IMG/VR virus record: IMGVR_UViG_3300021138_000019
Location: 10,033-74,032 of that record
Source: a virus
Length of the DNA stretch: 64,000 nt
Direction: 5' to 3' (one strand)
Shown: one piece after another, positions 1 through 64,000 of the stretch
How positions within the stretch are numbered: the stretch's first letter is position 1
Layout: the number at the start of each line of letters is the position of its first letter
The notes under the pieces: generated by a model
The model's database searches: none
Told to the model about the DNA's origin: nothing
The model's input: the letters and a program-made list of their open reading frames with translations, nothing else
Program-made: the position numbers and the translations under genes

Positions 1-1812
1 CAGGGCACATTCTCACCATTCAGTCAGGCTGGTTGGAGTTACTATTTTGCTGGAGGTAGCAATTGGGTATCTGCTAACTCTTCGCCAATCTCTACTACAA
101 ATTCAACATTCACTGTGGAAGGTTGGATTTATATGACAGCAGTACCAGTTGGCACTACTCCTTGTGTTATAGGTGATATGACTCCTGGTGGTAATAACGA
201 CAGTTGGAGTTTTGGACCAATGGGCAGTAGTCCTGTTGTTTCTTTTTACTGGTATGATGGTGCCGCAAAAACAGTTTCAGGTAATACCGTAATGTCATTG
301 AATACCTGGTATCACATCGCAGTATCAATAAATGCAAATGCCATATCGATGTATGTAAATGGAGTTCAACAGACATTAACTGGTACTACAACACTAACTA
401 ATAGAACCGGTTCTGTAGGATATATAGGATTAGGAGAATGGACCTCAGCAGTATCAGCTTATTACATCGGGTACGCTAGTAGCCTAAGGATATCTAATAT
501 TGCACTATATTCTTCATCGTTTACTCCACCGACTACTACTTTTACTACATCATCTAACACAGTATTTTTAACAGCACAGAGTAATAGATTCGTTGATTTA
601 TCGACAAACAACTACACTTTAACACCAACAGGTGCATCGGTACAGGCATTCTCACCTTTTCCGCCTAGTGCAACCTACTCAGTAGCTACTAACGGTGGAT
701 CGATGTATTTTGGATCAAGTTCAGATAATGTCGGCCAGGCATCGACCACCGCCTGGGTATTTGGTGGAGATTTTACCATTGAAGGATGGTTCTATTTCCT
801 ACCTGCAGGAGCAGGCACTTCTCGAAGTGTTGTTAATACATCAGGCGGTAACGTGTATTTGAACACCGACAATACACTGCATTATGTGTTTCAATCGGTT
901 ACAGATTTTGCCAGCAGTCAAGTGGTAAATGCCGGTCAATGGGTTCACCTTGTGGTGTGTAGGAATGGTGGGACTTATAGATTCTTTGTAAATGGAAATA
1001 TGACTATATCTACGGGTAGTTCATCATCTATCCCTGCTACAGCCGGAATAAACGTGGGAACCAGTGCGTTTTATGCTCACGGTGTAAAAATCACTAATGG
1101 AGTTTCACTGTATAATTCTTCATTTGCTATCCCAACTACAATTACAACTGGTACATCAACTAATTCTTTAATATTATTAGCTACTAATTCGGGTATCCAA
1201 GATGCTACTGGCAAAAACAACTTGATTACCTTCGGTACTACAAAGACGCAGTCGAACACAGTTAAGTATGGTACTGGTGCAATGTATTTTGATGGGTCTA
1301 GTTTTATTAACAGTCCTGCTGTAAACGGATACGGTACTGGTGATTTTGGTACAGGGGATTTTACCGTAGAATTTTGGATGAACAATAGTATGAGTTCGGG
1401 TTCTTTTATATCGGTATTAGGAACACAAGATATTCCAGGAAATGCTACAGCTGGCATGTGGAGGGTATCTATAAGGGGAAATGCCACTCCTGGTATCTTA
1501 TTTGATTATACTAATGGTAGTGCATTTACGGATGTAACATTTACAACGACCAGCTACAACGACGGAACTTGGCATCATGTAGCAGTAACTAGAGCTTCGG
1601 GTAGTGTCAGGGCATTTGTTGACGGAACTCAAGTAGGAACTACGCAATCAATTACGCAAAATTTAAATTCTGGTCAAAAGATTTACATAGGTTATCAACC
1701 ACAAGATGGTGTTTATTACACTGGTTATCTTGATGATATTAGAATTACTAAAGGTATTGCTAGATATACTACAAACTTCACCCCACCATCAACTACATTT
1801 TTAACACAATAA
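1..1812 (+). CDS. LamG/concanavalin A-like multi-domain fibre or appendage protein (5' truncated by window edge)
   Basis: Repeated LamG motifs (FTxExW, WxHxAV, YxDDxRIT), Ser/Thr/Gly rich; frame is open from base 1 (QGTFSPFSQ...). Confidence 0.85.
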   Translation, partial: QGTFSPFSQAGWSYYFAGGSNWVSANSSPISTTNSTFTVEGWIYMTAVPVGTTPCVIGDMTPGGNNDSWSFGPMGSSPVVSFYWYDGAAKTVSGNTVMSLNTWYHIAVSINANAISMYVNGVQQTLTGTTTLTNRTGSVGYIGLGEWTSAVSAYYIGYASSLRISNIALYSSSFTPPTTTFTTSSNTVFLTAQSNRFVDLSTNNYTLTPTGASVQAFSPFPPSATYSVATNGGSMYFGSSSDNVGQASTTAWVFGGDFTIEGWFYFLPAGAGTSRSVVNTSGGNVYLNTDNTLHYVFQSVTDFASSQVVNAGQWVHLVVCRNGGTYRFFVNGNMTISTGSSSSIPATAGINVGTSAFYAHGVKITNGVSLYNSSFAIPTTITTGTSTNSLILLATNSGIQDATGKNNLITFGTTKTQSNTVKYGTGAMYFDGSSFINSPAVNGYGTGDFGTGDFTVEFWMNNSMSSGSFISVLGTQDIPGNATAGMWRVSIRGNATPGILFDYTNGSAFTDVTFTTTSYNDGTWHHVAVTRASGSVRAFVDGTQVGTTQSITQNLNSGQKIYIGYQPQDGVYYTGYLDDIRITKGIARYTTNFTPPSTTFLTQ

Positions 1813-1835
1813 ATAGACTATAAGGAGGAATTGAA

Positions 1836-2231
1836 ATGAATCATTTTGCACAGATAGATGCTAACAACGTTGTTACTAGAGTTATTGTCGTTGAACAAGA
1901 CATGGTAAACACTGGTCTATTTGGTGAACCCAATACATTTATTCAAACTTCATATAATACAAGAAACGGTATTCACTATGATCCTACAACACAACAACCT
2001 GATGGTGGTTTGGCGTTAAGATATCGTTATGCAGGTATTGGTATGATTTATGATTCCGGTAATGATGTTTTTGCGCTGGCCAAACCGACAGGTATGGACA
2101 GTTGGGTTTATTCAAGCAATACATGGTCTTGGCAGCCACCAACAGAAATGCCTACAGATGCAGTTTTTCCAAGTTATTATGATTGGGATGAAGCGAACAC
2201 ATCTTGGGTTTTAATAACAGTAACAGAATAA
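1836..2231 (+). CDS. small fibre-associated hypothetical protein
   Basis: Strong RBS AAGGAGG; MNHFAQID..VxRVIVV...YAGIG...WQPP..P...WDE pattern typical of small proteins following phage fibre genes. Confidence 0.65.
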   Translation: MNHFAQIDANNVVTRVIVVEQDMVNTGLFGEPNTFIQTSYNTRNGIHYDPTTQQPDGGLALRYRYAGIGMIYDSGNDVFALAKPTGMDSWVYSSNTWSWQPPTEMPTDAVFPSYYDWDEANTSWVLITVTE

Positions 2232-2234
2232 TAA

Positions 2235-2567
2235 ATGGCATTTCCAACCTCACCTACGAACGGGCAGTTAGCCACACTTAATGGCACTACGTATCAATAC
2301 AGTAGTACTACAACATCGTGGGCGAGAGTTCCTCAAAGTATTAGGATTACTTACACCTCAGGTCCTACACCACCCACAAATCCTCTTCAAGGTGACCAGT
2401 GGTATAACAACACGACTGATGTGCTTTACGAATACACGAATGATACAGTTTCATCTTATTGGTTAGATATACAGACGCCAGCATTTGTTGGTTCAAACGC
2501 AACAACAGTTACAGGAGTATCGACAGGTAAATCACTTGCAATGTCGGTATTATTCGGAGCACAATAA
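2235..2567 (+). CDS. virion structural protein (MAFPxxPTNGQ family)
   Basis: N-terminal motif shared with 6891 and 8652 ORFs; GDQWY motif; hydrophobic C-terminus. Confidence 0.6.
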   Translation: MAFPTSPTNGQLATLNGTTYQYSSTTTSWARVPQSIRITYTSGPTPPTNPLQGDQWYNNTTDVLYEYTNDTVSSYWLDIQTPAFVGSNATTVTGVSTGKSLAMSVLFGAQ

Positions 2568-2917
2568 TGACAACCCCTAATCTAGTTCAAATTAATTATC
2601 TAAATGGTAACACAGCAGTTCAAAACGTTACGACAACTGCAACTGCTATTATTTCAAATGCAAATAATTCAAATCAATTGTTTAGAGTTGACAGTTTAGT
2701 TGTTGCAAATTATTCCACAAACGTTCAATATGTTACAGCAGATATATACAGAAACAACGTACCTTACATCATCGTTTCAAATATTTCAATGCCGGCAAAC
2801 ACAACGTTTGGCGTATTTGATAGAATCTTTTATGCAAATGAAGGTGATGCTATTCGTCTAACAGCAAGTAACAACGGAACACTTCAAGCAGTTGCTACAT
2901 ACGAGGTAATGGGTTAA
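2567..2917 (+). CDS. small beta-rich virion structural/adaptor protein
   Basis: Stop/start overlap with both neighbours; resembles 12726..13052. Confidence 0.55.
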   Translation: MTTPNLVQINYLNGNTAVQNVTTTATAIISNANNSNQLFRVDSLVVANYSTNVQYVTADIYRNNVPYIIVSNISMPANTTFGVFDRIFYANEGDAIRLTASNNGTLQAVATYEVMG

Positions 2918-5900
2918 TGTTTAATGGTGGATTCAAAGGCATAAGAGCGGCTGATGGCGCTGGCTTTGTCACGACTAAAGATGTTGCCGTTCAGCAAAGT
3001 AGTCCACAACCTAAGATAACTTCTTGGGCATATACCAATGGTGCTTATGTACCATATCCCGATACTGCTATTGCTGGTGGTGAAACTATAGTTATTTACG
3101 GTTCAGGTTTTCAAAATAATGCTAACGTAGTTATTGGTGCCACAACAGTTACAAGCTCAAGACTCGACCCAAACAGAATTACATTTACGGCACCTTCTTT
3201 AAGCCCAGGTTCTTATCCCCTTTATGTTGCAAATCCTGGCGGTGGTACAGCAGTCTATTTACCAGGTGTTGTATACAACAGTTATCCTGTATGGAATTCG
3301 ACTTCTTATGCAAACACATTTACCACAGCAACATCTTCAGTAGCTTTTAATTTAAATGCAACAGATTCTGCAACTCTTACATTCTCGTTACAATCAGGGT
3401 CAAGTTTACCAACAGGTTTAACTTTAGCGGCTAATGGATACATTTCAGGAACAACAACAGTATCAAGTACAACAGTATACAATTTTACTGTCATTGCAAC
3501 AGATTCATATGCACAAGCAACTCAAGCATCTATAACATATACGATTACTTTAAATGTTTCGGACACATTTTTTAATTATACAACATTGTTACTAAATGGT
3601 GAAACAACTACAAACACATATATTCAAGACTTTAGTACAAACAACTACGCATTAACTGCCTCCGGTAATGCAAACCCAAACAGATTCTCCCCATATTGGG
3701 GTAACGGTTATTATGGTGTGAGTTTTGATGGTAGTAGCGGGTATATGTATGTTGCTTCAGCGACACCGTTGAATCTTTCATCGGGGGATTTTACTATTGA
3801 ATGCTGGTTTTATTTGATTACGGGATCAAAAACAAACGAAATTTTAAATAAAGATGGGGTTAATGGGTCATCATATTCACAGTATGAAATATATGTTAGT
3901 TCTTCAAATACACTAATAGTGAATTTAGGAAACGGTAATGGGGTATCACCTACAGACACAGATTATGGGGCAAGCACCAGTGTATCTTTAAACACTTGGC
4001 ATCATGTTGTGTGTCAGCGAACAGGTACAACTATTTCTGTTTATTTTGATGGAACCAGAGTTACTAACACCGCACAAGTTATTAACATGACCGATGGTGG
4101 TAAGGCTTTGGTATTAGGCCATCAATCAGGTGCATCCTCAGACTATTTTGCTGGTTACATATCTAATATGCGTATCGTTAAAGGAACAGCAGTATATTCT
4201 GGGTCGTCATTTACACCACCTACTGCACCACTCACCGCAATAGCCAATACTGCTTTGTTAACTTGTCAATCTGCAAACTTTATAGACAATTCAACAAATG
4301 CATACACAATAACCGCAACTGGTACAGTCAAAGTAGCTTCCAATCAACCATTTGGTACAGTGCCCAGCGGTGTACAGAATTATGGTAGTGCGCTGGTTGA
4401 TGGTGGTACTACCAGTTATATATCAGTGCCAGGGTCAACCTCATTGGGTTCCGGTAGTTGGACTATAGAGGCATGGGCATACTTTACAAATACAAGTTCA
4501 TCCTATGATGGTATAATATGTACCGGTCCTCAAGGTACTATTCAGGCTTTTATATCAAAAGGTGATGCTGGATTGACTGATGGAGTTGGTTCAAGTGCCG
4601 GAATTACATATACCACAACTTATTTTCAATGGTCGCACTATGCTCTTGTGTGTAATGGGACCACATTGTATATGTACATCAACGGTGTATTGGTAGGATC
4701 AACCGCAAGAACATACATTCCATACGGAACAACTCCCGTAATTGGTAGAAGATTTGCAAATCTAACCAGTTATGCAATGAATGGATACATTTCAAATGCT
4801 AGAATAGTTCCTGGAACCGCAGTCTACACGAGTGCATTTACACCACCAACTGCCCCATTAACTGCAATCACAAACACCTCTTTGTTAACATTACAATACA
4901 AGAATGGCTCAAACAATAGCACTTTCTATGATGATAGTGTGAATAACTTTGCATTAACCAGAACTGGCACGCCCACACAGGGCACATTCTCACCATTCAG
5001 TCAAACCGGATGGAGCACATTCATAGGATATGGCGCATATGGATATATGAATGTCCCTGCTAACACCGGGTATGATATAACTACGGGTGACTTTACTGTT
5101 GAATTCTGGGCTAACTTTTCAACATGGAATACAATGGGTTCCTCTGGTATGGTTATAGCTACTAATTTTGGTAGCAGTAGCGGATGGAGCATAGGATTTA
5201 ATGGCGGAGTCGGTTCTAGTATGTGCTGGCAAACATGGAACGCCGGTGCGGCAGTTTCCAATCTCGCTACCACTGGTATTGTAGCAGGTACAAATTTTCA
5301 ACTTGGTCAATGGAATCATTTTACTGTTATGCAAAAGACAGGTACATTATATTTCTTTCTCAATGGAGTTATGACGTATTCAGTTGCAGCCGGAGCTTCT
5401 GTTCCAGCTGGAAATGCATTATACTTTGGAGTATATGCACAGAACCTTGATTATGCAGGTAACCCATATTTTTATTTAAGTAATTTTAGGATAGTTAAAG
5501 GCACTGCGGTATATACCACAACCAATTTTACTCCATCTACTTCCCCGTTGACCGCTATATCAGGTACAACTTTGTTAATATGTCAAAATAATAGACATCT
5601 AGATAATAGCAGTATAAATGCTGTAATAACTCCGACTAGTTCAGGTACTTATCCAATAATACAACCATTCTCACCCTTTGCACCGGGTGTAGTATATTCA
5701 TCAGCGAACAATGGTGGTAGTATATACTTTAATGGATCAACAGATTATTTAACTACACCCTCAACAGTTAATATTAGTACAGGTAATTTTACATGCGAGG
5801 TTTGGTTTTATTTGACATCTACATCTGTATCAGGTCCTGGTATTTTGTGTGGAACAGCAACTGGTAGTATTCAATTTGCAATATACGGAACAGCAGGTAT

Positions 5901-6864
5901 TGGTTTGGCGTCACAAGGTGTTAGCTGGTTATTTAACACTACTTCTGGTATATATTTAAACACATGGTATCATGTTGTGTTGTGTAGGGGTGGAACTGGA
6001 ACAAATCAAACAAGTTTATTTTTAAATGGCACCCGTATTTTAAATGGTACAGTAACAGCAAATTTTGGAAACTATACGCTCGCCGTAGGTGCAGTTGGCA
6101 CCTCATATCCTTTTCCAGGTTATATTTCAAATTTAAAATTTACAAATGGTGTTGATTTATTTGGTTACAGCAATACAACTATACCAGTACCCACTGCACC
6201 ACCTACCCCTACTGCAAATACCTCATTGTTGTTGTTGGGAACCAACACAGGTATCCAAGATGCTACTGGTAAAAATGATATACTTACAACAGGATCTGTA
6301 TTGACTCAATCAAATACTGTCAAATTTGGTACTGGATCTATGTATTTTAACTCTAGTGCTTCAAGTTATGCAACAGTTCCATTGAGTACCGCCATACAAA
6401 CTATTACTGGAAACTTTACACTAGAGTTTTGGTTGAATCCTTTAACATTATCTGGAACAGTTGGATTGATGGGTCAAAGGTCAGTAGAATCAAATTATTG
6501 CCCAATTTTATTAGAATTTAGCGGTAGTACTTTACAACTTTACGTTTCGACAACAGGTACTTCATGGGCGGTAAGTGCTTTAGGTAGTGGATCTTTGTCA
6601 ACAAATACATGGACACATGTTGCTATAACAAGAAGTGGAACTACTGTATATTATTTTATAAATGGTACATCTGTTGGTTCAACAGGAACTGCAAGTGGTC
6701 CTCTAATGACTCCAGTATCTCCTTTGTATATTGGTAGAGATTCTGGTTCTCCTTCTGCGGACGGTTATTTCAACGGTTACATAGACGAATTTAGAATCAC
6801 TAACGGTGTTGCTAGGTATACTGGCAACTTTACCCCACCAGCAACTACATTTTTAGCACAATAA
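2917..6864 (+). CDS. large fibre/adhesin: IPT/TIG + Ig-like + several LamG domains
   Basis: GGETIVIYGSGF (IPT/TIG), LPTGLTL..GYISGT (Ig-like), multiple LamG repeats. Confidence 0.85.
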   Translation: MFNGGFKGIRAADGAGFVTTKDVAVQQSSPQPKITSWAYTNGAYVPYPDTAIAGGETIVIYGSGFQNNANVVIGATTVTSSRLDPNRITFTAPSLSPGSYPLYVANPGGGTAVYLPGVVYNSYPVWNSTSYANTFTTATSSVAFNLNATDSATLTFSLQSGSSLPTGLTLAANGYISGTTTVSSTTVYNFTVIATDSYAQATQASITYTITLNVSDTFFNYTTLLLNGETTTNTYIQDFSTNNYALTASGNANPNRFSPYWGNGYYGVSFDGSSGYMYVASATPLNLSSGDFTIECWFYLITGSKTNEILNKDGVNGSSYSQYEIYVSSSNTLIVNLGNGNGVSPTDTDYGASTSVSLNTWHHVVCQRTGTTISVYFDGTRVTNTAQVINMTDGGKALVLGHQSGASSDYFAGYISNMRIVKGTAVYSGSSFTPPTAPLTAIANTALLTCQSANFIDNSTNAYTITATGTVKVASNQPFGTVPSGVQNYGSALVDGGTTSYISVPGSTSLGSGSWTIEAWAYFTNTSSSYDGIICTGPQGTIQAFISKGDAGLTDGVGSSAGITYTTTYFQWSHYALVCNGTTLYMYINGVLVGSTARTYIPYGTTPVIGRRFANLTSYAMNGYISNARIVPGTAVYTSAFTPPTAPLTAITNTSLLTLQYKNGSNNSTFYDDSVNNFALTRTGTPTQGTFSPFSQTGWSTFIGYGAYGYMNVPANTGYDITTGDFTVEFWANFSTWNTMGSSGMVIATNFGSSSGWSIGFNGGVGSSMCWQTWNAGAAVSNLATTGIVAGTNFQLGQWNHFTVMQKTGTLYFFLNGVMTYSVAAGASVPAGNALYFGVYAQNLDYAGNPYFYLSNFRIVKGTAVYTTTNFTPSTSPLTAISGTTLLICQNNRHLDNSSINAVITPTSSGTYPIIQPFSPFAPGVVYSSANNGGSIYFNGSTDYLTTPSTVNISTGNFTCEVWFYLTSTSVSGPGILCGTATGSIQFAIYGTAGIGLASQGVSWLFNTTSGIYLNTWYHVVLCRGGTGTNQTSLFLNGTRILNGTVTANFGNYTLAVGAVGTSYPFPGYISNLKFTNGVDLFGYSNTTIPVPTAPPTPTANTSLLLLGTNTGIQDATGKNDILTTGSVLTQSNTVKFGTGSMYFNSSASSYATVPLSTAIQTITGNFTLEFWLNPLTLSGTVGLMGQRSVESNYCPILLEFSGSTLQLYVSTTGTSWAVSALGSGSLSTNTWTHVAITRSGTTVYYFINGTSVGSTGTASGPLMTPVSPLYIGRDSGSPSADGYFNGYIDEFRITNGVARYTGNFTPPATTFLAQ

Positions 6865-6890
6865 ATAGAAGATAACTCAACTAAGATATC

Positions 6891-7670
6891 ATGTCATTTC
6901 CAGTCGCATCATCAAACGGTCAAACAGCATTAGTTAACGGCATCACGTATGCCTGGAACTCTTCTATTGGTACTTGGACTCGTCAACAGGCTTATCTTGG
7001 TCAAATAATTGTTTCTAATACTGCACCATCAATCAATGTTGTCGGCACTCAGTGGTATTCTCAAACTGATGATGTTATCTATGAATGGACTACGAGTAAT
7101 GGTTCTAATTTCTTTTGGCTTGATATTACTTCTTCTGCGGTAGTTTCAAATGTTGCAATTTCTTCTTATCTTGCTAACACAGTATCAAATACTTCAAATA
7201 CTATTGCGAATACTGCAAATAGCCTTATAATAACACAAGAATCTCTTTCAGTTGCAAACGTTTTTGCGGCTGGTGGTGCGGCAAATACCGCAAATGCCTC
7301 TTTTAATAATTCCAATGCCGCTTTTAGTGCCGCAAATTCGGCATTGATTCTTTCACAGAATCCACAGACTACAAACTATACACTTCAATTAAGTGATTCG
7401 GGTAAACACATTTATAATACTGGTTCTGGTGGACAAATCATTACAGTTCCAAACAATGGTACAGTATCATGGCAAATTGGTACAACAATTGTTTTAGTTT
7501 ATGGGGCTAACAATGCCGCTATGAATATTCAAGCCGCTACAGGTGTGACAATGTATCTCGCTAATAGTTATATACAAAAAAGTTATGCGAATTTATACGC
7601 ATGGGGTGTGGGTTCTCTTTTAAATGTTGGTGCTAATACATGGTTCATTAATGGTTCAGGAGTGACCTAA
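6891..7670 (+). CDS. virion structural/fibre protein
   Basis: MSFPxxxxNGQ N-terminus, Ala/Asn-rich stalk, YTLQLSDSGK...W..G C-terminal domain. Confidence 0.6.
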   Translation: MSFPVASSNGQTALVNGITYAWNSSIGTWTRQQAYLGQIIVSNTAPSINVVGTQWYSQTDDVIYEWTTSNGSNFFWLDITSSAVVSNVAISSYLANTVSNTSNTIANTANSLIITQESLSVANVFAAGGAANTANASFNNSNAAFSAANSALILSQNPQTTNYTLQLSDSGKHIYNTGSGGQIITVPNNGTVSWQIGTTIVLVYGANNAAMNIQAATGVTMYLANSYIQKSYANLYAWGVGSLLNVGANTWFINGSGVT

Positions 7671-8630
7671 ATGAGTGCGATTGGGGCAATGAGTGTTTCA
7701 TCATTAGGTAATTCTAGTGCAGTAGCACCGAAACCACAACCATATGTTATCAATTATTTGATTGTGGGTGGAGGTGGTGGCGGTGGATCTTGTATGCGTA
7801 CTGGTGGAGGTGGTGGAGGTGGTGGTGCAGTTTCAGGATCAACAACGGCAATAATATGTACCCCCTATGCTATGAACGTGGGAGGTGGTGGTAGTGCAGG
7901 AGTTCTCACCGCCCGCTCTAGTGTTACACCTCATCCAGGTAGTCCAGGTGCTGGAAGTTCAACTCCATTTGCATCAACTGGTGGAGGTGGCGGAGGCATA
8001 ACCGGTCGTAATACTCCAACAATTCATAGTCCAAGTTGTGGCGGTGCAAGTGGTAACGGGTATCCTGGTGGTACTTCTGCATGTGCAGGAGGAGCCGGAT
8101 GTAGAAGTTGTTATGGGGGCGGTGGAGGTGGTGGGGCCGGTGGAGCCGGAAGCTCACAATCATTTCCTCCTGGTCCTTCAAAAGGAGTTGGGTCTGGTGG
8201 AATAGGTTATACTTGGCCTATTAACGGTGGTACTTATGGTGGAGGTGGTGGTAGTGGTGGTGCATCACCTATAAATTATCATACGTTTGGGGGTTGTGGA
8301 GGACCTGGTGGTGGCGGACGTGGAGCTTATTCCAGATGTAATCCAAATTCTGCATGTAGTTATGGTGCATTGAATGGTGGAACAAACCTAGGCGGTGGAG
8401 GCGGTGGCGGTGGAGCAAATGGTAGTATACCACCATCAGGTTCACCGTCATGCAGTAGTCCTACTTTTAACAGATTGTCCGGTGCCAGTGGTGGTCCAGG
8501 AGTTATAATATTGAGTTATTGTAGTCCTGTACAAAGAGGTACTGGAGGTTGTGTGTCCTGCACCCCATCACCGTCGGGTACAAAATGGTATCATGTTTTT
8601 AGATCAAGTGGCGTTTACCTAGCTCAATAA
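7671..8630 (+). CDS. glycine-rich domain structural protein
   Basis: YLIVGGGGGGG...GGGGGG repeats, GGPGVIIL end motif. Confidence 0.7.
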   Translation: MSAIGAMSVSSLGNSSAVAPKPQPYVINYLIVGGGGGGGSCMRTGGGGGGGGAVSGSTTAIICTPYAMNVGGGGSAGVLTARSSVTPHPGSPGAGSSTPFASTGGGGGGITGRNTPTIHSPSCGGASGNGYPGGTSACAGGAGCRSCYGGGGGGGAGGAGSSQSFPPGPSKGVGSGGIGYTWPINGGTYGGGGGSGGASPINYHTFGGCGGPGGGGRGAYSRCNPNSACSYGALNGGTNLGGGGGGGGANGSIPPSGSPSCSSPTFNRLSGASGGPGVIILSYCSPVQRGTGGCVSCTPSPSGTKWYHVFRSSGVYLAQ

Positions 8631-8651
8631 ATATAAAAAAAGAGATAAACA

Positions 8652-9158
8652 ATGGCATTTCCAATAAACCCAACAAACGGTCAACAAGCATCAATCAATG
8701 GTGTTTTGTTTATCTACAACTCATCTTTTAATGCTTGGAAAAAATCACAAAACGTTGCAAACATTTATACTGCAACACAGTTAACAAATTTTACAAGCAT
8801 ATTTGATTTCGATGATGTTTCATATTTGGCTGATGGTTTTACAAACACATTTCCATTAAGATGGAATAATTCTGCCGTCACATGTAATTCACCCTTTACG
8901 ATTTCTGTAACTGTTAATGGTGCGTTACAACCAGCTTTCGATTACAAATACGATACAGTATGGCTAGCAAATGTACTAACAGCATCTAAAGGTTACACAA
9001 TTGATCTTTCAGGTAATCCAACAACAAACGGTTATCTTAAGTTTGCCGATTCAGTACCAGCAGATTCACAAATTTTAGTGAGAACGGTTTTAGGTTCACC
9101 ACAAACCTCAATAAAGACGTACCCATTTAAACCCCTTGATGTGGTTATGGGTTTTTAA
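8652..9158 (+). CDS. virion structural protein (MAFPxxPTNGQ family)
   Basis: Shared N-terminal motif; late-promoter-like TAAATA upstream. Confidence 0.55.
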   Translation: MAFPINPTNGQQASINGVLFIYNSSFNAWKKSQNVANIYTATQLTNFTSIFDFDDVSYLADGFTNTFPLRWNNSAVTCNSPFTISVTVNGALQPAFDYKYDTVWLANVLTASKGYTIDLSGNPTTNGYLKFADSVPADSQILVRTVLGSPQTSIKTYPFKPLDVVMGF

Positions 9159-9212
9159 GATAGATAAATATATGATTGTTACCAAACATCCGAATAACTG
9201 GAGAAACTAATA

Positions 9213-12200
9213 ATGGCAAGAAAAGTCATCCTTGATACGTACTACACGTTCATACCATCATCTAGAACGATTATTATACCACACGTTGTGCCCAAAGAAC
9301 GTTTAGTTTTGATTACCGATTTGACAACAAATCAAGTTATCTTTAACTTTTCAGATCCCAATTTAACAACAACTGCATATACTATCGGTCTTGACACAAC
9401 TGGTACTTACCCTAATGCAACAGTTACCACTTTATCGTTAAGTTATAATACCACAGCATTATCTGCAACAGATAAATTAAGTATTTTAGTTGATGAGTAT
9501 AATGAATCATTTCAACCATCTGAAACTTTATTAGACCCTGTTAATAAGTTAAGAGTTTCAACACCACAATCATTGATTGATACCGACTTTGAGTATTCAA
9601 CTCAAGCGACTAAGTGGGAATCTCTTGCACGTATCAATATGAGACCATTCTCATACTATACAGTTTCAACTGGTAACTTAAATATCATTGATATTCAAGC
9701 AGTTAACGGTCTAAGAACATACACAGCAAATACAACAGGTACTACACCACCTGCAGTTGGTACGCCAATTACAATTTTAGATTCTTTGACTCCTGGTGCA
9801 GATGGTAACTATATTGTTGATGCAAACAATAACTTAACAAATACTAACGCATTAGGTGCCGCAAATACATTTAGTTATACTGGCAAATATTACTATACTG
9901 GTACCTCAGGTTCAGTTTATAATCAAAACGTAACTATTGGTTTCCAAGGTTATGCGTTTACAAACTCGTCAATTACAATTGCAAGTATGACCACATCTGG
10001 ACAAAACGTATTTGTAACAACAGCTAACGTTCACGGTTTCATGGTTGGTAATGAGATTGCAGTTACTGGTGTAACAGGAACAAATGCACCTAACGGTTCA
10101 TGGCAAGTATCAACAATCATTAACCCCACCAACTTTGTTTATTTGTGTAATGCATCTTCTATACCTTCAGGTACAATGACTGTTACAAGTGCAAACTTAT
10201 ATGCAAGACCTGTAGGAACACTTGTACATCGCTCATTTGACGGTGGTATTAGATTTTCTACAAACTCAGGTTCACACAATCAACAGTTTATTCGTCAGAC
10301 ACGTAAGTATTTCCGTTATCAATCTGGTAAGGGTATTCAATTGTCTACTGGTACAACATTGATGCCTCAGTTTAACTTAGATGGTATTACATCTACTGGT
10401 ACAACAGTTACTGTAACAACAAAAGACCCACATAATATCGGTGCTCAAATTGGTGTTCAAATTAATGGTTGTAATGAAACTGCTTATAATGGTAACTTTA
10501 CTGTTACAGGTGTTATTAATCCATATCAATTCACATATACAGCAAACTCAACACCATCAAATTCTCCCGCATCTGGTAACTACGTAGCATCGGCAACAAC
10601 ATGGTCTGGTGCATCAAATCGTATTGGTATTTTTGATGACCAAAACGGTATGTTCTTTGAATATGATGGACAAACATTGTATGCAGTAAGAAGAAATGCG
10701 GTTTATCAAATTTCAGGTAATACTTGGATTAACGTTGGTTCTAATACATTAAATGGTAATAACACAATCTTTACTAAGCAGTTACAACCTAACGACTTTG
10801 TTGTTATTAAAGGTATGCCATATCGTGTACACAATATTCAAACAGACTCTGTTTTAACAGTAGTTCCAAATATACGTGGTACTCAAAACGTCACTAACGC
10901 TATCGTAAGTAAAATTCAAGATGTTCGAACACCAACATCTCAATTTAATATTGATAGGCTAGATGGTACAGGCCCTTCAGGTTATAAAATTGACTTGACG
11001 AAAGACCAAATGTTCTATATCGATTACTCATGGTACGGTGCTGGTTTCCAACGTTGGGGTGTTCGTGGACCTGACGGTAACGTAATCTATGCACATAAAG
11101 TAATTAATAATAACGTTAACTATCTTGCTTATATGCGTTCAGGTAACTTGCCTGGTCGTTATGAGACTAATTCATTCTCCAAAACTACCACTTTAGTTGC
11201 TAACGTTGCCGCTACAGATTCTGTAATTACAATGGCTAACGTTGCAAACTGGCCAAATACCGGTATTGCAGTATTGAGAAATAATGCTAACACAGAATAC
11301 TTTGTATATACTGGTGTTACAACACTTTCAAATGGTGCTTTACAGTTAACTGGTGCTCAACGTGGTGCCGCATATCAAACTGGTAATACTGGTAACACAT
11401 TATATGTTACAACAACGGCAGGTAATACAATCGTTACTATACCTGCAAGTAACAGCACATATGGTTTATCAAATGGTATGTACGTATTTGGTAACAATAT
11501 TGCACCGCAAACATTTATTCAAAACATTGTTGCTAACACATATATGATATTGAATCAAGCACCAACAGGTACTGGTTCTTCTCAAGTTATTATACCACCA
11601 TTAGCAAATATTGCTCAAACAATTAACGTATTGACTGTGACTGGTGCCAACTCATTGACCTATACAGGTAATAATCAAGGAGCCGCAGTACCAACAGCAG
11701 TCGAATTACATACTCCACAATACGGACCTGAGATTAACCATTGGGGTACATCAGCTATTATGGATGGTGGTTTTACACCAGATAAGTCGTTCATTTTCTC
11801 AAAGGGTATGCAAACACCTTTAACAATTTATCCAGCCGGTGGTACCGCAAATTCTATGGCACTTTGGAGTTTCCGTGTTGCACCTTCTGCATCTAACGGT
11901 ATACCAGCTTCTGCTTTAGGTGTTCGTGAGATTGTTAATCGTATGCAACAGTTACCATTTGAACTTGATGCGTACTCTAACGGTGCCTGTTTGATGACTC
12001 TTGTATTGAATGGTTCAGTTTCAAATACAACCGCACAATGGCTTAACGTTGGTGGTTCAAGTCTATCTCAATATGTTTTCCACGCACAGAATACAACAGT
12101 AAGTGGGGGTGAAACAGTTTTCGGATTCTTCTTGAATAATAACTTGGGTACATTTGGTTCAACTCAGAACGACTTGACTCAATTGCTTTCACTTGGTACA

Positions 12201-12347
12201 AGTATTCAATCTGGTGGTGTTTCAAATACTGGTGTTGGTATCTACCCTGATGGTCCTGACGTTTTAACACTTGTTGCAACTAACGTATCAACAGCCAATA
12301 TTGCAAGTATTTTAGCTCGTTATTCATGGACTGAAGCTCAAGCATAA
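9213..12347 (+). CDS. large virion structural protein
   Basis: 1044 aa, Thr/Asn/Gly rich, GGAG RBS and TAAATA upstream, within the structural block. Confidence 0.7.
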   Translation: MARKVILDTYYTFIPSSRTIIIPHVVPKERLVLITDLTTNQVIFNFSDPNLTTTAYTIGLDTTGTYPNATVTTLSLSYNTTALSATDKLSILVDEYNESFQPSETLLDPVNKLRVSTPQSLIDTDFEYSTQATKWESLARINMRPFSYYTVSTGNLNIIDIQAVNGLRTYTANTTGTTPPAVGTPITILDSLTPGADGNYIVDANNNLTNTNALGAANTFSYTGKYYYTGTSGSVYNQNVTIGFQGYAFTNSSITIASMTTSGQNVFVTTANVHGFMVGNEIAVTGVTGTNAPNGSWQVSTIINPTNFVYLCNASSIPSGTMTVTSANLYARPVGTLVHRSFDGGIRFSTNSGSHNQQFIRQTRKYFRYQSGKGIQLSTGTTLMPQFNLDGITSTGTTVTVTTKDPHNIGAQIGVQINGCNETAYNGNFTVTGVINPYQFTYTANSTPSNSPASGNYVASATTWSGASNRIGIFDDQNGMFFEYDGQTLYAVRRNAVYQISGNTWINVGSNTLNGNNTIFTKQLQPNDFVVIKGMPYRVHNIQTDSVLTVVPNIRGTQNVTNAIVSKIQDVRTPTSQFNIDRLDGTGPSGYKIDLTKDQMFYIDYSWYGAGFQRWGVRGPDGNVIYAHKVINNNVNYLAYMRSGNLPGRYETNSFSKTTTLVANVAATDSVITMANVANWPNTGIAVLRNNANTEYFVYTGVTTLSNGALQLTGAQRGAAYQTGNTGNTLYVTTTAGNTIVTIPASNSTYGLSNGMYVFGNNIAPQTFIQNIVANTYMILNQAPTGTGSSQVIIPPLANIAQTINVLTVTGANSLTYTGNNQGAAVPTAVELHTPQYGPEINHWGTSAIMDGGFTPDKSFIFSKGMQTPLTIYPAGGTANSMALWSFRVAPSASNGIPASALGVREIVNRMQQLPFELDAYSNGACLMTLVLNGSVSNTTAQWLNVGGSSLSQYVFHAQNTTVSGGETVFGFFLNNNLGTFGSTQNDLTQLLSLGTSIQSGGVSNTGVGIYPDGPDVLTLVATNVSTANIASILARYSWTEAQA

Positions 12348-12356
12348 AGGAAAATA

Positions 12357-12716
12357 ATGCAAACACAAGCAAAACTTCAGGTTCTGCCTGTTGTTTCTGA
12401 TATTGGTAATTTTAATTTTGCAGTAGTGCCATCAGCAGTTGTTGGTGGTGTTACTAGCAATAAGTATGCGGCTACTTCATTGACATTTAATCCTTCGACT
12501 AATGTAATAACAATGAATACATTATCAGTTCTTTCTGAGAACGTGATTACATCAAATATAAATTTTTTATCAGTAATTTCTGAGAACGTGGTTACATCAA
12601 ATATAAATTTTTTAACATCCGGATCTGTTAATGTTGCGTATTCGGGTAACATTTTTGTTGGAACAACAAGAGTTGAGTCTCAAGTACCGCACCCATTTTT
12701 ACTATCGTTTTTGTAG
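12357..12716 (+). CDS. small structural protein with internal 15-aa repeat
   Basis: AAGGA RBS; LSVLSENVITSNINF / LSVISENVVTSNINF; C-terminal HPFLL. Confidence 0.6.
   Translation: MQTQAKLQVLPVVSDIGNFNFAVVPSAVVGGVTSNKYAATSLTFNPSTNVITMNTLSVLSENVITSNINFLSVISENVVTSNINFLTSGSVNVAYSGNIFVGTTRVESQVPHPFLLSFL
12522..12611 (+). repeat. 45-bp tandem duplication (2 copies)
   Basis: Near-identical units containing tctgagaacgtg.ttacatcaaatataaattt. Confidence 0.85.
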
Positions 12717-12725
12717 GAACAAAAT

Positions 12726-13052
12726 ATGGCATTATCATATAGAGTATTAGGACAAGCCAATCCTGGTGCCGCTAATACAACTTTATACACCGTAAAGACC
12801 GGTGCTAATTGTATTATTTCTTCTATTCTCGTTTGTAATCAAGGTGCGGCTGGCGCAACATATCAAATTGGAGTTGTGCCTAACGGTCAAACATTAGGTG
12901 CAAATAATTGGATTGCTTATAACTCATTAGTTCCGACTGTAGATACAATGACTCTTACTCCTGGTATTACATTGGGGGCAAACGATGCTATCGTTGTGCA
13001 AGCAAATACTACATCAGTTGTATTTTCAGTTTTTGGATGTGAACTTTCATAA
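12726..13052 (+). CDS. small beta-rich structural/adaptor protein
   Basis: YRVLGQANP..TTLYTV...FGCE pattern; AGGA RBS. Confidence 0.6.
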   Translation: MALSYRVLGQANPGAANTTLYTVKTGANCIISSILVCNQGAAGATYQIGVVPNGQTLGANNWIAYNSLVPTVDTMTLTPGITLGANDAIVVQANTTSVVFSVFGCELS

Positions 13053-13067
13053 CAAAGGCGCATTGTT

Positions 13068-14228
13068 GTGGCAGTCATTAAAACGAAAAGATTAAGTACA
13101 AAAAATGTTGCTAATTTATCTAATTTAAATAATAGCAGGATTTCTCTTGCCTGTATAAATAAAAAATCTACTTCATATACTGGCTCTGGTGTAAAAGTTG
13201 CAGTACCTTACACAATAAATTATGTCGTAGTTGCAGGTGGCGGTGCCGGTGGTGGAGGTAATGAAGGTGGTGGTGGTGGGGCCGGCGGAGTTTTGCAAGG
13301 TACGTTACCCAATGTAGCACCAGGAACCACATATCCTATTAGCGTTGGTGGTGGAGGTTCTGGTGGAAGTCCAGGATATGCAACATTTCCTTCACCTGTT
13401 ACTGCGACAACTTATCAAGCGGCCAGGGGTTCTTCAGGGTCCCCTTCATCATTCGGACCAGTAACTGCAACAGGTGGTGGTGCGGGCGGTTCAGGAGCAC
13501 CATCGAGTGGCCTTTTGGCGATACCCTGTGCAGTAGGCACTCCAGGCGGTTCTGGAGGAGGTAACGCATATAATAACACATCAACTTTAGTCGGATTACA
13601 TTCAACAGGTACTCCAGGACAAGGAAACAGCGGAGGACAACCAAGACCGAGTCCTACGTCTCCTAACCCTACTATTGCGGCTGGAAGTGGTGGTGGTGGC
13701 GCCGGATCCGCTGGCGGTTCTGGTTTATGTACAGGACCCAAATGCAATCAACTGAACTCCGGTAGTGGTGGTTCAGGAATAACAACATCGGCAACAGGCA
13801 TTCCAAGTATTACTGTTGGTGGAGGTGGAGGTGCTGGATCAATGCAAATTAACGCACCTACAGCGGCAGGAAGTGTAGCTGGATCTGGTGGATCCGGTGG
13901 CGGAGGACCTGGTAAAAGTCCATTATTACCTGGAACAGGTGCCTTAACAGCTCCACAAGCTCCTTTATTTTCTGGTAGAGGAACTGCAGGAACTCCTGGT
14001 ACTGGCGGCGGTGGTGGTGGGGGTTTATATGGAAATTCAGCACCGACTAACCCGCCAGGAACTTTACTTGGAGTTATTGCTGGTGGTTCAGGAGGTCCTG
14101 GTGTGGTGTATGTTTCAGCTTTGACTGCATATTCATCATGTGCAGTAGTTTGCGGTTACGCATGTAAAGGGACTAATGGTTGCTACACATGGTGGAAGTT
14201 TACTGGCTCTGGTTCATTTAAGGCCTAG
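13068..14228 (+). CDS. glycine-rich domain structural protein
   Basis: YVVVAGGGAGG, GGSGG repeats, FTGSGSF end; paralogue of 7671..8630. Confidence 0.7.
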   Translation: MAVIKTKRLSTKNVANLSNLNNSRISLACINKKSTSYTGSGVKVAVPYTINYVVVAGGGAGGGGNEGGGGGAGGVLQGTLPNVAPGTTYPISVGGGGSGGSPGYATFPSPVTATTYQAARGSSGSPSSFGPVTATGGGAGGSGAPSSGLLAIPCAVGTPGGSGGGNAYNNTSTLVGLHSTGTPGQGNSGGQPRPSPTSPNPTIAAGSGGGGAGSAGGSGLCTGPKCNQLNSGSGGSGITTSATGIPSITVGGGGGAGSMQINAPTAAGSVAGSGGSGGGGPGKSPLLPGTGALTAPQAPLFSGRGTAGTPGTGGGGGGGLYGNSAPTNPPGTLLGVIAGGSGGPGVVYVSALTAYSSCAVVCGYACKGTNGCYTWWKFTGSGSFKA

Positions 14229-14272
14229 AGTTAATATAGTTTAACTAAATACCACATAAGGAGATTTAGTAA

Positions 14273-15043
14273 ATGGCAATACAAAGCAGAACAGATTTCA
14301 CCAACTATTGTTTACGTAGGTTAGGTGCTCCTGTGCTTGAAATTAACGTTGATCATGATCAAGTTCAAGATCGTATTGATGATGCTCTTCAATATTGGCA
14401 AGACTATCATTATGACGGTATTCAAAAATGTTATTGGGTTAAAACAATTACCGATACAGACGTAACGAATCAATACTTGGATGCATCAACAGCAGTAGAT
14501 TCGAATAATAATCCAATTCAAATTATTGGTATTTCAAGAATTTTTCCATATAATGATTCTCAGGCAAATGTCAATATGTTTGATCTAAGATATCAATTGC
14601 GGTTAAATGAATTATATGATTTTACATCCGCATCATACGTTAATTTTACACTAACACAACAACACTTACGATCACTAGAACTTATGTTTACTGGTGAAGT
14701 ACCAATTCGGTTCAATAGACATATGCAACGACTTTATATTGATCAAGCATGGGGACAACAAGAATGCCCTTCTGGTTCCGTAGTGATTGCCGAATGTTAT
14801 GCAATTATTGATCCGGATACATATAATCTTGTTTGGGATGACCGTTGGCTAAAATTATATGCAACCGCACTAATCAAACAGCAATGGGGTAGAAATCTTT
14901 CAAAATTTTCAGGTCTTCAATTGCCAGGCGGTGTAAAATTGGATGGTCAAAAAATGGATGATGATGCGGCTGCTGAGATAAAATATCTACAAGAACAAAT
15001 GCAAAATGAATATGGCGCTCCTCTTGAATGGTTTATGAATTAA
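14273..15043 (+). CDS. gp13: neck protein gp13
   Basis: YCLRRLGAPVLEINV, QWGRNLSKF..LPGGV; synteny before gp14/gp15. Confidence 0.92.
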   Translation: MAIQSRTDFTNYCLRRLGAPVLEINVDHDQVQDRIDDALQYWQDYHYDGIQKCYWVKTITDTDVTNQYLDASTAVDSNNNPIQIIGISRIFPYNDSQANVNMFDLRYQLRLNELYDFTSASYVNFTLTQQHLRSLELMFTGEVPIRFNRHMQRLYIDQAWGQQECPSGSVVIAECYAIIDPDTYNLVWDDRWLKLYATALIKQQWGRNLSKFSGLQLPGGVKLDGQKMDDDAAAEIKYLQEQMQNEYGAPLEWFMN

Positions 15044-15044
15044 T

Positions 15045-15932
15045 ATGGCAGTTAATCATTACTTCAATAATTACGGAAGTCTATCTGAACAAAGAATCAT
15101 TGAAGATTTAATTGTTGAATCCGTTAAGGTAATGGGCTTTGATGCTCAATATTTACCTAATGATAACAATCAAGCAAGAGATTTGTTATACGGTGAAGAT
15201 CCAGTAAAACAATTTACATCCGCATTTACGGTTGAGATGTTTCTACAAAACTCGACAGAATATGGCGGTGAACGTGAATTCTTTTCTAAATTTGGTCTAG
15301 AAATTAAAAACAATGTTACTGTGTTACTTTCAAGACGTTCATTCAATGAAAGAGTGCCACAAAATTCATATCAAAGGCCAAGAGAAGGAGATTTAGTTTA
15401 TATACCATTTTTAAACGGTACCGGTGAACTTTATGAAATTAAATTCGTTAACCAGACTAAAGACTTTTTTATGTTGGGTAGAAAATATCCTTATTTCTAT
15501 GAGCTTGAAATGGAGAAATTTAAATACTCACAAGAAGTTTTACAAACTGGTGCGCCAGATGTGGATTCTATTGTTGCACAATCGGGATACACAATTGATC
15601 TTGACGTTAATGTTGCAACGGGTAACGGAATATTTTCACATCAAGAAATTGTATTTCAATCTAATGATGCAACATTGGCTAATGCCTACGCTTATGGTAC
15701 AGTACAAGAATGGATACCGAGTGTTGGAATTTTGACCGTGAGTAATATTTTTGGTACTTTTGTTGATGGTGCAAACATTGAAGGCCTCACAAGTAATGCA
15801 AGTTATTCACTAACAACATATAATGACAAACAAAATAATACTGAGACTGAAGTTTACGACAATGAATTAATATTAGATAAAGCAAACACAATCATTGATT
15901 TCTCAGAATCAAATCCTTTTGGATCAATATAA
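15045..15932 (+). CDS. gp14: neck protein gp14
   Basis: SKFGLEI, RPREGDLVY, DFSESNPFG. Confidence 0.92.
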   Translation: MAVNHYFNNYGSLSEQRIIEDLIVESVKVMGFDAQYLPNDNNQARDLLYGEDPVKQFTSAFTVEMFLQNSTEYGGEREFFSKFGLEIKNNVTVLLSRRSFNERVPQNSYQRPREGDLVYIPFLNGTGELYEIKFVNQTKDFFMLGRKYPYFYELEMEKFKYSQEVLQTGAPDVDSIVAQSGYTIDLDVNVATGNGIFSHQEIVFQSNDATLANAYAYGTVQEWIPSVGILTVSNIFGTFVDGANIEGLTSNASYSLTTYNDKQNNTETEVYDNELILDKANTIIDFSESNPFGSI

Positions 15933-16910
15933 ATGGCTAATGTATTTTATAACAGAGTGATTAGAAAACTTGTTGTCGGATTCGGCAATTTGTTCAATAA
16001 TATAACTCTTGTTCGTTATAATCCCGATGAAACCGAAGCGCAACGTATGTTGGTTCCGATTGCGTATGCACAGAAAGAAATATACGTTCAACGTCTTGAA
16101 GGTGACCCGAATTTAGATAAAAAAGTTCAAATGACTTTACCGAGAATGTCATTTGAGATGACCGGTTTTAAATACGACGCTAGTAGAAAACAAAATACAA
16201 ATATTAAAAACTTTGCCAGCAACGGTACTGGTTTGGCAACTCAATATAATCCTGTACCTTACGACTTTGATTTTGCTTTAAATATCTATGTTAGGAATAT
16301 TGAAGACGGAACTCAAATAATTGAACATATTTTACCGTTTTTCACACCAGATTATACAATAAAACTCAACTTGATTCCAGAAATGGGTATCTCCAAAGAA
16401 ATACCAGTTATTTTAAATTCGACAGATCAAGAAATAGTATATGAAGGTAATAGAGATGCGGATCCAAGAATGGTTATTTGGACTCTTAATTTCACCGTTA
16501 AAGGGTTTATATATGGTGCGGTTTCGACTTCCGGTGTGATTAAAACGTCAATTACAAATATCTTAAGTGATGTTACTAGTGGTGATGTTCAATTTAATAT
16601 GTCAAACTCTGGTGTTGGCTATTATAAAACAGGTGAGATGTTGTATCAAGGTTATTCTTTAAATACTGCTACAGCAACTGCGGTAGTAGTTAATTGGTCA
16701 AACACAACTCATATACTTACTGCAACAAATGTTTCTGGTAATTTTATTTCAAATGAACCTATTATTGGTGCAGTAACAAATTCATCATATAATTTTACTT
16801 CTTTTGTTTTGACTCCTCATACTTATGCACAAATTGTTACAAATCCTTCACCTAATACTGCTACTGCAAATTCTGCATACACATATAATACTGTTATAAC
16901 TGAATCTTAA
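15933..16910 (+). CDS. gp15: tail sheath stabiliser/completion protein gp15
   Basis: FGNLFNNI, LPRMSFE, QIIEHILPFFTP. Confidence 0.92.
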   Translation: MANVFYNRVIRKLVVGFGNLFNNITLVRYNPDETEAQRMLVPIAYAQKEIYVQRLEGDPNLDKKVQMTLPRMSFEMTGFKYDASRKQNTNIKNFASNGTGLATQYNPVPYDFDFALNIYVRNIEDGTQIIEHILPFFTPDYTIKLNLIPEMGISKEIPVILNSTDQEIVYEGNRDADPRMVIWTLNFTVKGFIYGAVSTSGVIKTSITNILSDVTSGDVQFNMSNSGVGYYKTGEMLYQGYSLNTATATAVVVNWSNTTHILTATNVSGNFISNEPIIGAVTNSSYNFTSFVLTPHTYAQIVTNPSPNTATANSAYTYNTVITES

Positions 16911-16918
16911 ATATAAAA

Positions 16919-17332
16919 ATGAATAAACTTGATAAAAATATGGAACAAATTTTTGACATTGAAACTAAAAAAACAGAGGTTGCATTAGTTGAAAAACCTA
17001 CTCCGGCCAATGTGAATGAATTTCTTCAAAATGACTTGGAAGATGCTTATCAACAGTCAAAAGAAAATCTACAAGATATTATTGAGCAAGGAAAAGATGC
17101 GATGGAAGAAATTCTAAACATTGCTAAAAATAGTCAACATCCTAGAGCATTTGAAGTATATGGTACTTTACTAAAAAATATGACTGAGGCAAATGATAGG
17201 CTTCTTAAAATTCAAAAGGAAATGAGAGAAATTAGTGAAACAAAAAACAATACATCTCAAACAAGTATTAGTAATGCTATTTTTGTAGGTTCAACTTCAG
17301 AACTCAATAAGCTACTTAAAGGTAAGCTATGA
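16919..17332 (+). CDS. gp16: terminase small subunit gp16
   Basis: HPRAFEV, IFVGSTSEL. Confidence 0.92.
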   Translation: MNKLDKNMEQIFDIETKKTEVALVEKPTPANVNEFLQNDLEDAYQQSKENLQDIIEQGKDAMEEILNIAKNSQHPRAFEVYGTLLKNMTEANDRLLKIQKEMREISETKNNTSQTSISNAIFVGSTSELNKLLKGKL

Positions 17333-19008
17333 ATACCAAAGACTCGTATCGTGATAATCCATTACTAAAAAAAGTTGGTATTGAACACCCATATACACAA
17401 GAAGAAATAGATGAGTACATAAAGTGTGCTAAAGATCCTGTCTACTTTTCAATGAATTATATTAAAATTGTTAACGTTGATGAAGGTTTAATACCGTTTA
17501 AGATGTGGGATTTTCAGAAAGACATGATTAAAATCTACCATGAAAATCGTTTTTCAATCACTAAATGTCCTCGTCAGGTTGGTAAAACAACAACATCAGT
17601 TGCATATCTTCTTTGGACCACAATTTTTACGGATTCGCAATCAGTCGCCGTTTTAGCTAATAAGGGTTCACTTGCGAGAGATATTCTTGCTAAGTATCAA
17701 TTAGCTTATGAGAATTTACCGGTTTGGTTGCAACAAGGTGTAGTTACATGGAATAAAGGTAACGTAGAACTTGAAAATGGTTCTAAGATTATTGCGGCTT
17801 CTACATCAAGCTCTGCAATTCGTGGAGGATCTTTTAACTGTGTGTTTTTAGATGAATTTGCTTTCGTTCCTAATAATATTGCGGAAGAATTCTTTAACTC
17901 AGTTTATCCTGTAATCTCTTCTGGTAAAACATCTAAGATTATTATAGTTTCAACACCTAACGGCATGAATCTATTCTACAAGTTATGGATGGATGCAATC
18001 GGTAAAAAGAACGGCTACAAACCTTTTGAAATTCATTGGTCAATGGTGCCGGGTCGTACTGAACAATGGAAAGAAGAAACAATTCGTAACACTTCTTTAC
18101 GTCAGTTCCAACAAGAGTTTGAAACAGAATTCTTAGGTTCTTCAAATACTTTGATTTCCGGCTATAAATTAGCACAGCTAAGATACATGGATGCGATTGC
18201 AGAACATGACTTAATGAAAATTTATGAACATCCTATCAAAACAGACGGTATTAAATATGTCAAAGATAGATTATATTGCATTGTTGTAGACGTTTCGGAA
18301 GGTAAAAATTTAGATAGTTCTGCGTTTTCTGTTATTGATATTTCAGATTTACCCTACAAACAAGTAGCAACTTATAAGAGTTCATCTATTACACCTTTAT
18401 TATTCCCAACTGTTATCTATAATGCGGCTAGATATTACAATGATGCTTATGTTCTGGTAGAAATAAATAATACTCCTCAAATTGCAGATACCTTACATGC
18501 GGATTTGGAGTATGAGAATTTATGGAAAGTTTTTACCGGTAACAAAAAACCACAACAATTATCAGCCGGATTTGCTAGAGGAGTTCAATTAGGACTCAAA
18601 ATGTCGCCGCAAGTTAAAAAAATTGGTACATCTAATTTAAAAACTTTGATTGAAGGTGACAAATTATTAATTAATGATTTTACAACATATTCGGAATTAA
18701 CAACATTTGTAGAAAATAAAAACACTTTTGCCGCAGAACAAGGTGCAAATGATGATTTGGTCATGGGTCTTGTGATGTTTGGATGGGCTACAACTCAACC
18801 ATACTTCAAAGAAATTGTTGCACATGATTTAAGAAAACAAGTACAACTAGAGAATATGAACCAATTTGATGATGAAACCGTTGTTGAACCTATTATGGAT
18901 GATGGTATGAGACATGACTTAGAACTTGTTGGTGGAGATTTATGGGAAGTTGCTGATGGTAGTCCAATATACAGCAGATTCATGAAAAATGCATTAAATA
19001 ACTTGTAA
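17329..19008 (+). CDS. gp17: terminase large subunit gp17
   Basis: PRQVGKTT Walker A, FLDEFAF Walker B, STPNG, DDLVM nuclease motif. Confidence 0.97.
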   Translation: MNTKDSYRDNPLLKKVGIEHPYTQEEIDEYIKCAKDPVYFSMNYIKIVNVDEGLIPFKMWDFQKDMIKIYHENRFSITKCPRQVGKTTTSVAYLLWTTIFTDSQSVAVLANKGSLARDILAKYQLAYENLPVWLQQGVVTWNKGNVELENGSKIIAASTSSSAIRGGSFNCVFLDEFAFVPNNIAEEFFNSVYPVISSGKTSKIIIVSTPNGMNLFYKLWMDAIGKKNGYKPFEIHWSMVPGRTEQWKEETIRNTSLRQFQQEFETEFLGSSNTLISGYKLAQLRYMDAIAEHDLMKIYEHPIKTDGIKYVKDRLYCIVVDVSEGKNLDSSAFSVIDISDLPYKQVATYKSSSITPLLFPTVIYNAARYYNDAYVLVEINNTPQIADTLHADLEYENLWKVFTGNKKPQQLSAGFARGVQLGLKMSPQVKKIGTSNLKTLIEGDKLLINDFTTYSELTTFVENKNTFAAEQGANDDLVMGLVMFGWATTQPYFKEIVAHDLRKQVQLENMNQFDDETVVEPIMDDGMRHDLELVGGDLWEVADGSPIYSRFMKNALNNL

Positions 19009-19077
19009 AAGTGATGGATCATAAATACCTTTATTGGTATAATATGCCAAAAAGAACATTAATTCAAGGAGAAAACA

Positions 19078-20781
19078 ATGGCGATTCAAATCTCTCCAGG
19101 CGTAAACAGTACTGAGATTGACTTAACAACAGTCGTTCCAGCAGTACTAACGACTGCTGGCGCATTTGCTGGTGACTTCCAATGGGGTCCAGTAAATAAA
19201 ACAATGCTTATTGATAGCGAAACAACTTTAGTAAAAACATTTGGTCCACCTGATGCAAACTCAGCGAATGCTTTTTTTACTGCCGCAAATTTTTTGGCGT
19301 ACGGCAATAATTTAAACGTTGCGAGATCGGCACCAACAACTGCCTACAATTCAATACACAATTCTGGTACTAGCGGAATTCAAATTGCTAACGAAGACAT
19401 TTATCTTACAAATTACTTTAATGGTAATGCAAATTCTTATGGTTGGTTTGCCGCAAGATATCCAGGAACATTAGGAAATTCTTTATCCGTTTCAATATGT
19501 GATAGTTCGGCTGGACAAGCAAGTTTTGCTTCATGGCAATATAAATCATTATTTACATCCGCACCTAGTACGTCTGCCTATGCAGGAGTAGTAGGTGGAG
19601 CAAATGATGAAATTCACATTGTTGTTGCTGACACTGGCGGTGCAATTACTGGTACAGCCGGTACGGTATTAGAAAGTTTTGCATTTGTTTCAAAAGGTTC
19701 CGATGCAACAATAAATGGCGGTTCTAATTTCTGGAAACAAGTTATTTTTACAAATTCAAATTACATTTATGCAATGGATCCACCAGAATATGGATCAACG
19801 CATAGTTCTTGGAATACTCCATGTGCAAATAATAATTTTGTACAACTTAACTATACTGATACCGCATATCTTGCAATCGGAACAAATCCAAAACCTGCAG
19901 ACAGTGATTTAGAAACAAGTTTTGGTCTTTTTGCAAATAAAGAATATATTGATGTACAATTAATTTTAACTGGTGACTCCAGCCCAACTGTTCAAAATTA
20001 TATTAGTAGTCAAATTATTAATACGAGAAAAGATTGCGTAGGGTTCTTCTCACCACCTTCAGCAAACGTTATTAATAATTCAGGTAGTGAAGCTAGTTCG
20101 GTTGTAAATTACTTTCAAAATATTTTAAATGTACAATCATCTTACATTGTTGCAGATTCAAATTGGAAATATCAATTCGACAAATATAACAATGTTTACC
20201 GTTGGATACCTTTAAATGGTGATATTGCGGGTCTATGTGTAAACACTGATGCAGTTGCAGACCCATGGTTTTCACCAGCAGGATTTAATCGTGGAGCAAT
20301 TAAAAATGCTATTAAACTAGCATGGAATCCATCTAAACCATATAGAGATGTTCTATATGCGGCAGGTATTAATCCAATCGTTTCATTCCCTGGACAAGGT
20401 ATTGTTCTGTACGGTGATAAAACTCTTCAAGCAAAACCATCCGCATTTGACAGAATTAACGTTCGTAGATTGTTCTTGGTACTTGAAAAGGCAATTTCAA
20501 CTGCCGCACAATATTCATTATTCGAATTCAACGATGCATTTACGCAAGCACAATTTGTTAATTTAGTAACACCATTCTTGCGTGACGTTCAAGGACGCCG
20601 TGGTATTACGAGCTTTTACGTGCAATGTGATTCAACAAATAATACTCAACAAGTTATTAATGCGAATCAATTTGTTGGTAGTATCTATGTTGTACCTAAC
20701 CGTTCCACAAACTTTATTCAGTTGAATTTTGTTGCTGTTGATACAGGTGTTGATTTTTCAACGGTCGTTGGCGCAGTCTAA
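19078..20781 (+). CDS. gp18: tail sheath protein gp18
   Basis: SPGVxxxEIDLT, WFSPAGFNRG, FDRINVRRLF. Confidence 0.97.
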   Translation: MAIQISPGVNSTEIDLTTVVPAVLTTAGAFAGDFQWGPVNKTMLIDSETTLVKTFGPPDANSANAFFTAANFLAYGNNLNVARSAPTTAYNSIHNSGTSGIQIANEDIYLTNYFNGNANSYGWFAARYPGTLGNSLSVSICDSSAGQASFASWQYKSLFTSAPSTSAYAGVVGGANDEIHIVVADTGGAITGTAGTVLESFAFVSKGSDATINGGSNFWKQVIFTNSNYIYAMDPPEYGSTHSSWNTPCANNNFVQLNYTDTAYLAIGTNPKPADSDLETSFGLFANKEYIDVQLILTGDSSPTVQNYISSQIINTRKDCVGFFSPPSANVINNSGSEASSVVNYFQNILNVQSSYIVADSNWKYQFDKYNNVYRWIPLNGDIAGLCVNTDAVADPWFSPAGFNRGAIKNAIKLAWNPSKPYRDVLYAAGINPIVSFPGQGIVLYGDKTLQAKPSAFDRINVRRLFLVLEKAISTAAQYSLFEFNDAFTQAQFVNLVTPFLRDVQGRRGITSFYVQCDSTNNTQQVINANQFVGSIYVVPNRSTNFIQLNFVAVDTGVDFSTVVGAV

Positions 20782-20803
20782 ATAAAACAAGTAGGAGAAC
20801 ACA

Positions 20804-21352
20804 ATGACATTCAATGTAGCAGAGTTTAGAGCGCAATTAACAGGTGACGGTGCCCGCCCAAACCTATTCAATGTGACTTTAACATTACCCAATATTGTAA
20901 ACGGTGCAACCGCCGCTGGCAAAAAACTCCAGTTTATGGCTAAAGCCGCACAATTACCTGGTTCAACAGTCAATAACGTACCACTTCACTATTTCGGTCG
21001 TGAAGTGAAATTCGCTGGAAACAGAACTTTTGCAGATTGGACATTAACAATTATAAATGATGAAGATTTTTTAATCCGCTCATCAATGGAAAATTGGTTA
21101 AACGCAATCAACAGTCATGCTGGAAACTTGCGTGCCGCAAATGCACAAGGTCCATCTAACTATACCACTGATGCTACTGTAACACAATACAGTAAAGCGG
21201 GAGCTGACATTCAAGCATATAATTTTGTTGGTATGTTCCCTGTCGATATTTCAACGATTGATTTAAACTGGGATTCAACAGATTCAATTGAAGAATATAC
21301 AGTAACGTTTACTTATCAATACTGGACTAATACTGCAAGTACGGACGCTTAA
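20804..21352 (+). CDS. gp19: tail tube protein gp19
   Basis: GARPNLF, AGNRTFADW, IEEYTVTFTYQYW. Confidence 0.95.
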   Translation: MTFNVAEFRAQLTGDGARPNLFNVTLTLPNIVNGATAAGKKLQFMAKAAQLPGSTVNNVPLHYFGREVKFAGNRTFADWTLTIINDEDFLIRSSMENWLNAINSHAGNLRAANAQGPSNYTTDATVTQYSKAGADIQAYNFVGMFPVDISTIDLNWDSTDSIEEYTVTFTYQYWTNTASTDA

Positions 21353-21415
21353 TTATTCTTTGAAGACCTTAATTGGTCTTCTCTATGTTTTTTTGTGAAA
21401 TGATAAAAAGGTAAT

Positions 21416-23134
21416 ATGAACCCATTAAATAAATTCTCGCTGTTTGGTTTTACAATATCTCGTGATAAAGATATTGAAGCACAACAAACGCAACAATCAT
21501 TCTCTCCACCGAGCAATGATGATGGGGCTTTAACAATTACTTCTGCCGCTTATTATGGCACTTATGTTGACTTAGATGGTACAGCAAAAAATGAAGTAGA
21601 ATTAATATCTCGCTACCGTGAAATGGCGATGCAGCCAGAAATAGAATCTGCGATTGATGATATTGTAAATGAAGCTATTTGTCAAGATAATGAAGGTAAT
21701 AGTATTAAAATTGTAATGGATGATTTATCAGTTCCAGATAAAATTAAAAAAGCGATCTCTGGTGAATTTGATACCATTTTAAGATTATTAAACTATCGAA
21801 ATATGTCGCATGATATATTCCGTAGGTATTATGTTGACGGTAGACTTTTTTATCATATCATTATTGATAGAGAGAATCCAGTTTCTGGTATAAAAGAATT
21901 AAGATATATTGATCCTCGCAAACTTAAAAAAGTTCGTGAGATTAAAAAAACTAAAGATGAGAAGACTGGTGTTGACATTATGAATGTAGTCAATGAATAC
22001 TACATTTGGAACGACAAGGTCACTACTGGATCGTCTTCCAGCTTTGGTCCAGTAGGTGTACGTATAACCACAGACTCTGTGCTTTCAATCGTCTCTGGAC
22101 TCATGGATTCACGCCGTGCTGTTGTTTTATCTTACTTACATAAAGCAATTAAACCACTTAATCAATTACGTATGATTGAAGATGCCACAGTTATTTACAG
22201 AATTTCTCGTGCACCTGAAAGACGTATATTCTACATTGATGTTGGTAATTTACCAAAATTGAAAGCAGAACAATATTTGCGTGATATTATGGTTAAGTAT
22301 AAGAATAAACTTGTCTATGATGCAAATACCGGTGAAGTTCGTGATGATCGTAAATTTTTATCTATGATGGAAGACTTTTGGTTACCACGTAGAGAAGGTG
22401 GTAAAGGTACAGAGATTACTACATTACCTGGTGGACAAAATTTGGGTGAGCTAGAAGATGTTAAGTACTTTGAAAAGAAGCTATATAAAGCATTGTGTGT
22501 GCCAGTTTCTCGTTTAAATCCTGAGACTTCAGGTTTTTCACTAGGGCGCACAAATGAGATTACAAGAGACGAATTAAAGTTTGCAAAATTTGTTGACCGT
22601 ATGCGTCAAAAGTTTGCTGAAATCTTTGATCAAGCATTGAGAGTTCAATGTGTACTCAAAGGTATCTGTAATGAAGAAGAATGGAAAATTTTTAAAGAAA
22701 ACATCCATTATGACTTTATTACTGATAACAATTTTTCAGAATTAAAAGATGCAGAGTTATTAAAAGAAAGACTTTCATTGTTACAAGAAGTAGACCCATA
22801 TACTGGTAGATATTTTTCTCAAGCATGGATTCAAAGAAAAGTCTTACGTTTGGATAACAATGAAATTAAAGTTATGCAAACAGAGATCGAGAAAGAAAAA
22901 GAAGCTGGACTTGGATTACCGGTTGCCGTTACGAACGATGTTGCTCAACAAGCAATGATGAGTACCGTACCACAACAGCCAATTCACCCAACGGATTTAG
23001 AACATCAACAAGATATGGCTAAAAAAGACTTTGATAATAAAGTTCAATTAGCTAAATTAAAACCGAAAACCTCGGTCAAAAAAGAAGAAGCTGAAGAACC
23101 TAATACGTTCGAAAGATTAAAAAGAATTTTATAG
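21416..23134 (+). CDS. gp20: portal vertex protein gp20
   Basis: YRISRAPERRIFYIDVGNLPK, EDFWLPRREGGKGTEITTLPGG. Confidence 0.97.
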   Translation: MNPLNKFSLFGFTISRDKDIEAQQTQQSFSPPSNDDGALTITSAAYYGTYVDLDGTAKNEVELISRYREMAMQPEIESAIDDIVNEAICQDNEGNSIKIVMDDLSVPDKIKKAISGEFDTILRLLNYRNMSHDIFRRYYVDGRLFYHIIIDRENPVSGIKELRYIDPRKLKKVREIKKTKDEKTGVDIMNVVNEYYIWNDKVTTGSSSSFGPVGVRITTDSVLSIVSGLMDSRRAVVLSYLHKAIKPLNQLRMIEDATVIYRISRAPERRIFYIDVGNLPKLKAEQYLRDIMVKYKNKLVYDANTGEVRDDRKFLSMMEDFWLPRREGGKGTEITTLPGGQNLGELEDVKYFEKKLYKALCVPVSRLNPETSGFSLGRTNEITRDELKFAKFVDRMRQKFAEIFDQALRVQCVLKGICNEEEWKIFKENIHYDFITDNNFSELKDAELLKERLSLLQEVDPYTGRYFSQAWIQRKVLRLDNNEIKVMQTEIEKEKEAGLGLPVAVTNDVAQQAMMSTVPQQPIHPTDLEHQQDMAKKDFDNKVQLAKLKPKTSVKKEEAEEPNTFERLKRIL

Positions 23135-23144
23135 GAGAACTTAA

Positions 23145-23666
23145 ATGTCTAGCAAAGCAATTATAGATTACACGATGGAAGATGATTCTCTTGGTGTAAG
23201 AGATGCATTATATTCTGCAATTCAAGATCGTGTGATGGCACACATTGAAGCAAAAAAAGCAGAAATTGCATCGAACTTTATTACTCAACAAGAAGAAGTT
23301 GAAGAAGATGAAGAATATGAAGATGAAGAATATGTAAACATACCGGAAGGCGTTGAAGTTTTTGTACCAACAAATTCTATTAATGAAGCCAGTAAAGAAG
23401 AGCACCCATGGAGAATGGACAAAGACCGCAAAGGTACAGGATATCACATAGTTAATTCAGTTCGACCAAAAACGGCAAAAGTAAATGGTGTTAATAAAAC
23501 GATTGGTTTAGAATCTGATGGTGTACATAGTCACGCCTTTGAATCTCACCACGAGGCCGAAAAATGTTGCTATGATTTAGCTGAACGTGGTCATACATGT
23601 ACTCATCACTGCCCACAAGGTTACGTTAAAGCAGTTGTTCAGCCATCACACGGTTTCGAAATCTAA
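23145..23666 (+). CDS. prohead core protein (gp67-like N-terminus) with extra C-terminal domain
   Basis: Position right after portal; helical N-terminus plus acidic run; His/Cys-containing tail. Confidence 0.55.
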   Translation: MSSKAIIDYTMEDDSLGVRDALYSAIQDRVMAHIEAKKAEIASNFITQQEEVEEDEEYEDEEYVNIPEGVEVFVPTNSINEASKEEHPWRMDKDRKGTGYHIVNSVRPKTAKVNGVNKTIGLESDGVHSHAFESHHEAEKCCYDLAERGHTCTHHCPQGYVKAVVQPSHGFEI

Positions 23667-24148
23667 TGAAATCGGTAAGAGAGTTTATTGTTAATGAAAA
23701 CACCGAGACGGAAACGTTCTCGGAAGACTCTCTTTTGGAAGCCCCACAAGGTAAAGAAGTTTCACCTACCAAAACTGATTTACCTTCTATTTTGACTCTA
23801 CAAAGAAAATCTATTCGCAAACTACCTAACGGTGAAAAAGTTGCTTTGTACTATGCCAATAAGATTAATAAATATGTAACAATACCATATTCAGATGTTC
23901 ACATAGAAGAATATGTAAAAGGCAACAATTTAGAATATCTTCAAGATATAGTAGAAAGTAACAGAGCAAATGCAATTATTTTTGAGGACGGTAAAACGAT
24001 GATGGTTAACACCTCAACTGCAAAAAAAGTATTGAGATTGCATGAGTCATTAGATGCAACAAATCGTTTAAAAATATATAGAATGGTTGATGAGAGCAAA
24101 GAACAATTTAAAAAAGTTGTTGGTTTTGCATTCACACATATAAAATAA
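23666..24148 (+). CDS. hypothetical head-associated protein
   Basis: Between gp20 and gp21, translationally coupled. Confidence 0.55.
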   Translation: MKSVREFIVNENTETETFSEDSLLEAPQGKEVSPTKTDLPSILTLQRKSIRKLPNGEKVALYYANKINKYVTIPYSDVHIEEYVKGNNLEYLQDIVESNRANAIIFEDGKTMMVNTSTAKKVLRLHESLDATNRLKIYRMVDESKEQFKKVVGFAFTHIK

Positions 24149-24156
24149 GGTAACAA

Positions 24157-24672
24157 ATGGCAAATCAATATACATATCAAATAATTAAAGATTCTGTAAC
24201 ACACACAATAATTAAATTGACGGGTCAATTTGATGGTTCAAGTGGACAAGAATCAAATCTTAGTAGGATTCAAGCAAATACACTCTATGGCGCATTGAAC
24301 ACTGCTGGAACTTCACTATCAGCAGGTGGAACATCTTTACCGTTTTATGGATTACTTATCAATCGTGTTTGGTATGATGTAAGCGGCACTGGAAATGTAC
24401 AACTTGTATGGTCTTCAGACACCGCACAAACCATTTTCTATATGACCGGTGGGCATGAATATGATGCAATGGGAAATTGGGTAACAATTCCCAACAATGC
24501 ATATAATCAATCAAATTGTAATGGTAATATTGGAATCGTGACTCACGGTATGTCGGCAAACGATGGATATAGTGTTGTACTGGAATTACGTAAAGATAAT
24601 ATATATTATCAACGTGGACAGTTTGATGATCCGGCTTCATTTAACTACGGGGTATATAAGACAACACCATGA
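24157..24672 (+). CDS. hypothetical virion protein
   Basis: Head block; beta-rich; AAGG RBS. Confidence 0.55.
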   Translation: MANQYTYQIIKDSVTHTIIKLTGQFDGSSGQESNLSRIQANTLYGALNTAGTSLSAGGTSLPFYGLLINRVWYDVSGTGNVQLVWSSDTAQTIFYMTGGHEYDAMGNWVTIPNNAYNQSNCNGNIGIVTHGMSANDGYSVVLELRKDNIYYQRGQFDDPASFNYGVYKTTP

Positions 24673-25313
24673 AATTAATAAAAGAAATTACAGAATCGGT
24701 ACAATATATTACCGAAGAAAAGGATGGAAAGAAAACTCTATTCATCGAAGGACCTTTCTTGGTTACAGAGCGAGAAAATAAAAACAAAAGATTGTACGAA
24801 CATGGTACAATGCTTAAAGAAGTTAAACGTTATTCTGAAGAATACATTAATAAGAACCGTGCATACGGTGAATTAGGTCATCCAGACACACCTTCCATTA
24901 ACTTAGACCGTGTATCACACATCATTACTTCACTCAAAGAAGATGGTCATCAGTTTATTGGAAGAGCAAAAATACTTGATACCCCAATGGGACAAATTGC
25001 CAGAAACCTTATTGAAGGTGGTGGTCAATTAGGAGTTTCATCTCGTGGTATGGGTTCATTGAAGAATGTTAATGGAGTCAACATTGTTCAAGACGATTTT
25101 TATCTAGCCACAGCGGCAGATATTGTAGCTGATCCATCAGCACCTGGTGCTTTTGTGCAAGGTATAATGGAAGGCAAAGAGTGGATGTTAGTAGATGGTG
25201 TATGGACAGAACGTCAATTAGAAGAATCTAAGAAAATGATTCGTCAAGCTACACCTAGAGAAATTGAAGCAGTTGGCTTAAAAATCTTTGAAAACTTCAT
25301 CAAAAAACTTTAA
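24669..25313 (+). CDS. gp21: prohead protease gp21
   Basis: GELGHP, GVSSRGMGSL, DIVADPSAPGAFV. Confidence 0.97.
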   Translation: MKLIKEITESVQYITEEKDGKKTLFIEGPFLVTERENKNKRLYEHGTMLKEVKRYSEEYINKNRAYGELGHPDTPSINLDRVSHIITSLKEDGHQFIGRAKILDTPMGQIARNLIEGGGQLGVSSRGMGSLKNVNGVNIVQDDFYLATAADIVADPSAPGAFVQGIMEGKEWMLVDGVWTERQLEESKKMIRQATPREIEAVGLKIFENFIKKL

Positions 25314-25315
25314 AA

Positions 25316-25323
25316 TATAAATA
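25316..25323 (+). promoter_or_regulatory. T4-type late promoter for gp22/gp23
   Basis: Exact TATAAATA upstream of gp22. Confidence 0.85.
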
Positions 25324-25353
25324 TACCAATACGAATCATAGGAGATTTACAAA

Positions 25354-26565
25354 ATGGGAACATTCAATCTGTCAGAAGCCGCTCAAGCCATTCTTAACGA
25401 AGGATCAAAAGAGACTTTAGATGGCATCGTAAAACAAAAAATGGCGCAAAGAAGCCAAGACAAACACCCAAAAGGTGAAGTCGGTCAAGATAGACTTCAA
25501 TCTAAAACTGCATACGGCACAAACGATGCGGGTATTATCGGTCAAAGCCCAACTAAAGATGATGACGGTGAATTACCTGATTATCTAAAAGGTACTCCAT
25601 CGGCAACACCACCAGGAGCAACACCTCCTGTAGGTTCAGAAAAAGATGGTGTAGGATATACGTCACCAAAAGGTCAGCCACAACAAACTATGGGACGCAA
25701 AGATGTTATGCATCCGACACAAATGAACGGCGACCAATACGAAAAAATTCGTGACCGTGTAAAAACTACATTCCCAAAAAATACGTTCATGTCAAATCCT
25801 GGGGCAACATTTCAGTCCTATGGTGAAGGTATTGATATGACTGATGATGTAAATGCTTTATTAGAAGGCGAATCATTATCTGAAGAATTTAAATTAAAGG
25901 CTACAACAATTTTTGAAGCCGCTATAACGTCACGCATCGAGCAAATTATCGAACAAGTTGAATCTGAATTGGTAGAACAATACGAAGCTGGTATTGAGCA
26001 AATTAAAGAAGAACTTGCTGATAAATTAGACCAATATATTGACTACTTTGCAGAACAATACATGCAACAAAACGAATTGGCAATAGTATCCGGTCTACGT
26101 GCAGAAATTGCAGAAGACTTTATCTCTAGCCTACGTGATGTATTTTTAGAGCACAATATTGATATTCCAGAAGAACAAGTTCAAGTTGTTGAAGAATTAA
26201 CTTCACGAGTTGAAGAACTTGAAGAAGCGCTAGACGAAGAAATTAAGACTGCCGTTGCTTTAAAAAGAGCATTGTCAGAACAAGTTAAAATTGAGGCTAT
26301 ACACACAGCTTGTGAAGGCCTAACTCAGACTCAAGTAGAACGATTGAAAACACTCGCAGAGAATGTGGAATTTACTACTGATGAAGAATTTACCGCAAAA
26401 CTAGACGTTTTGAAAGAATCGTATTTCAGATCCGATGTTAAAGTTGCGGAAAGTTCAATGCTGAACGAAGGTATTGAGATTGAAGAAGAAAAGAAATCAA
26501 AAGTTTCAACCGACGATTCAATCAATCAATACGCAAGAACTATTTCACAAACTTTGGTAAAATAA
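25354..26565 (+). CDS. gp22: prohead scaffold protein gp22
   Basis: LSEEFKxKATTIFEAA, acidic coiled coil, between gp21 and gp23. Confidence 0.93.
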   Translation: MGTFNLSEAAQAILNEGSKETLDGIVKQKMAQRSQDKHPKGEVGQDRLQSKTAYGTNDAGIIGQSPTKDDDGELPDYLKGTPSATPPGATPPVGSEKDGVGYTSPKGQPQQTMGRKDVMHPTQMNGDQYEKIRDRVKTTFPKNTFMSNPGATFQSYGEGIDMTDDVNALLEGESLSEEFKLKATTIFEAAITSRIEQIIEQVESELVEQYEAGIEQIKEELADKLDQYIDYFAEQYMQQNELAIVSGLRAEIAEDFISSLRDVFLEHNIDIPEEQVQVVEELTSRVEELEEALDEEIKTAVALKRALSEQVKIEAIHTACEGLTQTQVERLKTLAENVEFTTDEEFTAKLDVLKESYFRSDVKVAESSMLNEGIEIEEEKKSKVSTDDSINQYARTISQTLVK

Positions 26566-26608
26566 TAAATAAATTACCAATACAAGATACTAATAAGGAG
26601 AACAACTA

Positions 26609-27982
26609 ATGTATCTATCCGAAGAACTACAAAGGAAATGGCAACCAATTCTGGAGCATCCAGAGTTAGAGTCAATTAAAGATCCATACAAGAAAGCAGT
26701 TACTTCTGTTATTCTTGAGAATCAACACCAAGCAATGCAAAAGGATCGTCAGTCTTTGAATGAAACTTCAGACTACGGACCAACAAACGTTACTGGTGGT
26801 GTACAGAACTTTGACCCAATCTTAATCAGCTTGGTTCGCCGTTCATTACCAAACTTGATTGCGTATGATGTTGCTGGTGTTCAACCAATGACAGGTCCAA
26901 CAGGTTTGATTTTTGCAATGCGTGCTCGTTATGCTCCAGGCGCAACAGGTCCATCACAGGGCGGTGCAGAAGCCTTCTATAACGAAGCTAATACACAGTT
27001 CTCTGGTAACAACTCTGCGTTCGGCCCATACAACGAATACGGATTCTCTGGTAACACAGGTTCTGATACTTCTACGAACTATTGGTCTGGCGCTAACGTT
27101 GCCGGTTCTAATAATTTCACAACTGGTATCGGTATGCAAACAGCTATTGCTGAAGCATTAGGTTCAGATGTAGGTAATGCATTCCAGCAAATGGCATTCT
27201 CAATCGAGAAAGTTACTGTTACAGCACAATCTAGAGCATTGAAAGCTGAGTACTCTTTAGAACTCGCACAAGACTTAAAAGCAATTCACGGTCTTGATGC
27301 AGAAACAGAATTGTCAAATATTCTGTCTACAGAAATTTTAGCTGAAATTAACCGTGAAGTTATTCGTACAATTTATTTGTCTGCTGTAAAAGGTGCACAA
27401 TACGGTACAGTTACTCCTGGTTATTTTGACTTAGATACAGACTCTAACGGTCGTTGGTCAGTTGAGCGTTTCAAAGGTTTGATTTTCCAAGTCGAACGTG
27501 ATGCTAACGTTATTGCAAAACAAACTCGTAGAGGTAAAGGTAACGTGATGATCGTATCCTCCGATGTTGCTTCTGCTATGGCAATGGCTGGTGTATTATC
27601 TTATACTCCTGCTCTGCAATCAGATCTACAAGTTGACGATACAGGCAATACATTTGCTGGATTGTTACACGGACGCATTAAAGTTTACATTGACCCATAC
27701 TTTGGTGGTTATACACAAAACGTCGAATTGGCAACAATCGGCTATAAAGGTACATCACCATATGATGCAGGTATTTTCTACTGCCCGTATGTTCCTTTAC
27801 AAATGGTTCGTGCAGTTGACCAGTTTACATTCCAACCAAAAATTGGATTCAAAACTCGTTACGGTATGGTAGCAAACCCGTTTGCACAAGGTATTACAGC
27901 ACAGCCATCAACTGGTGGTGGTGTAATTCAAGCAGGTACAAACGTATACTACCGTATTTTCGGTGTTAAAAACTTGATGTAA
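26609..27982 (+). CDS. gp23: major capsid protein gp23
   Basis: GVQPMTGPTGLIFAMR, ELAQDLKAIHGLDAE, FQPKIGFKTRYG. Confidence 0.98.
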   Translation: MYLSEELQRKWQPILEHPELESIKDPYKKAVTSVILENQHQAMQKDRQSLNETSDYGPTNVTGGVQNFDPILISLVRRSLPNLIAYDVAGVQPMTGPTGLIFAMRARYAPGATGPSQGGAEAFYNEANTQFSGNNSAFGPYNEYGFSGNTGSDTSTNYWSGANVAGSNNFTTGIGMQTAIAEALGSDVGNAFQQMAFSIEKVTVTAQSRALKAEYSLELAQDLKAIHGLDAETELSNILSTEILAEINREVIRTIYLSAVKGAQYGTVTPGYFDLDTDSNGRWSVERFKGLIFQVERDANVIAKQTRRGKGNVMIVSSDVASAMAMAGVLSYTPALQSDLQVDDTGNTFAGLLHGRIKVYIDPYFGGYTQNVELATIGYKGTSPYDAGIFYCPYVPLQMVRAVDQFTFQPKIGFKTRYGMVANPFAQGITAQPSTGGGVIQAGTNVYYRIFGVKNLM

Positions 27983-28012
27983 TCAAGAAACCACCGTTAA
28001 GAGTGGTACTTT

Positions 28013-28039
28013 AAAGGGGGTCGCAAGACCCCTTTTTTT
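28013..28039 (+). terminator. intrinsic terminator after gp23
   Basis: GGGGTC-GCAA-GACCCC followed by T7. Confidence 0.9.
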
Positions 28040-28043
28040 GGCT

Positions 28044-28051
28044 TATAAATA
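28044..28051 (+). promoter_or_regulatory. late promoter for gp3
   Basis: TATAAATA. Confidence 0.8.
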
Positions 28052-28056
28052 ACGAT

Positions 28057-28560
28057 ATGACCGCACTAAACAGAAACCCACAGAATACCAATCTATTACA
28101 ACCTACAAAGTTCTTGTTGAATTTTAAAAAAATTGATTCGGTACAATATTTTTGTCAGTCAGTTAATCTGCCTGGCATTACTTTGTCCGGCCCTGCAAAA
28201 CAAAGTACCCCGTTTTTAACGATACCAAAAGCTGGTGATGTTTTGACCTATAATCCTTTATCTGTTACATTTACTGTAGATGAAGATTTACAAACTATTA
28301 AAGCAATTCAAAATTGGTTACTTGGGATTGCAGATCCATCAGCATTTCAAAATAGAAATATAAATTATAAAAATAATTATTCCGATGCGACTCTTACAAT
28401 ACTCACCGGTTTAAATAATAATAATTTAAAAATTCAATTTGTAAATTTATTCCCGACAGATATATCAGATATCAAGTTTGACACTAAAGAATCGGCAGAT
28501 GATATTATTGTTGCATCGGCAAATTTTAAATATGAATATTATACCATATTGACATCTTAA
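28057..28560 (+). CDS. gp3: tail tube terminator/sheath stabiliser gp3
   Basis: YFCQSVNLPGI, FxVDEDL, SDATLTIL, FxNLFPT. Confidence 0.88.
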   Translation: MTALNRNPQNTNLLQPTKFLLNFKKIDSVQYFCQSVNLPGITLSGPAKQSTPFLTIPKAGDVLTYNPLSVTFTVDEDLQTIKAIQNWLLGIADPSAFQNRNINYKNNYSDATLTILTGLNNNNLKIQFVNLFPTDISDIKFDTKESADDIIVASANFKYEYYTILTS

Positions 28561-28577
28561 CTGTTTTATGTTATACT
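28549..28577 (+). promoter_or_regulatory. sigma70-type promoter for uvsY/uvsW
   Basis: TTGACA-17bp-TATACT with TG extended -10. Confidence 0.85.
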
Positions 28578-28601
28578 AAAATTTTATAATTGGATTTTGA
28601 T

Positions 28602-29036
28602 ATGGAAAAACTTGATAATATTTTGAAACTGTGGGAAAATGATTCTGCTATTGATAAAACAGAACCGAGCAATGAACTCACAAGAGTTCCACAGCTACAC
28701 AGTAAATACTTAAATATACTAACGACACATAAGATTGCCGCTAAAAAGGCTTTCTTTGACCTTCAGCGCATGAAAAAGGTTAAGTGGGAATACTATACTG
28801 GTAAAATGGACAAAGACACATTAGACCAGTATGGGTGGGAACCGTTCCAGTTTACATTAAAATCTGATGTAAGCACTTACATGGATGCGGATGAAGATAT
28901 TATTAGACTTAACGAGAAAAAAGTATACCACGATGAAGTGGTTTCTGTGGTTGAGTATATTATGAATGAATTGAAGTCTAGGACATTTCAACTTAGAGAC
29001 ATTATATCGTGGGAGAAATTTATTGGAGGACAATGA
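28602..29036 (+). CDS. uvsY: recombination mediator UvsY
   Basis: PQLHSKYL, KWEYYTGK; upstream of uvsW. Confidence 0.9.
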   Translation: MEKLDNILKLWENDSAIDKTEPSNELTRVPQLHSKYLNILTTHKIAAKKAFFDLQRMKKVKWEYYTGKMDKDTLDQYGWEPFQFTLKSDVSTYMDADEDIIRLNEKKVYHDEVVSVVEYIMNELKSRTFQLRDIISWEKFIGGQ

Positions 29037-30535
29037 GTGACTTAGTAATTTACAAAAAAAATGAAGCATACCTTCAAGTTAAATGTGAGCAACATATTGC
29101 AAAAGAACTATCTGAATATTTTACGTTCTTTGTACCAGGTCACAAGTTTACTCCTGCCTTTAGAAATAAAATATGGGACGGAAAGATCCGTCTTTTTGAT
29201 TTAAGGAATAATTCTCTGTATCTTGGCTTACTCGATTATGTTAAAGAGTTTAGCAAAGACAGAGAATATTCAATAGAATATACTGAACCATCTGTAGATG
29301 TAGAAGATGAATTCAGCAGATACCATGCCGAAAAGTTTGTAGATTCTTTAAAATTACAATCTCAAAATAAAGATATTCTTACGCACGACCATCAATTAGA
29401 TGCGTTTATCAACGTTATGCAGAGGCGTAGAGCACTTTTATTATCTCCTACAGCATCAGGTAAGTCTTTAATCATTTATCTCTTTGTACGTCAGTTTATA
29501 GATTTTCAAAATTTGAAAGGACTTATTTTAGTTCCAACTACTTCTCTCGTTGAACAACTTTATTCGGATTTTATAGATTATTCTACCGAAAATAGTTTTG
29601 ATACAGAATCAAATACTCAAAAAATTTATTCCGGTCAAGAAAAAACTTATGTGAAACCAATTACGATATCCACTTGGCAGTCAATGCAAAATATGCCGGA
29701 TAATTTTTTTCATCAATTTGATTATGTAATTGGTGATGAAGCCCACCTTTTTAAAGCAAAAGAACTTACTCGTATACTTTCATCTTGTGTAAATACAAAA
29801 TATAGGATAGGATTAACCGGAACTTTAGATGGGACAAAGACTCACAAACTTGTTCTTGAAGGCCTTTTTGGTACTGCAAAAAAAGTTATATCGACTAAAG
29901 AACTTATTGATAAAGGCATTCTTTCTAATTTTGAAGTTAAATGTCTTGTGTTAAAACATTCAAAAGAAATATGTGAAGAAATGAAAGATGCAACATATCA
30001 AGAAGAATTAGAATATCTTATATTGAATGAACAACGTAATAAATTTATAAAAAACCTTGCCGTGAGTATGAAAACAAATACTCTGATTCTTTATCAAATG
30101 GTTGACAAACACGGCAAAATACTGTATAATATGATTAAGAATACAGAGAAGATTGGTAATAGGAAAATCTTCTTTGTTTCAGGTGAAACAGAAACAAGTG
30201 AACGTGAAGAGATTCGTAAAATTGTGGAGAAAGAACATGATGCAATTATTGTTGCTTCTTTTGGTACTTTTAGTACAGGAATTAACATTAGGAATTTACA
30301 TAACATTATATTTGCATCTCCTTCAAAATCAAGGATTCGAAATTTACAATCAATTGGGAGAGGTTTACGTTTAGCGGAAGGAAAAGCAACCGCAACATTA
30401 TATGATATTTCTGATGATTTGAGACATAAAAAACACACAAATCATACACTAAGACATTTTATGGAACGGGTTGATATATATAATGAAGAAAAGTTTCCTT
30501 TTAAAATATACAATATAGGACTTAAAAATGGATAA
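29033..30535 (+). CDS. uvsW: DNA helicase UvsW
   Basis: WDGKIRLF, SPTASGKS, GDEAH, GLTGT, LQSIGRGLR. Confidence 0.96.
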   Translation: MSDLVIYKKNEAYLQVKCEQHIAKELSEYFTFFVPGHKFTPAFRNKIWDGKIRLFDLRNNSLYLGLLDYVKEFSKDREYSIEYTEPSVDVEDEFSRYHAEKFVDSLKLQSQNKDILTHDHQLDAFINVMQRRRALLLSPTASGKSLIIYLFVRQFIDFQNLKGLILVPTTSLVEQLYSDFIDYSTENSFDTESNTQKIYSGQEKTYVKPITISTWQSMQNMPDNFFHQFDYVIGDEAHLFKAKELTRILSSCVNTKYRIGLTGTLDGTKTHKLVLEGLFGTAKKVISTKELIDKGILSNFEVKCLVLKHSKEICEEMKDATYQEELEYLILNEQRNKFIKNLAVSMKTNTLILYQMVDKHGKILYNMIKNTEKIGNRKIFFVSGETETSEREEIRKIVEKEHDAIIVASFGTFSTGINIRNLHNIIFASPSKSRIRNLQSIGRGLRLAEGKATATLYDISDDLRHKKHTNHTLRHFMERVDIYNEEKFPFKIYNIGLKNG

Positions 30536-30917
30536 TACAAACGTTAAGATAGTCAGATTAAAAAGTGGGGAAGACATTCTTTGTAATCTTCTAATTAATG
30601 AAGATAAAGTTTTAATTAATCTTTTAGAACCAATGTTAATGGAAACAGAAACATATGGGGGAAATCAACATTTAGTAATTTCAAATTGGCTTCCCGTAGC
30701 TCTTATTAAAGAAAATAGATCTGTTGTACCTATTACTGAAGTTCTTTGTGTAATGCAACCAAATGAAGAACTGGTTGAATATTATGATGAGACTCTTAAG
30801 AAGATGAATAAAACTCTAGTAGTTAAAGACATGGACGATTTAACTGAAGAGGAAATGATAAAAATGATGGAAGTAATGGAAGAAATAAAATCAACTAAAG
30901 GATTGGTAATTCATTAA
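30528..30917 (+). CDS. conserved hypothetical protein (Sm-like fold suspected)
   Basis: KIVRLKSGEDI motif; between uvsW and gp55. Confidence 0.55.
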   Translation: MDNTNVKIVRLKSGEDILCNLLINEDKVLINLLEPMLMETETYGGNQHLVISNWLPVALIKENRSVVPITEVLCVMQPNEELVEYYDETLKKMNKTLVVKDMDDLTEEEMIKMMEVMEEIKSTKGLVIH

Positions 30918-30946
30918 ATTAATAATCTTTAACAGGGTACATAGCC

Positions 30947-30975
30947 AGTGTAGCACTTGTCAAGCACTTTGTCAA
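30947..30975 (-). promoter_or_regulatory. antisense sigma70-type promoter upstream of gp55
   Basis: Minus strand TTGACA-17bp-TACACT with a second TTGACA in the spacer. Confidence 0.6.
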
Positions 30976-30996
30976 TACTTTTTACGGTAAACTTGA

Positions 30997-31542
30997 ATGA
31001 AAAAAACTAAAGAATATGTTAATAATGCTGATTTTACTCAAGCATTAATTGATTATAAAACAGCATCGGACGAGGCAAAAAGACTCGGTAAACCAAAACC
31101 AAAGATCCCGAATTATATCGGCGAATGTTGGATGAAGATTGCCGAGAATTTTTCGCACAAACCTAATTTTATTAATTACCCGCATAGGGAAGAAATGGTA
31201 TCGGACGGTATTGAAAATTGTCTAATGTATTTTGAAAATTTTGATCCAAAAAAATCTAAGAACCCATTTGCTTACTTCTCACAAGTTGTATTCTATGCAT
31301 TTTTACGTAGAATAGATAAAGAGAAAAAACAATTATACGTTAAATATAAGTCAACCGAAATGATTGGTGTTTTGGATGAACATGAGCAAAACGACTTTGA
31401 AGATGGAACTTCAAGACAATTTCATTTATATGATAATATTGGTGAATTTATTTCCACGTATGAAAAAAATAAAAAAGCTAAACTTGAAAAAACCAAGAAA
31501 AAGGCAAAAGGACTTGAAAAATTTATTAAGGAGACGGTATGA
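30997..31542 (+). CDS. gp55: late sigma factor gp55
   Basis: YVNN, IPNYIGEC, DGIENC, NPFAYFSQ..AFLRRI.KEKKQ. Confidence 0.95.
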   Translation: MKKTKEYVNNADFTQALIDYKTASDEAKRLGKPKPKIPNYIGECWMKIAENFSHKPNFINYPHREEMVSDGIENCLMYFENFDPKKSKNPFAYFSQVVFYAFLRRIDKEKKQLYVKYKSTEMIGVLDEHEQNDFEDGTSRQFHLYDNIGEFISTYEKNKKAKLEKTKKKAKGLEKFIKETV

Positions 31543-31979
31543 TTGATTACAACGGTTTAAAAATAGGCTTCACATGTTCTTGTTTTGATTTGTTTCATGC
31601 CGGACATGTAATGATGTTGAAAGAGGCAAGAACACAATGCGACTATTTAATTGTAGGTCTACAATCTGACCCTACCATTGATAGACCAGAAAAAAATAAA
31701 CCGGTACAAACATTACTAGAACGGTATATTCAACTTGAAGGTTGCAAGTACGTGGATGAAATAGTTCCCTATTCCACCGAAAAAGAGTTGATGGACATCT
31801 TGACAAGTTACCCAATTGATGTTAGAATAATAGGAGAAGAGTACAGGGACAAGCAATTTACCGGTTTCAACCTATCAATGTCTGTGTACTTCAATTCAAG
31901 ACAACACAGTTTCAGTACAACAGAACTAAGACAACGTGTATTAACAGCAAACACTAAATCATTACTACCGACTAAATGA
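31539..31979 (+). CDS. cytidylyltransferase (glycerol-3-phosphate CT/TagD-like)
   Basis: FDLFHAGH (HxGH), YVDEIVPY, SFSTTELR. Confidence 0.9.
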   Translation: MIDYNGLKIGFTCSCFDLFHAGHVMMLKEARTQCDYLIVGLQSDPTIDRPEKNKPVQTLLERYIQLEGCKYVDEIVPYSTEKELMDILTSYPIDVRIIGEEYRDKQFTGFNLSMSVYFNSRQHSFSTTELRQRVLTANTKSLLPTK

Positions 31980-31983
31980 AAAA

Positions 31984-32253
31984 ATGAAAGAACGTTGGAA
32001 ATCCGGTAAATTAACTCCTGAAATTGTAAGAAAAAATGGGCAACATGGTTTAAAAGGTAAAGATATACATAATACTATTGACATTGAATACAAAGGTGTG
32101 ATATACTACGGGTGGCGTGAACTTAAAGAAAAGACTAAAGTGACAAAACATTTATACAACAAATACTATCTTAATGGTATTGATCCGGAATCTAGAATTG
32201 GTTCTAACGGACCAAACCCAAATAACATGAACTTTTTGAAAGGAGGTGTCTGA
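31984..32253 (+). pseudogene. probable C-terminal remnant of a homing endonuclease (DNA-binding part)
   Basis: Basic 89-aa ORF with IEYKGVIYYGWREL...helix motif, no catalytic domain, poor RBS. Confidence 0.45.
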
Positions 32254-32254
32254 A

Positions 32255-33329
32255 ATGAAAGTAGCTATCATAACGGACCAGCATTTTCGGTGTTAGAAAC
32301 GATTCTCCTCAATTTTTGGATTATTATGAAAAATTTTACAGAGATATTTTTTTTCCTAGCCTCGATGGTGATTCTATATCTACTGTTTTGGTTCTTGGGG
32401 ATACATTTGACAGGCGTAAATATATAAATTTTAATACTTTGAAACGTACTAGAGAAATGTTTTTCGATGAATTACTTGCCAGAAATATCAATGTCATAAT
32501 GTTAGCTGGTAATCATGATACATTTTTTAAAAATACTAATGATGTAAATTCTATTGATTTGTTATTGAATGATTACTCTAATATTACAATCATAGATCAT
32601 CCAACTGAAATCACTGTTGGTGAATATAAAGTCTGTATGCTACCATGGATATGTGCGGACAATTATCAAGATAGCATGGATGTAATTAAACAAAGTAAGG
32701 CAAATATTTGCATGGGGCATTTAGAGATTGCTGGTTTTGCAATGTATCGTGGTATGCATTCTGATGAAGGATTAGATCGTGAACTTTTTAACAAATTTGA
32801 ATATACTTTTTCCGGCCATTATCATCATAAACATAATTTTGGCAACATTTATTACCTCGGAAATCCATATGAACTCACATGGCAGGATTATTCTGATCCT
32901 CGGGGTTTTCATATTTTTGATTTCAACACTATGGATGAACCAAGGTTTATAGCAAATCCTAACAACATGTTTCTTAAAATTATGTATGATGATAAAGCTG
33001 AAACAGTTATTGAAATAAACGCAAAAGATTTATCAAAATATACCAATACACATGTTAAAGTGGTTGTAATTAATAAAACAAATCCTTACTTATTTGAAAA
33101 ATTTGTAAATCGGTTATACCAGTCTAACCCGGCCGATGTTTCTATCGCAGAAGATTTTTCAGAGTTGACAGAAGATTTAAATTCTGATATAATAGATCAA
33201 GCTGATGATACTTTGTCAATTCTAAGTAAGTATGTTGATACTATCAAAGAAGATCACATTGACAACAACAAACTTAAAAATATTTTCAAAGAACTATACG
33301 TAGAAGCATTGAATCCTGATACAGAATGA
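32255..33329 (+). CDS. gp47: recombination endonuclease gp47 (Mre11/SbcD-like); needs a +1 frameshift near 32285-32288
   Basis: AGGAGG RBS + MKVAIITDQHF in frame 0 (stop 32294-32296); GVRNDS...LGDTFD, GNHD, SGHYH in the +1 frame. Confidence 0.9.
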
Positions 33330-35038
33330 TATTATTTAAAAAAATAAAATGGCGTAATTTTTTAAGTACCGGCGCACATTTCACAGAAATTGATTTTACC
33401 AAATCTACAAATACATTGATTATTGGGCATAATGGGGCTGGAAAATCCACAATATTAGATGCGTTATGTTTTGTATTATTTAATAAGCCTTATCGTAAAA
33501 TAAACAAAACACAGATTCCCAATTCTATTAACAATTCAGATTGCATTGTAGAAATAGAATTTGAAATTGGTTCTAAAAAATATAAAGTTATACGAGGTAT
33601 CAAACCTAATACGTTTGAGATTTTCTGTAATGGGGTTTTGTTGAACCAAGATGCGAAAGCAAAAGACTATCAGGAACACTTAGAGAAGTTTATTCTCAAA
33701 TTAAATTATAAGTCCTTTACGCAAGTAGTCATCCTTGGTTCGGCATCTTTTATACCGTTCATGCAGTTAGAAACAAAAGACCGCAGAACGATTATTGAAG
33801 ACTTGTTAGATATTGAAATTTTTTCTGAAATGAATGTTATTCTTGCCGACAAATTAAAAATTGTAAAAAACAATCTAATACAAAATATAAGCGACAGAAA
33901 ACTCAAAACTGAATTAATTAAAACTAATGAAGGTTTCATTGAACAACAAAAACAATCACATGCAGAAGAGATTGAAACAAAAAGAAAAGAAATTGAAGAG
34001 TCCTCAAATATCATTGAGAAGTTACAATGCGATATTAAACTTATTAATAAGCATATTGCGGTGTTACAATCTAAAATACAAGACAAGGAATCAGTTGAAG
34101 ATAAGACAAAAAAACTTTTTCAACTTGAGGCGAAAATTGAGTCCAACATAAAAAAAATCAATAAGGATATTGAGTTCTATGAAAAAAACGACCACTGCCC
34201 AACCTGTAGACAATCAATCGAATCAGGATTCAAAACAACACAAGTATCCGAACGTCAAAGTAAAGTCGATGTTCAACAAAAGGGCCTTAAAGAAATTACA
34301 GAGGAAATTAACAAACGAAACGAACGATTAACAGAGATTTTTAATATTGTTAAACATATAAACGCACATAATAATGAAGTTATAACACATAATTCAACTG
34401 TATCGGCAACTCAAAAATACGTAACAAAGTTGTTGAAAGAGATTGATGAGTTATCTATTAAAAGAGATACCCTAACAGAAGAAGCCGGTATAAAAAAACT
34501 AAGAACTGAGTTAAACTCTTTACAATTAGATCATGAAGAACTTCACAAAACAAAACAATATTATGATTTTGCATCGACATTATTGAAAGATACTGGTATT
34601 AAAACTAAGATAGTTCGTCAGTATTTACCAGTTATGAATAAGTTAATCAATAAGTATTTGACTGCAATGGACTTCTTTGTTAATTTTAATATCGATGAAA
34701 ATTTTGAAGAGACAATTAAATCAAGACACCGTGATGAATTTAGTTATTCTAATTTTTCAGAAGGCGAAAAACTTAGAATTGATTTGGCATTATTATTTAC
34801 CTGGCGAGAAATTGCTAAAATGAAAAATTCTACAAATACCAATCTACTAATATTAGATGAAGTATTTGATTCTAGTCTTGACATTGCCGGCACAGAAGAG
34901 TTTTTAAAATTACTCAATCAACTTGGTACTGATACTAACTTGTTTGTAATTTCACATAAGGGTGACCAACTATTTGACAAATTCCGGTCAGTAATTAAAT
35001 TTGAGAAAAAAACCAATTTCAGTAGGATCGTAAAATGA
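33326..35038 (+). CDS. gp46: recombination ATPase gp46 (Rad50/SbcC-like)
   Basis: GHNGAGKST, CPTC zinc hook, FSEGEK, LILDEVFD. Confidence 0.96.
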   Translation: MILFKKIKWRNFLSTGAHFTEIDFTKSTNTLIIGHNGAGKSTILDALCFVLFNKPYRKINKTQIPNSINNSDCIVEIEFEIGSKKYKVIRGIKPNTFEIFCNGVLLNQDAKAKDYQEHLEKFILKLNYKSFTQVVILGSASFIPFMQLETKDRRTIIEDLLDIEIFSEMNVILADKLKIVKNNLIQNISDRKLKTELIKTNEGFIEQQKQSHAEEIETKRKEIEESSNIIEKLQCDIKLINKHIAVLQSKIQDKESVEDKTKKLFQLEAKIESNIKKINKDIEFYEKNDHCPTCRQSIESGFKTTQVSERQSKVDVQQKGLKEITEEINKRNERLTEIFNIVKHINAHNNEVITHNSTVSATQKYVTKLLKEIDELSIKRDTLTEEAGIKKLRTELNSLQLDHEELHKTKQYYDFASTLLKDTGIKTKIVRQYLPVMNKLINKYLTAMDFFVNFNIDENFEETIKSRHRDEFSYSNFSEGEKLRIDLALLFTWREIAKMKNSTNTNLLILDEVFDSSLDIAGTEEFLKLLNQLGTDTNLFVISHKGDQLFDKFRSVIKFEKKTNFSRIVK

Positions 35039-35676
35039 GTGAATTTAAATTAATAATTGAAGAAGATAAACCAGCTAAAGTTAATACCAAAGCTGATGAT
35101 GTTATTAGTTTTGATACAAGTAAGGCACTTGAGATTAAAACCGAAAAACCGAAAAATATAATTCCTCTAGTGCCTGAGTATCACTCAATATTAAGAGAAG
35201 TGATGCCCGAGTTTGATTTTTCAAAACCACCTGTAAATCCAAATGAACTTGCATCTGCACTCGTAGATACTTGTATTCAAAGTAAAGGTTACGGGTTATC
35301 TGCAAATCAATGCGGACTTAAATATCGTGTATTTGTAATGGGTGCCGGTGATGAATATGTTGCGTTCTTTAACCCAAAATTACTGGCAACACGAGGTGAA
35401 ATTCATATGGAAGAAGCCTGTTTATCTTTTCCTTTATTAAATCTTTTTGTTACGAGAGCGGCAGAAATAGATGTTGAGTACCAAGACTTTAACGGACTGG
35501 TAAAGACCGCAACTTTTAACGGTATAAGTGCAAGATGTTGGTTGCATGAGCTTGACCACATGAACGGAATAGTGTATACTGATATTGTAAAACCTTTAGC
35601 CTTACAACAAGGATACAAAAGACGTATGAAAACTTTAGGTAAATTAGGATACAAATTTAAAAAGATTAAAAAATGA
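35035..35676 (+). CDS. def: peptide deformylase
   Basis: GLSANQCG, EACLS, HELDH motifs. Confidence 0.92.
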   Translation: MSEFKLIIEEDKPAKVNTKADDVISFDTSKALEIKTEKPKNIIPLVPEYHSILREVMPEFDFSKPPVNPNELASALVDTCIQSKGYGLSANQCGLKYRVFVMGAGDEYVAFFNPKLLATRGEIHMEEACLSFPLLNLFVTRAAEIDVEYQDFNGLVKTATFNGISARCWLHELDHMNGIVYTDIVKPLALQQGYKRRMKTLGKLGYKFKKIKK

Positions 35677-37253
35677 CACAATATTATTATGAAAAGAATC
35701 AAAAACTACTTGATTCAAGTGTGAATGTGACGTTTGACGAAATACTAAAAATGACTACTGACGAGTTTCGTCAATGGGTAATTGATTTGCGTAAAACTGT
35801 AGTAGACTTGTGGGACAATGAAAACTTACCTCCTAGAGTCGGTTACAACAAAAAAGAAATTATTGGTCAATTTGCCGATATGCCATCATTTCCGGTTCAC
35901 AAATTCTTAGTTAAAGATGAGCTAACAGGTGAAAGAGATGTCATCAGAAACACAAGCAACATAGGTAATGCAGTTAATCAATGGTTTCCTACCATGATGA
36001 AGACTCGTATTAATTATTCTAAAAATGATGATGGTAAATCAATATACGATTATTTTGCCAAACCTGAATTGTTAGAAACTTTTGTGACGTATGCATCGAG
36101 ACATTTCAAACGTGATTCATTCTATCATTACTCTCTTGTCGTAAAATCGAACAATACAGAATACGTTAACAGTCTACCTGTTAGTGAATCTGGTAAAGAA
36201 TGGATTCAACAATTTGAAAATACTTTTAGAAAACAAGGTAAATATGACTATTGGCTACAATCAAAAGATATATCTGCCGAATATGATGGTTATAGTGAAG
36301 AACTCAAAAATACAAAGTACCTCACAGTAAGCAAGGTAGATATTGAAAGTCTTGGTGATATTATACCAGAACTTTGCAAGTCAAATTTAAATTTCGATAA
36401 ATCTGAACATGCTGTAATTAGATTCTATGAACACGGTCAGAAACTCTTTCCAATAGGTCTAAAAGCATTTAGAGTATCTTTCTGTCAGTATGCAGTTAAC
36501 TTCCCGCCATTGACAGCCAAGTACTTGTATGAGCGTTTTACAGAGTCATTTAAAGACCAAGATTTAATTAAAATCTATGACCCATCATCAGGATGGGGCG
36601 GCAGACTTCTTGGTGCAATGAGTGTGAAAGATGATAGAAAAGTTCTTTACATAGGCACAGATCCAAATACAGATCACACAACAACAATTGGTAGAACTAA
36701 GTATGATGAGATTGCAGACTTCTACCGTAAGAATGTTAGGAAAGGTGGATTGTTTGCTCATACAGTACAACAAACTAAGACCGAAATATATCAGCTAGGC
36801 TCAGAAGTTATACAATTTAATGAAAACTTTCAAAAGCATAAAGGTACAATCGATTTAATCTTTACCTCACCACCATATTTTGCTAAAGAGGCTTATTCAG
36901 AAGACCCTGAACAGTCATACAAAAAGTTTGGTCAATATGATGCGTGGCGAGAAGGATTTCTACGACCGACATTAGAAACAGCAGTCGAGTGGTTAAAGAA
37001 TGATAGATATCTTTTGTGGAATATTGCAGATGCAGTATTTGGTGGTGATATGTTACCGCTTGAAAAAGATAGCCAAAATATTTTAGAATCGTTGGGTATG
37101 GTATATAAAGGCAAGTTAAAAATGTCTTTAGCACAGATGCCAGGTGGTAATCGTGTTGATTCTGAAACAGGACTACCAAAAGCAAAAAATTTCTGTAAAG
37201 TAAATGGCTTATGGTTAAAATACGAACCGGTATTTGTTTTCTATAAACCGTAA
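35673..37253 (+). CDS. DNA amino-methyltransferase-like protein
   Basis: YDPSSGWGGR SAM-binding motif; DLIFTSPPYF catalytic motif. Confidence 0.8.
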   Translation: MTQYYYEKNQKLLDSSVNVTFDEILKMTTDEFRQWVIDLRKTVVDLWDNENLPPRVGYNKKEIIGQFADMPSFPVHKFLVKDELTGERDVIRNTSNIGNAVNQWFPTMMKTRINYSKNDDGKSIYDYFAKPELLETFVTYASRHFKRDSFYHYSLVVKSNNTEYVNSLPVSESGKEWIQQFENTFRKQGKYDYWLQSKDISAEYDGYSEELKNTKYLTVSKVDIESLGDIIPELCKSNLNFDKSEHAVIRFYEHGQKLFPIGLKAFRVSFCQYAVNFPPLTAKYLYERFTESFKDQDLIKIYDPSSGWGGRLLGAMSVKDDRKVLYIGTDPNTDHTTTIGRTKYDEIADFYRKNVRKGGLFAHTVQQTKTEIYQLGSEVIQFNENFQKHKGTIDLIFTSPPYFAKEAYSEDPEQSYKKFGQYDAWREGFLRPTLETAVEWLKNDRYLLWNIADAVFGGDMLPLEKDSQNILESLGMVYKGKLKMSLAQMPGGNRVDSETGLPKAKNFCKVNGLWLKYEPVFVFYKP

Positions 37254-37270
37254 GTATGCCGCAGAAATTG

Positions 37271-37299
37271 TTGACTATTGTATTAAATAGTAGTATAAT
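37271..37299 (+). promoter_or_regulatory. sigma70-type promoter
   Basis: TTGACT-17bp-TATAAT. Confidence 0.8.
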
Positions 37300-37351
37300 A
37301 GTCTTACTCAAGTGATTGAGGTTTTTTATTAATTTATTTAAGGAGTTTATT

Positions 37352-37639
37352 TTGACTATATTATCTGCAAAACAAAAAATGTTAAAAGCATTGAAAGAAA
37401 ATCAAACATTTACAGTTTCACAAGCGAGATCACGTTTTGGTGTTACAAATGTACCAGCTCGAATTGAAGAGTTGCGTAAAGAAGGTCATTGTATCTACAC
37501 AGGTAGACGCCGCAATAGCGAAGGTAAACGGATTAATTATTACACAATGGGACCTGCAACAAAGTCTTTAGTTCAGTATGCATTGGCGGCTGGATATTCA
37601 TTCGGACGCCGCAACAACGGTAATCCATTATCGGTTTAA
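37352..37639 (+). CDS. small winged-HTH DNA-binding protein (TTG start)
   Basis: AAGGAG RBS before TTG 37352; ARSRFGVTNVPARIEELRKEG; has its own promoter and terminator. Confidence 0.7.
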   Translation: MTILSAKQKMLKALKENQTFTVSQARSRFGVTNVPARIEELRKEGHCIYTGRRRNSEGKRINYYTMGPATKSLVQYALAAGYSFGRRNNGNPLSV

Positions 37640-37646
37640 GTTCATG

Positions 37647-37670
37647 GGGTACCTTCGGGTACCCTTTTTT
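37647..37670 (+). terminator. intrinsic terminator (cUUCGg loop)
   Basis: GGGTACC-TTCG-GGTACCC-TTTTTT. Confidence 0.9.
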
Positions 37671-37686
37671 ATTATTTGGAGAGTAA

Positions 37687-38484
37687 ATGGAAATTTCAAT
37701 TAAAAAAGAAGAGCTACAAAAGAAAAGTCTATTTGTAGCCACCCCAATGTATGGTGGTCAAAATCATGGTTTGTATGCTAAAGCCTGTTTAGATTTACAA
37801 GCAATTTGTATGCAGTACGGAATTAGAATTAAGTTTTCATTCCTCTTCAATGAATCTTTGATTACTCGTGCAAGAAATTATCTTGTTGACGAATTCTTAA
37901 ATCGTTCAGATTGCACTCATCTATTATTCTTAGATGCCGATATTCACTTTAATCCTCAAGATGTTATCGCAATGTTAGCATTGGATAAAGAAGTTATTGG
38001 TGCACCATATCCTAAGAAAGCTATAAAATGGCGTTCTGTTAAAAAGGCGATGGAAAGAAATCCCGATATTGAACCGCACTTGCTTGAAACTGTAACCGGT
38101 GACTATGTGTTTAATCCTGTTAAAGGTACCGCACAATTTAACGTGACAGAACCTTTAGAAGTTATGGAAATTGGTACAGGCTTTATGATGGTTCAACGTG
38201 AAGTATTTCCTAAATGGGAACTTGCTTATCCAGAATATCGCTACAAACCAGATCACGTTGGGCAGGCGCACTTTGATGGCACACGATACATACATGCATA
38301 TTTTGATACGGTTATTGATAAAGTATCTGAGCGTTACTTATCAGAAGATTATATGTTCTGTCAATGGTGGAGAAACATTGGAGGTAAAATCTTCTTGTGT
38401 CCATGGATGAAAACAGACCATATAGGTACCTATCACTTTAAAGGTGATATGCCGGCAGTTGCCAACTTTGTTGGAGAACTCTGA
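37687..38484 (+). CDS. GT-A fold glycosyltransferase-like protein
   Basis: ATPMYGG, ESLITRARN, LFLDADI (DxD), GTGFM, LSEDYMFC. Confidence 0.7.
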   Translation: MEISIKKEELQKKSLFVATPMYGGQNHGLYAKACLDLQAICMQYGIRIKFSFLFNESLITRARNYLVDEFLNRSDCTHLLFLDADIHFNPQDVIAMLALDKEVIGAPYPKKAIKWRSVKKAMERNPDIEPHLLETVTGDYVFNPVKGTAQFNVTEPLEVMEIGTGFMMVQREVFPKWELAYPEYRYKPDHVGQAHFDGTRYIHAYFDTVIDKVSERYLSEDYMFCQWWRNIGGKIFLCPWMKTDHIGTYHFKGDMPAVANFVGEL

Positions 38485-38879
38485 TGACTAAGGCCGACAT
38501 AGTAAAAGCATCACAAAATGCAACAACTGGCGGCCGTAAGTTTGATGGTGACAAACTAGAATATGGTTTGTTACCACCTCTTGCTTTAAAGGAAGTCACA
38601 AAAGTCTTAACATTTGGTGCTCAGAAATACGAAAGAGATAACTGGAAACATGTCCCAGATTCTAAACGTAGATATTTTGATGCCGCACAACGGCATCTGT
38701 GGGCATGGAAAGAGGGGGAACAAAACGATCCCGAAACAAGTATGAATCATCTTGCACACGCATTGTGTTGCCTGATGTTTTTATATGAGCATGATGTTGT
38801 TTATTCTGTTGAAGAAAAGAGAATAGATTACCTTGCAAATAAAGCTAAAAAAGCATATAATGATAATGTACATATATAA
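38484..38879 (+). CDS. dATP/dGTP diphosphohydrolase domain protein (DUF5664-like)
   Basis: GRKFDGDK, VLTFGAQKY..DNW, DPET..HLAHA. Confidence 0.85.
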   Translation: MTKADIVKASQNATTGGRKFDGDKLEYGLLPPLALKEVTKVLTFGAQKYERDNWKHVPDSKRRYFDAAQRHLWAWKEGEQNDPETSMNHLAHALCCLMFLYEHDVVYSVEEKRIDYLANKAKKAYNDNVHI

Positions 38880-38890
38880 TGGAGAAAAGA

Positions 38891-39550
38891 ATGAAATTAT
38901 CGAATGAAACAATCGATACCTTAAAGCATTTTGCTGGTATCAATCAGAACATAGAGTTCAAAAAAGGTAAAGTTCTAAAAACAGTTTCACCTTTGAAGAA
39001 CATTTTAGTTAAAACAACAGTCAAAGATGATTTTCCTGAAGATTTTTGTATCTATGATTTGAATCAATTTCTTACAGTACATACACTTTATAAAGATACT
39101 GAAATCGATTTCAAAGGTAATGATATTGTTTTTAAAAGTCCTGGTGCAAAAAGCAAGATTAATTATCGCAAAGCCGCAAAGAACAATATCGTTTGTGCAC
39201 CTGATGGCGACCTAGAAATTGATGAGCCTCTTGCAGAATTTGTTCTGACTGAAGATGTTATTAATTCTTTGTTAAAGAGTGCCCATGTGTTGCAACATCC
39301 TGATGCGACTATTGAATCTGACGGTACAAAATTATATGCAACATCTTTTGAATCTAAGAATGATGCATCACATATCAACAAGATTGAAATCGGTGACTAT
39401 GATGGTGAATCTTTCAAAGCAGAATTCAAAGTTGAAAATCTTAAATTAATTCCTGGTACATATAACGTAATTTTTAGCGAAAACTTTGCCCAATTTACAA
39501 ATCAGAAAGTTGATTTGATTTATTGGATTACACTTGAATCTTGGGAATAA
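38891..39550 (+). CDS. gp45: sliding clamp gp45
   Basis: MKLSNETI..LK.FA.IN, FCIYDLNQFL, YWITLE; GGAG RBS. Confidence 0.92.
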   Translation: MKLSNETIDTLKHFAGINQNIEFKKGKVLKTVSPLKNILVKTTVKDDFPEDFCIYDLNQFLTVHTLYKDTEIDFKGNDIVFKSPGAKSKINYRKAAKNNIVCAPDGDLEIDEPLAEFVLTEDVINSLLKSAHVLQHPDATIESDGTKLYATSFESKNDASHINKIEIGDYDGESFKAEFKVENLKLIPGTYNVIFSENFAQFTNQKVDLIYWITLESWE

Positions 39551-39552
39551 TT

Positions 39553-39831
39553 ATGACTTTAAAAGTAAATACCTTATACGGCACATTTGATGAAGAACAA
39601 CTTAAAGAACTAAAGGGTAGTGTTGAAGAGATTGTTGTTTGTCTAACTAGAATTCAAGCACAGAATGAATCTATCAGAGATATTGTTGACTTGACATTCG
39701 ACCACTTAAAGATACCTAAGAAAATCATTAAGAAAATGGCAAAAGCAAAATTCAAACAAAACTTTCAAGCAGAAGTTGCAGAGAATACTGAGTTTGAAAA
39801 TCTTTATGGTACATTGCAAGATATCAAATAA
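39553..39831 (+). CDS. small dsDNA-binding protein (T4 DsbA-like)
   Basis: Helical; IPKKIIKKMAK...F.AE..E..EFE.LY. Confidence 0.6.
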   Translation: MTLKVNTLYGTFDEEQLKELKGSVEEIVVCLTRIQAQNESIRDIVDLTFDHLKIPKKIIKKMAKAKFKQNFQAEVAENTEFENLYGTLQDIK

Positions 39832-39895
39832 TTCATACAATCTTGCATATAGCACTTGATGCTAAATTTTTTATATTATATTATGGAGTATTTGA

Positions 39896-40831
39896 ATGAA
39901 AGACCACATGTTATGGGTAGAGAAGTATCGCCCACATAAAATTGAAGATTGTATCCTACATCCTTCAATCAAAGAAACGTTTCAACAATACGTAAAAGAT
40001 GGTAAGATACCTAACTTGCTACTTGCTGGCGGTCCTGGTATTGGTAAAACAACTGTTGCAAAAGCCTTGTGTGATGAAGTTGGTTGCGATTATCTAGTAA
40101 TCAATGGGTCAGATGAATCCGGTATAGATACGTTTAGAATCAAAATTAAACAGTATGCATCATCGATGAGTTTTGGGGGTGGACGTAAGGTTATCATTAT
40201 AGATGAGGCTGACTATCTAAACCCAAATTCAACCCAACCAGCGTTGCGTGGTGCAATGGAAGAGTTCTCTAAGAATTGTTCGTTCATCTTTACTTGTAAC
40301 TACAAGAACCGTATCATTGCACCGTTACATTCTAGGTGTGCAGTAGTCGATTTTAAGACTAACGGCTCTAAGAAAGAACTAGCAACACAATTCTTTAAAC
40401 GTGTTGAGTATATTCTCAATGAAGAAAACATCACATTTAAGAAACCTGTTGTTGCCGCACTAGTAGCAAAATACTTTCCAGATAATCGTAGAATTCTTAA
40501 TGAATTGCAAAGATATTCTGCTGGCGGTACAATTGATGAAGGTATTTTATCGTCTGTAGGAGAACTTCAATTAGGTGAATTAGTCAAATCATTTAAAGAA
40601 AAGGACTTTTCTGGCGTTCGTAAATGGGTTATTAACAATCTTGATAACGACCCAACTCGTATCTTTAGAACAATCTATGACACCTTGTATGACGAATTAA
40701 AACCTAATTCTGTACCGGAACTCGTTTTAATTCTTGCAAAATATCAATATCAAGCGGCATTCGTTGCAGACCATGAGATTAATCTTATGGCTTGTTTTAC
40801 TGAAATTATGATTAACATGGAATTTAAATAA
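39896..40831 (+). CDS. gp44: clamp loader subunit gp44
   Basis: WVEKYRP, GPGIGKTT, IIDEADYL, SRC. Confidence 0.96.
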   Translation: MKDHMLWVEKYRPHKIEDCILHPSIKETFQQYVKDGKIPNLLLAGGPGIGKTTVAKALCDEVGCDYLVINGSDESGIDTFRIKIKQYASSMSFGGGRKVIIIDEADYLNPNSTQPALRGAMEEFSKNCSFIFTCNYKNRIIAPLHSRCAVVDFKTNGSKKELATQFFKRVEYILNEENITFKKPVVAALVAKYFPDNRRILNELQRYSAGGTIDEGILSSVGELQLGELVKSFKEKDFSGVRKWVINNLDNDPTRIFRTIYDTLYDELKPNSVPELVLILAKYQYQAAFVADHEINLMACFTEIMINMEFK

Positions 40832-40843
40832 AAGGAATATAAC

Positions 40844-41986
40844 ATGGTGCAATTAACATCCAAATTTAAAAAAGAACTAGCAATTTCTGAAGAGCCAATA
40901 AAAGAATTGAAAATTATTGGTAAATATACTTATCAAAAAACAATAGATACTGAATTTTGGTTATCTATGGAAGTAACTCCAGTTCAAAGAAATACTGAAG
41001 AAAGACTTAAGAAACCAGAAATACTTGAAAATTTAAGTACTCTTCATCCATGCCATTTGCATGTTGCGGTGGGCATTTTAACAAAAAATTCAGAATATCT
41101 AGGAACAAAATATAACAAAGGTCAAGTTTTTCTAATAGATGGGTGCACAAGGCAATTAGCACAACACCGTGGACTCGTTGATGCACGACCTGAACATATG
41201 TATGCTTCAGTTTATGAAGTTGACACCATAGAAAAAATGGAAGACATTTATCGTAAATATGATAATAAAATAGCAGTTGAAACCACTCAAGACACAGCAA
41301 GCGGTATTTTAAGAGCAATTGGTTACGAAGCAAAGAGTAGTAAAATTAAAAATGGTAAATTTATATCTGCTCTTAAAGTCGTTAATGATATTTACTTTGA
41401 AATAAAAAAACCATTAAACAAGGATCATACATTAAGAGATGCAATTGTTGAATTTATCAATGAATTTGCGATTGTTGACAATATTATATCCATTAAGAAG
41501 AAGGTTTGGGAAGGTGACCATGGTCTTCTAGCCGCCGCTCTAATGGCATATAGAACATATGCAAATACCGACAAGAGAGACAAAGTAGATCAGTTTTTTA
41601 CAGATATCACTCTTGGGAATTCCGGTGTTTGTGTAAAAGGCGTAACAGACGGTATTACTTTTGCTATCAAAGAACTTGAAACAAACAAAGAAATTCCAAA
41701 AACTTCCGGTGAATGGAACAAAGGCGAAACAATAAAAAAGAGAATTTCTCATATATTGTATTGCTTAGAACAACATTTAAAAGATAAGAAGTTTAAACAA
41801 CTTGGTGGTGGTTGGGAAAAAGTTGCAAAAGAATGGTTCTCAAAGCAAGACGCTATAGTACGAAATGTTCATTTGAACACTAATATGGCAGCATTGTTTA
41901 ACCTACAAACTGAAGATGCTGAGTCTAAAAGAGCAAAAAATTTAGTTCAATTTATAAAGGACAAATCAAAAAAGAATTCAGTCTGA
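40844..41986 (+). CDS. hypothetical protein, possible ParB/Srx-like N-terminal domain
   Basis: VQRN...FLIDGCTR resembles the ParB/DGQHR hhDGxxR motif; AAGGA RBS. Confidence 0.5.
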   Translation: MVQLTSKFKKELAISEEPIKELKIIGKYTYQKTIDTEFWLSMEVTPVQRNTEERLKKPEILENLSTLHPCHLHVAVGILTKNSEYLGTKYNKGQVFLIDGCTRQLAQHRGLVDARPEHMYASVYEVDTIEKMEDIYRKYDNKIAVETTQDTASGILRAIGYEAKSSKIKNGKFISALKVVNDIYFEIKKPLNKDHTLRDAIVEFINEFAIVDNIISIKKKVWEGDHGLLAAALMAYRTYANTDKRDKVDQFFTDITLGNSGVCVKGVTDGITFAIKELETNKEIPKTSGEWNKGETIKKRISHILYCLEQHLKDKKFKQLGGGWEKVAKEWFSKQDAIVRNVHLNTNMAALFNLQTEDAESKRAKNLVQFIKDKSKKNSV

Positions 41987-42031
41987 AGATTACATTTGTT
42001 GAAAATAAAAAATATATTATGAGGTTTTGAA

Positions 42032-42421
42032 ATGCCGGACATGTTTAAGGAGATTATACCCTCCATACTCCAAACTAAGAAATGTGTAATAAATGACGAA
42101 GTAGACCGTAAGGATTATAAGTCATTTATCATCAACCGTTCCTTGTCTTATCACAGCGATTGTGTATTGTTTGTCAATGAAATCAACAAGTTCCCTGAAC
42201 TTGATGTGGATATGCAATACCAGTATCTTCTAAATACCATCAGACCCATGAAACGGAAATTTCAACCGTGGCAAAAGTCTGATAAAGAAAAGAATATTGA
42301 TGTAGTGAAAGAGTTCTTTGGCTACTCAAATGCTAAGGCCAAAGAGGCTTTACGTATTCTTACCGATGAGCAAATCGCTGAAATAAAAATAAGAATAGAT
42401 AAAGGCGGAATGAAAAAATGA
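42032..42421 (+). CDS. gp62: clamp loader small subunit gp62
   Basis: FIINRSLS, QYQYLLNTIR, FGYS..KAKEAL.IL. Confidence 0.93.
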   Translation: MPDMFKEIIPSILQTKKCVINDEVDRKDYKSFIINRSLSYHSDCVLFVNEINKFPELDVDMQYQYLLNTIRPMKRKFQPWQKSDKEKNIDVVKEFFGYSNAKAKEALRILTDEQIAEIKIRIDKGGMKK

Positions 42422-42825
42422 TTAATATTACCGATTTAGTTGAGGTGACTTTGAATGAAAAAGATGATTTTCTCAAGGTCAGAGAGACTCTAACTCGTAT
42501 CGGTGTAGCATCCAAAAAAGACAGAACATTATACCAATCTTGTCATATATTGCACAAGAAAGGTCTTTACTACTTAGTGCACTTCAAGGAATTGTTCGCA
42601 CTTGATGGAAAGCCTACCGATATCACAGAAAACGATTTATCTCGTAGGAACGCCATTGCAAACCTATTAGAGGATTGGGGTCTGATTAAGATTGTCAAAA
42701 AAGAACAAACGGCAACGCCAGAACCAATCTTTTTGTCGCAAGTCAAAATACTATCTCACAAAGAAAAGAATGATTGGCAATTAGTACCGAAATATAATAT
42801 CGGTAAAAAACCTCAAAAGGATTGA
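42418..42825 (+). CDS. regA: translational repressor RegA
   Basis: DDFLKVRETLTRIGVAS, LYQSCHILHK, HFKELF.LDG. Confidence 0.97.
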   Translation: MINITDLVEVTLNEKDDFLKVRETLTRIGVASKKDRTLYQSCHILHKKGLYYLVHFKELFALDGKPTDITENDLSRRNAIANLLEDWGLIKIVKKEQTATPEPIFLSQVKILSHKEKNDWQLVPKYNIGKKPQKD

Positions 42826-42832
42826 TTTCTGA

Positions 42833-42840
42833 TATAAATA
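42833..42840 (+). promoter_or_regulatory. late promoter upstream of hsp20
   Basis: TATAAATA. Confidence 0.75.
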
Positions 42841-42911
42841 CTGATATAATTATTGTGTCGTGCCAATTTTGGGCGACAATTTTAACAACTCGCTTTTTTA
42901 GGAGCAAAAAA

Positions 42912-43355
42912 ATGACAAGTATATTAAACACATTGGAAAACTTTCACAAATCTTTCGATCCATTTGCAATTGGATTTAATGACATATTTGACCAAATCAA
43001 AGTCGCATCAAAATCAATTCCAGGATATCCTCCATACAATATCAAACAAGTTAAAGAAAACAAGTATGTCATTGAAATGGCAGTCGCTGGTTTTGCTAAA
43101 ACTGATATAGACGTTTCTCTTGAAGGAAATAAATTAGTAATTAAAGCAAATGCTAAAGAAGATCCGGAAATGGAAAACTCATACTTGTATAAAGGAATTG
43201 CGGCAAGAAACTTTGAACGTCAGTTCACATTAGCAGACAAAGTGGAAATTAAAGATGCGGAATTAGTAAATGGTATGCTTAAAATATGGCTAGAGAATAT
43301 GGTTAAAGCACAAGATCTAGTTACGAAAATTTCAGTCAAAACTAAAAATGAATAA
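42912..43355 (+). CDS. small heat shock protein Hsp20 (IbpA-like)
   Basis: YPPYNI, IEMAVAGF, GIAARNFERQFTLA, NGML; AGGAG RBS. Confidence 0.95.
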   Translation: MTSILNTLENFHKSFDPFAIGFNDIFDQIKVASKSIPGYPPYNIKQVKENKYVIEMAVAGFAKTDIDVSLEGNKLVIKANAKEDPEMENSYLYKGIAARNFERQFTLADKVEIKDAELVNGMLKIWLENMVKAQDLVTKISVKTKNE

Positions 43356-43425
43356 TTGGTGGCCAGTATCTGATGAAGAGTGGGAACAGCAAAACTATCC
43401 CGAACGATTCCGAAATAAAAAATAA
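43348..43425 (+). CDS. putative 25-aa peptide MNNWWPVSDEEWEQQNYPERFRNKK
   Basis: Overlaps the hsp20 stop and fills the gap before the hairpin; not in the ORF track. Confidence 0.5.
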   Translation: MNNWWPVSDEEWEQQNYPERFRNKK

Positions 43426-43441
43426 TTTTGGTAAATAACAT

Positions 43442-43461
43442 GGGGGGTCTTAAGACCCCCT
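43442..43461 (+). terminator. GC-rich hairpin, probable terminator
   Basis: GGGGGTC-TTAA-GACCCCC with a weak U tract. Confidence 0.6.
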
Positions 43462-43486
43462 ATGTTGTTGTAGAATAGTAAATATT

Positions 43487-43690
43487 ATGAAAACTCAAAA
43501 CCCTAAACTAATTGAATTGCGTTCAAAAACTAATATTTTCCAAATTTATTGGACTTATTCTTCTTGGGACGAAAAGGAAATTGATGGAGAAATGTTCACT
43601 CCTGTGACTAAATTTATGCCACATCCAGATAAAATTACAGAACTACACTATGTAAAAACAAGTAGTTTGGAAAGAGTTGTAGAATTTTAA
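43487..43690 (+). CDS. hypothetical protein
   Basis: 67-aa ORF in operon orientation. Confidence 0.55.
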   Translation: MKTQNPKLIELRSKTNIFQIYWTYSSWDEKEIDGEMFTPVTKFMPHPDKITELHYVKTSSLERVVEF

Positions 43691-43701
43691 AGGAAGAAAT
43701 A

Positions 43702-44211
43702 ATGCATCTAAAAATCTTAAATTGTCCTGATAGAGAATTTAAACCATTTATAAAAGATGCAGTAAATTACTTTGCATCCGAATTAATTACTAATAAAAGA
43801 ATAAGAAATAATTGTCATCTTACAATAAGATTTGATGCTAAATTAGAAAATTATGGCACTGCTTTTGTTGAAGAATGCAATAGCAAAAACCAACCAAGAG
43901 TATTCAAAATTGAATTGCATCCGGGTATTGGCGTGAGAAATATATTTTCAACATTAGCACATGAAATGGTACATGTGAAACAATATTTGAATGATGAACT
44001 AAATGAGGAAATGACCTTGTGGAAAGGCAAAAAAGTAGATTCTGACAATATGGATTACTGGATACATCCATGGGAAATCGAGGCCTCTGGTATTGAAGTG
44101 GGGTTATTATATAAATATACTGTACAGAATCAATTATGGAATATTTTTGAAGAATTCAAAGATCCTGTTACTCCTATAGTATCTATACCAATTAAGTGGA
44201 AAAAAATATAA
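43702..44211 (+). CDS. HEXXH zinc metallopeptidase-like protein
   Basis: LAHEMVHVKQ, PWEIEA. Confidence 0.8.
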   Translation: MHLKILNCPDREFKPFIKDAVNYFASELITNKRIRNNCHLTIRFDAKLENYGTAFVEECNSKNQPRVFKIELHPGIGVRNIFSTLAHEMVHVKQYLNDELNEEMTLWKGKKVDSDNMDYWIHPWEIEASGIEVGLLYKYTVQNQLWNIFEEFKDPVTPIVSIPIKWKKI

Positions 44212-44213
44212 AA

Positions 44214-44312
44214 ATGTTTACGAAACCGACATACCATACTAATTGTCGCACAGAGATTTGCGATAATGAATCATGGGCCTTGCAAAAAAGGGGTTTCTGT
44301 ATAAGTTTTTAG
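44214..44312 (+). CDS. putative attenuator leader peptide (32 aa) MFTKPTYHTNCRTEICDNESWALQKRGFCISF
   Basis: ATG 2 nt after the upstream stop; 3' end overlaps the antiterminator arm; 19 of 20 amino acids used. Confidence 0.7.
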   Translation: MFTKPTYHTNCRTEICDNESWALQKRGFCISF

Positions 44313-44337
44313 TCCAAGAAATTATACACAAACCCCT
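44289..44337 (+). promoter_or_regulatory. antiterminator hairpin
   Basis: AGGGGTTTcTGTATAA (44289-44304) pairs with TTATACAcAAACCCCT (44322-44337), 15 of 16 bp. Confidence 0.8.
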
Positions 44338-44365
44338 AGCGTAACACCTAGGGGTTTTTTGTTTT
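44330..44365 (+). terminator. intrinsic terminator (attenuator) before the tRNA array
   Basis: AAACCCCTAG-cgtaacac-CTAGGGGTTT then TTTGTTTT. Confidence 0.88.
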
Positions 44366-44374
44366 CAGATATGT

Positions 44375-44450
44375 GTACGTGTGACCCGAAAGGCTAGGGG
44401 GCAGATTGCAAATCTGTTTTATGTAGGTTCGATTCCTATCACGTACTCCA
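44375..44450 (+). tRNA. tRNA-Cys(GCA)
   Basis: GTACGTG/CACGTAC acceptor, GCAGA-ttGCAaa-TCTGT, GTTCGA, CCA. Confidence 0.92.
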
Positions 44451-44482
44451 AAATTATTTTGTTGTAATCTTGCAACAAAGTG

Positions 44483-44511
44483 TTGACAAATGATTTTTAG
44501 TATGTTATACT
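44483..44511 (+). promoter_or_regulatory. sigma70-type promoter inside the tRNA array
   Basis: TTGACA-17bp-TATACT with TG extension. Confidence 0.85.
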
Positions 44512-44517
44512 AGAGTC

Positions 44518-44533
44518 TGTTCTTTAAAAATTT
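44518..44533 (+). promoter_or_regulatory. boxA-like antitermination element
   Basis: TGTTCTTTAAAAATTT just after the promoter; resembles rrn boxA TGCTCTTTAACA. Confidence 0.65.
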
Positions 44534-44545
44534 GAAGTAGTTTAT

Positions 44546-44621
44546 GCTCGGTTCATCTAGAGGCCTAGGATAGTGCCCTTTCACGGCATTCACACCGGTT
44601 CGAATCCGGTACCGAGTACCA
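44546..44621 (+). tRNA. tRNA-Glu(TTC)
   Basis: GCTCGGT/ACCGAGT, GTGCC-ctTTCac-GGCAT, CCA. Confidence 0.93.
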
Positions 44622-44741
44622 TTTGTTTTGCTGATGTAAGCCATGGGGTAAACGTCAACCCTGAGTAACTATATTAATAAACGGTAGTGTGGCCACCAAT
44701 TCCGTTGAGGTATAGCAAATAGTGCGTCAGCAAAACAAATG
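44620..44741 (+). ncRNA. putative structured RNA closed by a long stem
   Basis: CATTTGTTTTGCTGATGTA ... TGCGTCAGCAAAACAAATG with internal sub-hairpins. Confidence 0.55.
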
Positions 44742-44746
44742 ATTTT

Positions 44747-44823
44747 GGTCCCATAGTATAGCCTGGTTATTACAGCGGCTTGTCACGCCGTCAACAGGGG
44801 TTCGAATCCCCTTGGGACCGCCA
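44747..44823 (+). tRNA. tRNA-Asp(GTC)
   Basis: GGTCCCA/TGGGACC, GCGGC-ttGTCac-GCCGT, CCA. Confidence 0.93.
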
Positions 44824-44841
44824 AAAAAGAAGATAGTATAT

Positions 44842-44920
44842 TCCCTGGAATTCGAGCATGGTGCACGGACTTGACTGTTAATCAATGATTAGCTGGGATC
44901 GTTACCCAGACAGGGAGCCA
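44842..44920 (+). tRNA. tRNA-Asn(GTT), atypical
   Basis: TCCCTG/CAGGGA, TTGA-ctGTTaa-TCAA, T-loop ATCGTTA, CCA. Confidence 0.8.
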
Positions 44921-44925
44921 AATAA

Positions 44926-45004
44926 CTCGGTGTAGGATAGTCTGGTTCATTCCACCTGTTTTGGGAACAGGAAATCGCAAGTTCAAATCTTGCCACCGAG
45001 ACCA
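44926..45004 (+). tRNA. tRNA-Pro(TGG)
   Basis: CTCGGTG/CACCGAG, CCTGT-ttTGGga-ACAGG, CCA. Confidence 0.92.
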
Positions 45005-45010
45005 ATTAAT

Positions 45011-45095
45011 GGATGTGCCGCCGTAATGGTATGGCAGGAGATTGTAAATCTTCCGGTTTACACCACAGTTGGTTCGATCCCAACCACATCCACCA
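45011..45095 (+). tRNA. tRNA-Tyr(GTA)
   Basis: GGATGTG/CACATCC, GGAGA-ttGTAaa-TCTTC, long variable arm, CCA. Confidence 0.9.
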
Positions 45096-45116
45096 TTAAC
45101 CTTATTAAGGATAATT

Positions 45117-45359
45117 ATGAATTACATAATTACATTTTTAGCAGTATTCATTACAGATATCTTGTATTGTTTTTTTATAAAAGCAATGAACGAAGATAAA
45201 ATGTTTCTTGCAAGTATTTGGAGTTGCTTAGTAACATTGGCCGCAAGTGTAGCGGCAATCAATTATATTGATGACCATACAATGATAATTGCATCTGTAT
45301 TAGGTGCGTTTTGCGGCACTTACGTTGCAATGAAGTTGAAAAAGAAATTATTGCCCTAA
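45117..45359 (+). CDS. small membrane protein (about 3 TM segments)
   Basis: AAGGA RBS; hydrophobic 80-aa ORF; 3' end overlaps tRNA-Thr. Confidence 0.7.
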   Translation: MNYIITFLAVFITDILYCFFIKAMNEDKMFLASIWSCLVTLAASVAAINYIDDHTMIIASVLGAFCGTYVAMKLKKKLLP

Positions 45360-45426
45360 TAGTATAGTGGTATTACAACGGATTTGTAATCCGTTGACGG
45401 GAGTTCGATTCTCTCTTGGGGCACCA
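45353..45426 (+). tRNA. tRNA-Thr(TGT)
   Basis: GCCCTAA/TTGGGGC, ACGGA-ttTGTaa-TCCGT, CCA. Confidence 0.92.
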
Positions 45427-45491
45427 TATAGAAACACACTCATTAAGGCATCCGGTACGAAAGTAAATTTGGCCGAGTGTGTTTCTATATG
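45425..45491 (+). ncRNA. long hairpin/structured spacer RNA
   Basis: Perfect 17-bp stem CATATAGAAACACACTC/GAGTGTGTTTCTATATG enclosing TAC-GAAA-GTA. Confidence 0.55.
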
Positions 45492-45496
45492 TAATT

Positions 45497-45570
45497 CTCT
45501 CGCAAGTGTTCCGGTAGCACAAGGTTCTCCAAAAGCCTTGGACGGGGTTCGATTCCCTGGCGGGAGGCCA
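45497..45570 (+). tRNA. tRNA-Trp(CCA)
   Basis: CTCTCGC/GCGGGAG, AGGTT-ctCCAaa-AGCCT, CCA. Confidence 0.88.
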
Positions 45571-45571
45571 A

Positions 45572-46159
45572 TTATTCTATGAGTCCGGTAATCTGTTGAA
45601 TAGCTTCAATAGCATCAGACGAATAAAAATAGTCTAATAAATTTTCAGACATAAGATTAAGAATTTCGATTCTTCTTTCCATATTCTTTAAGGTATTTTT
45701 TAAGTTGTCAATATGGTTCTGTGTGAATTTTTGCAATATATTTTCTTTTTTCCTAGACTTGATTCGCACTACAATCATTTCAAATTTTTTGATATCTCTC
45801 GTAACATTGCCAATATTGTTATTAACATTTTTTATAGCCTCAATAATATCACCTTTCATCATCATAATTAAATCATCATTAATAGGATCCATTTTATTAA
45901 TAAAATGCATTGTGAGTTGAGCAAGTTCATTAAGAACTTCTGCATTAATATCGTAAGTTTGATTTACTGTACCAGTGGCATCATAATGGGCACGTTTATC
46001 AGGATCACTTAGTGTCTCATACGCCATTTTAATTTTTTTAAATTTCTCTTCTTCACCTCCTTTATCTGGATGATGTATCTGAGCTAACAAACGATAAGCG
46101 TGTTTAATTTCTTCACTTGTTGCATCTGGTGAAATTCCCAGTTGTTTGTATAAATCCAT
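45572..46159 (-). CDS. DnaJ (J-domain) protein
   Basis: DLYKQLGI..A..EEIKHAYR.LA...HPDKGG; HPD motif; C-terminal coiled coil. Confidence 0.9.
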   Translation of the reverse strand: MDLYKQLGISPDATSEEIKHAYRLLAQIHHPDKGGEEEKFKKIKMAYETLSDPDKRAHYDATGTVNQTYDINAEVLNELAQLTMHFINKMDPINDDLIMMMKGDIIEAIKNVNNNIGNVTRDIKKFEMIVVRIKSRKKENILQKFTQNHIDNLKNTLKNMERRIEILNLMSENLLDYFYSSDAIEAIQQITGLIE

Positions 46160-46213
46160 GATGTTTAAATAAGTAGTAGTTAGATATTTATTGTTGTTAA
46201 AGGAAGATGTTTT

Positions 46214-46690
46214 ATGAGAGATTTTGATATAAAAGTAGTCAAAGATTTTATTTTGGCTCAAGGACCGGATACAAAAGTATATCTAGGTGCCGACTCGGAA
46301 CGTCTTAGAATTAATGGTGTATGGTATGCTGACTATGCACTTGCGGTTGTTGTTCACATTGATGGTTGCCATGGTTGTAAAATTTTTGGTTTTGTTGACC
46401 GTGAATTAGATTACGATCACAAAAAAAGTAAACCAGCAATGCGTTTGATGACAGAAGTATATAAAGTGTCTGAATTGTTTCAAGAAATGTCGGATGTTCT
46501 AGAAGACCGTCACGTTGAAGTACATTTAGATTTAAACAAATCGGATGAATTCGGTTCTTCTTGCGTTGTGCAACAAGCAATTGGGTACATCAAAGGTACA
46601 TGTGATATTACTCCGATGGTAAAACCAGATGCACCTGCCGCAAGTTTTTGTGCCGACAGATTAAAAAGAATCTTGGCCGAACAAATATAA
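46214..46690 (+). CDS. RNase H-like protein (YkuK/DUF458-like)
   Basis: VYLGADS, RLMTEV, EVHLDLN, KPDAPAASFCAD. Confidence 0.75.
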   Translation: MRDFDIKVVKDFILAQGPDTKVYLGADSERLRINGVWYADYALAVVVHIDGCHGCKIFGFVDRELDYDHKKSKPAMRLMTEVYKVSELFQEMSDVLEDRHVEVHLDLNKSDEFGSSCVVQQAIGYIKGTCDITPMVKPDAPAASFCADRLKRILAEQI

Positions 46691-46695
46691 ATAAT

Positions 46696-46772
46696 GGAGA
46701 CTATAGTGTAACGGTTTAGCACCCGACTCTGTGAAAGTCGTAGAATGGGTTCGTCTCCCATTAGTCTCCCCA
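46696..46772 (+). tRNA. tRNA-His(GTG)
   Basis: G-1:C73, GAGACTA/TAGTCTC, CGACT-ctGTGaa-AGTCG; late promoter TATAAATA at 46686-46693. Confidence 0.92.
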
Positions 46773-46791
46773 AACTTTGTTAAGGAAAATT

Positions 46792-47064
46792 ATGAAAATA
46801 GGTGGTATCTATTATGATGTTATTCATAAAACAAATGAAGAACTGAATGGTAATGTTGGTCTTGCAGATTTCAATAGACAAGAAATTAGCATTAACACAG
46901 AGCATACAATGCAAACTCAAAGGATTGCTTTAATACATGAAGTTTTGCACATTTTGGATAATACCTATAATCTTAAGTTAACTGAAGAACAAGTAACTTT
47001 TACTGCACACGCATTAGTAAGTTTAATTGAAGATAACAAAGAGTTTTTGAAAAGTTTTTTATAA
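46792..47064 (+). CDS. small HEXXH metallopeptidase-like protein
   Basis: LIHEVLH; AAGGA RBS. Confidence 0.65.
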   Translation: MKIGGIYYDVIHKTNEELNGNVGLADFNRQEISINTEHTMQTQRIALIHEVLHILDNTYNLKLTEEQVTFTAHALVSLIEDNKEFLKSFL

Positions 47065-47073
47065 AGGAATATT

Positions 47074-47319
47074 ATGTACACACCCCTGCATGACAAGATT
47101 ATCGTTCAACGACTTGAAAAAGTCAATCAAACTGATTCGGGTATCATACTCAAATCTTCACCAGAACCAGACAGAGCAAAAGTTATTGCTGTAGGACCTG
47201 ATGTTGAAGAAGTTGCAATCGGTGAAGAGATTCTAGTAAATTGGAACGGTGCAATCAAAGTCAAAGATGACATATACACATTAAAAGTAGAGCATGTTGT
47301 TGGTGTTTTCGAATCTTAA
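47074..47319 (+). CDS. groES: co-chaperonin GroES-like
   Basis: PLHDKIIV, TDSGIIL, AKVIAVGP. Confidence 0.9.
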   Translation: MYTPLHDKIIVQRLEKVNQTDSGIILKSSPEPDRAKVIAVGPDVEEVAIGEEILVNWNGAIKVKDDIYTLKVEHVVGVFES

Positions 47320-47347
47320 TAAATATCAATTTAACTGTTAAAACATC

Positions 47348-47893
47348 ATGTCACATAGAGAACAACGAGATTTTATTACCAGACTCAAAGAAAAATTCCC
47401 AAATAATTTCAAAAACATTAAAATGCTTGAAATCGGTAGTCTAGATATAAATGGATCTATTAGAGATTATTTTGAAAACTGCAACTATATTGGTTATGAT
47501 GTTGGTGAAGGAAAACTCGTTGATGTTGTTTATGACGGTATCACATTCAGGGCAGAAGATATAGAATTTGATACTACCGGAAGTTGTAATTGTTTTGAGC
47601 ATAATCCTAATTGGGTATCTAATTTTAAAGATATGCACAGAATATTAAAATCTGGTGGCTTGCATTTTATATCTGTACCGACAACAGGATGCCCTGAACA
47701 TGGTACGGAAAAACAAAACTCTAGTGATAGTCCTTTGACAATTGTAAAAGGTGAAGGATGGAAAGATTATTATAAGAATCTAACGGAAGAAGACTTCAGA
47801 GAAAACTTTAATTTAGGTGAAATGTTTAGTGAATATAAATTTGAAGTAAACAATGAGGTTCACGATTTATATTTTTTCGGTATTAAAAAATAA
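47348..47893 (+). CDS. class I SAM-dependent methyltransferase
   Basis: LEIGSLDING, FEHNP, LKSGG. Confidence 0.8.
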   Translation: MSHREQRDFITRLKEKFPNNFKNIKMLEIGSLDINGSIRDYFENCNYIGYDVGEGKLVDVVYDGITFRAEDIEFDTTGSCNCFEHNPNWVSNFKDMHRILKSGGLHFISVPTTGCPEHGTEKQNSSDSPLTIVKGEGWKDYYKNLTEEDFRENFNLGEMFSEYKFEVNNEVHDLYFFGIKK

Positions 47894-47967
47894 GCGGGAT
47901 TAGTTAAATGGTAGAACGGGACCTTGCCAAGGTTCGGACACGAGTTCGATTCTCGTATCCCGCTCCA
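47894..47967 (+). tRNA. tRNA-Gly(GCC)
   Basis: GCGGGAT/ATCCCGC, GGACC-ttGCCaa-GGTTC, CCA. Confidence 0.93.
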
Positions 47968-48011
47968 AATTTTCATAAAAGTTTCATAGTGAAAACGACT
48001 ATATAGTATAT

Positions 48012-48085
48012 AGCGGGTTAGTAAAACAGAATTACGGAGGACTCATAATCCTCAGTTCCTGGTGCGACTCCGGGACCCGCATCCA
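48012..48085 (+). tRNA. tRNA-Met(CAT), initiator-like 1:72 mismatch
   Basis: AGCGGGT/ACCCGCA, GAGGA-ctCATaa-TCCTC, atypical T-loop TGCGACT, CCA. Confidence 0.8.
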
Positions 48086-48113
48086 AACTACTTTAAATTT
48101 AGGTGAACAATTA

Positions 48114-49163
48114 ATGTCAAAAGTTTTGTTTCTTCTCAAGCGCAGGGAAGATTATCATAGTATAACGCATTCAAATATCGGTTTAAGTACCGGCTTATAC
48201 AATTCGGCAAGTTTCATGTATGAAATGCTGAACAATAATGGTGTGCAATCAAAATTAGTTGTATGTATAGATAATAATTGTATTGACCGTGAAGTCAATA
48301 TATATAAACCAACTCATGTAATTATTGAAGCTCTTTGGGTAACACCAACCAAGTTTGCAATACTACAAAAGTTGCATCCTTCAGTTAAGTGGATTATCAG
48401 ATTACATTCTGAATTACCATTTATGGCAGGTGAAGGTATTGCTATGGATTGGATTGCCGAATATTCAACCTATAAAAATGTTGTTATTGCATGTAATGCA
48501 CCACGAATGTTACATGACATGAGGGTGTATGTAAAAGAACATTTTGGGTTTAGAATTTGTAAAATTGAAGAAAAGATTGTATATTTACCAAATTATTACC
48601 CGCAAGAATTTGATATTAAAAAATTAGATACTAAAAAAGAATTTGTTGATGTTGGTTGTTTTGGTGCTATAAGACCGCTTAAAAATCATTTATCACAAGC
48701 ACTAGGCGCATTACAATTTGCTAATCGAATAAAAAAGAAATTGAGATTTCATGTCAATGCCGGACGTATTGAAATGAAAGGTGAGCCAATGATTAATAAT
48801 CTAAAATCTTTTTTTATACAGGTTAATGATACCGGACATCAACTGATAAACCATCAATGGACTCCTAGAGATAATTTTACCGAATTGTGTTCAAAAATGG
48901 ATATTGGTTTGCAGGTAAGTTTTTCGGAAACTTTTAATATTGTTGGGGCAGATTTCGTATCTCAAGGAGTACCATTTGTTGGGTCTTTAGAAATACCGTG
49001 GATGTCAAATACTTTTGCCGCAGATCCTACTGACACAAAAGATATTGCCAGAAAATTAGAATTGGCGTATACATGGCCTCGTCTAAATACATGGTTAAAT
49101 AGAAAGAGTCTCAAAAATTATACTGATGAGACCCTTACTATATGGTTAAAATATTTTAAATAA
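48114..49163 (+). CDS. GT-B fold glycosyltransferase-like protein
   Basis: GAIRPLKN, SETFNIVGAD (E-x7-D/E type motif). Confidence 0.7.
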   Translation: MSKVLFLLKRREDYHSITHSNIGLSTGLYNSASFMYEMLNNNGVQSKLVVCIDNNCIDREVNIYKPTHVIIEALWVTPTKFAILQKLHPSVKWIIRLHSELPFMAGEGIAMDWIAEYSTYKNVVIACNAPRMLHDMRVYVKEHFGFRICKIEEKIVYLPNYYPQEFDIKKLDTKKEFVDVGCFGAIRPLKNHLSQALGALQFANRIKKKLRFHVNAGRIEMKGEPMINNLKSFFIQVNDTGHQLINHQWTPRDNFTELCSKMDIGLQVSFSETFNIVGADFVSQGVPFVGSLEIPWMSNTFAADPTDTKDIARKLELAYTWPRLNTWLNRKSLKNYTDETLTIWLKYFK

Positions 49164-49172
49164 GGAAAACAA

Positions 49173-49364
49173 ATGTCACATCACATGGTAAAAAAACACA
49201 AATGGGTTGGTGGTGTTTTAGAATCTTCTTCACATTTTTTTGATTCTTTTGAAAGTGCTAAGGAATTTTTAAATACACAAGATGCTGATACGTTGAAAAT
49301 TTTTAATGCTAATGGTGAATTAGTTCACGAATTAGTCACAACAACCAACACATCCATATCCTGA
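49173..49364 (+). CDS. hypothetical protein
   Basis: AAGGA RBS, 63 aa. Confidence 0.6.
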   Translation: MSHHMVKKHKWVGGVLESSSHFFDSFESAKEFLNTQDADTLKIFNANGELVHELVTTTNTSIS

Positions 49365-49399
49365 TAACTTTTTTTAATTTGCTTTGATGATTAATTTTT

Positions 49400-49579
49400 A
49401 TGAATATTCCAATAAAATTAACGCTCGATCAAATGCATCTCACAACAAAACTTTTAGAACTTTTAGAAGAAGTAGAACACGCCGGTAAATTCTTATTTTA
49501 TTGCTTCGTGTTTTTTCTGGGTATAACAATTAGCGTACTATTAATCCTCTTTTGGGCTTTCAAAAATAGGTTTCTTTGA
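49400..49579 (+). CDS. putative 59-aa single-TM protein
   Basis: Fills the intergenic gap; FLFYCFVFFLGITISVLLILFWAF; weak RBS; not in the ORF track. Confidence 0.4.
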   Translation: MNIPIKLTLDQMHLTTKLLELLEEVEHAGKFLFYCFVFFLGITISVLLILFWAFKNRFL

Positions 49580-50347
49580 TTTTTCAATATACTCTAAGAT
49601 CTCCCTCTTTCTCAATTCCTCTAATTTATATTGATTAGTGTGTTGAAAAAGACTGGGATATCTTTTTTGTGCATCATGTGCAATATAAGCGAAAACGCAA
49701 CTCATTGAAAATATTATAACAAGTAATACACCACCAAAATACGCATCGGCTCGTAGATGTTGCATAAAGATAGCCTTTCTTCTTGCATCCGCCGCTTCCA
49801 TTTTCATTTTTCTAGCGATGAGAATTTTTTCTTGTTCCCCAAGCTCCTCCATCATTTTATTCACATCAGTCCACAAAGCACCAAGTTCAGGCGGACTTTG
49901 ATAAACTACTAGCTCACGCAAATCAACACTCATTTGCTGTAATTTCTTTTTCATTAAGACTCGTTGCAACGCACGTTTACCTAAACTGGCGTCACCTTCA
50001 TAAATATGAGTTTTTGCATACTTTTCTTCCTCAGCTAAAACGGTTTGGCATTTATAAAATGCGTCAAAAAATTCACCGAGCCTTTCACCAATTTCAGAAT
50101 AAATATCATCAGTATCCCCACCTTTTTTGTTTAACTCAATTATTTCATTTTTCTTTTCGATTAATTGTTTTCGTTGTTCATTCGTTGCAGGTTTATCTTT
50201 ATGGTGGTCGTGGAACTGCTTATCAAGATCGTCAAGAACTTCTTTTACGTTCCCTGCCGCACCTTTGATATCTTTGTAGAGTTGACAACCTTTTTTGACA
50301 GCCGCAACAGCGGCATTCGCCATAGCGAATAATGTTATTGGATCCAT
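49541..50347 (-). CDS. hypothetical coiled-coil protein with C-terminal TM segment
   Basis: 268 aa, MDPITLFAMANAAVAAVK N-terminus, hydrophobic segment near the C-terminus. Confidence 0.7.
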   Translation of the reverse strand: MDPITLFAMANAAVAAVKKGCQLYKDIKGAAGNVKEVLDDLDKQFHDHHKDKPATNEQRKQLIEKKNEIIELNKKGGDTDDIYSEIGERLGEFFDAFYKCQTVLAEEEKYAKTHIYEGDASLGKRALQRVLMKKKLQQMSVDLRELVVYQSPPELGALWTDVNKMMEELGEQEKILIARKMKMEAADARRKAIFMQHLRADAYFGGVLLVIIFSMSCVFAYIAHDAQKRYPSLFQHTNQYKLEELRKREILEYIEKSKKPIFESPKED

Positions 50348-50410
50348 TTAAAGAGTTATAATTACCAGACATTAATAATCAAATTTCATGGTAAAGATAA
50401 CAAGAACTGC

Positions 50411-50439
50411 TTGACAGTTCAGACGATTTCATATATAAT
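50411..50439 (+). promoter_or_regulatory. consensus sigma70 promoter for tRNA-Gly and the gp43 operon
   Basis: TTGACA-17bp-TATAAT. Confidence 0.9.
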
Positions 50440-50458
50440 AGACAATCTATCTATTTAT

Positions 50459-50532
50459 GCGTGGTTAGTTTAATGGTAGAATTAGAGCCTTCCAAGCTCA
50501 AGACAAGGGTTCGATTCCCTTACCACGCTCCA
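50459..50532 (+). tRNA. tRNA-Gly(TCC)
   Basis: GCGTGGT/ACCACGC, GAGC-ctTCCaa-GCTC, CCA. Confidence 0.92.
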
Positions 50533-50548
50533 ACATTATAAGGTTATT

Positions 50549-50863
50549 ATGAGTATACAAGTTTTGAAATTAGTGACAGGTGAAGAAGTTCTTGGTGATA
50601 TAGAAAGATTGTCACCAATATCTCATTATAAAGTTAAAAATCCGGTAGGCATCTCAATTGTTCGTGGTAAAGATGGACAACCAAACATCGGATTTTCACC
50701 GTTTCCACTACATGCGGAACAAATAAAAGATTCAACTATTGACATCCCAAGTACATCCATAGTATACTCATACACACCAGCACAAGATTTTATTGACAAC
50801 TATAATCAAGTATTTGGTTCAGGTATCGTATTACCAAAACAGAAAGAAATTATTCTAGGATGA
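50549..50863 (+). CDS. conserved hypothetical protein upstream of gp43
   Basis: LKLVTGEEVL...YNQVFGSGIVLP. Confidence 0.65.
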   Translation: MSIQVLKLVTGEEVLGDIERLSPISHYKVKNPVGISIVRGKDGQPNIGFSPFPLHAEQIKDSTIDIPSTSIVYSYTPAQDFIDNYNQVFGSGIVLPKQKEIILG

Positions 50864-52149
50864 ACTTCTACACAAGCGTTCACGTTATCGGCAATAACGT
50901 AATGTTTCGAGGTATTAGAAATGGTAAAAGAGTTAAACAAAGAATTGAATACTCGCCATCTCTATATCTTGAAACAAAAAAAGATTCCAAATACAAAAGT
51001 CTGCAAGGTCTAAACTTAGAGCAAAGAAAATTCGAAACTATCCGTGATGCTAGAGACTTTCTAGACAATTGGCGAGATGTTTCTAATGCGCCTAAGATAT
51101 ATGGTCAGGCTCGTTTCGAATATGCATATATCACAGACCATTATCCTGATCTGATTGATTATGACTTTGAACAGTTAAGAGTTGCCGTAATTGATATCGA
51201 GGTCGGTTCAGAGAATGGCTTTCCTGACCCATACGAAGCGACAGAACCCATCACAGCGATTTGTATTCAATGGGTCAATGGTAAGACTTATGTGTTTGGT
51301 TGTGGCGACTATGAAACTAAAGGTAACGAAATCTATGTGAAGTGTAAAGATGAATACGAACTTTGCAAAAAATTCGTAATGCTATGGGCTGAAGACCCGC
51401 CAGATATTCTATCCGGCTGGTACATGAAAGACTTTGATGTGCCTTATCTCGTCAATCGGTTTAGGCGTATTGTGGGGGATGATTTCGCAAAACAATTATC
51501 CCCATGGAACATAATCAAAGAACGCAAAACTATTATTAACGGTAAACAAGTTCTTTATTATGAACTTCTTGGAGTTTCCTGTTTAGATTACATTGATTTA
51601 TATAAGTGGTATGCTCCTAACGGTAAGTCGCAAGAAAATTATCGCTTAGAAACTATTGCTCAAGTTGAATTGGGTGAAGGTAAGTTATCATATGATGAAT
51701 ATGATAATCTTCACACATTGTATAGGCTCGACTATCAAAAATTCATAGAGTACAACATCAAAGACGTTGGTCTTGTAATGAGACTTGAAGAGAAGTTGAA
51801 GTTACTTGAACTTGCCATTTCTTTGACATATGATACAAAATCAAATTACGATGATGTGTTTGCACAGACTCGTATGTGGGATGCATTAACTTATTCTTAC
51901 CTAAAAGAGAAAGATATCATTGTACCGCCACGTATCGTCAAAGATAAGAACATGGCATTTGAAGGTGCTTATGTAAAAGAACCGCAAGTAGGTTTCCATG
52001 AATATGTTGTGTCATTCGATTTGAATTCTCTGTATCCTCACCTTATGATGCAGTATTCCATAAGTCCTGAAAACCTTGTGGAAAGAAGTTATATTTCCGA
52101 AAGAAAACAAAAACTGATTGAGGAGTTAAAGTTGAGAAACACTAAATAA
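50860..52149 (+). CDS. gp43: family B DNA polymerase gp43, N-terminal part (exonuclease + motif A)
   Basis: IDIEV, FDVPYL, YNIKDV exonuclease motifs; SFDLNSLYP. Confidence 0.95.
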   Translation: MNFYTSVHVIGNNVMFRGIRNGKRVKQRIEYSPSLYLETKKDSKYKSLQGLNLEQRKFETIRDARDFLDNWRDVSNAPKIYGQARFEYAYITDHYPDLIDYDFEQLRVAVIDIEVGSENGFPDPYEATEPITAICIQWVNGKTYVFGCGDYETKGNEIYVKCKDEYELCKKFVMLWAEDPPDILSGWYMKDFDVPYLVNRFRRIVGDDFAKQLSPWNIIKERKTIINGKQVLYYELLGVSCLDYIDLYKWYAPNGKSQENYRLETIAQVELGEGKLSYDEYDNLHTLYRLDYQKFIEYNIKDVGLVMRLEEKLKLLELAISLTYDTKSNYDDVFAQTRMWDALTYSYLKEKDIIVPPRIVKDKNMAFEGAYVKEPQVGFHEYVVSFDLNSLYPHLMMQYSISPENLVERSYISERKQKLIEELKLRNTK

Positions 52150-52178
52150 GTAGATGTGGTTACTTATTAGGAGAATCA

Positions 52179-52712
52179 ATGAAATATAATATCACTAAGG
52201 ATAAACTCTTTGAACTATTCATTATCAAAAATATGAGAAGGAATGAGGTAGCTGAATACTTTGGTTGTTCGGATGCCAACATAAAAAAATACCTAAAAAA
52301 ATTTGACATTAAGAAGCCTTTTGATTTAGAATGTAAGAATAAAGAACGAAAGTCTTTATTAAATTGTTTGCATTGTGGTAAAGAATATGAAACGCAGAAG
52401 TTTCGGACCGAAAGTGAGAAATATGATTCAAAATATTGTAGTTATTCGTGTGCTCAAAAAAGTAGGTATTTGGGTGAAGAACATAAACGTAGAATTAGAA
52501 ATGAAATTGCCGCAAGGCGCAGAGCAAGAATACGGAATCAAACTCCAAAATTAAGTAAAAAGGAAAAGAAGAAATTGCAGGAATATTATTTGATTTGTCC
52601 TAAAGGACACGAAGTGGACCATATACAGCCTATTGCAAAAGGCGGTTTACATCATCCTGATAATTTACAAATATTAACTAGAACTGAAAATAGAAAAAAG
52701 TGGTGTAAATAA
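52179..52712 (+). mobile_element. free-standing HNH homing endonuclease splitting gp43
   Basis: N-terminal HTH, CxxC...YCSxxC zinc site, EVDHIQP...GGLHHPDNLQIL...N. Confidence 0.9.
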
Positions 52713-54082
52713 TGTTTTGTGATATAAAAAATATGACAACTGAAGAACTTGAAAAAGAGCTTCAGGCTATAGAATTGTTTGAACAAGAAATTGGTAAAGT
52801 CAATGTTAATAATATGTTGAGCAAATCTATTGATACCTCATTTCTGGTTCCAATGAAATGTACACTCACACCTAACGGACAGTTGTTCAGAACCGACCAA
52901 CAAGGCTTCTTACCTAAGATGTTGGAAGAAATGTATGAAGATAGAAAGAAGTTTAAGAAACTATATCTACAAGCAAAACAGGATTACGAAAATGAAACAG
53001 ATGAAAGCGCCAAATACGAAATTGAAAAACGAATCTCCAAGTTCAATAACTTACAACTAGCAAAGAAAGTTGGTCTTAACTCTGCATATGGTGCTCTCGG
53101 TTCTCAATATTTTAGGTTCTTTGACCTTAGATTGGCTCTTGGTGTAACTACGGCTGGTCAATTGAGTATTCGTTGGATTCAAAATAAGATAAACGATTAC
53201 ATGAATAATCTGTTAAAAACCGAAACTGATTATGTAATTGCATCCGATACGGATTCAATTTATTTAAGACTTGGTGAATTAGTAAATAAAGTTTATGGTG
53301 TTAATGGTAAAGTTTCTATACCAATAACAAAGGTAATTGACTTTATGGATAAAGTTTGTAATGATAAACTTGAACCTTACATTGAGAAGTCCTATAAAGA
53401 ATTAGGCGACTATATGCAAGTATTCAAGCAAAAGATGCAAATGAAACGAGAGTCACTTGCCGATAAAGGTATGTGGACTGCTAAGAAACGTTATATTCTT
53501 AATGTATATGACAATGAAGGTGTTAGATATAATGAGCCAGACCTTAAGATTATGGGTCTTGAAGTTATTAAATCATCCACACCATCCGCTATTCGAGTTA
53601 AAATGAAAGAAATGATCTCATTAATAATGAAAGGTACCGAGAAAGATATTCAAAAGTTTATCAAAGACTTTAAGAGAGAATTCAAATCAATGCCCCCTGA
53701 AGAAATTTCTTTTCCTAGAGGTGTTAACGGTATAAGAAACTATTCTAATTCTGGTAGTATGTTATACATCAAAGGTACGCCAATTCATGTTAAGGGTGCA
53801 ATTCTATACAATCATTATCTGAAAGAAATGAAACTTACCAAAAAGTATGAATTAATTAAAGAAGGTGAAAAGATTAAGTTTACATACCTAAAAGAACCCA
53901 ATCCATTTAAAGATTCGGTAATATCATTTCCAAATCGTATTCCAACCGAGTTTGGGCTTGACAAGTATATAGATTATGAGTTACAATTCGAGAAAACATT
54001 CTTAGCACCAATGCAAACAATTTTAGATTGTGTTGGTTGGAAAGCAGAGAAAGTTAATACACTAGAAGGATTTTTTAAATGA
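52712..54082 (+). CDS. gp43: family B DNA polymerase gp43, C-terminal part (fingers, palm, thumb)
   Basis: KKVGLNSAYG motif B, SDTDSIY motif C, KKRY, C-terminal LEGFF clamp-binding peptide. Confidence 0.95.
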   Translation: MFCDIKNMTTEELEKELQAIELFEQEIGKVNVNNMLSKSIDTSFLVPMKCTLTPNGQLFRTDQQGFLPKMLEEMYEDRKKFKKLYLQAKQDYENETDESAKYEIEKRISKFNNLQLAKKVGLNSAYGALGSQYFRFFDLRLALGVTTAGQLSIRWIQNKINDYMNNLLKTETDYVIASDTDSIYLRLGELVNKVYGVNGKVSIPITKVIDFMDKVCNDKLEPYIEKSYKELGDYMQVFKQKMQMKRESLADKGMWTAKKRYILNVYDNEGVRYNEPDLKIMGLEVIKSSTPSAIRVKMKEMISLIMKGTEKDIQKFIKDFKREFKSMPPEEISFPRGVNGIRNYSNSGSMLYIKGTPIHVKGAILYNHYLKEMKLTKKYELIKEGEKIKFTYLKEPNPFKDSVISFPNRIPTEFGLDKYIDYELQFEKTFLAPMQTILDCVGWKAEKVNTLEGFFK

Positions 54083-55077
54083 TTTTCTTAACACTACTTA
54101 CCGCATTAGGCTTATCTGGTGTTGCGGCTTATTATTCAGTAATAGGACTTACTGCAATTTTTCCTGGTTCGTATTGGCCTATTATTATAATGGGTTCAAT
54201 ATTTGAAGTTGCTAAATTAGTAACGATTTCATGGACTTATAGAAACTGGGAAACTGCACCAAGAAGTCTTAAAGCGCCTTTCATAACAGCAGTTGTTATT
54301 TTGATGTTCATTACATCAATGGGAATTTTTGGATATTTGTCAAAAGCACACTTAGAACATTCAGCGGATACTGCACCACTATCAGATAAAGTTGCAATGT
54401 TGGATGAAAAAATTAAAACTGAAAAGGAGAATATAGATGGCAATCGTAAGATTCTCAAACAACTTGATGATGGTGTTGACCAGGTTTTGGTACGATCCTC
54501 GGATGAAAAGGGGGCGGATAAAGCGGTCGCCATTCGCAAAGCCCAACAGAAAGACCGTAGCCGCATTAGCCAAGAGATTCAAGAGTCACAGAAATCCATT
54601 AATGCACTTAACGAAGAAAGAGCACCTCTTAATGTGGCGTTACAGAAGGCAGAATCAGACTTTGGTCCAATTAAATACATTGCAGAATTAATATATGGTT
54701 CTGGTAATAGAGACGTAATTGATAAAGCAGTCAGACTTGTAATCATGCTAATTATGATTGTTTTTGATCCTTTAGCAGTATTACTTTTAATTGCCGCTAA
54801 CAAGTCAATAAAAGAACGAGGCGACGTTGACATAGCAGTTAAAAAAAGTTTTGATGATATTCATTCTAAAGTAAAAGAACTTGAAGAAGAACCGGAACCA
54901 ACATTACCAGAAATCAAAGAAATGCCTATAGACTTAAAACCAGTAGAAACAACAGTTCAAGTCGAAAAAGAAAACATAGCAAATATAACATCTCCTGGAG
55001 TTTCAACAACTACATACGATTATACAGTTCCTTTTGCATTTGAAAAAGCAAAAGATATAGCATCCGGTAAATTTTAA
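54079..55077 (+). CDS. membrane protein with coiled coil
   Basis: Three N-terminal TM segments, SMGIFGYLSKAH, coiled coil, VFDPLAVLLLIAAN. Confidence 0.75.
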   Translation: MIFLTLLTALGLSGVAAYYSVIGLTAIFPGSYWPIIIMGSIFEVAKLVTISWTYRNWETAPRSLKAPFITAVVILMFITSMGIFGYLSKAHLEHSADTAPLSDKVAMLDEKIKTEKENIDGNRKILKQLDDGVDQVLVRSSDEKGADKAVAIRKAQQKDRSRISQEIQESQKSINALNEERAPLNVALQKAESDFGPIKYIAELIYGSGNRDVIDKAVRLVIMLIMIVFDPLAVLLLIAANKSIKERGDVDIAVKKSFDDIHSKVKELEEEPEPTLPEIKEMPIDLKPVETTVQVEKENIANITSPGVSTTTYDYTVPFAFEKAKDIASGKF

Positions 55078-55086
55078 AGGTAAATT

Positions 55087-56157
55087 ATGAGTATACTTGA
55101 AAAACTAAAGAAAAATAGCAGTATCAAAGAATCAGCGATACTTTCAAAATCGAAGTTCTTTACAGAAAAGGACATGATCCCGACAGCAATACCTATCATT
55201 AATGTTGCACTTAGTGGAGCACTTGATGGTGGTTTAACACCTGGTCTTACAATGTGGGCAGGCCCATCAAAACACTTTAAGACGGCTTTTTCTCTTTTGA
55301 TGGCAAAATCGTACCTAGACAAATATGAAGATTCGGCACTCTTATTTTATGATAGTGAATTTGGTACTCCTCAGTCTTATTTTGATTCATTTGGTATCGA
55401 TACTAATCGGGTTTTACATACACCACTTACGGACATTGAACAGTTAAAAATTGATGTGATGCAACAACTTAAAGAGTTGGATCGCAAAGACCATTTGATT
55501 ATTGTAATTGATTCAATTGGGAATCTTGCATCTATCAAAGAAGTCAATGATGCACTAGAAGGTAAAACAGTTGCCGATATGTCAAGAGCAAAAGCAGTAA
55601 AATCATTGTTTAGAATGGTAACACCCCATTTGACAATGAAAGATATACCAATGATCGTTGTAAATCATACTTACAAAGAAATTGGTATGTTTCCTAAAGA
55701 CATTGTAGGTGGGGGAACAGGAAGTTATTACTCGGCCGATAACATCTTCATTCTTGGTAGACAACAAGAGAAAGAAGGTACTGAAATCGTAGGCTATAAT
55801 TTCATTATCAATGTTGAAAAGAGTCGTTATGTTAAAGAGAAATCTAAAATACCTGTTAGCGTATCTTTTGATGGTGGTATTAGTAAGTGGTCTGGTTTGC
55901 TTGATATTGCCCTCGAATCTGGTCATGTAGTAAAACCTTCTAATGGATGGTATTCTAAAGTTGACAATGATGGTGTTGTTGGAGACAAAAAATACCGAAT
56001 TAAAGAGACCGATACAAAAGAGTTTTGGGTACCGATTCTAAAGAACAAAACTTTTTCCGATTACATCAAAAAGAAATACCAAATATCAACTGGTAATATT
56101 ATGCGTGGAGATATTGAAGAAGCCTTTGAAGTTGAAACAACTAATGGTGCTGAATGA
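55087..56157 (+). CDS. uvsX: RecA-like recombinase UvsX
   Basis: GPSKHFKT, FYDSEFG, DSIGNLAS, GGTG. Confidence 0.96.
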   Translation: MSILEKLKKNSSIKESAILSKSKFFTEKDMIPTAIPIINVALSGALDGGLTPGLTMWAGPSKHFKTAFSLLMAKSYLDKYEDSALLFYDSEFGTPQSYFDSFGIDTNRVLHTPLTDIEQLKIDVMQQLKELDRKDHLIIVIDSIGNLASIKEVNDALEGKTVADMSRAKAVKSLFRMVTPHLTMKDIPMIVVNHTYKEIGMFPKDIVGGGTGSYYSADNIFILGRQQEKEGTEIVGYNFIINVEKSRYVKEKSKIPVSVSFDGGISKWSGLLDIALESGHVVKPSNGWYSKVDNDGVVGDKKYRIKETDTKEFWVPILKNKTFSDYIKKKYQISTGNIMRGDIEEAFEVETTNGAE

Positions 56158-56474
56158 TAGAAGGCATTGATTACTGTTTCATCTATTCTAAAGATGACAA
56201 TACATTAACCAATATCAAACTTTTAGAAGGTGAATATCAGGGCACCGTCTTTAAGTTTGGTAAGGTAAAAATAAAGGAAGAAATAGACGGACCCCATTTA
56301 CATTTTGCTTTCGATGTGTTAGAATCAACAGTTAAGAAGCCTAAAAAACTACAAAATGATGTTAATTTCAAACAGTATCTTGGTGACCTATTAGTAGAAT
56401 TAATGACGGATAATATTGACGAGGAAATAATTGATGAGACTAGAACAGACGATATTAAGGAACCTAATTTATAA
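56154..56474 (+). CDS. hypothetical protein (gp40 position)
   Basis: Between uvsX and gp41. Confidence 0.55.
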   Translation: MIEGIDYCFIYSKDDNTLTNIKLLEGEYQGTVFKFGKVKIKEEIDGPHLHFAFDVLESTVKKPKKLQNDVNFKQYLGDLLVELMTDNIDEEIIDETRTDDIKEPNL

Positions 56475-57804
56475 TGAAGAGTACATTCGCAAGGTACTCC
56501 CTTTCCTCAAAGATGAATACTTCTCAGATTCGATTGAGAGAACCATTTTCAAAGAACTTGGTGCATTTATTTCAAGATACAATACTACACCGACGATTGA
56601 GGCAATTGGATTGGCCATCAAAGAAAGGAGAAATCTTACGGATGTTGAAGTGGAAAAGTCCGAGTCTTATCTCCAAGAGATTGCATTGGCTAAGGGAGAA
56701 GAATCCAAGATTCAATGGCTTATTGAAAAAACAGAATCATTTTGCCAAGAACGGGCGATATACAATGCAGTATTGGGGTCTATTTCTATATTGGACGGTA
56801 AGGACAAAACAAACGACAAAGGTTCAATTCCCAAGATATTATCAGATGCCTTATCGGTAAGTTTTGATAATTCTATTGGGCATGATTACTTAGAGAACTC
56901 GGATGAACGATATGAATTCTATCACAGAAAAGAAGAAAGAATACCATTTGACTTGGACATGTTTAACAAGATTACAAAAGGCGGTCTTCCTATTAAAACT
57001 CTCAACATTGCTCTTGCTGGTACTGGTGTGGGTAAATCTCTTTTTATGTGTCATTGTGCCGCTGGAAATATGTCGATGGGTAGAAATGTTCTTTATATCA
57101 CTATGGAAATGGCTGAAGAACGTATTGCAGAAAGAATAGATGCAAACTTATTGAATGTTACTCTTGATGATTTACTAGATTTACCAAAAGAAACTTATGA
57201 TAGAAAAGTTGCAAGTCTTAAAAGTAAAGTAACCGGTAAACTTATCATTAAAGAATATCCAACTGCCTCTGCATCATCACTACACTTTAGGACTTTATTG
57301 AATGAACTTAATCTTAAAAAATCATTTGTTCCTGATATTATCTATATTGATTATCTTAATATTTGCTGTTCATCAAGAATTAAAGCCGGTAGCAACATTA
57401 ATTCCTATACCTACGTTAAATCCATCGCTGAAGAGTTGCGAGGTCTTGCAGTCGAGTTCGGAGTTCCAATTGTATCTGCGACTCAAACAACAAGATCAGG
57501 TTATGGAAGTTCCGACCCAGGACTCGAAGATACAAGTGAAAGTTTTGGTTTGCCCGCTACTGCTGACATGATGTTTGCTTTGATTAGTTCTGAAGAACTT
57601 GAAGGTCTTGGTCAGATAATGGTAAAACAATTGAAGAATCGATATACAGATCCATCACAATTCAAAAGATTTGTTGTTGGTATTGACAAACCTAAAATGA
57701 GACTATACGATATTGATGATTCGGGTCAAAGCGGTATCATCGATTCCGGTATGCCATTTAAATCAGAAAGTCCTAAAAAGAAGTTCGAAGGTTTTAAGGT
57801 ATAA
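56434..57804 (+). CDS. gp41: replicative helicase gp41
   Basis: AGTGVGKS, ITMEMAEE, IDYLNIC, SESFGLPATAD, KQLKNRY. Confidence 0.96.
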   Translation: MRLEQTILRNLIYNEEYIRKVLPFLKDEYFSDSIERTIFKELGAFISRYNTTPTIEAIGLAIKERRNLTDVEVEKSESYLQEIALAKGEESKIQWLIEKTESFCQERAIYNAVLGSISILDGKDKTNDKGSIPKILSDALSVSFDNSIGHDYLENSDERYEFYHRKEERIPFDLDMFNKITKGGLPIKTLNIALAGTGVGKSLFMCHCAAGNMSMGRNVLYITMEMAEERIAERIDANLLNVTLDDLLDLPKETYDRKVASLKSKVTGKLIIKEYPTASASSLHFRTLLNELNLKKSFVPDIIYIDYLNICCSSRIKAGSNINSYTYVKSIAEELRGLAVEFGVPIVSATQTTRSGYGSSDPGLEDTSESFGLPATADMMFALISSEELEGLGQIMVKQLKNRYTDPSQFKRFVVGIDKPKMRLYDIDDSGQSGIIDSGMPFKSESPKKKFEGFKV

Positions 57805-57825
57805 ATATTACTTTTAAGGAAAAAA

Positions 57826-58107
57826 ATGCCGTTATCCGATTTTGATAAAATTTTACAAGAGTATAAAGACTCTGATGATGATTTTGGTTTCTCTACCGTT
57901 AGTAAAGAAGAATATGATGCAGTTGTAAGTAATACAAAAGCACAGACAGTTGAAGACTATCAAAAGAAATTAAAAGAACTTGAAAAAATTATAATACCTT
58001 TTTTAAACAAGCTACATAGTACAGGAGATAAAGAATATATCTTCTGGCCTAATCGCAAACCAATTATTGAAGAACAGGTAAAGAGAATCCTACAACTAAC
58101 TAGATAA
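57826..58107 (+). CDS. hypothetical late protein
   Basis: TATAAATA at 57800-57807, AAGGA RBS; DDFGFS, YIFWPNR. Confidence 0.65.
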   Translation: MPLSDFDKILQEYKDSDDDFGFSTVSKEEYDAVVSNTKAQTVEDYQKKLKELEKIIIPFLNKLHSTGDKEYIFWPNRKPIIEEQVKRILQLTR

Positions 58108-58111
58108 TATT

Positions 58112-58843
58112 ATGAAACCTTTGATCACAATTATCACCCCGACAACGGGTGCATCTTGCGTTAAACAGGCAATAGCCTCAGTTCAAACTCAAACATACGA
58201 CAACATTCAACATATCGTTGTAGTTGATGGACCAACCGAGCAAAACGATATTCTTGATGATGCACTTGAAGGTGCATATGTCGATTTAATTAAATTGCCC
58301 TATGCAACAGGAAAAGATCAATATAATGGTCATAGAATATATGGAGCAATGTCTTATATTGCAAAAGGTGATTTTTTATGTTTCTTAGACCAAGATAATT
58401 GGTTTGAAAAAGATCATATAGAAGAACTTGTTAAAGTAATTAATGCCGGTAATCAATGGGCTTATACACTACGTAGAATTGTCGATCAAGAGGGACGATT
58501 TATCTGTAATGATGACTGTGAGTCTCTCGGTAAATGGACTTCTGTTATAAATGATAATTTCATTGATGTGAATTGTTACATGATACCTAAACAGGCCGCT
58601 TTAGGGTTTTCACCTTATTGGTATCGTAGAGCAAGACACCCACAAGAACAACCAGAAGTAGATAGAATACTTTCACCGTTTATGATGCAAAACTTTAAAA
58701 ATTTCGATCATACATATGAGTATACAGTAAATTATAGGGTTGCAAGTAGAGCAGATTCCGTGCAGGGAGAGTTCTTCTTAAAAGGAAATGAAGTTATGAT
58801 TAACAAATATGAAGGAAAATTGCCATGGCGAAAACAGATTTAA
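58112..58843 (+). CDS. family 2 glycosyltransferase
   Basis: ITIITPT, SVQTQTY, VVVDG, FLDQDN. Confidence 0.85.
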   Translation: MKPLITIITPTTGASCVKQAIASVQTQTYDNIQHIVVVDGPTEQNDILDDALEGAYVDLIKLPYATGKDQYNGHRIYGAMSYIAKGDFLCFLDQDNWFEKDHIEELVKVINAGNQWAYTLRRIVDQEGRFICNDDCESLGKWTSVINDNFIDVNCYMIPKQAALGFSPYWYRRARHPQEQPEVDRILSPFMMQNFKNFDHTYEYTVNYRVASRADSVQGEFFLKGNEVMINKYEGKLPWRKQI

Positions 58844-59694
58844 TTATTGGTGCGTTTAGAGGCTATAACTATAGACAAGTTGAACCTTGGGTTAAGTCAC
58901 TAAATGAATGCGGATTTGAAGGCTCAAAAGTAATCATCTCAATCAATTCATCGAAAGAAACAAATAATAAACTGAAAGATGCCGGTTTAATCGTATTGCA
59001 AAACAATACACCTAATGGTATGATGTTCCATATGGAACGCTTCTTACATATCTACGACTATTTAAAAAGCCAAGGCAATAATTATCGATATGTTTTAACA
59101 ACAGATGTGCGTGACGTAATTTTTCAAACAGATCCTATGAAAGATATAGAACTGCGTTTAGAAGAATCTAAATTAAATTATATTGCGGTATCTGAAAGTA
59201 TACATATTGAGAATGAGCCATGGAACAAAGATAACATTATCAAATGTTTTAGTGATTATACTTATAATACAATTAAAAACTCTGAAGTTTATAATGTAGG
59301 AACTCTTGCTGGTACTTCTGCCGAAATTAGAGACTTATGTGCAATGCTATTTCATATGTCATCTAATCGTGCAGATTGGGTTGCAGACCAAGCGGCGTAT
59401 AATGTAATAATGAATCTAGAACCGTACCATGGTAAAACATATTTCTCAGATTTGGATGATGGCTTTTCTTGCAACCTGCATGTAACAAATAAACCAGACC
59501 AAATGGATCAATTCGGTCAGTTCTTAACTTGTGTAAGACCTGAAATGAATAAAGACTCGGTTATTGTAAGTGGTAAAACCAAAATACCGTATTCAATCGT
59601 ACACCAATACGATAGAGTACCTGATTGGAAAAAAGAAATGTTGAAAAAACTCAATGTTGAAGATGAGACTGAATTTTTTACTTATAAGGTATAG
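58825..59694 (+). CDS. GT-A glycosyltransferase-like protein
   Basis: TTDVRDVIFQ, YNVG, DQAAYN, HQYDR. Confidence 0.7.
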   Translation: MAKTDLIIGAFRGYNYRQVEPWVKSLNECGFEGSKVIISINSSKETNNKLKDAGLIVLQNNTPNGMMFHMERFLHIYDYLKSQGNNYRYVLTTDVRDVIFQTDPMKDIELRLEESKLNYIAVSESIHIENEPWNKDNIIKCFSDYTYNTIKNSEVYNVGTLAGTSAEIRDLCAMLFHMSSNRADWVADQAAYNVIMNLEPYHGKTYFSDLDDGFSCNLHVTNKPDQMDQFGQFLTCVRPEMNKDSVIVSGKTKIPYSIVHQYDRVPDWKKEMLKKLNVEDETEFFTYKV

Positions 59695-59696
59695 AT

Positions 59697-60494
59697 ATGG
59701 GGAATATTTCAATTGTAACTGCATTTTTTGATATTGGTCGAGGCGATTGGACTCCTGATAAAGGTCTCCCACACTATCTACAAAGAACTACAGACACTTA
59801 TGTAGACAGATTTTCTCATCTGGCAACACTTAATAACGAGTTAGTTATTTTTACTTCACAAGAATTGGTTGAAACAATTCAATCAAGATGTACTGAGAGG
59901 ACGGCACCTACACACATTATCACTATTGATTTTAAGAATCAATTTCACGAACAAAGAGATTTAATTAGTAAGATTCAGAAAGATCCAAACTTTCAAAAGA
60001 TGATTAACCCATATCAAGTTAAAAATCCTGAGTATTGGTCTGCTGACTATGTTTTAGTGAATTATCTTAAAACATTCTTTACCGAATTTGCAATTAAAGA
60101 AAACTTCGCTTCAAATGATTTAGTGGCATGGATGGATTTTGGATATTGTCGAGAAAAATCCACACTAAATGGTAAAACTGAATGGTCTTTTGATTTTGAA
60201 GAAGACAAGATACACTTCTTTGATTATAAATCATATAATGGTCAACCAATACAAACCATAATTGCGAATAATGACGTACATATTCTTGGTGCTAAAATTG
60301 TAGCAGGTAAAAATATGTGGCCTAAGTTAAGAGAATTAATTGGTGGGGCATTTAAAAATCTTACTGATGCAAATTTAATTGATGATGATCAGACAATGAT
60401 GTTGATGGCTAATCTGTATCAACCCGAAATATTTAAACTTCATAGAATAGAAGAAAGTAACCCGTTTGTTATGTTTAAAAATTATTGTAATTAA
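59697..60494 (+). CDS. HtrL/YibB-family glycosyltransferase-like protein
   Basis: IVTAFFDIGRGDW, PEYW..DYVLVN..K, AWMDFGY, DDDQ. Confidence 0.8.
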   Translation: MGNISIVTAFFDIGRGDWTPDKGLPHYLQRTTDTYVDRFSHLATLNNELVIFTSQELVETIQSRCTERTAPTHIITIDFKNQFHEQRDLISKIQKDPNFQKMINPYQVKNPEYWSADYVLVNYLKTFFTEFAIKENFASNDLVAWMDFGYCREKSTLNGKTEWSFDFEEDKIHFFDYKSYNGQPIQTIIANNDVHILGAKIVAGKNMWPKLRELIGGAFKNLTDANLIDDDQTMMLMANLYQPEIFKLHRIEESNPFVMFKNYCN

Positions 60495-60510
60495 AAAGGA
60501 AATATTATTT

Positions 60511-61068
60511 ATGAGCACGAAAGATTTTTCAAAAGTATATGTTTCGGGTGCAGGCATACCTGAATATATTAATAGATTGGGAGAAGGTACTGTAGGATTG
60601 GAGTTAGGTGTTTGGACTGGTGAAAATTTTGCAAACATTCTACAACAATGTCCTGGAATAAAAAAACTCTATGGTATGGATCCATATCTACCATATCAAG
60701 ATTGGAATAGACCAATTACACAAGAAATGATTGATGATGTTAAACGACAATCAATGGAAAATATTAACTTGTCCGGCCATGAAGATAAAGTAGAATTCCT
60801 TTTCACGACCGCAAAAGATGGCCTTCAGCTCATTGAAGACGGTTCTTTAGACTTTATTTTTGTTGATGGAGACCATTCATATGAAAATGCAAAACATGAT
60901 ATCAGCAACTATTATTCAAAAGTTCGTTCCGGTGGTTTATTCTCTGGACACGACTTTAGTTTACCTGGAGTAACAAAAGCTCTTAAAGAGTTTATTGTAG
61001 AGGCTGGAATTGATACTAAATTTTTGAATTTTACCGCCAATGATGTTTGGTTATGGTATAAACCATGA
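60511..61068 (+). CDS. class I SAM methyltransferase (Methyltransf_24-like)
   Basis: ELGVWTG, DFIFVDGDHSYE, GG..SGHD. Confidence 0.85.
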   Translation: MSTKDFSKVYVSGAGIPEYINRLGEGTVGLELGVWTGENFANILQQCPGIKKLYGMDPYLPYQDWNRPITQEMIDDVKRQSMENINLSGHEDKVEFLFTTAKDGLQLIEDGSLDFIFVDGDHSYENAKHDISNYYSKVRSGGLFSGHDFSLPGVTKALKEFIVEAGIDTKFLNFTANDVWLWYKP

Positions 61069-61736
61069 GTTATGTCTTTATTGTAACATCTGCATTATGC
61101 CCGAATACGGGCGTTTTTTCTAAAGAACAAAGATATGAACAAACATTAAACACAATTAAATCAATCAGAAGTAAAGTAGCAAATTCATTTATTTTACTTT
61201 CAGATTCTGGCCCTAATCCAGTTCCCGAAGAGTGGAAAAACAATCTTATCAAATTATGTGATGAAGTTATTTTTGTTAAAGATGACTTAATAGGCCAACT
61301 TAACAACTATAAAATGCAGACGCCGGCCGAAATCCATAACATGAAAAATGCATTACAGTATCTACAATATCTAGAACTTTATAAGACTAACAGAGTTTTT
61401 AAGATTACCGGTAGATCAGAATTAACTGATAATTTTGATATTATGCATTATACATCCAATCCTGAAATCAAAGATAAATATGTGTTCAAAACAAGTGTTG
61501 ATTCTTGGATGGGAAAAGGCATTAAGTTATATGATACTAGAATCTGGTCTTTTGACTATTCCATGATATCTGATGTTTGTAAAATGCATGACGAGGCTTT
61601 TAGTGTAGCTTGTACTACTGGTTTAGATTTGGAACATGTCTATTACAAAATGATACCTCCTGAAAAAGTGGTAGAAAAGAGTGTTTTGGGGCTAAGATGT
61701 CATGTTGCATCAGACGGAACGGTACGTGACGATTAA
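61065..61736 (+). CDS. hypothetical glycosyltransferase-like protein
   Basis: R.EQTL.TI.S, FKITGR; in the GT cluster. Confidence 0.55.
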   Translation: MSYVFIVTSALCPNTGVFSKEQRYEQTLNTIKSIRSKVANSFILLSDSGPNPVPEEWKNNLIKLCDEVIFVKDDLIGQLNNYKMQTPAEIHNMKNALQYLQYLELYKTNRVFKITGRSELTDNFDIMHYTSNPEIKDKYVFKTSVDSWMGKGIKLYDTRIWSFDYSMISDVCKMHDEAFSVACTTGLDLEHVYYKMIPPEKVVEKSVLGLRCHVASDGTVRDD

Positions 61737-61741
61737 AAATA

Positions 61742-61749
61742 TATAAATA
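61742..61749 (+). promoter_or_regulatory. late promoter
   Basis: TATAAATA. Confidence 0.8.
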
Positions 61750-61791
61750 AGGATACGGTAACCATAGTGTGTTACAAATCAAGAGGTATCC

Positions 61792-62727
61792 ATGTTATCA
61801 TTCAAACAATTCATATTAACAGAAGGCGGAAATATCAAGGCTAATGGTCATGCGGCAGAAGCCCTTGAAGTTCCGCACGGTAAACGTGCCGCTGTTCAAA
61901 AAGATGTTCACGGTGTTGCTAAAGCTGTTGCAGATTCATTTAGAAAATCGCATGGCGAGGGACACGATCTTTTTGGTAAAAATCATAAAGCTCTTGAAAC
62001 TGGTTCCGCATATGCAGGCTCAACTAATCATTTAATGGATAAAAAGATTAGTGACAATGATTTTCATCACGGAATGACAAAACCAGGTCAACATCACCCA
62101 AAACCGGGTGACATTGATTTAAAAGTTCCTGAAGAGCACTTAGATAAATTACACGATCATTTAGATAAAAATATTGGCAAAAAATTTGGTCCTTATACTC
62201 TATTAGGCACAAAAAAAGGTGCTGGACAAAGGCACGCCATTATGCAACATAATAAAACTAAAGCAAAGCACCAAATTGATTTTGAAGGTTCTCACTATGA
62301 AAATGATGAGCCGTCAAAGGGTGATCAATTCTCACATAGCTCAAATTGGGAAGATAGAAAAGTTGGCATTAAAGGCGCTCACCATAAAATTCTTATGAAT
62401 GCCGCAGGCAGAGATAAACACGTTTTCTCACCACAATATGGACTTGGCCAAAGAGCAAATAAACTACCCCCATCAAAACAAACAGATAGGACTAAAGATC
62501 CTAAAGAAGTTTCTAAACGTCTTTTTGGCGCTAAAGCAGATCATAATAAAATTCATTCTTTTCAAGGAGTTACTGACTTAATTAAGAAACACGTTAAGCC
62601 GGAACACCATCAAGAAATTTATAATAAATTTAAAGAAAGAACGGGAAGTTCGGATGTTAAAGATGCATTTAGCCATGAACATGCGTTAAATCACCTTAGG
62701 AAACATCTTGATGTACATGACGAATGA
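61792..62727 (+). CDS. His/Lys-rich late protein, possible nucleotidyltransferase fold
   Basis: MLSFKQFILTE N-terminus; AGS...GDIDL...QIDF. Confidence 0.6.
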   Translation: MLSFKQFILTEGGNIKANGHAAEALEVPHGKRAAVQKDVHGVAKAVADSFRKSHGEGHDLFGKNHKALETGSAYAGSTNHLMDKKISDNDFHHGMTKPGQHHPKPGDIDLKVPEEHLDKLHDHLDKNIGKKFGPYTLLGTKKGAGQRHAIMQHNKTKAKHQIDFEGSHYENDEPSKGDQFSHSSNWEDRKVGIKGAHHKILMNAAGRDKHVFSPQYGLGQRANKLPPSKQTDRTKDPKEVSKRLFGAKADHNKIHSFQGVTDLIKKHVKPEHHQEIYNKFKERTGSSDVKDAFSHEHALNHLRKHLDVHDE

Positions 62728-64000
62728 AAAGAACATTAAATGAATTTTTCAGAACCATTTCTGAAGCCAAAAAAGGTATAGTCGAAAAGTCACACTTCAA
62801 GGCGGTATTTGTTACTGGCGGGCCTGGTTCCGGAAAAGACATTATCATACGTGAATCTATTGCTCAAGGAACCTGTACAGAGTTAAACACAGTACAGGCA
62901 TTTAATTATTTGGCTGATAAGAAACGTTTATCCGAAAGGTCTTCTGATCATCGTAGAGAAGCCTTAAGAAATCGTGAATGTCTTGTTATAAACGGTCCTG
63001 CTGAAGACTATGAACGTATGGAATATATTAAAGAACAACTCGAAGACCTCGGCTATCAAATAATGCCGATTTTTGTTCAGGTATCTAATGATGCAAGTAA
63101 AGAAAGAAATGAAAAATTAACAAGAATGATTTCCGAATCACTCCGACAAGAAAAATGGCAGAAATCAAAACTTGTATTAGAAAAGTTTATATCCGTTTGG
63201 GGCAATCAAAAGTATCCAGTTATTGTATTTCAAAATGATGGAGAACTTGAAAAAATACAAGAAGAATTAAAAAAAGTTAGAAAAAAGATTCTCGAATTTG
63301 TTGTTGATAGGGAATGGTATACTGAAAATGAAATTGCGTATCATTGGCTCGATTCACATAACAAGTTAGATATTAATGAATCTTTTAATTACTTCGCCAC
63401 AAAGGAAACTTTAAATGAAATCTCTAAGAGAACTGATAGTAAAAATATTCAGCTTAAAACCACGGGAAAATACAACCCAGGACTTCTCGCCCCAACAAGT
63501 TCCACACCCGACAATAGACCGGGTGCTAACGGAATCGGAAAGAGTGACGAAATCAAAGGGGGAACATTCCCAAGAAAAAATCCAAACGGATTATCAATTG
63601 CCGGTGGCGCAGGAGCCGGAGCATACGCCGCCACCGAAGAAACAATCCCAACGCTCAAAATCGCCGGTCCCCCAAAAATCAAAAACTTCAACAAAGACGC
63701 CAACATCGAAAAGATCCTCAAAGGCAAAGGCGTAGGCAATCCTGTAACTGGTGGTAGAAATACATTAGGAAACGGTATGGGACCAACATTTAGCTCACGT
63801 TCAGGACTTCAAATGGGTCTTGGGGAACACAGTTTTAGTGCTTTTAGAAAGCAAGCGGAATCAATAGATAGTCCAGGCGAAAATGCTTGGGGTGTCTCTG
63901 GTAATGCAACCGGCGGTATGGATAAAGAAGGCATGAGAACATACAAAGATAAGGACCATATTGAAAAAATGGCCCCAACAGTTAAAAACAAAAACAAGAA
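62724..64000 (+). CDS. P-loop kinase-like protein with long low-complexity tail (runs off the window, absent from the ORF track)
   Basis: ATG overlaps the previous stop; KAVFVTGGPGSGKD Walker A; frame open to the window end. Confidence 0.8.
   Translation, partial: MKRTLNEFFRTISEAKKGIVEKSHFKAVFVTGGPGSGKDIIIRESIAQGTCTELNTVQAFNYLADKKRLSERSSDHRREALRNRECLVINGPAEDYERMEYIKEQLEDLGYQIMPIFVQVSNDASKERNEKLTRMISESLRQEKWQKSKLVLEKFISVWGNQKYPVIVFQNDGELEKIQEELKKVRKKILEFVVDREWYTENEIAYHWLDSHNKLDINESFNYFATKETLNEISKRTDSKNIQLKTTGKYNPGLLAPTSSTPDNRPGANGIGKSDEIKGGTFPRKNPNGLSIAGGAGAGAYAATEETIPTLKIAGPPKIKNFNKDANIEKILKGKGVGNPVTGGRNTLGNGMGPTFSSRSGLQMGLGEHSFSAFRKQAESIDSPGENAWGVSGNATGGMDKEGMRTYKDKDHIEKMAPTVKNKNK
63415..63735 (+). 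CDS. possible overprinted basic protein in the +1 frame
   Basis: AAGGAA RBS upstream of ATG; local GC/C-rich composition shift. Confidence 0.4.
   Translation: MKSLRELIVKIFSLKPRENTTQDFSPQQVPHPTIDRVLTESERVTKSKGEHSQEKIQTDYQLPVAQEPEHTPPPKKQSQRSKSPVPQKSKTSTKTPTSKRSSKAKA

What the first reader, a model, noticed from the sequence alone, without database searches (positions are those of the whole stretch)
32241..32318. gp47 needs a +1 frameshift at CAU_UUU_CGG inside its first catalytic motif
Seen: a perfect RBS (AGGAGG) and ATG 32255 give MKVAIITDQHF-R-C-stop. Slipping one base (UUU to UUC) gives DQHF-GVRNDS, continuous with the rest of gp47. The DxH metal-binding motif lies in frame 0, so the track's TTG start at 32316 would yield an enzyme lacking it. 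Established: UUU_CGN is a known +1 shift motif (influenza PA-X), with tRNA-Phe re-pairing and a slow Arg codon in the A site. gp46/47 is needed for T4 replication. Inference: a programmed shift, possibly an insertion that destroys the target site of the adjacent endonuclease remnant. A single-base assembly error in a T4 run is equally possible.
Basis: partly seen in the sequence, partly recalled or inferred. Interest (0 to 1): 0.7.

Follow-up and report, generated by a model that had tools for sequence, protein, structure and literature searches.

The report
Endonuclease-linked +1 frameshift in phage gp47
The phage's DNA-repair nuclease gene gp47 carries one extra base inside its active-site codons. 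The same break recurs in over 80 uncultured phage contigs and in the cultured Caulobacter phage Cr30, usually behind a selfish homing-endonuclease gene, so ribosomes most likely skip the base, as in the T4 gene 60 bypass.

Summary
ATG 32255 behind AGGAGG reads MKVAIITDQHF-R-C-stop, and one base forward (TTT_C_GGT, extra base at 32288) the frame continues as GVRNDS… for 346 codons.

It is not an assembly error.
- 81 other viral contigs, from more than 70 samples, have a one-base insertion at exactly this codon.
- The Phe codon is always TTT. The inserted base is C in 72 and T in 10 of the 82 sequences (window included), never A or G, so the +1 codon is always Phe.
- Variation follows codon phase 0 before the site and phase +1 after it. 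dN/dS of the downstream frame is about 0.12.
- CGG is the rarest sense codon in the window.

The shift travels with an insertion: a strong Shine-Dalgarno sequence plus a Mob-like HNH homing endonuclease gene. Window ORF 31984-32253 is its C-terminal remnant. L027 and L031 are essentially identical over more than 2 kb, apart from this insert, the first 11 gp47 codons and the extra base.

Best reading (about 0.68): an endonuclease-protective indel decoded by +1 slippage of tRNA-Phe. This is a one-base analogue of the T4 mobA/gene 60 bypass cassette.

Cultured Caulobacter phage Cr30 has the same site, annotated as a truncated CDS, so the idea is testable. This scan noted the same phenomenon earlier on other DNA (e1-5596311). 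I found no paper describing it.

The parts
31539..31979 (+). Cytidylyltransferase-like gene. In unshifted relatives its stop codon overlaps the gp47 ATG, so it marks the left flank of the insertion.
   Evidence: Pfam CTP_transf_like 7.7e-16. L004 and L031 have overlapping stop and start. The L027/L031 alignment breaks at its 3' end.
31984..32253 (+). Remnant (89 aa) of a Mob-like HNH homing endonuclease. Only the C-terminal, presumably DNA-binding, half is left and there is no HNH motif.
   Evidence: It aligns to the C-terminal half of the 163-233 aa upstream ORFs of relatives (A1). Full-length forms carry HNH (Pfam) and match phrog_655 'homing endonuclease' at 1e-35 to 1e-40. L002 has a further deleted version of the same remnant.
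32241..32246 (+). Strong Shine-Dalgarno sequence AGGAGG, part of the inserted cassette.
   Evidence: A 5-mer SD core is present in 48 of 55 shifted loci against 4 of 35 unshifted unique loci (Mann-Whitney p 2e-9).
32255..32287 (+). Frame-0 start of gp47: 11 codons MKVAIITDQHF holding motif I (D-x-H).
   Evidence: Across 54 unique shifted sequences, variation falls on third codon positions of this frame.
32285..32290 (+). Shift site TTT_CGG. The P-site codon is UUU, the extra base is C at 32288, and the A-site codon is CGG.
   Evidence: TTT in 82 of 82 sequences (window included). The inserted base is C in 72 and T in 10, never A or G. CGG is the rarest sense codon of the window, 14 of 18,426 codons.
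32294..32296 (+). Frame-0 stop TAG, which ends the 13-aa product of ribosomes that do not shift.
   Evidence: In 50 of 55 unique shifted loci the frame-0 stop lies 2-4 codons from the TTT, counting the TTT as the first.
32289..33329 (+). +1-frame body of gp47 (Mre11/SbcD-like nuclease subunit), 346 codons plus stop.
   Evidence: phrog_100 at 1.3e-105 and Pfam Metallophos. dN/dS against L002 is 0.134 and the median among shifted pairs is 0.115.
33326..35038 (+). gp46 (Rad50/SbcC-like partner). Its start overlaps the gp47 stop.
   Evidence: Pfam SMC_N and AAA_23.

Best explanation
gp47 of this uncultured T4-like phage is interrupted by one extra base directly after the Phe codon of its first metal-binding motif (CAU UUU C GGU).

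How the gene is read (inferred). Ribosomes start at ATG 32255 behind a strong Shine-Dalgarno sequence and translate 11 codons. They pause with peptidyl-tRNA-Phe on UUU in the P site while the A site holds CGG, the rarest codon of this genome. A fraction of tRNA-Phe re-pairs one base forward on UUC, so GGU is read next and full-length gp47 is made. Ribosomes that do not shift terminate after 13 residues.

Where the extra base came from (inferred from comparative data). It belongs to a mobile cassette made of a Mob-like HNH homing endonuclease gene, a strong Shine-Dalgarno sequence, a replacement copy of the first 11 gp47 codons and the one-base insertion. The insertion most likely makes the gp47 target resistant to that endonuclease: a 'saviour indel' paid for by compensatory frameshifting. 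In the window the endonuclease has decayed to an 89-aa C-terminal remnant, while the shift and the Shine-Dalgarno sequence remain.

Shown here: the anatomy, the conservation, the selection in both frames, the link with the endonuclease gene and the cassette boundaries. Inferred: the frameshift itself, its efficiency, and the cleavage and immunity.
For: (1) Recurrence. A scan allowing any inserted base and either Phe codon found 81 contigs from more than 70 samples. Independent protein-based searches found the same site, and so does cultured phage Cr30.
(2) Slippery signature. The Phe codon is TTT in 55 of 55 unique shifted loci, against 32 TTT and 8 TTC in unshifted loci (Fisher p 6e-4). The inserted base is only C or T, so the +1 codon is always Phe.
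(3) Hungry codon. CGG occurs at 0.76 per 1000 codons, the rarest sense codon of the window. No Arg or Phe tRNA is encoded in the 74-kb contig.
(4) Frame switch in selection. High entropy sits on codon position 3 of frame 0 up to TTT and on position 3 of frame +1 after it. The +1 ORF is full length in nearly all loci. Median dN/dS is 0.115.
(5) Link to the endonuclease. The RIG..GP C-terminus of the endonuclease lies upstream in 34 of 55 shifted loci against 3 of 40 unshifted unique loci (Fisher p 4e-8). The three unshifted loci with the gene have D-I-H or D-S-H instead of D-Q/T-H.
(6) Cassette boundaries. L027 and L031 are about 100% identical for more than 1.1 kb on each side. They differ only by the 140-nt insert, five changes in the first 33 nt of gp47 and the extra base, and identity resumes at the GGN.
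(7) Mobility. Shifted and unshifted gp47 are interleaved in the tree, and well-supported branches force at least 8 changes of state.
(8) Precedents. UUU_CGN is a +1 motif (PMC3498833, PMC5052127). T4 mobA/gene 60 is the precedent for the cassette, and there polymorphisms alone did not block nicking while the insert did (10.1101/2022.08.31.505936). The saviour-indel class is described in PMC5009743.
Against: - There is no protein or reporter evidence.
- No stimulatory RNA structure was found: RNAalifold gave an empty consensus and folding energies match shuffled controls. There is no prfB-like internal SD next to the site, so efficiency may be low.
- In-frame TTT_CGG occurs once elsewhere in the window (52401), so the motif is not strictly avoided.
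- The UUU_UGG variant has no rare A-site codon.
- The C/T-only pattern would also arise from T-run expansion as the mutational origin.
- Most linked endonuclease genes (about 175 aa) lack the HNH core, and 21 of 55 shifted loci show no endonuclease motif, so present-day homing activity is unproven.
- L027 carries only a remnant yet has flanks identical to L031, so that transfer may have been ordinary recombination or repair after cleavage by an enzyme supplied in trans.
- Sampling is biased: most shifted loci were retrieved with a pattern.
Confidence: 0.68

Rival explanations
1. The +1 shift is real and decoded by ribosomes, but its purpose is regulatory: it sets a low gp47 level or couples it to the supply of tRNA-Arg(CCG). 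The endonuclease gene merely prefers this intergenic spot, and the indel is not an immunity device.
For: 21 of 55 shifted loci, and Cr30, keep the shift without any endonuclease motif. Three loci with the endonuclease gene are unshifted. The strong SD is always retained.
Against: The shift, the SD and the insert are gained or lost together between near-identical genomes. The three unshifted loci with the gene have an altered x residue of D-x-H, seen in none of the 37 endonuclease-free unshifted loci. In many 'endonuclease-free' shifted loci, remnants of the gene can be traced.
Confidence: 0.15
2. Four-base decoding: a special tRNA reads CGGN as Gly, or UUUC/UUUU as Phe, in one step rather than by P-site slippage.
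For: The extra C always precedes a Gly codon. The window encodes two tRNA-Gly genes.
Against: Both tRNA-Gly genes have ordinary 7-nt anticodon loops, and no tRNA lies in the other 10 kb of the contig. In-frame CGG_G and CGG_T inside gp47 itself are read as Arg, for example in the conserved DPRGF motif. Ten contigs have UUU_UGG, which a CGGN reader cannot explain. The invariant UUU points to tRNA-Phe. The contig is only about 44% complete, so absence of such a tRNA is not proven.
Confidence: 0.06
3. gp47 is broken or N-terminally truncated in these phages. Protein is made from an internal start (TTG 32316) without motif I, or not at all.
For: GenBank annotates Cr30 gp47 in this way. Some loci have a chance TTG in the +1 frame upstream of the site.
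Against: The 11 frame-0 codons keep the peptide MK(V/I)A(I/L)(I/V)TD(Q/T)HF with mostly synonymous variation across 54 unique shifted sequences. The window has no start codon in the +1 frame before 32316. A protein from 32316 lacks Metallophos profile positions 1-28. The strong SD is conserved in front of the frame-0 ATG.
Confidence: 0.06
4. The correction happens at the nucleic-acid level: polymerase slippage on the T run in transcription, or a mixed phage population (T3/T4).
For: The site contains a short T run (TTTT in the window).
Against: Many shifted loci have only CAC TTT C (three T), which is too short for known transcriptional slippage. Assemblies from more than 70 samples consistently report the shifted form.
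Confidence: 0.03
5. Single-base sequencing or assembly error in this contig.
For: It is a metagenome-assembled contig and the site is a 4-T homopolymer.
Against: Identical sequence occurs in two other assemblies (L002, L003). The same insertion occurs in 81 contigs and in a cultured phage. It is tightly linked to a separate 70-280 nt insertion and a strong SD.
Confidence: 0.01

Closest known systems
T4 mobA / gene 60 translational-bypass cassette (Bonocora et al. 2011, as cited in PMC5009743; 10.1101/2022.08.31.505936)
   Same: A Mob-family HNH homing endonuclease gene sits directly upstream of an essential DNA-metabolism gene in T4-like phages. The element carries its own replacement copy of the adjacent target codons, followed by a frame-breaking insertion that ribosomes must get past. 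It is scattered over the target-gene phylogeny. The insertion is thought to protect against the element's own nuclease.
   Different: The insertion is 1 nt rather than 50 nt, so decoding would be simple +1 P-site slippage rather than take-off and landing bypass. No structured RNA or nascent-peptide signal was found. The target is gp47 (Mre11-like), not the topoisomerase. The element does not split the target into two genes. Nuclease activity and immunity are untested here.
UUU_CGN +1 frameshift sites of influenza A PA-X (PMC3498833) and plant amalgaviruses (PMC5052127)
   Same: The same slippery arrangement: P-site UUU re-pairing to UUC, with a rarely used CGN Arg codon in the A site and no obvious RNA structure.
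   Different: Those are eukaryotic RNA viruses that make an additional trans-frame product at low level. Here a bacterial ribosome would have to make the only functional product of a core gene, and a UUU_UGG variant also exists.
prfB (RF2) +1 frameshift, CUU_UGA
   Same: Bacterial +1 P-site slippage onto a better or equal pairing (CUU to UUU) with a slowly decoded A site. The shift is needed to make the full-length protein.
   Different: prfB uses a stop codon in the A site and an internal SD-like stimulator 3 nt upstream, and it is autoregulatory. Here the A site holds a sense codon, the only SD is the initiation SD about 38 nt upstream, and no feedback loop is evident.
'Saviour indel' with compensatory frameshifting (herpesvirus thymidine kinase G-run mutants; class defined in PMC5009743)
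   Same: An indel confers protection against an outside agent, and low-level frameshifting restores enough product.
   Different: The agent here would be a homing endonuclease rather than a drug. The state is evolutionarily stable and widespread rather than a selected laboratory or clinical mutant.

Membership tests
Programmed +1 ribosomal frameshift (P-site slippage at a hungry codon) | The P-site codon allows its tRNA to re-pair in the +1 frame | tested here: met
   UUU to UUC or UUU in 82 of 82 sequences. TTT in 55 of 55 shifted against 32 of 40 unshifted unique loci.
Programmed +1 ribosomal frameshift (P-site slippage at a hungry codon) | Slowly decoded A-site codon | tested here: inconclusive
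   CGG is the rarest sense codon of the window (14 of 18,426). However, 10 contigs use UGG, which is not rare (11.6 per 1000). Host tRNA pools are unknown.
Programmed +1 ribosomal frameshift (P-site slippage at a hungry codon) | Phylogenetic conservation of the site, with purifying selection in frame 0 before it and frame +1 after it | tested here: met
   Entropy by codon position. Median dN/dS 0.115. Full-length +1 ORFs.
Programmed +1 ribosomal frameshift (P-site slippage at a hungry codon) | Trans-frame protein product demonstrated | not testable with these tools
   Needs mass spectrometry or a reporter. Cr30 with Caulobacter crescentus CB15 is a culturable system.
Homing-endonuclease plus recoding cassette (T4 mobA/gene 60 type) | A Mob-family HNH homing endonuclease gene directly upstream of the recoded gene | tested here: met
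   Full-length forms in L104, L162, L166, L174, L182 and L186 match phrog_655 at 1e-35 to 1e-40, carry Pfam HNH, and hit genes annotated MobE. The window holds only the 89-aa C-terminal remnant.
Homing-endonuclease plus recoding cassette (T4 mobA/gene 60 type) | The element brings its own copy of the adjacent target codons, and its right end is at the recoding insertion | tested here: met
   L027 and L031 are identical except for the insert, the first 33 nt of gp47 and the extra base. The window and L002 are identical from -165 to +54 with diverged flanks.
Homing-endonuclease plus recoding cassette (T4 mobA/gene 60 type) | Scattered (mobile) distribution on the target-gene tree | tested here: met
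   Quick IQ-TREE of 90 gp47 rows: well-supported branches force at least 8 changes of state, and near-identical shifted/unshifted pairs occur. Caveats: quick search only, and sampling was biased by the pattern.
Homing-endonuclease plus recoding cassette (T4 mobA/gene 60 type) | The endonuclease cleaves the uninterrupted allele and the insertion blocks cleavage | not testable with these tools
   Indirect support only: the three unshifted loci with the gene have D-I-H or D-S-H at the site.
gp47 / Mre11-SbcD calcineurin-like nuclease | Motif I (D-x-H) at the N-terminus followed by GD..DR and GNHD | tested here: met
   This holds only if frames 0 and +1 are joined: DQH lies in frame 0, and GDTFDRR and GNHD in frame +1. 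Metallophos covers profile positions 1-190 in intact L004 against positions 29-190 for the TTG ORF. phrog_100 at 1.3e-105.
Quadruplet (CGGN=Gly) decoding by a phage tRNA | A tRNA with an expanded anticodon loop, and several genes with the same four-base word | tested here: not met
   11 tRNAs, and the two tRNA-Gly genes inspected have normal 7-nt anticodon loops. In-frame CGG codons within gp47 read as Arg. UUU_UGG variants exist. The contig is only about 44% complete.

The most novel reading that the evidence does not exclude
A second natural class of homing-endonuclease-borne recoding, beside the T4 gene 60 bypass. A Mob-like HNH element spreads through aquatic and soil T4-like phages carrying a one-base 'immunity' insertion in the active-site codons of the core gene gp47. 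Bacterial ribosomes decode it by efficient +1 slippage at UUU_CGG or UUU_UGG. Slippage may be boosted by heavy ribosome loading from the cassette's strong SD, because a ribosome paused 10 codons downstream is within collision distance of the start site.
Probability: 0.5. Interest if true: 0.85.

Novelty: new variant of a known kind. Interest (0 to 1): 0.75.

Why it matters
- The T4 gene 60 bypass has long been the main textbook case of a homing endonuclease travelling with a recoding signal. A widespread, much simpler one-base version in another core gene would show that this is a general strategy: break the target, and let the ribosome repair the message.
- It would also be a natural, required +1 frameshift on a sense codon in bacteria at the UUU_CGN motif, which is so far known from eukaryotic viruses.
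- In practice, gene callers and GenBank records truncate these gp47 genes (Cr30 is one). gp47 would then appear to lack its catalytic motif in a sizeable group of uncultured T4-like phages.
- Because Cr30 grows on Caulobacter crescentus CB15, the prediction can be tested directly.

Tried and rejected
- Assembly error: rejected by recurrence.
- RNA structure as stimulator: RNAalifold on 55 shifted and 40 unshifted sequences in four windows gave no consensus structure, and folding energies were close to shuffled controls.
- prfB-like internal SD: none lies next to the site; the only SD is the initiation SD.
- Special tRNA: none found in the 74-kb contig.
- Family assignment of window ORF89 alone: no Pfam, PHROG or phage tblastn hit. 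It became interpretable only through the longer relatives.
- Cultured phages with the gp47-specific endonuclease: the nearest HNH homologues (Rhizobium phage P9VFCI, Sinorhizobium phage phiM9) sit in other gene contexts.
- Close cultured relatives of shifted gp47: none above 50% identity. DLP6, Mosig and Melnitz are unshifted by their annotation. blastn with the Cr30 site found only Cr30.
- PDB sequence search with intact gp47: no hit at E<=0.01.
- Literature: no paper found describing a gp47 frameshift.
- The careful tree search did not finish, so only the quick tree was used.

Full report
**Observation**

The sequence is as described.
- AGGAGG (32241-32246) precedes ATG 32255, which reads MKVAIITDQHFRC and stops at TAG 32294-32296.
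- The +1 frame is closed until 32273. From GGT 32289 it reads GVRNDSPQFLDYYEKFY… through to 33329.
- The two pieces joined reproduce the N-terminus of the uninterrupted gp47 of a relative with 83% identity (L004).
- Pfam Metallophos matches that intact protein from profile position 1. The ORF from TTG 32316 begins at profile position 29 and so lacks the D-x-H motif.
- The window is part of a 74-kb, roughly 44% complete IMG/VR contig of a T4-like phage. The gene order is helicase, gp55, cytidylyltransferase, [89-aa ORF], gp47, gp46.

**Not an error**

- A protein-based search for gp47 loci returned 80 contigs. Six of them have the same extra base (L002/L003, L020/L021, L027/L057), and their gp47 is only 60-83% identical to the window's.
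- A DNA pattern that left the inserted base and the Phe codon free (ACN GAY NNN CAY TTY N GGN…) returned 81 contigs from more than 70 sample identifiers.
- In all 82 sequences (window included) the Phe codon is TTT. The inserted base is C in 72 and T in 10. TTC, or an inserted A or G, never occurs.
- The +1 ORF is full length (about 340-350 codons) in practically every contig that is long enough.
- The cultured Caulobacter phage Cr30 (KF301602.1) has the same arrangement: GAAAGGAG…ATG GCT AAA GTT GCT ATC CTG AAC GAT ATT CAT TTT C GGA ACA AGA. Its GenBank CDS starts at a downstream TTG, so it is annotated as a truncated protein.

**Evidence that both frames are translated**

- Across 54 unique shifted sequences, nucleotide variation sits on the third codon position of frame 0 up to the TTT, and on the third position of frame +1 after the inserted base. 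The third base of TTT is invariant.
- In unshifted relatives the Phe codon is TTT 32 times and TTC 8 times, against 55 and 0 in shifted ones (Fisher p 6e-4).
- Pairwise dN/dS of the +1 ORF among shifted phages has a median of 0.115. The window against L002, which carry the same cassette, gives 0.134 at dS 0.84.
- CGG is the rarest sense codon in the window's ORFs (14 of 18,426). The contig's 11 tRNA genes include none for Arg or Phe.
- These are the expected marks of +1 P-site slippage of tRNA-Phe (UUU to UUC or UUU) at a slowly decoded A-site codon. UUU_CGN is the motif established for influenza PA-X and amalgaviruses (PMC3498833, PMC5052127).

**Link to a homing endonuclease**

- In unshifted relatives the stop of the cytidylyltransferase gene overlaps the gp47 ATG. 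In shifted ones there is an insertion of about 70-800 nt.
- In many contigs this insertion is an ORF of 163-280 aa. The full-length forms (L104, L162, L166, L174, L182, L186) have an HNH motif, match phrog_655 'homing endonuclease' at 1e-35 to 1e-40, and resemble genes annotated MobE in T4-like phages.
- Many others (about 175 aa) are intact but lack the roughly 57-aa HNH core. The window's ORF 31984-32253 is only the conserved C-terminal half (A1).
- Among 95 unique loci, the endonuclease's C-terminal motif lies upstream in 34 of 55 shifted loci and in 3 of 40 unshifted ones (Fisher p 4e-8). Those three have D-I-H or D-S-H, whereas all 37 unshifted loci without the motif have D-Q/T-H.
- A strong SD core precedes the start in 48 of 55 shifted loci against 4 of 35 unshifted ones.

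**Cassette boundaries and mobility**

- L027 (shifted) and L031 (unshifted) are essentially identical for more than 1.1 kb on each side. They differ only by a 140-nt insert (endonuclease remnant plus SD), five synonymous or conservative changes in the first 33 nt of gp47, and the extra base. Identity resumes exactly at the Gly codon.
- The window and L002 share an identical stretch from -165 to +54 around the site while the rest of gp47 is about 80% identical. L002 has a larger deletion in the remnant.
- On a quick maximum-likelihood tree of 90 gp47 rows, shifted and unshifted genes are interleaved, and well-supported branches force at least 8 changes of state.
- The shift therefore moves as a unit with the insert and the first 11 codons. 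This is the architecture described for the MobA element of T4-like phages: an HNH gene, an element-borne replacement of the adjacent target codons, then the recoding insertion (10.1101/2022.08.31.505936).
- In that system sequence polymorphisms alone did not block nicking but the insertion did. That offers a reason why a costly indel would be used here.

**Mechanism proposed and what remains inferred**

Shown here:
- the anatomy and conservation of the site;
- selection in both frames;
- the link with the endonuclease gene and the cassette boundaries.

Inferred:
- that ribosomes shift +1 at UUU_CGG or UUU_UGG;
- that the indel protects against the HNH enzyme;
- that the strong SD compensates for low shift efficiency, or promotes shifting through ribosome load.

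On the last point, a ribosome paused with CGG in its A site has that A site 10 codons ahead of an initiating ribosome's. This is within the 8-11 codon spacing of collided ribosomes discussed in PMC6815119.

No conserved RNA structure was found. One other in-frame TTT_CGG exists in the window (52401). The UUU_UGG variant lacks a rare A-site codon. The T/C-only pattern could also reflect T-run expansion as the mutational origin.

**Rivals**

It is unlikely here: the Gly tRNAs are ordinary, in-frame CGG_G and CGG_T within gp47 read as Arg, and the UGG variants would not be covered.
- A truncated or dead gp47 conflicts with the selection on the 11 frame-0 codons and with the conserved SD.
- Transcriptional slippage is unlikely with runs of three T.
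- A purely regulatory role for the shift, unrelated to endonuclease immunity, cannot be excluded (about 0.15).

**Comparison with what is known, and novelty**

- The closest system is the T4 mobA/gene 60 bypass cassette.
- The closest site is UUU_CGN of PA-X and amalgaviruses.
- The conceptual class is the 'saviour indel with compensatory frameshifting' of PMC5009743.
- I found no paper describing a gp47 frameshift.
- The scan itself noted the same phenomenon on another genome (e1-5596311). That agrees with these results but is not independent proof.
- I rate it a new variant of a known kind, of high interest because it is widespread, mechanistically simple and testable in Cr30.

Noticed in passing
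L197:365-420 (Caulobacter phage Cr30, KF301602.1): GenBank CDS AGS81034.1 (gp47 homologue) is annotated from a downstream TTG and lacks motif I. The real start, ATG behind GAAAGGAG, is one base out of frame at CAT TTT C GGA. No endonuclease gene lies upstream, only a 74-aa hypothetical ORF.
   Followed up: partly
L091:1444-1971, L083:4409-4939, L096:3008-3541, L105:7779-8303 and others: Many of the ORFs upstream of shifted gp47 (about 175 aa) are intact and conserved but lack the roughly 57-aa HNH core present in L104, L162 and L174. They may be nuclease-less DNA-binding derivatives kept for some function, or recently disabled genes.
   Followed up: partly
L122/L123 (around 3025-3100), L138 (=L053), L144: Loci with the endonuclease gene but no frameshift have D-I-H or D-S-H instead of D-Q/T-H at the gp47 site. 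This may be an alternative, substitution-based way of escaping the nuclease.
   Followed up: partly
window 52401 (ORF 52179-52712): The only other in-frame TTT_CGG of the window lies inside the HNH gene that separates the two halves of the DNA polymerase gene. Whether any shifting occurs there is unknown.
   Followed up: no
L094 (contig IMGVR_UViG_3300046005_001159): It has the same cassette as L091 and L103, but the +1 ORF of gp47 stops after 112 codons. This is either a sequencing error or a true pseudogene.
   Followed up: no
L029, L030, L032: Unshifted gp47 (CAT TTC GGT) preceded by a GGAGGTG Shine-Dalgarno sequence, unlike most unshifted loci. These may be revertants that lost the extra base but kept part of the cassette.
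   Followed up: no
window 44375-50532: An array of 11 tRNA genes (Cys, Glu, Asp, Pro, Tyr, Thr, Trp, His, Gly x2, Met), none for Arg or Phe.
   Followed up: partly

Follow-up and report, generated by a model that had tools for sequence, protein, structure and literature searches.

Enterobacterial leader-peptide attenuators include trpL, hisL, pheL, leuL, thrL and ilvL, as well as the pheM leader of pheST. In the classical attenuator, the position of the ribosome on the leader picks the hairpin that is formed, and a stall caused by the scarcity of an aminoacyl-tRNA leads to read-through of the terminator. The question of why phages carry tRNA arrays is an old one and, to our knowledge, the control of the expression of these arrays is largely undescribed. 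Phage tRNA arrays have been tied to the evasion of tRNA-targeting defences (PMC10264068, PMC11555353). In Anabaena sp. PCC 7120, the long supernumerary tRNA array of the trn operon is induced under translational stress (PMC8421152), with TrcR, a ribbon-helix-helix repressor, as its regulator (PMC10272220). The first of these reports (PMC8421152, from 2021) makes no mention of an attenuator, a leader peptide or a terminator.

Here we describe a leader placed in front of a phage tRNA array. The element is real and conserved and, judging from its sequence, it is apparently an undescribed form of leader-peptide attenuation; a literature search found no published description of such a phage tRNA-array leader. 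It lies in what we call the window, the whole stretch of 64,000 nt that was analysed, whose source record is a 74-kb uncultured lake virus, T4-like by its gene content.

Architecture of the leader in the window

The locus contains the following features:

43702..44211, + strand: upstream gene of 169 amino acids with an HEMVH motif (phrog_10499), with homologues in L001-L004
44214..44312, + strand: leader ORF, 32 codons followed by TAG (44310-12)
44242..44267, + strand: mid-ORF hairpin with a 9-bp stem and an 8-nt loop
44289..44304, + strand: antiterminator 5′ arm, made by the final codons of the leader ORF
44322..44337, + strand: antiterminator 3′ arm, whose final 8 nt double as the start of the terminator stem
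44330..44365, + strand: intrinsic terminator with a GC-rich 10-bp stem (44330-39 / 44348-57), an 8-nt loop and a T-run to 44365
44375..44450, + strand: tRNA-Cys(GCA), called by ARAGORN and Rfam
44483..44534, + strand: second control layer, formed by a promoter, TTGACA-17-TATACT (44483-44511), and then a boxA-like TGTTCTTTAAAAATTTG (44518-44534)

Most of this arrangement had been proposed in an earlier note on the same DNA, and it was borne out by the analysis. The ORF at 44214-44312 has 32 codons and uses 19 of the 20 amino-acid types, with Val missing. The inverted repeat 44289-44304 / 44322-44337 is paired at 15 of its 16 positions, and its hairpin has an energy of -19.9 kcal/mol. The terminator (44330-44357 plus the T-run), which is the best terminator-like site of the region, has AAACCCCT in common with the antiterminator 3′ arm, and tRNA-Cys starts shortly 3′ of it, as had been said. 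The leader RNA as a whole folds well above shuffled sequences (z = -5.0). On the 3′ side, the promoter at 44483-44511 is followed by the boxA-like motif, tRNA-Glu and the remaining array, in this order. Between the terminator and the next promoter, tRNA-Cys stands alone, and it can be transcribed only by read-through.

Database searches of the region returned little other than tRNAs. By blastn, the closest DNA matches of 43700-44700 are Aeromonas and Vibrio T4-like phages, via tRNA-Glu only, and nothing beyond the tRNA-Glu gene matched cultured phages. A cmscan of 42000-52000 at E<=1 gave no Rfam family at 44214-44365, neither a T-box nor any other leader; its output consisted of tRNAs, a sub-threshold ROSE_3 match and one chance plastid hit. 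Three leader peptides had no PHROG match at E<=1, and a tblastn search of 50,697 phage records with the leader peptide yielded nothing better than chance hits (E=4).

Some other observations were made around the leader. A palindrome, TTGTTG..CAACAA (44457-44479), lies a few nt 5′ of the -35 box of the promoter of the tRNA array and is kept at the equivalent place in L004, L006, L017 and L104; it may be a regulator site or an upstream hairpin. The segment 44622-44700, 3′ of tRNA-Glu, is nearly identical to positions 4222-4302 of L001, although the flanking protein is only 73% identical, and L001 carries about 265 additional nt between tRNA-Glu and this matching segment. The ROSE_3 thermometer match (42854-42917; 29.3 bits vs a gathering score of 43, E=0.008) precedes an Hsp20-like ORF (42822-43355). 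Finally, ARAGORN calls a tRNA-Trp(CCA) at 45497-45570, where the Rfam tRNA model is silent at E<=1.

A family of leaders at the edge of phage tRNA arrays

The leader element forms a family that is present in about 60 uncultured T4-like freshwater phage contigs, with one copy apiece. With an nhmmer profile, 67 loci were each found to contain a single copy, and the window was matched at 44221-44365 (E=2e-19); loci are cited here by L numbers. All the copies with downstream sequence are located at the 5′ edge of a tRNA array on the same strand. An ORF of 29-42 codons, the pairing of the arms, a terminator with compensatory changes and a near-complete amino-acid coverage are conserved across the family. 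Short ORFs with alternate hairpins upstream of the tRNA arrays of relatives, which the earlier note had anticipated, were therefore found, with a terminator that covaries and an antiterminator whose covariation is thin.

Members of the family were recovered independently by their coding and their RNA features. A scan keyed to ORF motifs alone returned 10 distinct loci, all with arms and terminator, and two more ORF-based patterns, applied to viral and metagenome collections, gave about 35 distinct elements. A scan keyed to the two RNA arms alone recovered the sister of the window (L084-86) and, additionally, much more divergent members (L088, L089, L092, L094, L095, L098, L100, L102, L103 and L104). 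Thus, the ORF-motif-only and the arms-only scans both recover the same complete element. Among prokaryotes (one genome per species), 68 matches to the arm pattern were examined and rejected; they look like chance because none of the 68 has a terminator, and the nhmmer profile missed them.

The distribution of the element is not uniform among the relatives of the window. L001-L003 are the closest ones by the upstream gene (73% identity); according to the nhmmer profile and to locus inspection, the leader element is absent from them, and tRNA-Cys starts 4 nt after the stop codon of the upstream gene. The homologous small ORF, the arm pairing and the terminator are present in L004, whose upstream gene is 59% identical. 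A different 32-codon ORF, rich in Cys, His and Trp, and a GC-rich hairpin occur in L001 (3685-3830), and also in L002 and L003, between tRNA-Cys and the promoter of the array.

Concerning the RNA, the terminator covaries: 99.4% of cells are paired across 35 sequences of the family, four pairs show compensatory changes and none of 500 shuffles was as good. The core of the antiterminator is 92% paired, and the changes in its non-coding 3′ arm are one-sided and wobble-compatible. Covariation of the antiterminator is thin (two pairs with double changes) because the 5′ arm is nearly invariant. Compared with shuffles, the arm duplex has z values of -2 to -4 in the window (z=-2.7), L004 and L008-type elements, and of only -0.4 to -1.7 in the L006, L007, L011 and L017 groups. 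In the main clade, the antiterminator extends over almost the whole 5′ half of the terminator stem.

Folding reproduces the two-state picture that had been proposed from the window. Leaving the end of the ORF free yields the antiterminator (-18 to -26 kcal/mol) in all lineages, and in most of them it outcompetes the terminator even in the full-length RNA. When the RNA is masked to 12-15 nt past the stop codon, which mimics a terminating ribosome, the terminator (-12 to -24 kcal/mol) forms instead. Switching between both structures is thus what these folding models predict. An anti-antiterminator (1:2 helix) was looked for twice, and the duplex between the upstream ORF and the arm is no better than shuffles in most lineages, with a nominal signal only in L104, L017 and L007. 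The mid-ORF hairpin appears in relatives as TATCGC...GCGATA, 99.5% paired but invariant, and L089 and L104 have hairpins of different sequence at its place; it is possibly a pause hairpin for RNA polymerase.

The relation between the ORF and the arm is best seen by comparing the window with its sister. They differ by a 1-nt indel in the A-run at 44284-89, and the arm is consequently read in different frames (..GFCISF vs ..GVSV), with ORFs that end in the arm or 6 nt beyond it. As the arm is kept while the frames reading it differ, it is conserved as RNA. The pN/pS of about 0.8 in the main-clade codons of the arm points the same way. Throughout the family, the ORF ends in or just past the antiterminator 5′ arm, even where the frame differs, and the conserved property of the ORF would be that ribosomes traverse the arm.

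The genes placed after the terminator vary. In L088, L089, L092, L095 and L098, the T-run is immediately followed by the boxA-like motif (TGTTCTTTAAAAATTT) and the first tRNA starts about 12 nt later; no promoter fits between the terminator and the tRNAs, and the sole promoter precedes the leader. Thus, several lineages have the order promoter, leader, terminator, boxA-like motif and tRNAs, without any other promoter. Given that the tRNAs behind the terminator lack another promoter, it must be passable in L088, L089, L092 and L095. Directly 3′ of the terminator there is a tRNA-Cys in the window, a tRNA-Pro in the main clade and a Ser-like tRNA in L084, L094 and L103, and in all of these a second strong promoter and the same boxA-like motif serve the rest of the array. 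In L004, L007, L011, L017 and L104, such a promoter comes straight after the terminator. Since many arrays, that of the window included, possess a strong promoter past the terminator, the contribution of the attenuator to tRNA transcription may be only a minor one. The earlier note had supposed that the promoter at 44483 might restrict strict control to tRNA-Cys; this holds in the window, but not for the family, as in several relatives the whole array lies behind the terminator.

Two further observations concern the start of these arrays. A Ser-UGA-like tRNA-like sequence, with a long variable arm and ..CTTGAAAAC.. in the anticodon loop, follows the terminator in L084 (about 2830-2925), and tRNA-like sequences with ..CTTGAAAAC.. 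are found at the equivalent place in L094, L103 and L004 (4090-4165); ARAGORN makes no call in these loci. The boxA-like TGTTCTTTAAAAATTTG opens the tRNA transcript in the window and, placed immediately 5′ of the first tRNA, in L004, L088, L089, L092, L095 and L098. It closely matches UGCUCUUUAACAA, which we take to be the boxA of the E. coli rrn operons, and its location at the head of the transcript suggests an rrn-type antitermination on the tRNA array. The likeness to the rrn-type boxA system (NusB/NusE) is limited to this motif; it differs from the attenuator in being a separate, neighbouring element, which would act on polymerases that are already past it.

These data bear on the simplest alternative, namely that the ORF is an ordinary small phage protein gene that lies with its own terminator, by chance, beside a tRNA array, the pairing of the arms having no regulatory role. 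In its favour, tiny proteins with a function occur in many phages, the main-clade peptide shows both conservation and purifying selection, several arrays possess a promoter of their own past the terminator, and L001-L003 do without the element. However, sister phages that keep the RNA arm differ in the frame that encodes the C-terminal residues, and the peptides diverge down to 11-45% identity while the arms stay identical. Furthermore, the tRNAs of L088, L089, L092 and L095 are placed behind the terminator without another promoter, a peptide acting in trans gives no reason for the use of all 20 amino acids, and there is no match in PHROG or in cultured phages. Consequently, we regard this explanation as decidedly unlikely.

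Coding signals and amino-acid coverage

Translation of the leader ORF is suggested by several coding signals. Frame 0 is open in 19 of 19 representatives, the alternative frames having mostly stops, and the changes in length are in-frame (deletions of 3 and 6 nt). In the main clade, pN/pS is 0.41 overall, 0.38 in codons 2-13, 0.06 in codons 14-24 (pN 0.007 vs pS 0.124) and about 0.8 in the codons of the arm. Sigma-70-type promoters lie directly 5′ of the leader in many lineages. For instance, L088 has TTGACA-17-TATAAT, a 35-nt leader, an AAGGA (SD) and a GTG start, and L089 has TTGACA-17-TATAGT with the ATG only 6 nt later, which suggests a leaderless mRNA; L092 and L095 are similar to it. In main-clade loci (e.g., L008, L009 and L089), the leader ATG is preceded at 0-3 nt by the end of a conserved CATATATAGTATT-like motif, which in L089 is the -10 of the TTGACA-17 promoter. 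The main-clade leader mRNAs may be leaderless as well, or begin inside the ATG. In the window, only 2 nt separate the stop codon of the upstream gene (44209-11) from the leader ATG, which suggests a translational coupling of the leader to this gene.

A structured non-coding leader or small RNA of about 150 nt to the terminator, acting for example as a processing or antitermination platform for the tRNA precursor, with an incidental ORF, would account for the strong structure of the leader (z=-5), for the conservation of the mid-ORF hairpin and the arms at the nucleotide level, for the adjoining boxA-like element and for a promoter-like motif that, in the main clade, is so near the ATG that transcription may begin at this codon or within it. 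The coding signals make such a role less likely: in spite of in-frame indels and a compensated frame change, the reading frame has remained open, third-position variation is synonymous, and the amino-acid coverage is non-random. There is no Rfam match either, and we consider this alternative highly improbable.

The feature of the ORF that most requires an explanation is its amino-acid content. For the 19 types found in the 32 residues of the window leader, the probability is about 0.7% according to the ORFs of its own phage group. Among 42 distinct leader peptides, 23 have all 20 types, 12 have 19, six have 18 and one has 17; windows of 31 residues from phage ORFs of the same contigs have a mean of 14.2-14.6 types, and the chance of finding all 20 in 31 residues is about 5-7e-5, on the order of 1e-4. 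Lineages that are 11-45% identical to one another all hold 18-20 types. A per-lineage test was done with 14 representatives, many of them only 11-45% identical. The probability of at least the observed count ranged from 7e-5 to 3e-2 against phage ORFs, from 5e-4 to 4e-2 with uniform codon usage and from 1.5e-3 to 1e-1 with the pooled composition of the leaders themselves.

Neither common descent nor the arm accounts for this coverage. When 15-20 of the 31 positions of a 20/20 peptide were redrawn, the 20 types were kept in 0.25-0.6% of trials and at least 19 in 3-6%; since redrawing so seldom keeps 20/20, the coverage is not accounted for by inheritance from a 20/20 ancestor. Nor is it due to the residues that the arm encodes (Gly, Val and Cys), as 18-20 types are already present in the 25-28 codons that precede the arm in 12 of the 14 representatives with a stretch of this length (17 in L084 and 16 in L102). 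Unique residues relocate rather than vanish. In the main clade, for instance, the single Gln trades places with Glu or Pro, and a Leu missing from position 4 is regained at 27; Tyr and Gln each occupy different positions in the window and in its sister. Shuffling the columns of the main clade lowers the number of 20/20 peptides from 15 to 8.7 (P<1e-4, a value inflated by relatedness). A reading of the Q/E swap as RNA base-pair covariation was discarded, as no helix fits. The coverage is incomplete in some members, in which Phe, Leu, Lys, Ala or Pro is missing, and Val is usually encoded only within the arm, where it would not be sensed. In the window, the codons before the arm cover 18 types, and Gly is specified by the arm alone. 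There are no codon runs, and the 18-20 types appear about once or twice each.

The composition of the leader does not follow that of the array. The earlier note had counted 14 of codons 5-21 (17 codons) as specifying amino acids with tRNAs downstream; the actual count is 12 of 17, because the record has no tRNA-Asn (ARAGORN and Rfam detected none, either in the window or elsewhere in its record, which comprises 10 kb more). Over the whole ORF of the window, 15 of 31 codons have a downstream tRNA, an unremarkable figure compared with the approximately 41% expected from the composition of the proteome, and the array of the window has no tRNA for 10 amino acids. A correspondence between leader codons and the tRNAs of each array was not seen in the family either: in 12 loci with at least 4.5 kb downstream there are 45 amino-acid-by-locus cases of a leader residue without a matching tRNA, and the few residues missing from leaders do not match the tRNAs missing from arrays. 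As leader composition is independent of the tRNA set of the array, the sensor, if there is one, is general. The interpretation given in the earlier note is, therefore, partly supported: the attenuator geometry and the multi-codon coverage hold in silico across about a dozen divergent lineages, and the match to array content does not.

Codon choice is also peculiar. ACG, CCG, CGC and TGC, already noticed as unusual for this genome, are indeed non-preferred codons in this phage, and so is GAG (RSCU 0.30-0.47 for the five); the synonymous codons of leaders are less preferred than those of gene windows from the same contigs. Constraints from RNA structure could contribute to this choice.

The centre of the peptide is more conserved than a pure codon sampler needs. 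The motif YRTFSDNGSW characterizes the main clade, and its D, N, S and W are retained in the window, its sister, L004, L017, L094 and L103; this conservation is, however, partly forced by the search patterns. A role at the protein level via metal or disulfide sites was dropped, as only one Cys is invariant. It might be thought, instead, that translation is coupled to attenuation through another signal, either because the nascent peptide (..YR..DN.SW..) arrests the ribosome in response to one ligand or condition, or because the switch reports initiation, the coverage being incidental. The strong purifying selection on codons 14-24 in the main clade and the retention of D, N, S and W agree with this proposal, and so does the geometry, as the 5′ arm would stay unoccupied if the ribosome were arrested around codon 23. 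Yet the lineages found by their arms only (L088, L089, L092, L102 and L104) have no such motif and keep the length of the ORF, the arm, the terminator and 18-20 amino-acid types, and the coverage is beyond chance. This behaviour of divergent lineages weakens both the arrest or initiation explanation, which we consider unlikely, and the small-protein one discussed above.

Proposed mechanism and comparison with known systems

The explanation that we consider on balance probable is that the leader is a ribosome-mediated, two-state transcription attenuator placed before a phage tRNA array, which would read elongation at codons of nearly all amino acids. Its parts, with their conservation, energetics and position, and the non-random amino-acid coverage were observed in silico; from them, we infer that the ORF is translated, that the structures switch and what triggers the switch. 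In this model, the leader ORF would offer about one codon for nearly every amino acid, its last codons would double as the antiterminator 5′ arm, and the antiterminator 3′ arm would take up the 5′ half of the terminator. When translation proceeds smoothly to the stop codon, the ribosome would unwind and cover the 5′ arm while the terminator is being made, and transcription would stop. By contrast, when a scarce, uncharged or cleaved aminoacyl-tRNA makes the ribosome lag or stall at any codon upstream of the stop, the antiterminator would form first and the polymerase would continue into the tRNA genes. Thus, transcription is probably let into the tRNA genes when ribosomes slow at almost any codon and, given that related phages keep the same design, the phage probably couples slowed ribosomes to the transcription of its tRNA genes. 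An absent ribosome would also produce read-through, as expected from the lack of support for a 1:2 anti-antiterminator. In the window, read-through would strictly control tRNA-Cys only, adding to the output of the promoter at 44483, and in several relatives it would control the whole array.

A further, more tentative possibility, which we rather doubt at present, is that the leader works as a surveillance device for the whole tRNA pool. The depletion or cleavage of any tRNA by a host anticodon nuclease, by another tRNA-targeting defence or by phage-induced host shut-off would stall the leader ribosome and switch on the replacement array. The leader would then be an inducible counter-defence with translation as its sensor; the link to anticodon nucleases is conjectural.

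If the attenuator model is true, this would be the first attenuator that responds to decoding capacity in general and not to a single amino acid, as well as the first case of tRNA genes controlled by a leader peptide, and it would provide the phage with a host-independent feedback loop that links tRNA supply to the speed of translation. A sharp prediction follows from the model for each of the 20 amino acids, and the element could be of use in synthetic biology as a compact natural sensor of translation elongation.

Among the known systems, the Anabaena trn array is the nearest published functional analogue that was found, being also a tRNA array switched on when translation is impaired. It differs in its control by a repressor and in belonging to a cyanobacterial host rather than to a phage. 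T-box riboswitches also act by antitermination in response to the charging status of tRNA and control genes of the translation apparatus but, unlike the phage leader, they bind uncharged tRNA directly, without a leader ORF, and each senses one tRNA species. Arrest-peptide leaders such as TnaC, SecM and SpeFL share with it a small, conserved leader peptide and the control of downstream expression by the state of translation. However, they need a specific peptide motif and a ligand, whereas the peptides of the phage leaders diverge to 11-45% identity while the coverage and the arms persist.

The closest resemblance is to the trp/his-type attenuators, in which a short leader ORF also precedes a pair of mutually exclusive hairpins, antiterminator and terminator, placed immediately before the regulated genes. 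A leader ORF with coding signals, an intrinsic terminator and an overlapping antiterminator were all found in silico in the phage element; the 1:2 anti-antiterminator of the classical attenuators is not supported in it, and clustered regulatory codons are not present. Additionally, the phage leader is phage-borne, its regulated genes are tRNAs and not biosynthetic enzymes, and the stop codon of its ORF lies inside or just after the antiterminator 5′ arm. Above all, where the trp/his-type leaders have a run of regulatory codons, the phage leader has about one or two codons per amino acid, and it is this nearly full set in place of codon clusters that sets it apart from the known attenuators.
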